Source: Planctomycetia bacterium
GTDB taxonomy: Bacteria; Planctomycetota; Brocadiia; Brocadiales; Brocadiaceae
NCBI GenBank assembly: GCA_015075005.1
Contig: JABTVC010000002.1
Coordinates: 694,259-726,258, forward strand
DNA: 32,000 bases
Reading direction: 5' to 3'
Shown here: positions 1 through 32,000 of the stretch, piece by piece
Layout of the letters: every line of letters starts with the position of its first letter
Position numbering within the stretch: the stretch's first letter is position 1
Translations under genes and position numbers: made by a program
Notes under the pieces: generated by a model
The model's input: only the letters and a program-made list of their open reading frames with translations
Databases searched by the model: none
What the model was told of the DNA's origin: nothing

Positions 1-1662
1 GTTGCAGACATGAAAATATACGAAATCCTTTATGCAAACAAATACTTACAGGATATGTTTGGAGATTTGGAGGGAAAAATCTGCTGGCAAGCACTTCAGG
101 CAAATCAGTCAAATCAATGCAGTTTTTGTACGAATGATAAACTTCTCGATACGGATGGAAATCCCACGGGTATTTACTCCTGGGAATTCCAAAATACTGT
201 CAATAAACGATGGTACTTAATTTCCGATAAGGCAATGAAGTGGGGGGATGGCCGTATCGTTCGGCTCGAAATAGCTATTGATATCACCGAGCGCAAAAGA
301 ATCCACGCTATTGATACTTTGCTTCATGAAATCGATCAATTAGTGCTGCAAGGACAAGCAGAGGACTTTATCCTGCCTTATATATGCACACGTCTTATTG
401 ACATCTTCTCTTATCCTCTGATCTGGATCGGCATAAAGGAGGAAGATGGTACTGTTGGTATTTCTGCACAAGCCGGTACCCACGTCGCCTATCTTAACGA
501 TCTCAAGGTACGATGGGGTAGTACCCCTGAGAATGAATGCATTATTGGCTTTGCCATCCGTACGGGAAAGACACAGGCGATCGAAACACAAGAACCCATG
601 CTTCAACTCTGCCATAAAAGAGCTTACCAGTATGGATTGCAATCCTTCGTTGTTGTCCCCCTAAGCGCTAAAAACATGGTACTCGGTACGCTTAACCTGT
701 ACGCCCTGACATCTAACGCCTTTGATACAGAAACGGTTCGTTTGCTGGAAAATCTAGCCGTACGTATTAGCGTAACCTTGCTGATAGCAAAAGACCAACA
801 ACAGTTACGTCTGCACAGCGCCGCAATGGCAGCGGTAGCCAGTGCTGTATTTATTACTGATTCTGGCGGCCAAATCACGTGGATCAATGAGGCGTTTATC
901 AAGCTGAGTGGATATACACGGGAAGACGTTCACGGCCATACCCCACGTCTATTCAAGTCTGGCAAATACGAGCCATCATTCTATCAGCAGATATGGCAGA
1001 CACTGATTGAAGGAAAGGTCTGGCAGGGAGAAATCATCAATCGTCATAAAGAAGGCAGCTTTTACATCGTGAACCAGACCATTACTCCGCTTCTGGATAA
1101 CGCCGGGAAGGTACGCTACTTTGTTGCCATACACGAAGACATTACGGATAAAAAGGCGTTTGAAGAACGAATCATACATATGGCGCACTACGACACACTA
1201 ACCAATCTGCCCAACCGTATCCTGTTTCGTGACCGCCTGCAACAGGAAATGATCCATGCCCGCCGCAATAAACGGCTAACAGCAATCATTTTTCTCGATC
1301 TGGATCGGTTCAAAATCATCAATGACACACTTGGTCACGCCTTTGGTGATTTAGTGCTTCATGCTTTAGCGGAACGGCTGAGGAGCTGTGTGCGTGAAGG
1401 AGATACCGTATCGCGAATTGGTGGAGATGAATTTACCTTCATTATCCCGGATATTGAGCATCCGCAGGATGCAGCCCTTATAGCGCAAAAAATTGTCAAT
1501 GCTATGTCCCCTTCCTTTCAGCTTGGTGGCAGGGAAATACACGTCACTCCCAGCCTGGGTATCGCCATATATCCATTAGATGCAGAAGACGCAGAGAATC
1601 TGATCAAAAAGGCAGACATTGCCATGTATCAGGCTAAAGAGCATGGCGGAGATACATTTTAG
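1..1662 (+). CDS. PAS-GAF-PAS-GGDEF sensor diguanylate cyclase part of a GGDEF/EAL protein; 5'-partial, ends at an in-frame TAG
   Basis: The frame is open from base 1, and the PAS strand ..VADMKIYEILYANKYL.. continues upstream of the Met at 10. A second PAS is present (ITWINEAFIKLSGYTREDVHG), plus a GAF-like middle region. Cyclase motifs: LTNLPNRILFRDRL, DLDRFKIINDTLGH, RIGGDEFTFI. Confidence 0.85.
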   Translation, partial: VADMKIYEILYANKYLQDMFGDLEGKICWQALQANQSNQCSFCTNDKLLDTDGNPTGIYSWEFQNTVNKRWYLISDKAMKWGDGRIVRLEIAIDITERKRIHAIDTLLHEIDQLVLQGQAEDFILPYICTRLIDIFSYPLIWIGIKEEDGTVGISAQAGTHVAYLNDLKVRWGSTPENECIIGFAIRTGKTQAIETQEPMLQLCHKRAYQYGLQSFVVVPLSAKNMVLGTLNLYALTSNAFDTETVRLLENLAVRISVTLLIAKDQQQLRLHSAAMAAVASAVFITDSGGQITWINEAFIKLSGYTREDVHGHTPRLFKSGKYEPSFYQQIWQTLIEGKVWQGEIINRHKEGSFYIVNQTITPLLDNAGKVRYFVAIHEDITDKKAFEERIIHMAHYDTLTNLPNRILFRDRLQQEMIHARRNKRLTAIIFLDLDRFKIINDTLGHAFGDLVLHALAERLRSCVREGDTVSRIGGDEFTFIIPDIEHPQDAALIAQKIVNAMSPSFQLGGREIHVTPSLGIAIYPLDAEDAENLIKKADIAMYQAKEHGGDTF

Positions 1663-1668
1663 ATTTAC

Positions 1669-2487
1669 ATGGATGATATGAACATTGATAGCCTTGAAAG
1701 GCTGGCGCTGGAAAATGACCTGAGAAAGGCACTGAAAAGAAGGGAGATGCTGGTGTATTACCAGCCACTTGTAGATCAGAGCACGGGACAAATCATGAGT
1801 GTGGAGGCCCTGGCACGTTGGCAGCATCCAAATCTGGGGATGATTTATCCCGCCAAATTCATTCCCATTGCCGAAGAAACGGGTCTCATTTTGCCGATTG
1901 GTGAATGGGTACTGATGACAGCTTGTTCCCAGGCCAAGGCATGGCACGATGAAGGATTTTCGACGCTCCGCATTACCGTAAATCTTTCAGTACGTCAATT
2001 TAAACAACAAAACTTTGTGAATACCGTCACAAGGGTGTTGCAGGCAACCGGTCTTGACCCACGCCTCCTGGAACTGGAACTTACCGAAGGCATTGTTATG
2101 CAAAATAGCATGGATGTCCTTGCAACGCTTCAGGAACTAAAGGCACTTGGGATATCCCTCTCCATTGATGATTTTGGCATCGAATATTCATCTTTGAGCT
2201 ACCTGAAACGATTTCCCATCGACACGATCAAGATTGACCGGTCATTTATCCGGGATATTGCTATAAACCAGGACGATGCAGCGATTGTCACCGCTATTAT
2301 CGCTGTGGCTGAAAGTCTCAAACTGAAGGTAGTAGCCGAAGGCGTTGAAAACAAAGACCAGGCTGCCTTTTTGCGTGAACTCCATTGCAATAACATTCAG
2401 GGGTACCTTTATAGCCGGCCTTTAGCTGCCATTGATATGGGACTTCTCTTGCAAAAAGGCACTATATTGAATATCGAGAATGAGTAG
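1669..2487 (+). CDS. EAL phosphodiesterase domain, in the same frame as the preceding GGDEF ORF (split gene)
   Basis: EAL-domain motifs: YYQPLVD, VEALARW, DDFGIEYSSLSYLKRFPIDTIKIDRSFI, EGVENKDQAAFL, QGYLYSRP. It lies in the same frame as 1..1662, separated by only TAG plus two codons. Confidence 0.85.
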   Translation: MDDMNIDSLERLALENDLRKALKRREMLVYYQPLVDQSTGQIMSVEALARWQHPNLGMIYPAKFIPIAEETGLILPIGEWVLMTACSQAKAWHDEGFSTLRITVNLSVRQFKQQNFVNTVTRVLQATGLDPRLLELELTEGIVMQNSMDVLATLQELKALGISLSIDDFGIEYSSLSYLKRFPIDTIKIDRSFIRDIAINQDDAAIVTAIIAVAESLKLKVVAEGVENKDQAAFLRELHCNNIQGYLYSRPLAAIDMGLLLQKGTILNIENE

Positions 2488-2540
2488 TCATATATTTATT
2501 TTTTAAGATGTGATCCCTCCCAAGCAATAAGGAGCCGAAT

Positions 2541-2968
2541 ATGATTTTTCGTAACTTTGACAAACATCGCGATAAAGGCCTGCTCATTTTAAGGGTTGGC
2601 ATAGGTATCATGTTTATGTGCCATGGTTTTCCCAAACTGACAGCGGGTCCGGTAGTATGGACAAAGCTTGGTGGAGCGTTATTGGCTATGGGTGTGAACT
2701 TCGTTCCTGGTTTTATGGGTTTTATTGCAGCTATCTCTGAATTTGGAGGCGGCCTATTACTAACTTTGGGGTTACTTACACGCCCTGCGTGCTTCTTTGT
2801 TAAGCACAATGATTGTAGCCACCCTCATGCATGTAAAAAAGTGGTGAGCCATTTACAACGTACTCTCATGCCCTTGAGGCGGCCATCTTGTTTTTTTAGT
2901 CTTCTGCTTTTGGGCCAGGCAAGATCTCCTTAGATGAGAAATTATTTAAAAAGAAGTGCAAATTATGA
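2541..2968 (+). pseudogene. DoxX-family membrane protein, frame-disrupted in its C-terminal half
   Basis: AAGGAG lies upstream of the ATG. The N-terminus is DoxX-like (GLLILRVGIGIMFMCHGFPKL, FIAAISEFGGGLLLTLGLLTRP). The rest of the family-typical sequence is only readable in other frames: STMIVATLMHVKK / GEPFTTYSHALEAAILFF / GPGKISLDEKLFKKK. Confidence 0.7.
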
Positions 2969-3190
2969 TTTGCCGATGGATTTGAGGAAGGGTATGAACA
3001 GTTTAAAATGGGAGTAATGCTCCGTCAGGCACGTGATGCAGCAGGATTATCCCAGGAAGAACTTGCGCACCGGCTTAAAACGAAGAAGACTACCATTTCA
3101 AGAATTGAAAATCATGCAGAAGACATTAAACTATCAACATGAAAACGTGTTCCAGTTGCTTTGGGAAAACGCCTGAAAGTTAGCATCGCT
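2969..3190 (+). pseudogene. XRE/HigA-type helix-turn-helix antitoxin fragment (5'-truncated, internal TGA)
   Basis: Reads [60 protein letters not shown](3140-3142)-KRVPVALGKRLKVSIA, a typical Cro/C1 HTH. It starts directly after the DoxX stop with no start codon or RBS of its own. Confidence 0.55.
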
Positions 3191-3300
3191 TTTGGAATTG
3201 CTTTGTTGATCGCCTTAATGGCTTCAATTGCTATTTCTTTACATTCACTATAATCAGGTGTTGTTAAAATTTTAAAACCGAACTTTCTATGGCTTAACAA
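3112..3300 (-). other. Possible HicB-like antitoxin N-terminal fragment
   Basis: GFKILTTPDYSECKEIAIEAIKAINKAI loosely follows the HicB pattern (PGC..G.T.EEAI.NA.EAI). It overlaps the XRE fragment on the opposite strand (3112-3190), and its recognisable motif lies just beyond the XRE end. Weak, pattern-only call. Confidence 0.2.
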
Positions 3301-3319
3301 AAAAGCGTACCTTTGTATT

Positions 3320-3541
3320 TTAGGTTTTCCAAGCTACTTTTCTGTACCGACCACCAAATTCATACTTTTTCGAATAAACGAATATGATAAACACGATATA
3401 AGCTTCTGGTTCGATATCTAATGGGATATCAATTAGTACTTCTTTTATTGGATCACTCCAATGCTTACATGCTTTGTCATCGGGAGAGAAATCCTTTAAT
3501 ACAAAATCGGGCGACTTTGATAATTGTTGAGAACTAACCAT
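3320..3541 (-). CDS. Hypothetical small protein (73 aa), no recognisable family
   Basis: ORF only. It sits in an AT-rich accessory stretch and no motif was recognised. Confidence 0.2.
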   Translation of the reverse strand: MVSSQQLSKSPDFVLKDFSPDDKACKHWSDPIKEVLIDIPLDIEPEAYIVFIIFVYSKKYEFGGRYRKVAWKT

Positions 3542-3753
3542 CTTTATTCTCTAATGACTTTAGTATTTAAGTATACAGAAATAATTCCTCAATATTTATG
3601 GAATTACGAAAAAATTCTGTATCTCGCCATAATTTATTTCTTAGCTTTAGTGAAATTTTTTGCATTGTATCAAAAGCAATCTTGGAATCAATGGTAAAAG
3701 ATGAACAAAAAACATGAAAACCTTCGGAATTTTTTTGGTTAGTTTCTTAATAA

Positions 3754-3871
3754 AAATATTTTTACATTTTTGGCAAAAACAATTTAGCATCGACTCTTGT
3801 GTAGCGCGGACTTCAGTTCGCAGGACAGCGACATAAATGTCGCACTACATGGTCCGACTCGTTCGAACGGG
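3754..3871 (+). repeat. Left copy of a ~120-bp structured element (conserved termini, GC-rich palindromic core)
   Basis: The outer end aaatatttttacatttttggcaaaaa (3754-3779) matches the reverse complement of 4325-4352 at about 24 of 26 positions. The inner end tccgactcgttcg(aa)cggg (3853-3871) matches the reverse complement of 4225-4239. The core contains the hairpin gcgacat-aa-atgtcgc (3828-3843). Confidence 0.7.
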
Positions 3872-3890
3872 TGTGTGGTGTCAAGTCTTG

Positions 3891-3917
3891 TTTTTTTGTG
3901 GAAATGTTTCAATATTT
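3891..3917 (+). repeat. Third, diverged copy of the 26-bp terminal motif
   Basis: tttttttgtggaaatgtttcaatattt resembles tttttttgccgaaaatgtaaaaatatat (4325-4352) in the same orientation, and is inverted relative to 3754-3779. Confidence 0.45.
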
Positions 3918-3935
3918 CTATAATGGGGAGCGATG

Positions 3936-4211
3936 TCATACCTGAAAATTTTTAAGATTTCCCCTCAGCTTCTTTAATGTCTCTATTTCTCCCGCCCACC
4001 TGATATACTCAAAATCATCCCCTACTTCTCCAGATAAATATTTTTTATAAAATATTTCGCTATCCATCTTGAATTTATCTTCGTAATTTCTTAGATTTTC
4101 CTTTGCCTTTTTGAGTCCAATCATAATGAGCTTTATCTCATTTTCCAGTGCACCTTTTACCAGCGTTCTTAATTCTTCAGTACCTTCAGATTTTATAATT
4201 ATCTTTGACAT
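3936..4211 (-). CDS. Small coiled-coil protein, antitoxin-like (91 aa)
   Basis: AGGAGG sits 6 nt upstream of the ATG (reverse complement of 4212-4225). The motif FYKKYLSGEVGDDFEYIRW resembles the 'F..kf..GELGD..DF.eW' signature I associate with small antitoxin-type proteins. No partner toxin gene is adjacent. Confidence 0.4.
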   Translation of the reverse strand: MSKIIIKSEGTEELRTLVKGALENEIKLIMIGLKKAKENLRNYEDKFKMDSEIFYKKYLSGEVGDDFEYIRWAGEIETLKKLRGNLKNFQV

Positions 4212-4224
4212 AACTACCTCCTAA

Positions 4225-4352
4225 CCCGAACGAGTCGGAATGCGTAGCGCGGGTGGTTTATCCCCTGCCAAATGCCGACCACAAGGGACTTCGTCGTGAG
4301 CTCAGTCGAACGACCGGCGCTACGTTTTTTTGCCGAAAATGTAAAAATATAT
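4225..4352 (-). repeat. Right, inverted copy of the ~120-bp structured element
   Basis: Its termini match the left copy (see 3754-3871). The interior has a long stem, cgtagcgcgggt (4243-4254) pairing with accggcgctacg (4313-4324), followed by T7. Confidence 0.7.
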
Positions 4353-4561
4353 TTTGTAAGATACCTGTACTATTGGCCAAAAAACAGAAAACGTCTTTTT
4401 ATTCTTGTATACTAACAAATAGAATACTAACGAAACTACCGCCATAAACTACAGAAATAGTATGAAGGTGTCAATATGCATTTATAGTATTACCTTGTAA
4501 AATCTTCTCTTTTTCTCAAGCGGTTCTTATGCAATCATCCCTTTACAAACCAATAAATCGC

Positions 4562-4591
4562 TTGACACTTTTATTCCAGATTCGTTATCAT
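4562..4591 (+). promoter_or_regulatory. Candidate sigma-70 promoter for gltX
   Basis: TTGACA (4562-4567), an 18-nt spacer, then TATCAT (4586-4591), about 45 nt upstream of the gltX TTG start. Confidence 0.3.
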
Positions 4592-4603
4592 GTAGTTTTG
4601 TAA

Positions 4604-5971
<1,368 letters not shown>

Positions 5972-6530
5972 TTTAAAAGCAACCACAGATTTTGCAGATT
6001 TCTCAGGTTTTTATATAACTATCTGTGTCATCTGGTACGCCAAGAAGCGTATATATTCAGTTGGTGCAAATCCAACCCGCCAATTGACCGTTCGGGCGGT
6101 AGTGAAAGAGGCAGAAAACCTCACGGAGGACGTAAACAGCGATGAATGCGTCTGAGTTCCCTGTAGCGAGCAGTCAGACCGTAGCGCAAGCGAACACGCA
6201 GGCTTCGTTACGCTAAAAACACGATAGATGAGCCCCGGATTGGGCGAAATCTGTAATCGCATAAGTAGAAAGAGACAAACGGTAGAACTATGCGGTGTCG
6301 TCGGAGTTGAGAGTGACGGTATGATTGTAAAGGTATATATATGAACTTGGGAGGTCTCATTGTTCAGGTTGATGACCGAAACGCATACTATAAGGGAAGC
6401 CGAAGGGTATAGCGGGATAATGAGAAGTCGGAGATGCCCATAGTAGTGAAGATGGTGAAGACAACATAACTTCACCGTAGCGAAGGGGCATTACTTCAGT
6501 TAGCGTTTACAAAGAAAGGAGGAAATTGTA

Positions 6531-7875
6531 TTGGGAGACCTACAAGCAATACCGAAATCGCAAAAGAGCGATGAGGAAAGAGTCCGAGACTTTCAGCGTA
6601 AACTATATCGAAAAGCCAAACAGGAAGAAGGATTTCGCTTTTATGTATTGTATGACAAGGTGAGAATGTTGCATTTTTGAGAGAGGCGCAAGCGTTGCAA
6701 AGCCAATGGAGGAAGCGCCAGGGCAGACGGATTACATTTGAAGATGTGGAGTCATACGGGGTGGAGAAAGCTTCTTGGAGAGATAATAGAGGAACTTGAA
6801 AACAAAACCTACGAACCACAGCCGGTACTGAGTGTACATACCTAAAACCAACGGTAAGACACGACCATTGGGAATCCCTGTGATAAAAGACAGGGTAGTG
6901 CAGATGAGTGTAAAGCTTGTAATAGAGCCGATATTCGAAGCAGACTTTGAAGATAGCTCCTATGATTCCGACCGAGGCGTTCAGCGGGCGATGCTGTGAA
7001 GAAAATCAAAGAAAACTGCGAGAAGGGAAAACAGAGGTATTTGATGCAGACCTTAGTTCTTATTTTGACACGATACCGCACAAGGAATTGTTACTGTTAA
7101 TAGGGATGAGGATAAACGACAAGAACGTACTGTACTTGATAAAAATGTGGTTAAAAAGCACCGGTGGTAGAGGAAAGCAAACCAGGTGGCGGGAGGAAAA
7201 ATAAGATAGGAACACCGCAGGAAGCGTAATATCACCATTATTAGCAAACATATATCTGCACATGCTCGACAAAGCAGTCAATAGAGAGAGATGGGGTTTT
7301 CTATAAGTATGGGATAACAATCATACGTTATGCGGATGATTGGGCATTGATGGCAAAGCGAATACCTCGTGAAGCATTAGACTATCTCAACAGGTTGTTA
7401 AAGAAGTTAAAGCTGAGTCTTAACGAGGATAAGAGTAAAATAGCAAAAGCTGAAGAAGAGAGCTTTGACTTTCTCGGACATACCATATCCTTCTCAGAAG
7501 ATTTGTTTGGTAGGAAACACAAGAAACACTGGAACATAGAACCAAGCAAGAAATCACAAAGAAGGTTAGGAAAAGATAGGAAACCACCTCAAGAGCAATG
7601 GGCATAAAGCGGCGGAAAAAGTAGCTAATGAATTGAATGCAATAACAATAGGATGGATAAATTACTTCACAACAGAGGGAGTAACGTATCCAAACAAGCG
7701 AAAAAGAGACCTACGATATTATCTTTTCAAGAGATTGACGAGATATTATAATAAGAGGAAAAGTCAGCGCAGGAGCAAGCTCTATAATCGAGGAGCGTTT
7801 AAGGAATTAGTCAATAGATATGGGCCAATAGACCCAACAAAATATGTTCCTGTCAGACAACCCGTGAAAGCTTAA
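6531..7875 (+). pseudogene. Group II intron-encoded reverse transcriptase/maturase, with multiple frameshifts and stops, no endonuclease domain
   Basis: AAAGGAGG (6515-6522) plus a TTG start. Pieces are spread over all three frames: FQRKLYRKAKQEEGFRFYVLYDKV; [45 protein letters not shown]; VFDADLSSYFDTIPHKELL..RINDKNVLYLIKMWLK; GTPQ..ISPLLANIYLH; IIRYADDWALM (YADD); SFDFLGH; and the X domain ITIGWINYF. Confidence 0.85.
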
Positions 7876-7888
7876 GAAGACTGTCGGA

Positions 7889-7919
7889 AAGCCGTGCGGG
7901 AAAATCGCATGCACGGTTT
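7889..7919 (+). ncRNA. Group II intron domain V-like hairpin
   Basis: aAGCcgtgc..gaaaa..gcacggttt. It has a 9-bp lower helix that starts with the AGC triad, a 3'-side bulge and an A-rich loop, 14 nt after the RT stop. The upper helix is shorter than canonical. Confidence 0.6.
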
Positions 7920-8084
7920 GACGAGGGGGCAGATGATAAGTATATGGCGGAGATATGGTGGCACTGGCGGGAAACCAGCCAGCAAACAGAGAAAACAAAC
8001 TTCTGCCTAAGTTCTCGTCGTCTGTTTCTACTCTACTGCAATCGGTGGTTTCATGTCTTTTGAGTTACGAAAATTATTTGTCAT

Positions 8085-8648
8085 ATGAACGTAAGGCTCT
8101 TTGTTGCAGTCGAGATTACCGGGGAAATCAGAAAAAAATTAGCGGAGTTTCAAGATGAGCTTAAAAAGGTGGATGCAGACGTAGGCTGGGTAGCCCCTGA
8201 AAATATTCATATTACGTTAAAATTTATTGGTGCTCTTGATGAAGAAAAAATTGAGGCAGTTACCACCGTAATAAGAGATTCTGTAACCCATATAAAGCCG
8301 TTTGATCTTGATTGCACAGGAGCAGGTACTCTCCCAACGGAGAAAAACCCACGGGTCATTTTTGCAGATGTGATAGATGCGGGTGGCATTTTGGCAAAAA
8401 TTCACGAAAGACTGAACAATCAATTCATGGCGCTGGGCGTAGAACATGAGGATCGCAAATTCACTGCACATCTTACGGTGGGACGTATAAAGACGCGCAG
8501 GAATGTGAGAAAACTTATAGAGCGTATATATTCGTATAATGGTTTTAATTTTGGCCCGGAACTGGTAACGCAGGTGGTTTTGATGAAGAGTGACCTTTCG
8601 CCGGAGGGACCCATATATACGAATTTGCATAGTGTTGATTTAGTTTAA
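8085..8648 (+). CDS. thpR: RNA 2',3'-cyclic phosphodiesterase (2H phosphoesterase, LigT/ThpR family)
   Basis: Two H-x-T-x motifs (HITLKF and HLTVGR) with typical spacing, and the N-terminus MNVRLFVAVEI. Confidence 0.8.
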   Translation: MNVRLFVAVEITGEIRKKLAEFQDELKKVDADVGWVAPENIHITLKFIGALDEEKIEAVTTVIRDSVTHIKPFDLDCTGAGTLPTEKNPRVIFADVIDAGGILAKIHERLNNQFMALGVEHEDRKFTAHLTVGRIKTRRNVRKLIERIYSYNGFNFGPELVTQVVLMKSDLSPEGPIYTNLHSVDLV

Positions 8649-8677
8649 CAGGCAGGTGACCTTCATATGGGTGAATT

Positions 8678-9769
8678 ATGATATCCAAACCAGAAGATGC
8701 AAATAAGGAAAAGCGACAGCAAGCCCTAGAACGAGCGGTCTCGCAAATAGAGAAGCAGTACGGAAAAGGAACGATCATGAAACTGGGTAGCGAGACGAGA
8801 TTAGACGTTCCGACCATCTCAACCGGGGCATTGTCCCTGGATATTGCGCTCGGTGTGGGGGGCATCCCGCGCGGAAGGGTTATCGAGATATTTGGCCCGG
8901 AATCTTCGGGCAAAACCACCTTAACTCTTCATATTATTGCTAACGCCCAAAAAGCGGGTGGTATGGCAGCCTTTATTGATGCCGAACACGCCCTTGACCC
9001 TGACTATGCCAAGAAGCTCGGAGTAGATTTAGATAATCTCATGGTTAACCAGCCCGATACAGGCGAACAGGCGCTTGAAATTGCAGAATTACTGGTAAGA
9101 AGCAATGCCGTTGATGTAGTTGCAATCGATTCCGTTGCGGCGCTCGTTCCTCGCGCAGAAATTGAGGGAGAGATGGGAGATTCACATATGGGGCTACAAG
9201 CACGGTTGATGTCTCAGGCGTTACGTAAATTAACGGGTTGTATCTCAAAATCCCAGACCAGTGTTATTTTTATAAACCAGATTCGGGAAAAGATCGGCGT
9301 CATGTATGGAGGAAATCCTGAAACAACTCCGGGTGGAAGGGCATTGAAATTCTACTCCTCGGTGCGTATCGATATCAGGAGGATTGGCAGTATAAAAGAC
9401 GGCGAGGTAACCATCGGGAACAGGGTGCGTGCAACCATTGCTAAAAACAAGGTTGCGGCGCCTTTTAAGAAGGCGGAGTTTGATATCCTCTACAATACGG
9501 GCATATCACGCGCAGGCGATATCATTGACCTCGGCGTCGAACGCCAAATCATTGAAAAATCTGGTACCTGGTTTTCTTACGGTGAAATCCGATTAGGGCA
9601 GGGCAGGGAAAATTCCAGGCAGTTTATCGAAGGAAAACCCGAATTGATGAAGGAAATTGAGCAAGCTGTCCTAAAAAAGATAAAACCGGAAATGGTTACA
9701 GAAAAAGCCTCTGAAAAAGCCCCCGAAAAAACCAAGGCAGAATCCGTCTCTAAAAAGGGTGAAAAGTAA
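8678..9769 (+). CDS. recA: Recombinase RecA
   Basis: [13 protein letters not shown] (Walker A), [72 protein letters not shown]. Confidence 0.97.
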
Positions 9770-9777
9770 TTTAGTTT

Positions 9778-12435
9778 ATGAAGACAAACGAGATTCGCAG
9801 TAAATTTCTGAAATTTTTTGAAAAAAAATCCCACGTAATCTGGCCGAGCGACTCATTAGTCCCCCAAAATGATCCCACACTCCTCTTTACCGGCGCCGGG
9901 ATGAATCAGTTTAAAGACATGTTTCTGGGTAAAGGGAATTTAAAATTCAAAAAGGCAACTACCTGCCAGAAATGTCTCCGTACCGGTGATATTGATAACG
10001 TAGGGAAGACGGCATCCCATCACACCTTTTTTGAGATGTTGGGAAATTTTTCCTTCGGGGATTATTTTAAAAAAGAGACCATTGAATGGGCGTGGGAATT
10101 CCTGATACAAGAGTTGAAAATTCCCGAGGAGCGTCTGAGTGTAAGTGTTTATAAAGGCGATCAGGAGTCATGCGAAATCTGGGAAAAACACATTGGCGTA
10201 CCCAAGTCAAAGATTTATCAATACGGTGAAAATGACAATTTTTGGCCGGCAAATGCTCCCCTATTAGGTCCTAATGGACCCTGCGGCCCGTGTTCCGAGA
10301 TATTTTACGATCAGGGAGAAAAGGTCGGTTGTGGGAGAAAAGAATGTGAGCCTGCCTGCGATTGTGATCGATTTGTAGAAATATGGAATCTCGTGTTCAC
10401 GCAATATAACCGCACAGAAGGGGGCAAGCTGGTACCCCTGCCCCATAAAAATGTCGATACGGGTATGGGATTGGAAAGGATGGCACGGGTCGTACAGGGC
10501 GTACAAACCAACTTCGATATCGATATCTTCAGTCCTATTATCAAATCCCTAGAAGAAATCACGCAGGTAAAATATAACGGGCACATTGAAAGTGCGGTGC
10601 TTATGCGGCGCATTGCAGATCATGTGAAGGCGTGTGTGTTTTGTATTTCCGACGGTGTCCTGCCCAGCAATGAAGGGCGTGGATATGTTGAGAGACGGTT
10701 ATTACGGCGTGCCATTCGGGATGGCACACAATTAGGCGTAACAGACTGCTTTTTATATAAACTGGTACCCATTGTGAGCAGTGTGATGCAGGAATACTAC
10801 CCGGATATTCAGCAGCGCAGGGAAAATATTGCACGGATTGTTAAAAGCGAAGAAGAAAAATTCCATGAAACTTTAGAGCTGGGAACGGCCCGATTGAAAG
10901 AATTGTTGGATGCGCTACAAAAGGACAGGCAAAAAGTGCTTTCTGGTCAGGAAGCCTTTAAATTATACGATACCTATGGCTTCCCTTTGGATATGACTGA
11001 ATCGATTCTCAATGAGAAAGGATTTGCAGTAGATAAGGATGGATTTGAAAATGAGCTTAAGAAACAGCGGTTGCAGGCAAGGGCGTCGTCCCAGATGACT
11101 GGCCAGGTCTTTGATACAGGGCCGCTGAGCAAGATCAAAGACGTTTCGAAAGGTACTGAATTTCTTGGTTATAAGGAATACTCATGCGAAGCAAAGGTAA
11201 TTGCCATTATCCAGGAAGACCAACTTGTTGATATGGTTACTGCCGGAAGTGAAATTACGGTAATTTTAGACCGGACTCCTTTTTATGGTGAATCAGGCGG
11301 GCAAGTTGGCGATACGGGCGTTTTGGAATCGGATGGGAACCATATCCGCATTACCGATACAAAAAAGAATAATGATTATATCCTGCACAGAGGAAAGGTG
11401 GTAAAAGGGGAACTGAGAACGGGTGGTTTGGTTCATGCCAGAATTGACACTCAGCGAAGAGACTCTATCAGGCGAAACCATTCGGCAACACATATCCTTC
11501 ATTATGTCTTGCGAAAAGTAATCGGTCAGCATGCAGAGCAGTCAGGATCACTGGTAGCGCCGGACCGGCTTCGTTTTGATTTTCACCATTTCTCTGGTTT
11601 AACAAAAGAAGAATTAGAACGAATCGAAGACCTGGCCAATGAAATAATTTTAGCAAATGTGCCTGTGTCAGTGAATGAATTATCTATCCAGGAGGCAAGG
11701 GATGCCGGTGCAATTGCCCTGTTTGGGGAAAAATACGGGGAAGTGGTAAGGATGGCTTCTCTTGGTGATTTCAGCAAGGAACTGTGCGGCGGCACACATG
11801 TACATTATTCAGGGGAAATTGGATTGTTGAGAATCATCGGGGAGTCATCTGTTGCTGCGGGAGTCAGGCGTATTGATGCAATAACAGGCATCGCGGCATT
11901 AAGCAGGGACAGGGAAAAAGAAAGGCTTATCCAGGAGATGTGTGGTATTCTGAATACCAGCGAGGACAAACTGATTTCAAAGGACCAGGACTTATTAAGT
12001 GAAGTAAAGAATCTCCATAAAGATGTCCACAAGGTAAAACAAAAAGAGATAAGTAGTAAGATCGATTCGTTTGTCGAGAATGCCAAAGAAGTCTCAGGGG
12101 TAAAAATTATTGCAAGGAAACTAGAAAACGCAACGGTAGACGATCTAAGAAAAACAATAGATATGCTCATGAAGTCTGCCCAAGAGATGGCTGTCGTATT
12201 AGGTACTGCTCAAGATGGGCGTGTAACTATAGTTGCCGCCATAAGTCCCGGATTGGTCAAGCGAGGTTTGCATGCAGGAACTGTTTCAAAGGAAGTAGCA
12301 AAGCTGGTTGGAGGTGGCGGGGGCGGAAGACCAGATATGGCGCAGGCGGGCGGGCAATGGGTGGATAAATTAGATGAGGCGATTTGTTTTGCCACCGAGT
12401 TGTTGAGTAAAAAGATACTTGATGCGGTTAGTTAG
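9778..12435 (+). CDS. alaS: Alanine--tRNA ligase
   Basis: 885 aa, with HHTFFEMLGNFSFGDYFK, FWPANAP..GPCGPCSEIFYD, the editing domain HSATHILH...CGGTHV, and C-terminal GGGGGGRPDMAQAGG. Confidence 0.97.
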   Translation: MKTNEIRSKFLKFFEKKSHVIWPSDSLVPQNDPTLLFTGAGMNQFKDMFLGKGNLKFKKATTCQKCLRTGDIDNVGKTASHHTFFEMLGNFSFGDYFKKETIEWAWEFLIQELKIPEERLSVSVYKGDQESCEIWEKHIGVPKSKIYQYGENDNFWPANAPLLGPNGPCGPCSEIFYDQGEKVGCGRKECEPACDCDRFVEIWNLVFTQYNRTEGGKLVPLPHKNVDTGMGLERMARVVQGVQTNFDIDIFSPIIKSLEEITQVKYNGHIESAVLMRRIADHVKACVFCISDGVLPSNEGRGYVERRLLRRAIRDGTQLGVTDCFLYKLVPIVSSVMQEYYPDIQQRRENIARIVKSEEEKFHETLELGTARLKELLDALQKDRQKVLSGQEAFKLYDTYGFPLDMTESILNEKGFAVDKDGFENELKKQRLQARASSQMTGQVFDTGPLSKIKDVSKGTEFLGYKEYSCEAKVIAIIQEDQLVDMVTAGSEITVILDRTPFYGESGGQVGDTGVLESDGNHIRITDTKKNNDYILHRGKVVKGELRTGGLVHARIDTQRRDSIRRNHSATHILHYVLRKVIGQHAEQSGSLVAPDRLRFDFHHFSGLTKEELERIEDLANEIILANVPVSVNELSIQEARDAGAIALFGEKYGEVVRMASLGDFSKELCGGTHVHYSGEIGLLRIIGESSVAAGVRRIDAITGIAALSRDREKERLIQEMCGILNTSEDKLISKDQDLLSEVKNLHKDVHKVKQKEISSKIDSFVENAKEVSGVKIIARKLENATVDDLRKTIDMLMKSAQEMAVVLGTAQDGRVTIVAAISPGLVKRGLHAGTVSKEVAKLVGGGGGGRPDMAQAGGQWVDKLDEAICFATELLSKKILDAVS

Positions 12436-12504
12436 CCTGCCATAGGTCGGAATAACGAAGAACCATCGATATATGCCCAGGCATTTTAATATCTGAGTTT
12501 TTGC

Positions 12505-12533
12505 TTGACAATGATGGCGTATCTCTATAGAAT
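12505..12533 (+). promoter_or_regulatory. Candidate sigma-70 promoter upstream of rpmF-plsX-fab
   Basis: TTGACA (12505-12510), a 17-nt spacer, then TAGAAT (12528-12533), about 190 nt upstream of rpmF. Confidence 0.4.
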
Positions 12534-12726
12534 TTCCCGATTGAAGGTGAAGCACATCATGTGTTTTATGCAGCGCTAACAGACGTGTAACACTATAGTT
12601 AAGGCCAAGAAAGTAAAAAAATATTGACGGGGTAATAAAAGGCCGGGATTGGAATAGTGCTGACATTTTTTGTGTGCCTGCTGCCCCTATTTTGAAATGT
12701 AAATGAAACTTTTATCGAGGTGATAC

Positions 12727-12954
12727 ATGCCCAATCCAAAGAGAAGGTTTTCGAATTCAAGGACTCGTAAGAGACGCACCCACGACAAGTTAACTCCACC
12801 TGTTATTCCGCTTGATGAAAACATCGGAAAAGGCTCCGGTATACGTTCAAAGCTTTATATTTGTTCGCATTGCAAACAGGTAAATCAGCCACACACGGTT
12901 TGTCATAACTGTGGCTATTACAGAGGCAAACAGGTTGTTTCTGTGGGAAAGTAG
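12727..12954 (+). CDS. rpmF: 50S ribosomal protein L32 (Zn-ribbon form, with an internal insertion)
   Basis: MPNPKRRFSNSRTRKRRTHDKL, then CSHC..(12 residues)..CHNCGYYRGKQVV. At 75 aa it is longer than the 57-aa E. coli protein. It is followed by plsX, as in the classical operon. Confidence 0.9.
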   Translation: MPNPKRRFSNSRTRKRRTHDKLTPPVIPLDENIGKGSGIRSKLYICSHCKQVNQPHTVCHNCGYYRGKQVVSVGK

Positions 12955-12958
12955 GACT

Positions 12959-13975
12959 ATGAATGTTGCAGTAGATGCAATGGGTGGGGACAAGGCTCCA
13001 CATGAGGTAGTTAAGGGTGCGATTCTGGCTGCCCGGCAATTTTCCGATAGTGAGATTTTGCTGGTTGGTGACGAAAAAGCAATACAGCGGGAATTAGATT
13101 CTTATGAGGTCATCCCGAAAAATATTACCACTCATCATACATCTCAAGTGGTTAGCATGCATGACCCAGCGACTTATTCCATACGCCAAAAATCGAATTC
13201 ATCAATTACCCGCAGTGTAGAGCTTGTGGCAAATGGTAAGGCTGCCGCTGTTGTGAGTGCAGGACACACAGGCGCAGCGGTAGCAGCGGCCACCATGCAT
13301 TTGCGAACTCTGGAAGGGGTGCGTCGTTCGGGTATTGCTGCTCCTTTTCCAACTCGGCATGGAATGTGTCTGATTGTTGACGTAGGGGCAAATATTGCCT
13401 GTAAGCCAATACATCTCTACCAGTACGGCGTCATGGCGGCGATATATAGTAAATACATCTATGATGTTGAAAATCCTCGGGTGGGACTTCTGAATATAGG
13501 CGAAGAGGATGCAAAGGGGAATGATCTGGCAAAAGAAACGTTTGCCCTTTTTTCCCATTCACATTTAAATTTCGTGGGAAATATAGAAGGCCGCGAAATA
13601 CTTGATGGTAAGGCCGATATTGTTGTTTGTGACGGTTTTGTAGGGAATGTTATCCTGAAATTCGGAGAAGGATTAGCGATGAGTCTTCTGTCAGAGATTC
13701 GGGAAGAAGCAATGAAGAGCTTCTGGGCGAAGTTGGGTCTGTTATTGTGCAAGCCGGCATTTGTCCATTTAAAGGCTAAAATGGACTTTGCCGAATATGG
13801 CGGGGCTCCTCTGCTTGGTGTTAATGGTGTGTGTATTATATGCCACGGCAGGTCCGATTCCAGGGCCATCCAAAATGCTGTAAGGGTCGCATTACAGGTA
13901 TCAAAAAGCAAAGTCAACGAATATATTGTTTCCGGGCTGGAAAAGGTCTGTGTACCTACGGCAAATGTTACGTAA
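12959..13975 (+). CDS. plsX: Phosphate acyltransferase PlsX
   Basis: MNVAVDAMGGDKAP start at 12959. The track ORF from 12911 overlaps rpmF and is not needed. Also GHTGA, GAPLLGVNGVCIICHGRS. Confidence 0.93.
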   Translation: MNVAVDAMGGDKAPHEVVKGAILAARQFSDSEILLVGDEKAIQRELDSYEVIPKNITTHHTSQVVSMHDPATYSIRQKSNSSITRSVELVANGKAAAVVSAGHTGAAVAAATMHLRTLEGVRRSGIAAPFPTRHGMCLIVDVGANIACKPIHLYQYGVMAAIYSKYIYDVENPRVGLLNIGEEDAKGNDLAKETFALFSHSHLNFVGNIEGREILDGKADIVVCDGFVGNVILKFGEGLAMSLLSEIREEAMKSFWAKLGLLLCKPAFVHLKAKMDFAEYGGAPLLGVNGVCIICHGRSDSRAIQNAVRVALQVSKSKVNEYIVSGLEKVCVPTANVT

Positions 13976-14021
13976 CCGATTCGCCACCTATCAGTCTCCT
14001 TTGGGCAATTTATAATTATAC

Positions 14022-15011
14022 ATGCAACATAATCAAAGGGCATCTATTACAGGTATTGGATCCTACCTGCCAAGTAAGGTTTTAACAAACTACGATTTAG
14101 AAAAGATGGTTGATACCAGCGATGAGTGGATTATCCAGCGAACTGGTATTAGGGAACGCCGCATAGTTGAAAATGGTCAAATAACGTCTGATCTTGCCAC
14201 TCAGGCATCGTTAAGGGCAATGGAAGATGCGGGGGTTCCTCCTGAAGATATAGACATGATTATTACCTCAACAATTACACCTGACCATTTCTTTCCTTCG
14301 ACTTCGTGTTATGTACAACAGAAAATAGGCGCATACAGGGCAAGTGCCTTTGATATATTGGCAGCATGTGCTGGATTTATCTACGCACTATCTGTTGGAG
14401 AAAGTTTTGTAAATTCAGGGGCGATGAAAACCGTCCTGGTGGTAGGAGCCGAATGTTTATCAAAGATCACAGATTATACTGATCGTTCAACCTGCATATT
14501 GTTTGGTGACGGTGCGGGTGCAGTCGTTATACAAAAAAGCCAGACAAAACACGAAATTCTTTCTACAAGCCTGGCTGCCGATGGGTCACAGGCAGATGTT
14601 CTCATCATGCCTGGGGGCGGAGCGAAGAACCCTGCCTCTTTAGAATCGATTCAACAACGGTTACATTATATTCGATTTAAAGGGAAAGAGGTATTCAAAC
14701 TGGCAATTAATAATATAACAAACTTGATTATCGACACCGTAAATAAAAACGGCCTCGACCTTGAGGATATAGACTTAATTATTCCTCATCAAAGCAATCT
14801 GAGGATTATTGAAGCGACTATGGAAAAGCTTGGGTTGCCCATGGAAAAGGCGGTTGTGAGTATTGATAAATACGGAAACACATCCTCTGCTTCCATTCCT
14901 ATTGCGATTGATGAGGCCAGAAGGGACGGCCGCCTCTCCAAAGGAAATGTTGTTATGCTCGTGGCATTTGGAGGAGGGTTAACATGGGGGTCTTCGATTA
15001 TTAGATGGTAA
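14022..15011 (+). CDS. fabH: 3-oxoacyl-ACP synthase III
   Basis: ITGIGSYLPSKVLTNYDLEKMVDTSDEWIIQRTGIRERR, active-site AACAGF, HQSNLRII, GNTSSASIP. Confidence 0.95.
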   Translation: MQHNQRASITGIGSYLPSKVLTNYDLEKMVDTSDEWIIQRTGIRERRIVENGQITSDLATQASLRAMEDAGVPPEDIDMIITSTITPDHFFPSTSCYVQQKIGAYRASAFDILAACAGFIYALSVGESFVNSGAMKTVLVVGAECLSKITDYTDRSTCILFGDGAGAVVIQKSQTKHEILSTSLAADGSQADVLIMPGGGAKNPASLESIQQRLHYIRFKGKEVFKLAINNITNLIIDTVNKNGLDLEDIDLIIPHQSNLRIIEATMEKLGLPMEKAVVSIDKYGNTSSASIPIAIDEARRDGRLSKGNVVMLVAFGGGLTWGSSIIRW

Positions 15012-15958
15012 AGGACATGCGAAAGACCGCATTTCTTTTCCCTGGCCAGGGTGCACAATACGTGGGAATGGGAAAGGATTTTTATGCCTCTTTTAAAGAG
15101 GCGCGGGAGATATTTGAGCAGGCAAATGCGATTCTTGGATTTGATTTAGCTGCGCTTTGTTTTCAGGGAAAACAGGAGGAGTTAAACAAAACCTCTGTTT
15201 GCCAGCCTGCCATACTCGTAAATAGTTTGGCAATATTGGAAGTCTTAAAAACAAATTCTGCATTGTGTGGAGATACCTGTCATGCTGCTGCGGGACTGAG
15301 TCTGGGAGAATATACAGCGCACGTATCTGCCGGTTCCATGGCTTATCAGGATGCCGTGAGATTGGTGTATAGGCGTGGGATATTTATGCAGGAAGCGTGC
15401 AATACAAATCCGGGTGGAATGGTTTGTATTATTGGATTGGGAGACGAAAAAGTAGAGCAGCTTTGCGCAGAAATGAAGCCATTGGGAATTATTTGTGCCG
15501 CAAATTATAATAGTCCGGAACAGGTTGTTATCTCCGGCGAAAAGACCCTGTTGGAAAAGGCGTCTATTCTGGCTAAGGAGCGGGGAGCAAGGATGGTTGT
15601 TTCTTTAAGAGTCGACGGGGCATTTCATTCAGATTTAATGAGCCCTGCAAGTAATAGGCTTTCAGAGGAACTGGAAACAACGCCAATCTCGAAACCAAAT
15701 ATTCCGGTGGTAGCCAACATTCATGCACACTATGTAAGAGAGCCAGGGGAGATAAAAACATCCCTGGCAAAACAATTAAATAGTCCCGTGCGGTGGCACC
15801 AGTCGATCACGATGCTGATACAAGACGGATTTAATCAGTTTTATGAAATTGGTCCCGGCAAAACGCTATCAGGACTTATGAAAAGGATTGACCCGGCTCA
15901 GGAAATCAAAAACATTGACACCGTAGCAGCCTTTGAAAATATAGTAAAATCGAATTAA
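15005..15958 (+). CDS. fabD: Malonyl CoA-ACP transacylase
   Basis: AFLFPGQGAQYVGMG, GLSLGEYTA (GxSxG), VDGAFHS. The start could be ATG 15005 (overlapping the fabH stop) or ATG 15017. Confidence 0.93.
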   Translation: MVKDMRKTAFLFPGQGAQYVGMGKDFYASFKEAREIFEQANAILGFDLAALCFQGKQEELNKTSVCQPAILVNSLAILEVLKTNSALCGDTCHAAAGLSLGEYTAHVSAGSMAYQDAVRLVYRRGIFMQEACNTNPGGMVCIIGLGDEKVEQLCAEMKPLGIICAANYNSPEQVVISGEKTLLEKASILAKERGARMVVSLRVDGAFHSDLMSPASNRLSEELETTPISKPNIPVVANIHAHYVREPGEIKTSLAKQLNSPVRWHQSITMLIQDGFNQFYEIGPGKTLSGLMKRIDPAQEIKNIDTVAAFENIVKSN

Positions 15959-15981
15959 TTTTAGTATAAGGAGGTAAAACC

Positions 15982-16215
15982 GTGCCAGCAGTTGAAGATA
16001 AGGTTAAAGAAATTATCACAAAACAAATGGGGGTAAAAACCGAACAAATTACATCAGAGACGTCTTTTATTAATGATCTTGGCGCTGATTCTTTAGATAC
16101 TGTAGAACTCATTATGGAATTTGAAGACGCTTTTGATATGAATATTCCCGATGAAGATGCAGAGAAGATCCGGACTGTAGGAGACGCTGTTAAATACATA
16201 AAGGAACACAAATAA
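15982..16215 (+). CDS. acpP: Acyl carrier protein
   Basis: GTG start after AAGGAGG. Phosphopantetheine site [16 protein letters not shown]. Confidence 0.95.
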
Positions 16216-17460
16216 ATGCAGAAACAGCAAAGGGTCGTTATTACCGGTGTTGGCGCTATTACACCTCTTGGGCATGAGAAAGAACAAATCTGGTCAGCAC
16301 TCTGTGAAGGGAAAAGTGGCATAAAGCCCATCACTTCTTTTGACACATCTGCCCATGAAGTACACTTCGGCGGTGAGATCAGCGACTTTGACCCGACTGA
16401 ATGGTTTGAGATTAAGGAGGCACGCCGGTTAGATCGCTTTGCACAATTCGCCGTTGTTGCCGCAATCCAGGCCTTGAAAGATGCCGGACTGAAATTGGAA
16501 GGCTTTGACAAGACGAGAATTGGGGTTGTGATTGGTTCCGGCATGGGAGGTTTGTTAGAGCTTGAGACCCAACATGGAATTCTCATGAACAAAGGGCCTT
16601 CCCGAATTTCTCCTTTCATGGTTCCTAAACTCATGGTCAACGCGGCATCGGCGCAGGTGGCAATACGATTTGGACTGAAAGGCCCCAATTATGCATTGGT
16701 AACGGCATGTACCACCGGTGTCAATGCGATAGGCGAAGCAGTTCGTATTATCCAAAGAGGTGATGCCGATATCATGATTGCCGGTAGTTCTGAGGCGGTA
16801 ATCAGTCCCTTGGGTCTTGCCGGGTTTAGTGCTATGAAAGCACTTTCTACCCGCAATGACGCCCCACAAAAGGCCAGCCGTCCGTTTGATAAGCACCGGG
16901 ATGGTTTTGTCATCTCTGAGGGCGCGGGCGTTGTTGTGATTGAAGCACTCGAGACAGCAAGGAAAAGAGGAGCAGATATTTATGCGGAGATACTGGGATA
17001 TGGACTCAATGGAGATGCATATCATATTGCAGCACCTGAACCAGATGGTAATGGCGCAATGCGATGTATGACGAGTGCCCTGAAAGACGCACAGTGCAAT
17101 GCGGAGGAAATTGATTATATTAATGCACATGCCACATCAACCCCAATCGGTGATAATATCGAAATAAAAGCACTCATGAAAGTTTTGGGAGGGCATGCAC
17201 AAAAAATACCCATAAGTTCTACAAAGTCTATGCTGGGGCATCAACTTGGTGCTTCGGGAAGTGTCGAAGCTATAATCTGTGCCTTGGTAATAAAGGAAGG
17301 TGTAATTCCTCCAACAATCAATTATGAAACACCTGACCCTGAATGCTCGGGATTAGATTTTGTTCCCAATGTGGCCCGTGAAAAGAAGGTCAAAAAGGCA
17401 CTTTCTAATTCATTCGGTTTCGGCGGGCACAATGCCAGTATCGTCCTTGGACAGGTGTAA
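16216..17460 (+). CDS. fabF: 3-oxoacyl-ACP synthase II
   Basis: VVITGVGAITPLG, the active-site Cys in VTACTTGVNAIG, NAHATSTPIGD, GHQLGASG, NSFGFGGHNASIV. Confidence 0.95.
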   Translation: MQKQQRVVITGVGAITPLGHEKEQIWSALCEGKSGIKPITSFDTSAHEVHFGGEISDFDPTEWFEIKEARRLDRFAQFAVVAAIQALKDAGLKLEGFDKTRIGVVIGSGMGGLLELETQHGILMNKGPSRISPFMVPKLMVNAASAQVAIRFGLKGPNYALVTACTTGVNAIGEAVRIIQRGDADIMIAGSSEAVISPLGLAGFSAMKALSTRNDAPQKASRPFDKHRDGFVISEGAGVVVIEALETARKRGADIYAEILGYGLNGDAYHIAAPEPDGNGAMRCMTSALKDAQCNAEEIDYINAHATSTPIGDNIEIKALMKVLGGHAQKIPISSTKSMLGHQLGASGSVEAIICALVIKEGVIPPTINYETPDPECSGLDFVPNVAREKKVKKALSNSFGFGGHNASIVLGQV

Positions 17461-17631
17461 GCATACAAACTTAAACGCAATCATCTCACAACAGCGGTTA
17501 ATTTTCACCATTTTACAACCCCTTTTTCCGTCTCTTCTCGTTAAATTGAAGATTTACAGATAGTTCCATTTATGATACATTGTGCAGGAAATCACTGGTT
17601 ACGTTATCAAGAAAATGTTCTATCGTGATGT

Positions 17632-18642
17632 ATGAAATTTACGCTAAATGAAATTGAATCTATTATTGGTGGGAAAATCATAGGCAATGGAGATACCTGT
17701 ATCACAGGTATTGCCGGCGTTGAAGTTGCAAAAGAAGGGGATATAACCTTTATCAGGAACGACACGTTAATCCAGCAGGCTTTGGCATCTCAGGCTTCCG
17801 CAATAATTTTACATCGCGTGATACAAGCGCTTAAAAAACCACAAATCGTCATAGAAAATCCATACCATGCTTTTACACGTCTTATGGAAGTTGTGGCAAG
17901 GGAAAGATATAAGCGGCCGGCAGGCATTCACCCTACGGCCATTATTAGTAAAACAGTCACCATGGGAGAAGGGTGTTCGGTTGGAGCACATGTTGTTATA
18001 GAAGACAGCGTGATAATAGGGCGCAATGTTACCATGTATCCAAACACATTTATTGGGAAGGAGAGTCGCATTGGAGATAACACTACTATCTATGCCAACG
18101 TCTCTCTGAGAGAAAACACCCTTGTAGGCAAACGGGTTATTATTCATTGTAATAGCGTTATCGGAGATGATGGATTTGGCTATCTTCAAATGGAAAAGAG
18201 ACACATCAAGATACCACAAATTGGAATGGTTGAAATAGGAGATGATGTAGAAATTGGTGCCATGGTGACAATCTGCCGTGCTGCACTCGATAAAACAAGT
18301 ATCGGAAACGGCGTCAAGATAGACAACCATTCCCATATTGCCCATAATGTTACTATAGGGGACAACACCATGCTCATTGCGTATGCCAAGATTGCGGGGA
18401 GCGCCAGAATTGGGAAGAACGTCCTGATTGCGGAAGATGTCGGCATTACCGATCATGTATCTGTCGGTGATAATTGTATCGTCGGTGGAGGTTCCAATGT
18501 TTACAAAAGCTTAGAAGCTGGTTCTATGGTGTGGGGTTCACCAGCCAAGCCCATTACAGAAGAGAAACGCATCCAGGTATTAATCAAAAAATTACCCGAG
18601 ATGTATAGTGCAATCAAACGACTTGTAAAAACATCACAATAA
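17632..18642 (+). CDS. lpxD: UDP-3-O-acylglucosamine N-acyltransferase
   Basis: N-terminal LpxD domain, a long run of left-handed beta-helix hexapeptide repeats, and GDDGFGY. It is not followed by fabZ-lpxA here. Confidence 0.88.
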   Translation: MKFTLNEIESIIGGKIIGNGDTCITGIAGVEVAKEGDITFIRNDTLIQQALASQASAIILHRVIQALKKPQIVIENPYHAFTRLMEVVARERYKRPAGIHPTAIISKTVTMGEGCSVGAHVVIEDSVIIGRNVTMYPNTFIGKESRIGDNTTIYANVSLRENTLVGKRVIIHCNSVIGDDGFGYLQMEKRHIKIPQIGMVEIGDDVEIGAMVTICRAALDKTSIGNGVKIDNHSHIAHNVTIGDNTMLIAYAKIAGSARIGKNVLIAEDVGITDHVSVGDNCIVGGGSNVYKSLEAGSMVWGSPAKPITEEKRIQVLIKKLPEMYSAIKRLVKTSQ

Positions 18643-18659
18643 TTTTAAGGGGAAAACGT

Positions 18660-20486
18660 ATGTGTGGAATCGTAGGGTATATTGGACATAAAAATGCTGT
18701 CGATGTGCTCCTGAATGGTATTAAAAGACTGGAATATCGCGGGTATGACTCATCCGGAATCGCATTTATTGAAGACGGTATTCTAAAGTGCGAAAAAGCT
18801 GTAGGTAAGATCGCAGAACTAGAGAAGAAGCTCGACGGAAACAATTTCGATACCCATACCGGAATCGTTCACACGCGATGGGCAACGCATGGCGCCCCTA
18901 CCATGGAGAATGCCCATCCTCATCTTGATTGTCATAATGAAATCGCAGTCGTACATAACGGAATTATTGAGAATTACGATTATTTGAAATTAAAACTGGA
19001 ACGGGAAGGGCATGCCTTCAAGAGTGAAACGGATACAGAAGTCCTGGCGCATCTCATAGAGAAGTATTTTACGGGGAACCTTGAAATGGCGGTTATGGAG
19101 GCCTTAAAAGAAGTGGAGGGAACTTACGGCATTGCAGTGATTTCTGTAAAAGACCCAAAAAAAATTGTAGCCGCGCGGAGGGGGTCGCCTTTAGTGCTGG
19201 GAATTGGTAACCAGGAGTATTTTATAACCTCTGATATTTCCGCCTCATTGGTGCATACAAGAGATGTGGTATATCTCGATGATAACGAGCTGGCTATCCT
19301 TACTTTGGACCATTACGAAACCAAGACCATGCAAAACATCCCTACCTATAAAAAGGTGGAAGAGGTGCTGTGGAATATTGACATGATCGAGAAGGGTGGC
19401 TACGAACATTTTATGCTTAAGGAGATCCATGAGCAGCCAGAGGCGTTACGAAATGCTATGCGCGGGAGAATAGAGGGTGATCGTGGTTTGGTTAAACTGG
19501 GTGGATTGATAAGCTGTGAAAAGGAACTCCGTGAGGCTAAACGCATCGTAGTTGTTGCTTGCGGTACATCATGGCATGCAGGGCTTGTGGGTGAATACAT
19601 GCTGGAAGAATTGACGCGTATACCCGTTGAGGTAGAATATGCCTCGGAATTTCGATACCGGAATCCTGTGGTTGAAGAAGGTACTGTAGTGATTGCCATA
19701 AGCCAGTCAGGGGAAACGGCAGATACCCTGGCTGCAATGCGTGAGGCAAGGCACAAGGGTGCAAAGTTGCTTTCCATCTGCAATGTCGTTGGCAGCACCA
19801 TAGCCAGGGAAGCCGATTGCGGGATTTATTTGCACATCGGCCCGGAAATAGGCGTTGCATCCACGAAGGCGTTTACTGCACAGATTACCGTTCTCTATTT
19901 GTTTACCCTTTATATGATGCATCTCAAGTATCCCAATAACCCGCTACCTTACGATATGATTAAGATTATCCTGTCAATGCCCGATAAGATTCAGGCAATT
20001 CTCACAAAGGAAGAGGAGATTGTGGAGCTTGCAAGGATATATAAAGACAGTGAAAATGCCCTTTATTTGGGAAGGGGATACAACTACCCTGTGGCGCTTG
20101 AAGGTGCATTAAAGTTAAAGGAAATATCCTATATTCATGCCGAAGGCTATCCGGCAGCCGAGATGAAGCACGGCCCTATTGCCCTTATTAACAAGGATAT
20201 GCCCGTTGTTTTTATCGCTACAAAAGATAGCGTTTATGGAAAGGTTTTAAGCAATATCGCCGAGGTAAAATCAAGGGGTGGAAGGCTGATTGCAATTGCA
20301 ACTGAAGGAGACGATCAGATTAGAGAAAAAGTTGATCATGTCTTTTATATACCCAGGACTTCCGACTGCCTGACACCGATCCTTTCCGTAATACCGCTGC
20401 AATTAATGGCCTATCATATGGCAGTCATGCGAGGGTGCGATGTCGATAAACCCAGGAATCTTGCGAAAAGTGTAACGGTTGAATAA
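18660..20486 (+). CDS. glmS: Glutamine--fructose-6-phosphate aminotransferase
   Basis: MCGIVGY N-terminal nucleophile, HTRWATHG, two SIS domains (SQSGETADT), and the C-terminal KPRNLAKSVTVE. Confidence 0.97.
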   Translation: MCGIVGYIGHKNAVDVLLNGIKRLEYRGYDSSGIAFIEDGILKCEKAVGKIAELEKKLDGNNFDTHTGIVHTRWATHGAPTMENAHPHLDCHNEIAVVHNGIIENYDYLKLKLEREGHAFKSETDTEVLAHLIEKYFTGNLEMAVMEALKEVEGTYGIAVISVKDPKKIVAARRGSPLVLGIGNQEYFITSDISASLVHTRDVVYLDDNELAILTLDHYETKTMQNIPTYKKVEEVLWNIDMIEKGGYEHFMLKEIHEQPEALRNAMRGRIEGDRGLVKLGGLISCEKELREAKRIVVVACGTSWHAGLVGEYMLEELTRIPVEVEYASEFRYRNPVVEEGTVVIAISQSGETADTLAAMREARHKGAKLLSICNVVGSTIAREADCGIYLHIGPEIGVASTKAFTAQITVLYLFTLYMMHLKYPNNPLPYDMIKIILSMPDKIQAILTKEEEIVELARIYKDSENALYLGRGYNYPVALEGALKLKEISYIHAEGYPAAEMKHGPIALINKDMPVVFIATKDSVYGKVLSNIAEVKSRGGRLIAIATEGDDQIREKVDHVFYIPRTSDCLTPILSVIPLQLMAYHMAVMRGCDVDKPRNLAKSVTVE

Positions 20487-20523
20487 TGCCTCAAATTTGA
20501 TAGGCAATGACTACCCTCCCCGC

Positions 20524-22013
20524 TTAACGGCGCCGTGATCCGCCGAGGATACTGCCCAGCACGCCACGTAATATCTGACGGCCAATCTGGCTGCCGACGG
20601 TACGGGCGGCCTGCCTGGCCACGGTTTCCGCCAGGCCCTGGCGTCGTTTTGTGCCCCACAGCAATTCTCCCAAGCGTCCTCCTCCTTCAGACTTTGTACC
20701 TGCCCGGGCTTGGCCAGACCGGGCCACGGAGGCGTCTCTTGATGTAGTCCTCCGGCTCAGGATCTCGTAAGCAGACTCGCGGTTTATGCGATAGTCGTAC
20801 TTGCAGCCTACCGGGCTGCGTGCCCGCACCGCTGAGCGTTCATCAGGCGTAATCGCCCCAATACGGCAGCGTGGCGGACAAATCAGGGTGCGCTCCACCG
20901 GCATTGGCACACCATTCTCCTGAAGGGTAGATACCAGGGCCTCGCCGATTCCGAGCTGGGAAATGACCCTGGCAACGTTGAGCCTGGGGTTGGTAACGAA
21001 GGTTTCCGCTGCGGTGCGCACCGCCTTTTGATCACGCGGGGTATAGGCGCGCAGCGCGTGCTGGATGCGGTTCCCAAGCTGTCCGAGGATATTGTTCGGT
21101 ACGTCGTCCGGGAACTGAGAGCAGAAGTACACGCCTACGCCCCTGGACCTGATAATCCGCACGACCTGTTCCACCCGCTGGCGCAGCACCGGCGGAGCGT
21201 CATCGAACAACAAGTGGGCCTCATCGAAGAAGAACACCAGCCTGGGCTTGTCGGGGTCTCCCACCTCGGGCAAGCTCTCGAACAGCTCCGACAGCAGCCA
21301 CAGCAGAAAGCTCGAATACAGACGTGGTTTCAGGATGAGTTGGTCGGCGGCAAGGATGTTAACAATGCCGCGGCCGCCGAGATCGGTGCGCAGAAGGTCG
21401 GCGAGTTCCAGCGCCGGCTCGCCAAACAAGGCCTCCCCTCCTTCCCGTTCCAGTGTCAACAGTGATCGCTGCACGGCAGCCACGGACTGTGTGCTTACCA
21501 GGCCGTACTGCGTTGATACCTCCTTGCGATTATCAGAGACGAACCCAGGAGGGCGCGCAGGTCGTCGAGGTCAAGCAGTAACAGGGCCTGGTCATCCGCC
21601 AGTTTAAAGGCGATCTCGAGCACGCCTGCCTGAGTGTCGTTGAGCTCAAGGATCCTGCTCAGCAGGGTCGGGCCAATTTCGCTGATCGTCGTACGTACCG
21701 GATGGCCTGCCTTGCCGTACAAGTCCCAGAACAACACCGGGCTGGCCTCGTGGGTGTAATCCCCGATGCCGATCTGCCCGGCGCGTTGTTGTATCTTCTC
21801 GCTGGTAGAACCGGCCAGCGCCAGGCCGGCGACATCACCCTTTACGTCGGCCATGAACACCGGCACGCCCAGACGTGAAAAGCCTTCCGCCAGCACGAGC
21901 AGTGAAATGGTCTTGCCGGTGCCGGTGGCGCCGGCGATCAGTCCATGGCGGTTACCGTACTTGGCGAGCAAGTGGACAGGCTGTTCACCCTTGCCGATGA
22001 GTATTTGATTCAC
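20524..22013 (-). pseudogene. DUF853/YjgR-type HerA-FtsK-like P-loop NTPase, with one frameshift near 21540-21553; a GC-rich foreign-looking gene
   Basis: AAGGAGG then 6 nt then GTG (reverse complement of 22011-22013). Motifs: [15 protein letters not shown] (Walker A), [30 protein letters not shown] (Walker B), and a C-terminal GSQIGRQILRGVLGSILGG tail. The N- and C-terminal halves join as ..[22 protein letters not shown].. only if one base is restored. Confidence 0.8.
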
Positions 22014-22436
22014 GTACAACCTCCTTATGGAAAAATGCAGTTGATGTTCCCGTAAGACAGCAAGGCGGAGTACACGTTCCTTCTTGTTCTGGCTCCAGTC
22101 GTCGCCCAACGTAGTATTTGGGTGATCGTATGTCTTCCATTATTCCTTGTCCATCCAATTCCACCATTCAATTTACCTGGATCATGCTCTTCATGGTTTG
22201 TGTAGTATAGTAACAAAATTACAGGTGCAATTTCAACCTTTGACCGAATGATATTTAAAAAGCATATGTTGCAATTTTTAAAAAGGAATAGGCCGAAATG
22301 TAATTGTTTGTAGCTTTTTATGTATCATGTTGTTATTGTAATAAAAACAGATCAGGGAAATGAAAAGGCAGGAAAAGCAGTATGATTATGTTTGTGGCGT
22401 TGGTCGCAAGATTAACTTAAGCGACGGTAAACATGT

Positions 22437-23816
22437 ATGGAAATTCATTGGTTAATTATTGCAATGGTTACCGGGGTTCTGGTGGGGGCCGTTATTACCT
22501 GGCTGCTCTGCAGGGCACGCATCGTAACGCTCAGCGAGCAATATATCGCAACTCAACAGGATATGGCACATGCACGGGCCGATCTTGATCTGAAGAGCGA
22601 AACAATTTCTCAACTTAACCAGTCGATCGTGCGACTGGAGACCACTCTCGAACACGAGCGTAAGGCCGCGTATGAAAAACTGAACATCCTTAATGACGCC
22701 ACTCTGAAGCTGGGCGATGCCTTTAAAGCACTTTCATCAGAAGCGCTGAGGAGTAACAACCAGTCCTTTCTGGAGTTGGCAAAAATTACCCTGGAAAAAT
22801 ATCAAACTGAGGCAAAGGGAGACCTCGAACAGAGACAGAAGGCCGTTGAGCAACTCGTCACACCGATCAGGCAATCCCTGGAAAAGGTAGACACCCAGAT
22901 TCAGGAGTTAGAAAAGGCTCGCATGCAAGCTTACGGAAGTCTCACGGAGCAAGTTAAATCTCTTGTCTATACACAGGAGAAGTTGCAGTCTGAAACGGGC
23001 AATCTGGTTAAGGCGCTTCGGGCGCCGACGGTGCGGGGTAATTGGGGGGAGATACAACTCAAACGGGTAGTTGAAATTGCCGGTATGCTGGAACACTGTG
23101 ATTTTTACCAACAGCAAACGGTAACAACGGAGGATGGACGATTGCGACCCGATATGCTTGTGCGGCTACCCGGAGGGAAAAATATTGTTGTTGACGCAAA
23201 GACACCCCTTCATTCGTATCTTGATGCATTGGAATCTCCAACAGAAGAACTGCGCTTGTCGAAGCTTAATGCCCATGCACAGCAGATTCGGACTCATGTG
23301 GCAAAGCTGAGCGCAAAATCTTACTGGGAACAATTTCAACCTACACCAGAATTCGTAGTTCTTTTTCTGCCGGGTGAAACGTTTTTCAGCGCAGCACTTG
23401 AGTCGGATCCGGCACTGATTGAGGAAGGTGCGAAACAGCAGGTCATCCTGGCAACACCAACAACTCTGATCGCACTCCTGCGCGCCGTGCACTATGGCTG
23501 GCGACAGGAACAGGTGTCTGAAAACACCAGGAAAATTAGCGACCTCGGCCAGGAACTCCACGAACGCATCGCCACAATGGTCGAACATCTCGCGAGACTC
23601 GGTGGATCTCTTGGAAAGGCTGTGGAGGCGTTTAATGCGGCAATAGCATCCTTCGAAGGACGCGTGCTCCCGTCCGCAAGAAAGTTTGCGGTGCTTGGTG
23701 CCGGAAGTAAGAAGGAGATCGGGGAGCTTACCCCACTCGATAAAAACACCAGGATTCTTATGGAAATGCAAAGCGAACAAGATCCAGCCTTACCTGTTCC
23801 TCCGGGTCTAAAGTAA
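22437..23816 (+). CDS. rmuC: DNA recombination protein RmuC
   Basis: N-terminal TM helix (WLIIAMVTGVLVGAVITWLL), a long coiled coil, then the nuclease-like core RPDMLVRLPGGKNIVVDAKTPL and VVLFLPGE..ILATPTTLIALLR. Confidence 0.88.
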   Translation: MEIHWLIIAMVTGVLVGAVITWLLCRARIVTLSEQYIATQQDMAHARADLDLKSETISQLNQSIVRLETTLEHERKAAYEKLNILNDATLKLGDAFKALSSEALRSNNQSFLELAKITLEKYQTEAKGDLEQRQKAVEQLVTPIRQSLEKVDTQIQELEKARMQAYGSLTEQVKSLVYTQEKLQSETGNLVKALRAPTVRGNWGEIQLKRVVEIAGMLEHCDFYQQQTVTTEDGRLRPDMLVRLPGGKNIVVDAKTPLHSYLDALESPTEELRLSKLNAHAQQIRTHVAKLSAKSYWEQFQPTPEFVVLFLPGETFFSAALESDPALIEEGAKQQVILATPTTLIALLRAVHYGWRQEQVSENTRKISDLGQELHERIATMVEHLARLGGSLGKAVEAFNAAIASFEGRVLPSARKFAVLGAGSKKEIGELTPLDKNTRILMEMQSEQDPALPVPPGLK

Positions 23817-23866
23817 AATAGCGAGATACACTCCTTTCTGTCATAATCAAACGGGTTAAATATCGC

Positions 23867-23895
23867 TTGACATCTTTTTATTGCCATGATTTAAT
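23867..23895 (+). promoter_or_regulatory. Candidate sigma-70 promoter for the DUF481 gene
   Basis: TTGACA (23867-23872), a 17-nt spacer, then TTTAAT (23890-23895). AAAGGAGAG lies just before ATG 23944. Confidence 0.4.
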
Positions 23896-23943
23896 GTTCC
23901 GTTTTAACGTATTTTTTGTGATTTTTTCTATAAAAGGAGAGAT

Positions 23944-24798
23944 ATGCGTCTTACGGTGACTGATAAGATAACAGATATTTATCCTCAGGCGAAAATCACC
24001 AGTCCTGTGGTTCAGCCAGAAGCCGGGCAGGCAAAGCAGGTGGCACAAGCGGAACAGCAGGCAAAGCCCGTGGCAGACGCACCAGCACCAGAGGCAAAGG
24101 CCGCAACTCCCGATGCAGTTCCTGCCCCACAGAGAACGTGGAAAGGACATGTTGACGCAGGTATAAATATGAAGGATGGAAATACAGAGTCAACAACAAC
24201 TCACGTAAAAGGCGGGTACGCCAATGAAAGAAAAGCAGACAATATATTTTTCGATGCCCTGGCTCTTTATGAAACGATAACTGAAAAAAATGCTGATGAA
24301 GACACAGAGATTGTCAATGAGCAACGAGCGACTGGCAAGTACGAATACAAGCACTCGCCCAGATTTTATTCGTTTTTCAATCAGTATTTTGAACATGACG
24401 AGATCGAACAATTAAATTACCGGTCTATTTCATCGCCAGGTGCTGGTTACCGGCTTGTCGAAAGCGAGAAGTTAAAATATAAAGTGGAAGCGGGGCCTTC
24501 TTATACCCTTGAAAAATACCATGGGGGAATATCTGACGATTTTTTGGGTGTAAGGGTTGGTCAATATTTCGATTGGCTCCTGTTGCAGGATACAAAATTT
24601 TATGCAAAGAATGCATATATACAAAGTGTTGAAAATAGTGAATATTGGCGATTGGATTCGGGTCTGGGGGCGCGGCATAACCTGACGAAGTCAATTGCCC
24701 TGAGCCTGGAATTACTCCATCAGTATAATAATGCACCGCCTGAGGGGAACCAAAAGGACGACACAACAATAATCGGTAGCATTGGGTATAATTTTTAG
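23944..24798 (+). CDS. DUF481 (YdiY-like) putative outer-membrane beta-barrel protein with a low-complexity N-terminus
   Basis: WKGHVDAGINMKDGNTESTT.., alternating amphipathic strands, and a ..GSIGYNF aromatic C-terminus. The N-terminal ~65 aa are rich in A, Q, P and K, with no hydrophobic signal sequence. Confidence 0.55.
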   Translation: MRLTVTDKITDIYPQAKITSPVVQPEAGQAKQVAQAEQQAKPVADAPAPEAKAATPDAVPAPQRTWKGHVDAGINMKDGNTESTTTHVKGGYANERKADNIFFDALALYETITEKNADEDTEIVNEQRATGKYEYKHSPRFYSFFNQYFEHDEIEQLNYRSISSPGAGYRLVESEKLKYKVEAGPSYTLEKYHGGISDDFLGVRVGQYFDWLLLQDTKFYAKNAYIQSVENSEYWRLDSGLGARHNLTKSIALSLELLHQYNNAPPEGNQKDDTTIIGSIGYNF

Positions 24799-24910
24799 TT
24801 AGCCTGCGAGGGGATCGGTGTCAGGTCTTGCTGTTTGCTGTTTTGTAACTACCGGGGCGAAGCCGCGGACTGATACTTTTGGAGAAATTTTGATAGGCTT
24901 ATTATTACTT

Positions 24911-26005
24911 ATGGAAAATACTGATACGTTAACACCCATTTTAAATCAGGCATTAGATTGTGTAGGCAGGGGGATTATGATCCAGGACATAAACCGGCGG
25001 GTGGTATTCTTTAATCACGCCTGCGAAGAGATAACGAAATGGTCAAGGAAAGATATTATTGGAAAGGATTGTGGTGATGTCTTTGTATGTCATACTTCTA
25101 CGGGTATGTGTTTAACGGAAAAATTTTGCCCCGGTATGGAGGTTTTTCATGGTGGGCATTGTAAAGGTTCAAGGGAACTTCTGATCAGGCGGGGCGATGG
25201 GAGTGAATCCTGGGCAAAAATGAGTGTTTCTCCTATGAGAAATAGTGAAGGGATGACAACACATATCGTTTCAGTTATTGAGGATATGAGTGACGTGAAA
25301 AGATTTTCTGACGAGGTCACCAGGTCAAAGACCTTATCCACGCTAGGCGCATTTGCTGCAGAACTGGCGCATGAGGTTAAAAATCCTTTAAATGCAATGA
25401 ATATTCAAATGACGGTACTGGAGCGCGAAATACAAGATATACAAAAACTGAGCGGTAAGGCAAAAAAGGAATTGATTGAAATTGTTTCGCTGGTTCGGAA
25501 GGAACTTCACCGTTTGAGTGGGTTTGTTGAAGAATGTTTGCATTTTTCGAAAACGGGAGAACTCAACAAAAGCATTGTTGATGCGGGCGATGTCCTCAAC
25601 GAGATTGTTTCCCTTCTCCTGCCACAGGCACAATTGCAGGGTATCCAAATCGAACCGGACATAACGAATGGGCTACCCAAAGTGATGGTGGACAGGGATA
25701 AGATAAAGCAGACACTCCTGAATATCCTTATTAATGGTATCGAGGCAATGCCGGATGGGGGAAAATTACAAGTAAGTGCAAAACACATTGGACAGGAAAT
25801 ATGGATTTCCTGTCAGGATACCGGGACGGGCATACCGGATGAGATCAAAGATAAAATCTTCAACCTGTTTTATACCACCAAGGATGGGGGTACAGGGATA
25901 GGACTTTCCTTTGCACAAAACATTGTCCAGGCACATGGAGGCCTAATACGGTTAGAGCAAACCCACAAAGGTAGTAAATTTGTGATTGCGATTCCAATAC
26001 ATTAA
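24911..26005 (+). CDS. Cytoplasmic PAS sensor histidine kinase (NtrB-like)
   Basis: PAS domain (IMIQDINRRVVFFNHACEEITKWSRKDIIGKDC..), H-box ELAHEVKNPLNAM, N-box LLNILINGIEAM, G-boxes QDTGTGIPDE and GTGIGLS. No TM segment. Start chosen at ATG 24911; the track's ORF starts upstream at 24818. Confidence 0.88.
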   Translation: MENTDTLTPILNQALDCVGRGIMIQDINRRVVFFNHACEEITKWSRKDIIGKDCGDVFVCHTSTGMCLTEKFCPGMEVFHGGHCKGSRELLIRRGDGSESWAKMSVSPMRNSEGMTTHIVSVIEDMSDVKRFSDEVTRSKTLSTLGAFAAELAHEVKNPLNAMNIQMTVLEREIQDIQKLSGKAKKELIEIVSLVRKELHRLSGFVEECLHFSKTGELNKSIVDAGDVLNEIVSLLLPQAQLQGIQIEPDITNGLPKVMVDRDKIKQTLLNILINGIEAMPDGGKLQVSAKHIGQEIWISCQDTGTGIPDEIKDKIFNLFYTTKDGGTGIGLSFAQNIVQAHGGLIRLEQTHKGSKFVIAIPIH

Positions 26006-26095
26006 GTACGGACAAACAAGTATGTCCGTGCCACCCTTGTAACTTTGAAATTCCTGTACATTAAAACAGGAGGGGAGGCTTTTCAAACAACTTCT

Positions 26096-27442
26096 ATGGC
26101 AAAACCAAAATTATTACTCGTAGATGACGACAAAACTGCACTTGATGGACTGGTAAAGATATTGACACGTGACGGGTATCCTGTCACCGGTGTCTTGTCT
26201 GGCTATGAGGCCTTACATCTACTCTCCAGGAAAAGCTTTGACATCATTGTGACAGACATGAAGTTGCCCGGGATGGGGGGATTGTCCCTGGTCCGTGAAT
26301 TACGGAAGAAGGAAGAATCGGTGGCACTTGTGGTCATTACAGCCTATAGCTCCGTAAAAACCGCCGTGGAGGCTATAAAATGCGGGGCAGACGATTACCT
26401 GACGAAGCCGGTAAACACTGAAGAGTTAGTAATGGTATTGGAAAAGCTGTGGGAAAAACAGCAGTTAATTGTTCAAAACCGGCTATTAAAGGAGAAATTA
26501 AAGGAGAAATATAAATCTTCCGAACTGGTTGGGAGTACTCCACAGATGCATCGTATATTTAAAATGATCGAAGACGTTGCTCCCAGCATGGCATCAATCC
26601 TGATCCTGGGAGAAACGGGGACAGGAAAAGAACTCGTGGCCAATGCTATTCATTGCCAAAGTGATAGGGTGTGTATGCCTTTTGTGGCACTGCATTGTGC
26701 AGCCTTATCGGAAGGTGTGCTGGAAAGCGAGCTCTTTGGTCATGAAAAAGGGGCATTTACGGGGGCCGTACAGTTGAGGAAAGGGAGATTTGAACTGGCT
26801 GACGGCGGTACATTTTTTTTGGATGAAGTGGGTGAGATGAGCTTAAAGGTACAGGTTAAACTGCTTCGTGTTTTAGAAAAAGGTGAGTTTGAGCGTGTCG
26901 GCGGAGAAAAGACGATAAAGGTAGACGTAAGGCTGATTGCAGCAACCAACCGGGATCTTGAAAGAGAAGTTTCCGAGGGAAGATTCAGGGAAGATTTATT
27001 TTATCGCTTAAATGTGATAACGATCCATTTACCGCCGTTAAGGGAAAGGAGAGAGGACATCCCCCTTCTCTCAAACTTCTTTGTCATCAAATATGCAAAG
27101 AAGTATAAAAAGGAGATTGAAGGTTTTGCCCCTGCAGCAATCGGGGTGCTGTGCGCATATCACTGGCCAGGGAATGTAAGAGAACTGGAAAATGTCATTG
27201 AAAGGTCTATCGTGCTCTGTAAAAAAAGTGTGATTACCGTAGATTATTTACCAAAAAATATCGTTCCAAACAAGGAAGATATATCAACGATTAAAATCCC
27301 CCTGGGCACTTCGTTAAAAGAAGCCGAAAAAGAGATTATCCGGAAGACACTATCCATGACAAACGGGAGCAAAAGGGAAGCCGCGAAAATACTGGGGATA
27401 TCCAGCAGAAAGATTGAGTATAAAGTAAAAGAATGGGGTTAG
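26096..27442 (+). CDS. Sigma-54-dependent response regulator (NtrC family: REC, AAA+, Fis-type HTH)
   Basis: REC with LLVDDD and DIIVTDMKLPGMGG, Walker A GETGTGKE, sigma-54 contact loop ESELFGHEKGAFTGA, FFLDEVGE, RFREDLFYRLNV, C-terminal HTH GSKREAAKILGISSRKIEYKV. Start chosen at MAKPKLLLVDDD. Confidence 0.92.
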   Translation: MAKPKLLLVDDDKTALDGLVKILTRDGYPVTGVLSGYEALHLLSRKSFDIIVTDMKLPGMGGLSLVRELRKKEESVALVVITAYSSVKTAVEAIKCGADDYLTKPVNTEELVMVLEKLWEKQQLIVQNRLLKEKLKEKYKSSELVGSTPQMHRIFKMIEDVAPSMASILILGETGTGKELVANAIHCQSDRVCMPFVALHCAALSEGVLESELFGHEKGAFTGAVQLRKGRFELADGGTFFLDEVGEMSLKVQVKLLRVLEKGEFERVGGEKTIKVDVRLIAATNRDLEREVSEGRFREDLFYRLNVITIHLPPLRERREDIPLLSNFFVIKYAKKYKKEIEGFAPAAIGVLCAYHWPGNVRELENVIERSIVLCKKSVITVDYLPKNIVPNKEDISTIKIPLGTSLKEAEKEIIRKTLSMTNGSKREAAKILGISSRKIEYKVKEWG

Positions 27443-27622
27443 TAGCGAAATTTTTTCAAGCCTTTTTTAGCAGCCATATCTCAGTTCCGCAAATTTTTCG
27501 TTTAAAACGTATTTCCATCGAATCATTGTTGTAGCCTACCCCCCATCTGCCAAAACCATAAACAATTCCAATACATATCAGAATAAGCAGTTATAACTTT
27601 TTTGTGATTATTGGCTTCCGGT

Positions 27623-27638
27623 TGGCATCAAGTTTGTT
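27623..27638 (+). promoter_or_regulatory. Candidate sigma-54 (-24/-12) promoter
   Basis: TGGCAT-caagt-TTGTT against the consensus TGGCAC-N5-TTGCW, with correct spacing. The -12 GC reads GT. It lies about 80 nt upstream of ATG 27718 and directly downstream of the NtrC-type activator gene. Confidence 0.4.
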
Positions 27639-27717
27639 TTATAAGAGAATCAGTTGTGCTTCAAATATTTTAGATAAACTTTTTTTTAACGTTTTTTGAA
27701 GGAGGAGTAAAATAATT

Positions 27718-28371
27718 ATGTCGATTATGTCAGAAGCTTATATGAAGATGTTTCCGATGGAAGCAGAGAAGAAGCTCTCTGCTGGCAAGCGCAATCCTGT
27801 TTTGGACGTCCCTGAATTTAATAAGGCATGGAATCTCTACAGGGATACGAGTTTGGACATCATGAAGCGTTACGAGTACATGGCGCAGTGTGTAAACTTC
27901 ACAGATAAAGACACGGAGGCTATTAAGGAATCAAAGGATATTATCGTTGCAAACCTGAAGGCAATCCTTGATCACATCTATTATGAAAAACTCATAAATG
28001 ATCCATGGTTATCCAGATGGTTTAGAGGCGACGATGGTAAAATAGCCAAAGAATATGTTGATATCAGAAGGGCAAGGCAACAAAGGTTCCTTGTTAAGAT
28101 ATTGGAGTGTAAATGGGATGAAGAGTTCTGGAATTTTGTGCGCTGGGTAGGTGCTGTCCATGTGCCGATCTTTGGCTTTGAGGATCTTTATATACCTATA
28201 CGGTTGAATCTTGCTTTGTGGGGATACATACACCAATATCTCTTTAACCTCTTTGCCCAGGAATTAAAAAATGACCCGGAAAAACTACGCAGGATAACAA
28301 CTGCATGGACAAAACTTTTCTGGATAATCATAGACATGTATCACATTGACTATTTTGGCCCATGGATGTAA
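27718..28371 (+). CDS. Stand-alone protoglobin / globin-coupled-sensor-type globin domain protein (217 aa)
   Basis: The pattern matches the sensor-globin family: VNFTDKDTEAIKESKDIIVANLKAILDHIYYEKLINDPWLSRWF, ..ARQQRFLVKILECKWDEEFWNFVRWVGAVHVPI (candidate proximal His), then YIPIRLNLALWGYIHQYL. No output domain. Assigned from remembered family patterns, not from a search. Confidence 0.55.
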   Translation: MSIMSEAYMKMFPMEAEKKLSAGKRNPVLDVPEFNKAWNLYRDTSLDIMKRYEYMAQCVNFTDKDTEAIKESKDIIVANLKAILDHIYYEKLINDPWLSRWFRGDDGKIAKEYVDIRRARQQRFLVKILECKWDEEFWNFVRWVGAVHVPIFGFEDLYIPIRLNLALWGYIHQYLFNLFAQELKNDPEKLRRITTAWTKLFWIIIDMYHIDYFGPWM

Positions 28372-28443
28372 TAAAGCTACCTTCTTTAATAAAAGAAAAG
28401 TAAGGATGTTGTTTTAAACGCAGGTTGTTTTTTAGGCAGATGT

Positions 28444-28480
28444 CTATCCCCCCCGTTTGATGTAGATTCGTGGGGGGTAG
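28444..28480 (+). other. Intercistronic stem-loop (C7/G6 stem)
   Basis: cta(t)cccccc ... gggggg-tag with an ~18-nt loop, between the globin-like gene and the ferredoxin gene. No T-tract follows. Confidence 0.4.
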
Positions 28481-28504
28481 CATGCTGCGAAGGAAGTGAT
28501 ACCT

Positions 28505-28702
28505 ATGAAAAAACCCGTTGTCTTATTTGAGGAAAGTTGTGTTAAGTGTGCAATATGCACTGAAGAGGCTCCCGAGGTGTTTGTTTTTGTGGAAAAAATT
28601 GGACCACAGGTAAAGGAGGGTGTAGACATTGCCTCCCATAGTGAAAAGATAAAGAAGGTAGCGCAATTTTGTCCAATGGAGTGTATTAAATACCATTTGT
28701 GA
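28505..28702 (+). CDS. Small single-cluster ferredoxin ([4Fe-4S]/[3Fe-4S] type)
   Basis: 65 aa. CVKCAICTEEAPEVF (CxxCxxC) plus a distal CPMECI (CP). GAAGGAAG lies about 8 nt upstream of ATG 28505. Confidence 0.75.
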   Translation: MKKPVVLFEESCVKCAICTEEAPEVFVFVEKIGPQVKEGVDIASHSEKIKKVAQFCPMECIKYHL

Positions 28703-28738
28703 CCGCTATTGGATGAGTTTTTCTGCTAATTAAACTTC

Positions 28739-29218
28739 ATGACAAAGCCCAAGTTGTTACTGATAGAGGACGATAAAAACACCCTCGATGGATTAGTCAA
28801 GATATTGACGCGTGATGGATTTTCGGTTTCCGGCGTCATGTCAGGTTATGATGCCTTACATCTTCTCACCAGGAAAAAGTTCGATATCGTTGTAACGGAT
28901 ATGAAATTGCCTGGAATGGGCGGTTTAACCCTGATACAGGAAGTGAGAAAAATGGGGTTACCGATAGCAATCGTAGTTATTACTGCATATAGTTCTGAAA
29001 ATACGGCTGCTGAGGTTACAAAATATGGAGCAGACTACTTTCTGGCAAAACCGGTAAATATTGAGGAGCTGGAGTCGGTATTAGAAAAGTTGTGCGAAAA
29101 ACAAGCGTTGGCTGCACAGAATTTACTATTAAAGGAGAAGTTAAAGTGTGGCCTTAGTCCGCCAAGTACAACCGGGAATAGAAATAAAATTAATCAATGT
29201 GATGACGATACCCGTTGA
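28739..29218 (+). CDS. REC-only response regulator; a truncated paralog of the NtrC-type activator at 26096
   Basis: It aligns residue for residue with the N-terminal ~135 aa of the upstream activator (MTKPKLLLIEDDKNTLDGLVKILTRDG.. against MAKPKLLLVDDDKTALDGLVKILTRDG.., through ..LLKEKLK). It then diverges into an unrelated 25-aa tail, with no AAA+ or HTH domain. Confidence 0.8.
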   Translation: MTKPKLLLIEDDKNTLDGLVKILTRDGFSVSGVMSGYDALHLLTRKKFDIVVTDMKLPGMGGLTLIQEVRKMGLPIAIVVITAYSSENTAAEVTKYGADYFLAKPVNIEELESVLEKLCEKQALAAQNLLLKEKLKCGLSPPSTTGNRNKINQCDDDTR

Positions 29219-29704
29219 TATATATGTTAATTTTAGCAATGGTCGAATGTTTATTACTAACCGTAGTGTAAGTAATTTTTTATCTTGTTTCATCATATAT
29301 AGTTTTACCAAACGTTTTTGGCGAAGAGGCGAAGCAGCCGGTGTGCTGGAAGCCTGGCGAGGAAGAGCAGGGTCTGATTCGTGTGACAAACGGTGATGTC
29401 CTGTGAGAACGTGGAAAGGATGGCATATGGGAGTATCGCCTTTATGCCATAGATGGATACATTTGAAGATAAAACAGTTCTCTTGCGCCTGATGGCTCTT
29501 GGTGCCGACCATGTCTTTGCTATCCACCCACATGGCTATCATATGGAAGTAGTTGCATTGAACGGAAGGAAATTAAAGTCGGCGTATGAGAAAGACACCA
29601 TTTATATTGCCAGCGGTGAACGAATTGATGTGCTCGTAAGAATTCCTCACTTCAAGGTGTGGCGCTCTATTTCCGGAGAAGAGGGACAAACCGGACAGGA
29701 ATAA
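29148..29704 (+). pseudogene. Multicopper-oxidase / cupredoxin-like gene remnants spread over several frames
   Basis: VQPGIEIKLINV..., KPGEEEQGLIRVTNG, and especially VLLRLMALGADHVFAI..GYHMEVVALNGRKL..DTIYIASGERIDVLVRI follow the MCO domain-2 pattern (LRLRLLN....F.....VIA.DG......L..GER..VLV). No Cu-ligand domain 3 is present. The 3' end is cut off by pcm. Confidence 0.45.
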
Positions 29705-30425
29705 TGGACTCTTTTACCACCTTCGAGGATGCATCCTTGGTGATCAGCATGAGATCCTGTACCGCATAAATACCGCCCACGGGGATAACCATACGACCGC
29801 CTGGTTTAAGCTGGTCAATAAGAGGCTGTGGAATATGCCCTGCAGCTGCAGTGACAATGATGGCATCAAAAGGTGCATGCTCAGGCCACCCCTTATACCC
29901 ATCACCAATCATACATTCTATATTATCGAAATCTAATGTTTTCAGCCGCTTCCGGGTTTCTTTGCCCAGTTCCTCTATAATCTCGATCGTATATACTCGT
30001 TTTACCAGTCTGGCAAGGATAGCTGCCTGATATCCTGAGCCCGTTCCCACTTCCAATACCACATCATCACTGCCTGCCTGTAGCAATTCCGTCATAAAGG
30101 CTACGATATAAGGCTGGGATATGGTCTGGCCAAAACCGATAGGAACAGGTTGATCGTAATAACTGTAAGAACGGGTTCCTTCTGGGATAAACAGATGACG
30201 AGGCACCGAATCCATGGCGTCCAGCACCCTTTTATCCTTTACCCCCCGGTATGCAATCTGTTCTTCCACCATCCTTTTCCGCTGCCGTGCAAAGGTGTCT
30301 TCATCCATCCTGGAGTTCGCACCACCCATGGCCGAGACCTTATTTTTGTTCCATAGCAACAGGATGGCTCCGGAGATTATAACAACCGCGCAGGAAGTAA
30401 TACATACCGTAGAATTTATCTTCAC
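29667..30425 (-). CDS. pcm: Protein-L-isoaspartate O-methyltransferase with an N-terminal hydrophobic anchor
   Basis: VPRHLFIP, GFGQTISQPYIVAFMTELL, and the SAM motif VLEVGTGSGYQAAILA. The N-terminus is MKINSTVCITSCAVVIISGAILLLW. Confidence 0.9.
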   Translation of the reverse strand: MKINSTVCITSCAVVIISGAILLLWNKNKVSAMGGANSRMDEDTFARQRKRMVEEQIAYRGVKDKRVLDAMDSVPRHLFIPEGTRSYSYYDQPVPIGFGQTISQPYIVAFMTELLQAGSDDVVLEVGTGSGYQAAILARLVKRVYTIEIIEELGKETRKRLKTLDFDNIECMIGDGYKGWPEHAPFDAIIVTAAAGHIPQPLIDQLKPGGRMVIPVGGIYAVQDLMLITKDASSKVVKESIIPVRFVPLLRK

Positions 30426-30486
30426 AACAATATTTTCCTCTGAAAAGACCCAACTTTTGCATCAAAAATAATCTGCATCGTTGGTT

Positions 30487-30978
30487 TCATTGAAACCACG
30501 AAGTGGATGCCTCTTTGGGATTAAATTTGGCGTGGCATTCATCACAACTGTTTACTACCTTGAAAAAGGCAGCCGTGGCCTTGTCTTTATTTTTTTCCTG
30601 GCAGGCGCCAATCAACTCCAGGGAACTCATATGGAATTTAACATCAAGGTTTATAAACTCTACCGGTAAGTCTTTTTTATTCGCACCTGTGAACACTACA
30701 GGACTCGAATTTTTCAGTTTTTTCGTATCCTGTTTAATTGCCTCCCAGTCCTGCTGGTTAATCGATGTTGACAAATGTTTTAACAACACCTTGATGTCTT
30801 TCATGTGCACGATAAAGCCCTGTTCGTTCTTGATAAATTCATGTTTCACCTCTGGTAGCATCATTTCAGTTTGCTTCTTCCCGGCAGAAACAACCTCCTT
30901 TTCCAACCTTCCTGCTTCCTTTTTGCCACAACCAGACATACATACAACTGCAATCACTGCAACAATTAATTTCTTCAT
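30487..30978 (-). CDS. Lipoprotein, class II (cytochrome c'-like) mono-heme c-type cytochrome
   Basis: Signal peptide plus lipobox (VIAVVCMSGC). A single CDECH heme-binding motif sits about 15 residues from the C-terminus, and the helical sequence is about 160 aa, as in class II cytochromes c. Confidence 0.6.
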   Translation of the reverse strand: MKKLIVAVIAVVCMSGCGKKEAGRLEKEVVSAGKKQTEMMLPEVKHEFIKNEQGFIVHMKDIKVLLKHLSTSINQQDWEAIKQDTKKLKNSSPVVFTGANKKDLPVEFINLDVKFHMSSLELIGACQEKNKDKATAAFFKVVNSCDECHAKFNPKEASTSWFQ

Positions 30979-31080
30979 GTGAAAACACCCGATACCTTAA
31001 TTGAAAAGAACCAAAATTAAAAATTTACTAACATTTTAGCTGTTTGAAAAATTGCCTTTAAATAAACCACCACTGCTTGT

Positions 31081-31159
31081 TTCCAAACGCCTGTTTGTGA
31101 ACACAATTGCAGAGAAACTGAGTTTCTCGTCCATTACACTCCCAAACAGGCGTTTGGAA
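31081..31159. repeat. Nested palindrome (17-bp perfect outer arms plus an inner 8-bp-arm palindrome)
   Basis: ttccaaacgcctgtttg (31081-31097) is the exact reverse complement of caaacaggcgtttggaa (31143-31159). The inner element is gagaaact-g-agtttctc (31112-31128). Each outer arm is itself CAAAC-N4-GTTTG. Confidence 0.85.
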
Positions 31160-31276
31160 GCGGGCAGTTAAAAGATATTTTCAAAAAATAAAGTGTTACA
31201 AAAATTTATTACAATAGCTATGAGTTTGCATACTAAATACTTTTCTTCTAAAAATCAATAAAAATGGTATTCTCTT

Positions 31277-32000
31277 TTAAATTATTCCCAGTAATTTTCC
31301 AATCTTTTCAAGCCGTTCTATTGCCCATGTAAGGTCATCCTTGCCGTGCGCCGCCGAAAGCATGATACGGATGCGTGCCTTGCCTATAGGTACCGTTGGA
31401 TAACCAATAGCCTGAGCAAAGATGCCCTCCACAAATAACCTCTGGCTAAAATCCTTAGCTACCCTGGCATCTCCTATCATTACTGGCGTAATCGGCGTTT
31501 TTGTATTGCCGAGGTTAAACCCAATCCGTCTCATCTTTTCCTGAAAAAATCCGGTATTTTGCCAGAGTTGTTTGACGAGAGAGTCTGAGGCTATCAAACC
31601 GTCCACAGCAGCAATACAGGCCGCCACGTCGGCTGCTGTTACAGCACTCGAGAACAGGAAAGGACGTCCCTTTTGTGCCAGATAATCCGTTAATCTTTTA
31701 CTTCCCGCAATATAACCACCCACCACCCCGAATGCCTTTGACATGGTGCCCACCTCGACATCAACCTTCCCATGCAGGTTGAAGTGGTCGACAATGCCCC
31801 TGCCACCTCGTCCCAACACCCCTTCTCCGTGTGCATCGTCAACCATCGCAATGGCCCCAAATTTTTCGGCAATCTCTACGATTTCTGGCAAAGGCGCAAC
31901 ATCTCCCTCCATACTAAATACACCGTCGGTGATGATGAGTATTCGCCTGCCCTTTTTTCCATCCGAAATCTTTGTCTGAAGGTCTTTAGGGTTGCAGTGT
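31277..32000 (-). CDS. kbl: Glycine C-acetyltransferase (2-amino-3-ketobutyrate CoA ligase) / 8-amino-7-oxononanoate synthase family; N-terminus lies beyond the window
   Basis: The frame stays open to base 32000 (..[21 protein letters not shown]..). Motifs: [17 protein letters not shown], the PLP-lysine motif [32 protein letters not shown]. It is closest in pattern to Kbl, but BioF is not excluded. Confidence 0.75.

Follow-up and report, generated by a model that had tools for sequence, protein, structure and literature searches.

A compositionally foreign single-gene island between glmS and rmuC of an anammox bacterium, probably acquired second-hand from another species of its genus

The region directly 3′ of glmS is the classical attTn7 hotspot; Tn7 inserts about 25 bp past the stop codon of glmS. 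As to the later fate of acquired DNA, the amelioration of horizontally acquired genes is a concept reportedly due to Lawrence and Ochman. Within the protein family of interest here, DUF853, the structure of the E. coli YjgR hexamer has been solved (PDB 11kk, “HerA like helicase YjgR”, 6 chains), and no functional study of DUF853, YjgR or a HerA-like helicase was found in the searchable literature.

In the window, i.e., the whole 32-kb stretch of DNA that was analysed, glmS is followed by a GC-rich gene island which we consider to be a real foreign acquisition, probably received at second hand from a congeneric species. The original prediction of inserted foreign DNA therefore holds in so far as the island is compositionally foreign and its site is empty in relatives, whereas two of the sources then proposed, a Tn7 remnant and a direct transfer from a high-GC donor, are not supported.

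Composition and gene content of the island

Across 20500–21999 the GC content of 200-bp windows is 0.585–0.64, as against 0.43–0.44 in the left flank (20000–20499) and 0.31–0.44 in the right flank (22000–22399); in the rest of the window it is everywhere ≤0.53 at 1-kb resolution. Genome-wide, 1.5-kb windows have a mean GC of 0.422 (sd 0.041) and the island, with a peak of 0.613 (4.7 SD above the mean), is among the approximately four patches having GC ≥0.60. Its tetranucleotide distance is similarly extreme (z = 5.96, with 5 equally extreme windows out of 2581), as is the GC3 of the two ORF halves of its gene (0.75 and 0.70, z 4.5 and 3.8 relative to a genome mean of 0.427 ± 0.073), both of which rank in the top 11 of 2077 ORFs (≥200 aa); other ORFs of this genome with top GC3 values are accessory in nature (type I R-M, sulfatase, NYN, AcrB and phosphoketolase). 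The GC-rich island first recognized 3′ of glmS by eye is thus confirmed by the 200-bp and 1.5-kb GC, GC3 and tetranucleotide statistics alike. Since GC1 (0.66–0.67 vs 0.50) and GC2 (0.41–0.48 vs 0.37) are raised as well, part of the GC excess is protein-driven; indeed, approximately half of it resides in GC3 and is drifting down to the host composition, while the other half, which is expected to persist, reflects a conserved Ala/Gly/Arg-rich protein that purifying selection maintains (dN/dS about 0.12).

The extent of the island matches that of a single DUF853/HerA_C (YjgR-type) gene, which is encoded by the minus strand and is convergent with glmS. Its N-terminal third (21547–22013, minus strand; translation and PF05872, E 1.5e-66) begins with a GTG at 22013 behind an AAGGAGG and contains the Walker A motif GATGTGKT, while the C-terminal two-thirds (20524–21546, minus strand, post-shift frame; PF05872, E 2.2e-140) contain the Walker B motif VFFFDEAH and a basic C-terminal tail and end with a stop codon at 20524–20526, 37 bp from that of glmS. 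The two halves cover positions 7–156 and 159–502 of the 502-position PF05872 HerA_C profile, scoring 225 and 469 bits, respectively, vs a curated cut-off of 22; the match with PDB 11kk has an E of 6e-167 over residues 12–495, with both Walker motifs conserved. Profile and translations agree with the earlier assignment of a DUF853/YjgR-type NTPase having its own AAGGAGG and GTG start, and the protein, being homologous to YjgR, whose hexamer has been solved, is predicted to be a ring motor driven by ATP and belonging to the HerA/FtsK superfamily. The PADLOC matches are merely weak and generic HerA matches (best mad8, E 4e-14), so that the gene is not assignable to a defence system, and the NCBIfam matches, to CedD and HerA, are all sub-threshold. 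The two ATPase halves account for all family matches among the ORFs of 20487–22436. A promoter/terminator scan yielded consensus-level matches only, at a frequency near the shuffle expectation; a −35/−10-like pair at 22153–22125 arises from an 8–9 nt deletion relative to the other copies.

The gene lacks an uninterrupted reading frame in this assembly owing to a 1-nt deletion, which had been located near 21540–21553 and which, when five orthologous CDSs and the intact protein P0003 are used as references, falls at 21542–21546 (minus strand). One base is lost in the short homopolymeric run GGG(N)TT(T) (AA CCC on the plus strand), between …LRALLG and FVSDNRKE…. Intact alleles of 100/99% identity (P0003, P0004 and P0005) occur in other assemblies, and P0009, of 90% identity, is encoded on a 1.39-Mb contig; the 496-aa P0003 is 100% identical to the translation of the C-terminal part (20524–21546, query P0002) and, by inspection, identical also to the N-terminal part. 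Because an identical intact allele exists, the frame break may be an artefact, and for annotation purposes the frameshift alone is no proof of a pseudogene.

Borders of the segment and its distribution

As judged from alignments, the DNA foreign to the locus corresponds to 20487–22212 (1.73 kb), the nucleotide homology with same-genus copies covering 20490–22207/22212. On the left, the intact glmS (glutamine-fructose-6-phosphate aminotransferase; 18660–20486, plus strand; Pfam SIS and GATase_6/7) aligns at its 3′ end base for base with its relatives up to the TAA, and this stop codon is the insertion border; the 37 bp past the ATPase stop (20487–20523, minus strand) are, by blastn and alignment, a 3′ tail homologous to those of G009 and G011, and the homology to donor-type copies reaches within 0–3 bp of the glmS stop. 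On the right, blastn and alignment identify an AT-rich 5′ leader of the ATPase gene (22014–22139, minus strand; RBS AAGGAGG at 22019–22025), common only to same-genus copies with 77–80% nucleotide identity; in the copies outside the genus nucleotide homology ends at about the start codon. The leader is adjoined by the remnant of a cdd1-like helix-hairpin-helix gene (PF11731; 22140–22212, minus strand; alignment and tblastn), consisting of the last ~20 codons and the stop, which delimits the transferred segment on the right. This stub lies within the upstream 194 bp of the segment, and the corresponding gene is found intact directly upstream of the ATPase gene in G005, G006, G013 and G011 (e.g., L015:11035–11349, Cdd1 E 4e-27). 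The original description of the island as exactly gene-sized is therefore correct for its GC-rich part, which is one gene, but not for the inserted segment, which extends ~200 bp farther upstream and is AT-rich there. Since the segment contains AT-rich, genus-specific upstream DNA and a cdd1 remnant, its immediate source was probably a member of the same genus already carrying the gene; in view of this genus-type leader and stub, a high-GC donor as the recent and direct source is not supported in the form proposed, the high-GC origin lying further back.

The sole trace of a mobile element at the junction is an internal fragment (22215–22293, plus strand; element nucleotides ~235–320, approximately codons 7–33 of its ORF) of a multi-copy IS-like element. 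The latter, defined by two 1803-bp copies in G003 that are 99.6% identical, is 1.8 kb long and encodes a ~520-aa protein having no Pfam or NCBIfam family match; two further copies are present in the genome under study, and the element occurs in 14 of the 16 genomes of the genus, where copies and fragments together number as many as 7 in a single genome. There follow the native rmuC leader (22310–22436, plus strand), conserved with G007 and G002 by blastn and alignment, and intact rmuC (22437–23816, plus strand; Pfam RmuC, E 1.5e-101; synteny). No RNA family match was obtained with Rfam between 20000 and 23000, the repeat search of 20380–22460 returned only short repeats at chance level, none at the borders, and no mechanism-specific signature (TSD, TIR or att site) was found at the locus. 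An integron gene cassette was considered and rejected, the unit having only 37 bp past its stop, no attC-like inverted repeat and ~200 bp of its own 5′ leader; a genomic island was likewise rejected, the ORF and repeat searches having given no integrase or direct repeats and Rfam no match in 20000–23000.

An empty glmS–rmuC site was found in five relatives (G009, G008, G010, G014 and G004), in which rmuC directly follows glmS after 9–150 bp. One of them, the sister species G009, carries its ATPase copy at a different locus and, reciprocally, the site of its 3.7-kb insertion is represented in the present genome by ~126 bp between the same flanks (C12:1115769–1115896). The upstream breakpoints of these two insertions are only about 10–13 bp apart inside cdd1, a near-coincidence that hints at a common mobile intermediate, and a decayed transposase of the IS91 type (PF14319, E 1e-10) is present ~0.7–1.7 kb away from the G009 copy. 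Overall, the ATPase gene is present in 8 of 15 genomes of the genus and in 3 of 3 genomes of one other genus, and in none of the 28 genomes from ten other genera of the family; decayed copies are found in G001 and G011. Seven further genomes of the genus, one of them closed, likewise have the GC-rich gene within AT-rich DNA, and in seven genomes besides the present one the unit is found at loci other than glmS. The 3′ flank of glmS is itself variable within the genus; in G011 it contains 3.7 kb of inserted AT-rich DNA, which includes part of a transposase.

Outside the genus, ATPase relatives with 70–77% amino acid identity reside in genomes of 0.62–0.72 GC, where the GC of the gene equals that of its flanks, and the closest ones (82–83%) reside in mid-GC hosts, where they form GC-rich, roughly gene-sized bumps. 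Copies with 75–85% identity, usually present as a GC-rich bump, are scattered over Gemmatimonadota, Methylomirabilota/Rokubacteria, Acidobacteriota, Desulfobacterota and Planctomycetota, and the gene tree of the ATPase scrambles phyla. All copies found in a metagenome search have ≤83% identity, and an exact-match scan of JGI metagenome contigs with the glmS|island junction 30-mer gave no match. A plasmid vehicle was rejected, since the 31 matches in a plasmid collection all have <60% identity and are mostly chromids or mislabelled chromosomes.

Divergence, amelioration and the history of the segment

Synonymous divergence (dS) was calculated by the NG86 method with two housekeeping genes, glmS and rmuC, as the yardstick, of which the latter shows signs of recombination in certain pairs (G005). 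Within clade B (G005, G006, G013 and G011) the dS of the ATPase gene (0.24–0.41) is roughly equal to that of glmS (0.29–0.50), an agreement that calibrates the clock. When G000 or G009 is compared with clade B, the ATPase dS is 0.33–0.57 as against 0.87–1.37 for glmS and 0.64–0.91 for rmuC; between G000 and G009 the corresponding values are 0.53, 0.18 and 0.41. Being unlike those of the housekeeping genes, the synonymous divergences of the ATPase gene point to two independent transfers within the genus. Furthermore, its lineage-specific synonymous changes are 89 S → W (GC-to-AT) vs 16 W → S, compared to 61 and 56, respectively, in the rmuC control, a bias indicating that the gene is of high-GC origin and still ameliorating. 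Altogether, the gene displays the atypical composition, patchy distribution, incongruent divergence and bias towards the host composition by which horizontally acquired genes are recognized.

The direction and number of the transfers, as well as the mechanism of recombination, are what we infer from these data. In a first step, the genus would have received the ATPase gene from a high-GC lineage; the gene would have become established 3′ of cdd1 in the clade of G005, G006, G013 and G011, to be vertically inherited thereafter. In a second step, the segment consisting of the cdd1 3′ end, the leader and the ATPase gene would have moved laterally, at least twice, into the clade of the present genome, landing between glmS and rmuC here and elsewhere in the genome of the sister species, G009. 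Insertion of 20487–22212 into the short glmS–rmuC spacer would have occurred by illegitimate recombination, possibly IS-associated.

An alternative, to which we assign little probability, is that a single ancient acquisition by the ancestor of the genus was inherited vertically, with intragenomic translocations and many losses and no gene flow between species. Indeed, monophyly of all nine copies of the genus is not rejected by an AU test (p 0.39), which is compatible with one primary acquisition or with several, the amino acid identities of the ATPase (78–90%) fall within the housekeeping range (81–94%), and the decayed copies in G001 and G011 demonstrate that losses do happen. These premises are difficult to reconcile with a G000–G009 ATPase dS about 1.3–3 times the housekeeping value, with an ATPase dS of G000/G009 vs clade B of about half that value, given that the rates agree within clade B, and with the reciprocal empty sites of the sister species. 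Equally doubtful is a broader reading, in which leader and DUF853 ATPase constitute a self-contained single-gene module, repeatedly exchanged among anammox species and across phyla without recognisable mobility machinery, and either kept by a conditionally strong benefit or moved by a shared mobile intermediate. The benefit could lie, e.g., in a defence-like role of the HerA/FtsK-type motor or in its handling of DNA, and the near-coincident cdd1 breakpoints could be traces of the intermediate.

An assembly artefact, i.e., a chimeric join by which a fragment of a co-occurring organism was spliced into the contig, was among the original options and is very improbable, even though the assembly is of the metagenome type, with 22 contigs, 3.3% contamination and several broken genes. 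Two joins 1.7 kb apart, exactly between syntenic genes, would be needed in a 1.57-Mb contig, the leader and cdd1 stub are AT-rich DNA of the genus type and not of a high-GC contaminant, and independent Logan/ENA assemblies yield an identical protein call that comprises the in-frame extension upstream. The flanks are syntenic with relatives, and the gene-in-AT-rich-context recurs in the seven congeners and, among closed genomes, in G005 and G048. It is just as hard to accept that the GC richness is intrinsic, due to selection on codons or to biased gene conversion. To be sure, many unrelated hosts of mid GC likewise have flanks poorer in GC than the gene, its GC3 is still 0.72–0.74 in six copies, and with GC1 and GC2 raised part of the excess is protein-driven; but the synonymous changes run from GC to AT in every lineage, so that the 89:16 ratio places the gene far from compositional equilibrium, and neither the patchy distribution nor the differing loci favour this explanation.

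That the segment is what remains of a Tn7-like (or other site-specific) element at attTn7, having since lost its transposition genes and ends, is hardly credible: its position immediately 3′ of glmS, the variability of this flank in the genus, with the insert of G011, and the adjoining IS-like fragment, which loosely fits a stripped element, are outweighed by the junction lying 0–3 bp past the stop codon instead of about 25 bp, by a cargo border inside a chromosomal gene, unlike that of a precise transposon, by the same unit occupying non-glmS loci in seven other genomes, and by the lack of any transposase or integrase ORF between glmS and rmuC, of tnsA/B/C (+D/E) genes or remnants in 20487–22436 (ORFs with family search), and of flanking direct repeats, terminal inverted ends with TnsB sites or a 5-bp target duplication in 20380–22460. 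These searches concur with what had been read from the sequence concerning transposase genes, Tn7-like ends and repeats; a genome search for TnsA (PF08722) gave no match in this genome or in the control genomes and so carries no weight here.

Second-hand acquisition from a congener thus offers a well-resolved natural case of two-step horizontal transfer, in which sister species have reciprocal empty sites and ongoing amelioration can be measured. It would imply that genes flow between anammox species, whose habitats are mostly mixed reactor and sediment communities, and that the 3′ flank of glmS can be a site of rearrangement without Tn7. The case is one of clear but ordinary horizontal gene transfer, with no new kind of element and no new function; for annotation, the island is to be treated as real host DNA and the Tn7 idea can be dropped.

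Comparison with known systems

With Tn7-family elements at attTn7 the segment shares only its position 3′ of glmS, and it differs from them in lacking tnsABCDE, Tn7 ends and a 5-bp duplication, in how far it lies from the stop codon and in that one of its borders falls within a chromosomal gene. The one-ended mobilisation by IS91/ISCR elements is a lead: a single adjacent gene is moved with ragged borders, and a decayed fragment of the IS91-type Zn-binding domain is present, albeit near the G009 copy only, the locus in the window having no IS91 sequence and no oriIS or terIS being identified.

The protein resembles E. coli YjgR (PDB 11kk) over its full length (residues 12–495 vs 17–503, E 6e-167), in its Walker A and Walker B motifs, its size of ~500 aa and its basic, Gly-rich C-terminal tail; in both cases the gene is solitary, without a partner nuclease. 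Identity, estimated by tblastn of the G005 ortholog vs E. coli records, is nevertheless roughly 50% and the gene is here accessory, laterally moving and, in this assembly, frameshifted. Finally, like classical ameliorating acquired genes, it combines atypical GC, GC3 and tetranucleotide composition with patchiness, an incongruent history and a directional bias towards its host. Unlike these, the unit is a single gene without integrase, tRNA or repeats, and its insertion at this locus would be second-hand, i.e., the relocation between congeners of a foreign gene that was already resident in the genus.

Composition of the island and its single gene

At the GC-rich island (20487-22140) a YjgR-type ATPase gene has genuinely been acquired by horizontal transfer, at second hand and within clear-cut borders. 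GC, taken in 200-bp windows, stays at 0.43-0.44 as far as 20499, then runs at 0.585-0.64 over 20500-21999, 0.535 at 21900-22099 and 0.31-0.44 beyond, and no other part of the 32-kb window comes near the island's GC. Measured against the whole genome (3.89 Mb in 22 contigs, the window being G000:C12:694259-726258 of a 1.57-Mb contig), the island has a GC of 0.613 versus a mean of 0.422 (sd 0.041, 1.5-kb windows) and lies 6 SD out in strand-symmetric tetranucleotide distance, while the GC3 of the two halves of the ATPase gene is 0.75 and 0.70 versus 0.427 ± 0.073 in 2077 long ORFs genome-wide. The abrupt compositional flip of the original prediction is thus sharp and real by sliding-window GC, GC3 and tetranucleotide distance. 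The remaining highest-GC3 ORFs of this genome are accessory (type I restriction-modification, sulfatase, NYN, DUF4410, AcrB, phosphoketolase, glycosyltransferase and Zn-ADH) and therefore high GC marks acquired genes, not the anammox core; two HZS_alpha-domain proteins are encoded. Further GC-rich patches (C12:104000-117500, C12:222000-236500, C1:1195500-1198300 and C12:929500-932500), reaching 0.63 in GC and 0.81 in GC3, carry the genes of a type I restriction-modification system, a phosphoketolase, an M48-like peptidase and an NYN-domain protein, and are probably more acquisitions from high-GC donors.

The ATPase gene occupies 20524-22013 on the minus strand, with a GTG start at 22013, the ribosome-binding site AAGGAGG and a stop at 20524-20526, 37 bp from the stop of the convergent glmS. 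Translation, the PF05872 (HerA_C/DUF853) profile, matched almost end to end by the two gene halves together, and orthologue comparison all bear out the single DUF853/YjgR-type gene that had been predicted here with its consensus AAGGAGG, its convergence with glmS and its one frameshift. Both Walker motifs are intact (A, GATGTGKT; B, VFFFDEAH); the reading frame switches just ahead of FVSDNRKE, where comparison with five orthologues places the loss of one base in GGG(N)TT(T) (plus strand, 21542-21546). P0003, a 496-aa protein from a large protein database (Logan and ENA), is encoded on 4 contigs of up to 138 kb. It matches the C-terminal part of the window's protein at 100% identity and, by inspection, its N-terminal part also, and runs uninterrupted across the frameshift site; its near-identical counterpart P0004 is a 528-aa call that takes in an in-frame upstream extension as well. 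The existence of this intact identical allele, together with a dN/dS of 0.11-0.14 versus the orthologues, implies that the frameshift arose very recently or else is an error of the assembly, the second being, in our view, the likelier. Other genes are broken in this assembly: gltX lies in two pieces, a second, divergent gltX being present. The split gene (4637-5971) consists of two ORFs, for the catalytic and the anticodon-binding domain, and the second GluRS gene (C1:814942-816366) is 43% identical to it.

Anatomy of the inserted segment and neighbouring repeats

In five relatives (G009, G008, G010, G014 and G004) glmS is followed directly by rmuC, with a spacer of 9 to 150 bp, so that the empty site sought in related genomes does exist; in the genome studied the spacer is 1950 bp. 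Starting from glmS, the segment comprises a 3' tail (20487-20523), common to the G009 and G011 copies and reaching to 0-3 bp from the glmS stop, the ATPase gene, and an AT-rich leader (22014-22139) that only congeneric copies share, at 77-80% nucleotide identity, the nucleotide homology of copies outside the genus ending at about the ATPase start codon. There follows a cdd1-like stub (22140-22212), i.e., the last ~20 codons and stop (...YY.NHEEHDP...) of a helix-hairpin-helix gene, with a 1-nt deletion; in G005, G006 (two contigs), G013 and G011 the whole gene (104 aa, PF11731, E 4e-27) is the immediate upstream neighbour of the ATPase gene. Beyond lie an internal fragment of a 1.8-kb multi-copy element (22215-22293), the native rmuC leader (22310-22436), common to G007 and G002, and rmuC itself (22437-23816). 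From this anatomy it follows that the moved unit, excised from a G005-type locus, was [cdd1 stub - leader - ATPase gene - short tail].

ORF, family, repeat and RNA searches at the locus found in this unit no terminal inverted repeats, flanking duplications, RNA families, transposase or integrase, nor do its borders carry Tn7-type end repeats; a Tn7 remnant, suggested by the position downstream of glmS, is accordingly not supported. The glmS 3' flank varies within the genus (rmuC is next in six genomes, a methyltransferase block in six others, and G011 has a 3.7-kb AT-rich insert with a transposase fragment), with no sign across the genus of a dedicated integration system. The rmuC leader is missing in G009, where rmuC begins 19 bp after glmS, and among G000, G009 and G007 rmuC dS (0.38-0.53) is about twice that of glmS (0.18-0.22), a pattern that suggests recombination around this junction.

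The 1.8-kb element, present in 14 of the 16 genomes of the genus and reaching 7 copies or fragments in a genome (e.g., C1:1496181-1496673 in G000), encodes a ~520-aa protein matching no Pfam or NCBIfam family and possibly represents a family of insertion sequences not yet described. Its ends, TTTGTAACAC... to ...TAATACTATAGT, are set by two G003 copies of 1803 bp (L250:1568-3370 and L251:1566-3368) that are 99.6% identical, neither of which shows an obvious terminal inverted repeat or target duplication. At its 5' end the element has a palindromic MITE-like unit of ~152 bp, whose 27-nt arms (GTAACACTTTAGTTTTTTGAAAAATTA) flank a GC-rich hairpin; this unit also occurs alone (L147:1293-1444 in G003; several sites in G000), including in G005 (L015:10772-10921) and G006, where it is inserted between cdd1 and the ATPase gene. 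Directly 3' of the ATPase gene, G009 (L014:7412-7589) and G011 have a REP-like repeat of ~70 bp (CCCTGACAGGG... palindrome), which is also dispersed over no fewer than 10 sites in G000 (e.g., C12:802832-802906).

Two probable arrivals within the genus

The ATPase gene is present in 8 of the 15 other genomes of the genus, in all three genomes of one other genus and in 0/28 from ten further genera of the family. Every other copy is GC-rich against AT-rich flanks, and none of those in the other genomes examined adjoins glmS or rmuC. By glmS, clade A comprises G000, G009 and G007 (dS about 0.2) plus G008 and G014, and clade B G005, G006, G013 and G011 (dS 0.3-0.5), the dS between clades being 0.9-1.4 for glmS and 0.64-0.91 for rmuC. 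Inside clade B the dS of the ATPase gene (0.24-0.41) is in line with that of housekeeping genes, which fits vertical inheritance at the cdd1 locus. Versus clade B it is 0.33-0.47 for the sister species G009 and 0.51-0.57 for G000, each about half the housekeeping value, and between G000 and G009 it is 0.53, i.e., 1.3 to 3 times that value. The protein tree sets the window's copy apart as sister to the other six (SH-aLRT 96) and puts G009 with clade B. The G009 copy sits in a 3.7-kb mosaic with IS91-type transposase debris and REP-like repeats, a site at which G000 has no more than about 126 bp between the corresponding flanks; reciprocally, the glmS-rmuC site of G000 is empty in G009. Taken together, the dS mismatch, the tree and the reciprocal empty sites indicate two independent lateral arrivals into clade A, putatively from clade-B-like donors. 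Their upstream breakpoints lie only about 10-13 bp apart, inside cdd1, possibly reflecting a common mobile intermediate; the decayed IS91-family transposase of the mosaic (Zn_Tnp_IS91, E 1e-10; L014:4066-4700) is a candidate vehicle for one-ended mobilisation.

The copies of G014, G015 and the other genus stand much further off (dS of at least 1.2), with a lower GC3 (0.58-0.62); as an AU test (p 0.39) does not reject the monophyly of the full set of copies in the genus, there may have been one primary acquisition or several. Copies also decay: that of G011 is split. G001, which is very closely related to G005, has only a rearranged pseudogene made up of two fragments (residues 1-168 and 340-496; C34:690659-691162 and 2010075-2010542) about 1.3 Mb apart.

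Origin and amelioration of the gene

Of a recent direct transfer from a high-GC donor, one of the options originally envisaged, the high-GC origin stands, but the immediate donor of the insertion was a congener, as the genus-type AT-rich leader and cdd1 stub attest. The best protein hits span several phyla: relatives at 70-77% amino acid identity belong to Gemmatimonadota, Methylomirabilota/Rokubacteria, Acidobacteriota and Lysobacterales with genomes of 0.62-0.72 GC, where gene and flanks have the same composition, and the closest non-congeneric relatives (82-83%) come from mid-GC hosts, again as roughly gene-sized GC bumps. Phyla are mixed in the gene tree, and the putative original donor is a high-GC lineage. 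The same genus-type leader and stub, with the synteny of the flanks and the recurrence of the pattern in closed genomes, make an assembly chimera unlikely.

Lineage-private synonymous changes in six copies number 89 GC-to-AT versus 16 AT-to-GC (17 versus 5 in the window's own lineage), compared with 61 versus 56 in the resident rmuC, so that the base composition of the ATPase gene is not at equilibrium but is moving towards that of the host. Codon positions 1 and 2 (GC1 0.66-0.67, GC2 0.41-0.48) account for about half of the 19-point GC excess; this half reflects conserved protein sequence and will stay, which is why even old copies are still GC-rich.

The acquisition is of an ordinary kind; its details are instructive. 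A literature search found no functional work on the YjgR/DUF853 family; a hexameric structure has been solved (PDB 11kk, "HerA like helicase YjgR"), and the window's protein matches it at E 6e-167.

Follow-up and report, generated by a model that had tools for sequence, protein, structure and literature searches.

A probable anammox-specific sigma-54 regulon at a protoglobin locus of Candidatus Brocadia

Genes of the locus

The 32 kb window, that is, the whole stretch of 32,000 nucleotides that was analysed, originates from an anammox bacterium (Candidatus Brocadia). Its plus strand, on which all features described here lie, encodes a sensor kinase, a sigma-54 activator, a protoglobin, a ferredoxin and a receiver-only protein, with a promoter-like element upstream of the protoglobin gene. 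Pfam, motif and sequence checks confirmed all six of these elements, which the original prediction had listed. The gene at 24911-26005 encodes a soluble sensor histidine kinase with the domain order PAS-HisKA-HATPase_c (Pfam PAS_9/PAS, HisKA and HATPase_c), the start of which is a MENTD-type ATG in the orthologs. The kinase contains no membrane segment, and its PAS sensor, expected to be Cys-rich, carries a C-x5-CH-x11-CP motif (C54, C60-H61 and C73-P74) that is invariant in 12 orthologs, down to 41% identity. The nearest PDB match of this domain is the haem-PAS of DosP (E about 1e-5). The kinase scores below the NCBIfam cut-offs for the AtoS, NtrB and ZraS equivalogs (217 vs 646 for AtoS), and a homolog search returned no close kinase ortholog under the label Kuenenia stuttgartiensis. 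The gene at 26096-27442 encodes an NtrC-type sigma-54 enhancer-binding response regulator (REC, AAA+ and Fis-type HTH), with matches to Response_reg, Sigma54_activat (E 1e-71), AAA_lid_14 and HTH_8 in Pfam. The translation shows the GAFTGA loop as well as Walker A (GETGTGKE) and Walker B (FLDEVGE), in agreement with the intact activator foreseen. Its NCBIfam scores lie under the equivalog cut-offs for AtoC (486 vs 714), NtrC (443 vs 559), NorR (346 vs 476) and ZraR.

The 217-residue product of the gene at 27718-28371 is a single-domain protoglobin, matching Pfam Protoglobin PF11563 with E 3.5e-23 (82.8 bits, cut-off 25) and showing no second Pfam domain. Its best PDB match, both by sequence and by fold (Foldseek), is the protoglobin of Methanosarcina acetivorans, to whose proximal His120 the invariant His148 in WVGAVHVPI is aligned; Tyr88 occupies position B10, and the AlphaFold model has a pLDDT of 80. 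The earlier description of a protoglobin with a proximal His and without output domain therefore stands. The protein is 70-96% identical across anammox genera and forms a clade confined to anammox-lineage sequences. This clade is set apart by an N-terminal segment of ~45 residues, a YHIDYF..WM tail and two invariant cysteines, Cys58 and Cys131; the next relative among 1.84 billion representatives is 28% identical. The closest protoglobins outside the anammox lineage carry fused iron-sulfur domains, either Rieske or Fer4_19-CDGSH plus Rieske. These Rosetta-stone fusions back the suggested pairing of the globin with an electron carrier and fit a haem enzyme that would receive its electrons from the ferredoxin. 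Protoglobins belong to the sensor-globin lineage, which leaves room for a sensing role. A literature search on the anammox protoglobin yielded neither expression data nor publications.

The spacer that follows contains a G+C-rich hairpin (C7...G6) without T tract at 28445-28480. In the four Brocadia and Jettenia loci that were folded as RNA, the spacer forms a strong hairpin each time, with differing sequences, and a canonical terminator is found at the same position in Scalindua; the hairpin probably lowers read-through into the ferredoxin gene. The latter (28505-28702), always directly 3' of the protoglobin gene, encodes a 65-residue single-cluster ferredoxin that matches Fer4_13 (E 1.6e-8) and Fer4_15. 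Its four cysteines (CxxCxxC...CP), predicted to bind a [4Fe-4S] cluster, are kept in 13 orthologs, as anticipated for a ferredoxin.

At 28739-29218 lies the gene of a 159-residue paralog of the activator, consisting of REC plus linker. As had been noted by eye for the receiver, it closely resembles the corresponding part of the activator (71% identity over 136 residues of receiver plus linker), and Pfam detects neither an AAA+ nor an HTH domain in it. Asp10, Asp11, Asp53, Thr81 and Lys103 are retained; helix α1, on the face that kinases usually read in receivers, is conserved, and helix α4 has diverged. Kept acceptor residues and α1 together with a diverged α4 are compatible with the proposed role as a phosphate sink. 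The receiver-only proteins form a clade that is sister to the activator receivers of Brocadia and Jettenia and is old. In relatives the gene is always followed by an intact gene for an exported two-domain multicopper oxidase of 423-428 residues, with a signal peptide and an HCH...H...M copper motif visible in the sequence. Its best PDB sequence matches are 2zwn (E 1e-18) and 3g5w (2e-17), and its best NCBIfam match, the copper-resistance multicopper oxidase subfamily, scores 60 vs a cut-off of 479. The window has only a remnant of this gene at 29275-29665: tblastn with the Jettenia oxidase places residues 14-84 at 29275-29487 and residues 294-361 at 29462-29665, so that the gene has lost about 210 codons as well as its 3' end. 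The oxidase is dispensable in this genome.

Control element and its distribution

A predicted sigma-54 type -24/-12 element, TGGCATcaagtTTGTT (TGGCAT-caagt-TTGTT), is located at 27623-27638, 80 nt upstream of the protoglobin ATG. The pattern TGGCAY-N5-TTGYT has no other match in the 32 kb window, against a chance expectation of 0.17. The -12 dinucleotide of the element in Brocadia and Jettenia is GT, not the canonical GC. Ahead of the protoglobin gene, both its position and its sequence are conserved in all genera examined, among them Brocadia, Jettenia, Kuenenia and Scalindua, and in lake relatives, which strengthens the case originally made for the element. A search of the sequences covered by the analysis turned up no rpoN gene. 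Further upstream, two putative activator sites match a CGAAA-N3-TTTCG palindrome: site 1, CGAAATTTTTTCA, at 27446-27458 with one mismatch, beginning 4 nt past the activator stop codon, and site 2, CGCAAATTTTTCG, at 27488-27500, 42 bp from site 1 and about 135 bp before the -24 element. They are the only matches with at most one mismatch in the 32 kb, and such sites are present in all related loci. The composite has a narrow geometry, with sites 41-42 bp apart followed by 124-137 bp to the -24/-12 element; 250 kb of related loci contain 19 instances, and 20 shuffles none. From its sequence, the palindrome pair would be the enhancer for the activator.

A scan with the strict composite pattern over 185,579 species genomes (596 Gb) gave 44 matches, of which 42 fell in assemblies of the anammox lineage and another on a contig that bears Scalindua-type genes. 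Brocadia, Jettenia, Loosdrechtia, Kuenenia and Scalindua all carry the composite ahead of the protoglobin gene, across four different gene neighbourhoods and also in genomes where the regulators are far away; the palindromes of the Kuenenia stuttgartiensis protoglobin gene are perfect. Brocadia, Jettenia, Wunengus, Loosdrechtia, Kuenenia-like and Scalindua genomes all have the kinase and activator genes directly in front of a composite. Brocadia, Jettenia, Loosdrechtia and groundwater relatives also share the gene order kinase-activator-protoglobin-ferredoxin-receiver, which is not conserved in Kuenenia or Scalindua. Hence the single coherent unit that had been proposed holds as far as the recurring order goes; it is incomplete in the window, where the oxidase of relatives is a remnant, and the regulon extends beyond the locus. 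The retention of -24/-12 element and palindrome pair even in Kuenenia and Scalindua, where the protoglobin gene stands alone, favours the proposal that the protoglobin is a regulated output.

The exported multicopper oxidase is a further target, and in at least 9 genomes a separate composite stands before the receiver and oxidase pair. In six Scalindua genomes a conserved element, TTGGTATGGACATTGCG, precedes an operon of rubrerythrin, glutamate dehydrogenase (GDH) and peroxiredoxin (×2), and Kuenenia-like and Scalinduaceae genomes have a haem-oxygenase-like di-iron operon as a target. Genes of an Mla transporter are also among the targets. The Mla lipid transporter with RuvC, the glutamate dehydrogenase and a glutamate-synthase-like protein fit an oxidant response less neatly.

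Comparison with known regulatory systems

In NorR circuits a sigma-54 enhancer-binding protein turns on a globin and its electron supply upon a reactive gas, from repeated sites >100 bp upstream of a -24/-12 promoter; NorR itself works as a one-component sensor by means of a GAF domain with non-haem iron. The sigma-54 control of a globin, part of a wiring for which the original prediction knew no described regulon, has its precedent here, in NorR/FhpR with flavohaemoglobin. These NO-detoxification circuits of Proteobacteria, in which NorR (FhpR) and sigma-54 control Hmp/Fhp or NorVW, have been reviewed (PMC3820574). The anammox locus shares with them the sigma-54 activator, a globin with electron supply and repeated upstream sites, as far as its sequence tells. 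In contrast to NorR, the activator is of the REC type (346 vs 476 for the NorR model) and would be phosphorylated by a PAS kinase; the globin belongs to the protoglobins and not to the flavohaemoglobins, for which Foldseek gives E 0.4, and the proposed reductase is a separate 65-residue ferredoxin instead of a fused FAD domain. Single-domain protoglobins were known before as well, so the stand-alone globin is not a novelty in itself. The anammox proteins resemble those of M. acetivorans and Aeropyrum pernix (PDB 2veb, 3zjn and 7ute) in Pfam family, fold and possession of an N-terminal extension, and have the proximal His F8, Tyr B10 and single-domain architecture in common with them. However, they are only about 19-20% identical, and the N-terminal segment, Cys58/Cys131 and tail differ. 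No established physiological partner or regulator is known for these archaeal proteins, whereas a ferredoxin and a regulator are both implicated for the anammox protein.

The regulators are built like NtrB/NtrC, AtoS/AtoC and ZraS/ZraR, with a PAS-HisKA-HATPase kinase, a REC-AAA+(GAFTGA)-Fis-type HTH activator and paired upstream sites. They nevertheless fall below every equivalog cut-off, the PAS domain carries the Cys3-His motif, and the CGAAA-N3-TTTCG operator and its targets are both restricted to anammox lineages. NreB and FixL/DosP are PAS kinases or sensors that detect O2 with a PAS-bound Fe-S cluster or haem, and they share with the anammox kinase the cytoplasmic location of the PAS sensor and conserved Cys or His residues in its cofactor-binding helices. 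However, the C-x5-CH-x11-CP motif fits neither the four-Cys pattern of NreB nor, in the alignment with DosP, the place of the proximal His. Single-domain response regulators may act as phosphate sinks, e.g., CheY1 of Sinorhizobium meliloti. Similarly, the anammox receiver has no output domain and could drain the main regulator's kinase; unlike CheY1, it is paralogous to the receiver of the activator itself, is genetically linked with a multicopper oxidase and is encoded in the operon that the activator is proposed to switch on. The relatives' oxidase, of which the window keeps only a deleted remnant, resembles the two-domain multicopper oxidases 2zwn, a metagenomic laccase, and 3g5w of Nitrosomonas europaea.

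Proposed circuit and alternative explanations

In the circuit proposed here, the cytoplasmic kinase would sense redox stress, with O2, peroxide or NO as favoured signals, via its PAS domain with the invariant Cys3-His motif, and would phosphorylate the NtrC-type activator. The activator may then bind the two palindromes that start just past its own stop codon and act from ~135 bp upstream on the sigma-54 promoter at 27623-27638. The resulting transcript would encode the cytoplasmic haem protoglobin first and, past the hairpin and probably with less read-through, the [4Fe-4S] ferredoxin and the receiver-only paralog; in relatives it would extend to the exported oxidase deleted in the window. 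Protoglobin and ferredoxin may work together in the cytoplasm as haem enzyme and electron donor to consume a reactive gas or N-oxide, and the induced receiver-only protein may compete with the activator for phosphoryl groups of the same kinase, giving negative feedback.

The database labels of the regulators, NtrB/NR(II) or AtoC, and their best NCBIfam models, AtoS/AtoC and NtrC, would suit a regulon that reports nitrogen or carbon status, with the protoglobin as one of several metabolic outputs, and so would the glutamate dehydrogenase within the Scalindua rubrerythrin operon and a Kuenenia-like operon with a glutamate-synthase-like protein, RidA and a GDH-like protein. Yet every equivalog score (AtoS, AtoC, NtrC) is far under its cut-off, no glnA, glnB or amtB lies next to any composite, and the remaining targets are redox proteins; the PAS cofactor region, moreover, holds the invariant Cys3-His motif, a feature not known from NtrB. 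Such a status-reporting regulon is unlikely. Somewhat less likely still is that the protoglobin is no enzyme or scavenger but a stand-alone gas sensor, which would feed back on the two-component system by contacting either the kinase or the receiver-only protein. Its fold is common to protoglobins and globin-coupled sensor domains (Foldseek matches include AfGcHK, HemAT and BpeGReg), and its gene lies between signalling genes in Brocadia and Jettenia; but it is unlinked from any signalling gene in Kuenenia and Scalindua, and its position downstream of a regulated promoter marks it as an output. Further arguments against a sensor are its ferredoxin partner, the fusion of its nearest relatives to electron-transfer domains and not to transmitters, and a conservation about equal to that of AlaS (70-77% identity across genera).

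Cys and His are also typical Cu(I) ligands, and receiver and oxidase form the most frequent separate target unit. Together with the oxidase's best NCBIfam match this might indicate copper or metal homeostasis, in which the PAS domain would bind a metal such as Cu(I) and the multicopper oxidase would be a cuprous oxidase of the CueO or CopA kind. This is very improbable: the oxidase scores far below that subfamily's cut-off (60 vs 479), is closest by sequence to two-domain laccases and the N. europaea oxidase, and was lost in the window with the rest retained. No copper efflux or chaperone genes lie nearby, the universal target is the protoglobin, and in Scalindua peroxide-detoxifying genes are among the targets. 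As for the receiver-only gene, the identity that spans the linker up to the expected AAA+ start, the C-terminal tails that vary between genomes in length and sequence and the pseudogene next to it in the window could be read as signs of a functionless, decaying fragment of a duplicated activator. There is hardly any likelihood of this, because the receiver-only proteins are a single clade older than the Brocadia-Jettenia split, remain intact in >15 genomes with all phospho-acceptor residues kept, and are always paired with the oxidase, often behind their own enhancer/promoter copy.

The original interpretation is thus supported in part. The co-regulated genes point to oxidant handling, and the locus is quite probably the home of an anammox-specific sigma-54 regulon that senses and responds in the manner proposed. 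This regulon is previously undescribed, and its control element is essentially confined to anammox bacteria.

Gene inventory and the protoglobin

Six genes in one orientation lie on the plus strand at 24.9-29.7 kb of the window. They encode a soluble histidine kinase built of PAS, HisKA and HATPase_c domains (24911-26005), an activator of the NtrC type (26096-27442) comprising Response_reg, Sigma54_activat, AAA_lid_14 and HTH_8 domains, a 217-aa protoglobin (27718-28371), a 65-aa ferredoxin (28505-28702) and a 159-aa receiver-only protein (28739-29218), in which Pfam finds only Response_reg, followed by a multicopper oxidase remnant (29275-29665), recognized from mapped pieces of the protein of relatives. 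Pfam domains, translation and sequence comparison locate all six elements of the original prediction, i.e., kinase, activator, -24/-12-like element, globin, ferredoxin and receiver, where it had placed them.

The assignment of the 217-aa protein as a protoglobin is borne out by a match to Pfam PF11563 with 82.8 bits (cut-off 25; E 3.5e-23), which covers profile positions 3-146 of 158, and by the fold. The closest solved sequences are the protoglobins of M. acetivorans and A. pernix; the E-values, 2e-3 to 2e-2, are weak. An AlphaFold model derived from 16 orthologs (pLDDT 80.4) gives M. acetivorans protoglobin as the top Foldseek match in the PDB, with TM-scores of 0.71-0.77 (target-length normalised) and a probability of 1.00, followed by the globin domains of globin-coupled sensors. 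The histidine in the segment WVGAVHVPI, proposed as the proximal ligand, is His148; it aligns with His120 of M. acetivorans protoglobin and is invariant in all full-length anammox orthologs as well as in distant relatives. Tyr88 (B10) is almost invariant among the orthologs, which are 216-226 aa long. In the globin sequence no signal peptide is evident and Pfam detects no second domain, in agreement with the predicted lack of an output domain; as it is not fused to a transmitter, the protein stands outside the globin-coupled sensor class.

Close homologs of the globin are 70-93% identical, and every named one is from an anammox bacterium (Brocadia, Jettenia, Kuenenia, Scalindua and 'Avalokitesvara'). 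Among the 1.84 billion cluster representatives searched, the anammox globins form a single 50%-identity cluster; the nearest relative beyond it is 28% identical, and just 58 matches have an E-value <1e-3. The best non-anammox match is a 2207-aa protein (P0050) of the glaucophyte Cyanophora paradoxa with four tandem protoglobin domains. The window derives from a Candidatus Brocadia, and its globin is 96% identical to the counterpart in a Brocadia assembly. Comparison of Brocadia with a Kuenenia-like genome shows similar conservation of the globin and of alanyl-tRNA synthetase (74% and 75% identity, respectively), and only 61% identity for the kinase.

Control region and proposed regulon

The spacer between the activator and protoglobin genes measures 275 bp and contains the plus-strand element TGGCAT-caagt-TTGTT (27623-27638), the sole match to TGGCAY-N5-TTGYT in the 32-kb window (chance expectation 0.17). 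The predicted -24/-12-like element recurs in other genera, but in the window its -12 dinucleotide is GT instead of GC. Upstream of the globin gene, other Brocadia have TTGGCAT-N5-TTGTT, Jettenia has TTGGTAT-N5-TTGTT, Scalindua the canonical TGGCAT-N5-TTGCT, Kuenenia GGCACG-N4-TTGCT and a lake relative TGGCAC-N5-TTGCT; the canonical form GGCAC/T-N5-TTGC is present at the equivalent position in Kuenenia, Scalindua and lake relatives.

Comparison of the globin upstream regions across genomes revealed two copies of a 13-bp palindrome, CGAAA-N3-TTTCG. In the window these are located on the plus strand at 27446-27458 and 27488-27500, the first beginning 4 nt past the activator stop codon, and nowhere else in the 32 kb is the palindrome matched with fewer than two mismatches. 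Situated 135-177 bp upstream of the -24/-12 element, they are predicted upstream activator sites. Across loci this geometry varies remarkably little, with the two palindromes spaced 41-42 bp start to start and the second 124-137 bp ahead of the -24 element. The composite of both palindromes and the -24/-12 element occurs 19 times in 250 kb of related loci and 0 times in 20 shuffles. A palindrome-like match at 25477, inside the kinase gene, coincides with a conserved coding segment and was not counted as a site. A generic scan for sigma-70 promoters and terminators gave counts at shuffle level. The RpoN-box motif had no match in the 533 kb of window and related-locus sequence scanned, which represent portions of genomes, no Rfam family, including riboswitches, was found in the locus or the whole window, and the window contains no tRNA genes.

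Several Brocadia species, Jettenia, Loosdrechtia and groundwater relatives share the arrangement kinase-activator-globin-ferredoxin-receiver. The expected conservation of gene order holds in these lineages but does not extend to Kuenenia, Scalindua and a lake lineage. There the globin gene stands alone among unrelated neighbours, yet is preceded by the two palindromes and the -24/-12 element. That the control region is conserved across differing contexts provides the strongest support for the globin as an output of this regulator, as originally proposed. Homolog searches with the activator listed mainly close Brocadia and Jettenia relatives, and the matches listed for the kinase did not include a Kuenenia stuttgartiensis protein.

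The strict composite pattern was scanned over 185,579 bacterial and archaeal species, one genome each (596 Gb), and yielded 44 matching stretches. All except two belong to assemblies labelled as Brocadia, Jettenia, Kuenenia, Scalindua, Wunengus, Loosdrechtia, Brocadiaceae or Planctomycetota MAGs (42 of 44), and the Planctomycetota MAGs with the composite carry orthologs of the same regulon genes. One match is on a contig binned as Thermodesulfobacteriota, which is probably mis-binned because it bears Scalindua-type rubrerythrin, GDH and peroxiredoxin genes at 76-88% identity; the remaining one, in Yersinia, is probably due to chance. As the strict pattern misses diverged sites, the resulting regulon list is a lower bound.

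Targets behind the composite include the globin-ferredoxin-receiver-oxidase genes, with kinase and activator directly upstream where the locus reaches far enough, and, in the Kuenenia-type arrangement, the globin by itself. In at least nine genomes the receiver and multicopper oxidase genes have a composite of their own, the duplicated control region being shown in one Brocadia. In one Brocadia lineage (loci L005/L006, 9422-13273) a SNF2-family helicase (DUF3670) and a 329-aa protein are encoded between the ferredoxin and the receiver-oxidase pair, and the pair has its own duplicated enhancer and promoter. A further target encodes a di-iron protein resembling haem oxygenase; in Kuenenia-like genomes, genes for a glutamate-synthase-like protein and RidA come next, and this Kuenenia-like operon has kinase and activator directly upstream. 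Other targets are (RuvC)-MlaE-MlaF-MlaD-MlaC, in six anammox-lineage genomes (loci L031, L038, L040, L043, L049 and L059), and two small c-type cytochromes with a pentapeptide-repeat protein. In Scalindua the composite precedes the gene for a 453-aa protein and then those for kinase and activator, an arrangement that implies autoregulation. The 453-aa protein, which opens the kinase-activator operon at loci L035, L039, L044, L057 and L032, is conserved and has no Pfam match; at L057 a 75-aa Cys-rich ORF precedes its gene, with the composite upstream of both. Six Scalindua genomes use this palindrome pair for a second, divergent promoter as well: TTGGTATGGACATTGCG, about 134 bp off on the other side, precedes rubrerythrin-GDH-peroxiredoxin-peroxiredoxin genes.

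Proposed regulatory and redox partners of the globin

The activator shows the features of the NtrC class, as predicted: a receiver domain, an AAA+ domain in which GAFTGA and the Walker motifs can be read in translation, and a C-terminal Fis-type HTH. The PAS domain of the kinase contains an invariant C-x5-CH-x11-CP motif in a segment that aligns with the haem-binding region of DosP, and this motif would suit an Fe-S cluster or a haem. The favoured signal is O2, peroxide or nitrosative stress, because four kinds of targets consume or are built around oxygen species, i.e., rubrerythrin, the two peroxiredoxins, the O2-reducing-type copper oxidase and the di-iron oxygenase-like protein. The glutamate-related enzymes and the Mla genes sit awkwardly with such an oxidant-stress picture, and a regulon that reads nitrogen status instead keeps some weight. 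Against the latter, kinase and activator are well below the equivalog cut-offs for NtrBC, AtoSC and ZraSR; the NCBIfam scores of the activator are 443 versus 558.6 for NtrC, 486 versus 714 for AtoC, 426 versus 760 for ZraR and 346 versus 476 for NorR.

The receiver-only protein, estimated earlier to be about two-thirds identical to the receiver of the activator, is 71% identical to the activator's receiver and linker over 136 residues and has no output domain. Its phospho-acceptor pocket (D10, D11, D53, T81 and K103) is kept. Helix α1 (LDGLVKILTRDG), which in response regulators is the main site of kinase specificity, is identical to that of the activator; helix α4, at the output face, has diverged. 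Neighbour-joining groups the receiver-only proteins of Brocadia and Jettenia as one clade. Its sister group is the activator receivers of these two genera, and the Kuenenia-like and Scalindua activators branch off outside both, which argues for one old duplication. Recent truncation of a second activator gene is ruled out by the tree and by the conservation of the protein. Since the receiver-only gene lies inside the induced operon, its product, a candidate phosphate sink, may compete with the activator for phosphoryl groups and thereby exert negative feedback; the shared α1 sequence lends indirect support to phosphorylation by the same kinase.

The ferredoxin scores 35.5 bits with Fer4_13 (cut-off 24.5), and the four cysteines of its CxxCxxC...CP motif, noted in the original prediction, are conserved in orthologs and are predicted cluster ligands of the single-cluster [4Fe-4S] class. 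Its gene always follows the globin gene immediately and never accompanies the receiver-oxidase pair. Outside anammox bacteria, Protoglobin-Rieske fusions from Anaerolineae are among the nearest relatives of the globin, and one relative has the architecture Fer4_19-CDGSH-Protoglobin-Rieske. These fusions argue that this protoglobin branch receives electrons from an iron-sulfur partner, and so favour a catalytic role over one in sensing alone. In all Brocadia and Jettenia loci examined, the next feature after the globin gene is a G+C-rich hairpin, and in Scalindua it is a canonical terminator; more globin than downstream product is therefore probably made.

In relatives the receiver gene is followed by that of an exported two-domain multicopper oxidase of 423-428 aa; Jettenia and other Brocadia retain this gene intact. 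Among PDB sequences the enzyme matches a metagenomic two-domain laccase and a Nitrosomonas europaea oxidase best, and it shows the HCH motif that is typical of laccase-type oxidases. A NirK-type nitrite reductase was rejected: matches to nitrite reductases are weak (E about 1e-3), and the best ones are to two-domain oxidases of the laccase type. Two segments are left in the window, one for oxidase residues 14-84 (29275-29487) and one for residues 294-361 (29462-29665); an internal deletion has removed about 210 codons, the 3' end is gone, and the remnant abuts a convergent PCMT methyltransferase gene. By this comparison the window module is best read as a reduced form of an ancestral one that has lost the oxidase gene. 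In the ammonia oxidiser Nitrosococcus oceani, the locus tags of a protoglobin and the copper protein nitrosocyanin (Noc1089/Noc1090) are adjacent, and both genes respond in a comparison of energy-induced and starved cells (PMC3772326). This pairing is a loose parallel to that of globin and copper oxidase.

Several genes in the window are broken, which may reflect real decay or assembly errors. Glutamyl-tRNA synthetase (tRNA-synt_1c and anticodon-binding domain) is split into two ORFs (4637-5257 and 5303-5971), either by a frameshift or pseudogene formation in an essential gene or by an indel error in the assembly. Between gltX and ligT, at ~6900-7900, three short ORFs in different frames have motifs resembling those of group II intron reverse transcriptase/maturases (FDTIPH and GWINYF). 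The AT skew is unusually high here, and the stretch looks like a decayed intron; Rfam gave no group II intron match in the window. On the minus strand, at 20524-22109, an NTPase of the HerA_C/DUF853 type is split into two ORFs; the surrounding G+C content is 53-62%, versus about 44% in the remaining window, and the stretch is probably foreign DNA that has possibly been inactivated. The c-di-GMP turnover genes at 10-2487, which encode a GAF-PAS-GGDEF protein and, next, a separate EAL protein, are unconnected with the globin regulon. Finally, a 163-aa lipoprotein-like ORF on the minus strand (30487-30978) has a C-terminal CDECH haem-c motif and a weak match to cytochrome c' of 26.2 bits (cut-off 26.5).

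Relation to known circuits and implications

The nearest systems in logic are the NorR/FhpR-sigma-54-flavohaemoglobin circuits. Whereas NorR/FhpR is a GAF-containing one-component protein that controls a flavohaemoglobin, the module described here uses a PAS kinase and a REC-type activator, its globin is a protoglobin, and the reductase is a separate protein. Single-domain protoglobins are already known, so that the stand-alone architecture of the globin is not new. What is new is the anammox-restricted clade, the ferredoxin partner, the operator/promoter code, the embedded paralogous receiver and a regulon that is almost solely anammox. Our literature searches gave no account of any of these features, of transcriptional regulation in anammox bacteria, of this protoglobin or of the oxidase as an anammox defence, and a study of oxygen tolerance in anammox bacteria does not mention globins or multicopper oxidases.

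Protoglobins have so far been the subject of structural studies and of enzyme engineering, and to our knowledge their natural role is still open. Here a protoglobin is accompanied by a likely electron donor, a likely regulator and co-regulated oxidant-handling genes, which turns the question of its role into concrete experiments. Anammox bacteria are important both in the nitrogen cycle worldwide and in the treatment of wastewater. Oxygen inhibits them (PMC10156729). The near-exclusive occurrence of the operator/promoter code in this lineage makes members of the regulon predictable from genome sequence, and the regulon suggests marker transcripts for stress in reactors. We regard it as a tentative and rather improbable reading that globin and ferredoxin constitute a new type of haem enzyme that clears an intermediate of anammox metabolism (NO, hydroxylamine or hydrazine) or O2 from the cytoplasm, and that the kinase, with its Cys3-His PAS domain, and the activator represent a transcriptional switch responsive to gas or redox state, the first to be defined in anammox bacteria. 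If true, this would provide the first physiological role for protoglobins, and the twice-repeated operator CGAAA-N3-TTTCG would make a whole stress regulon readable from sequence.
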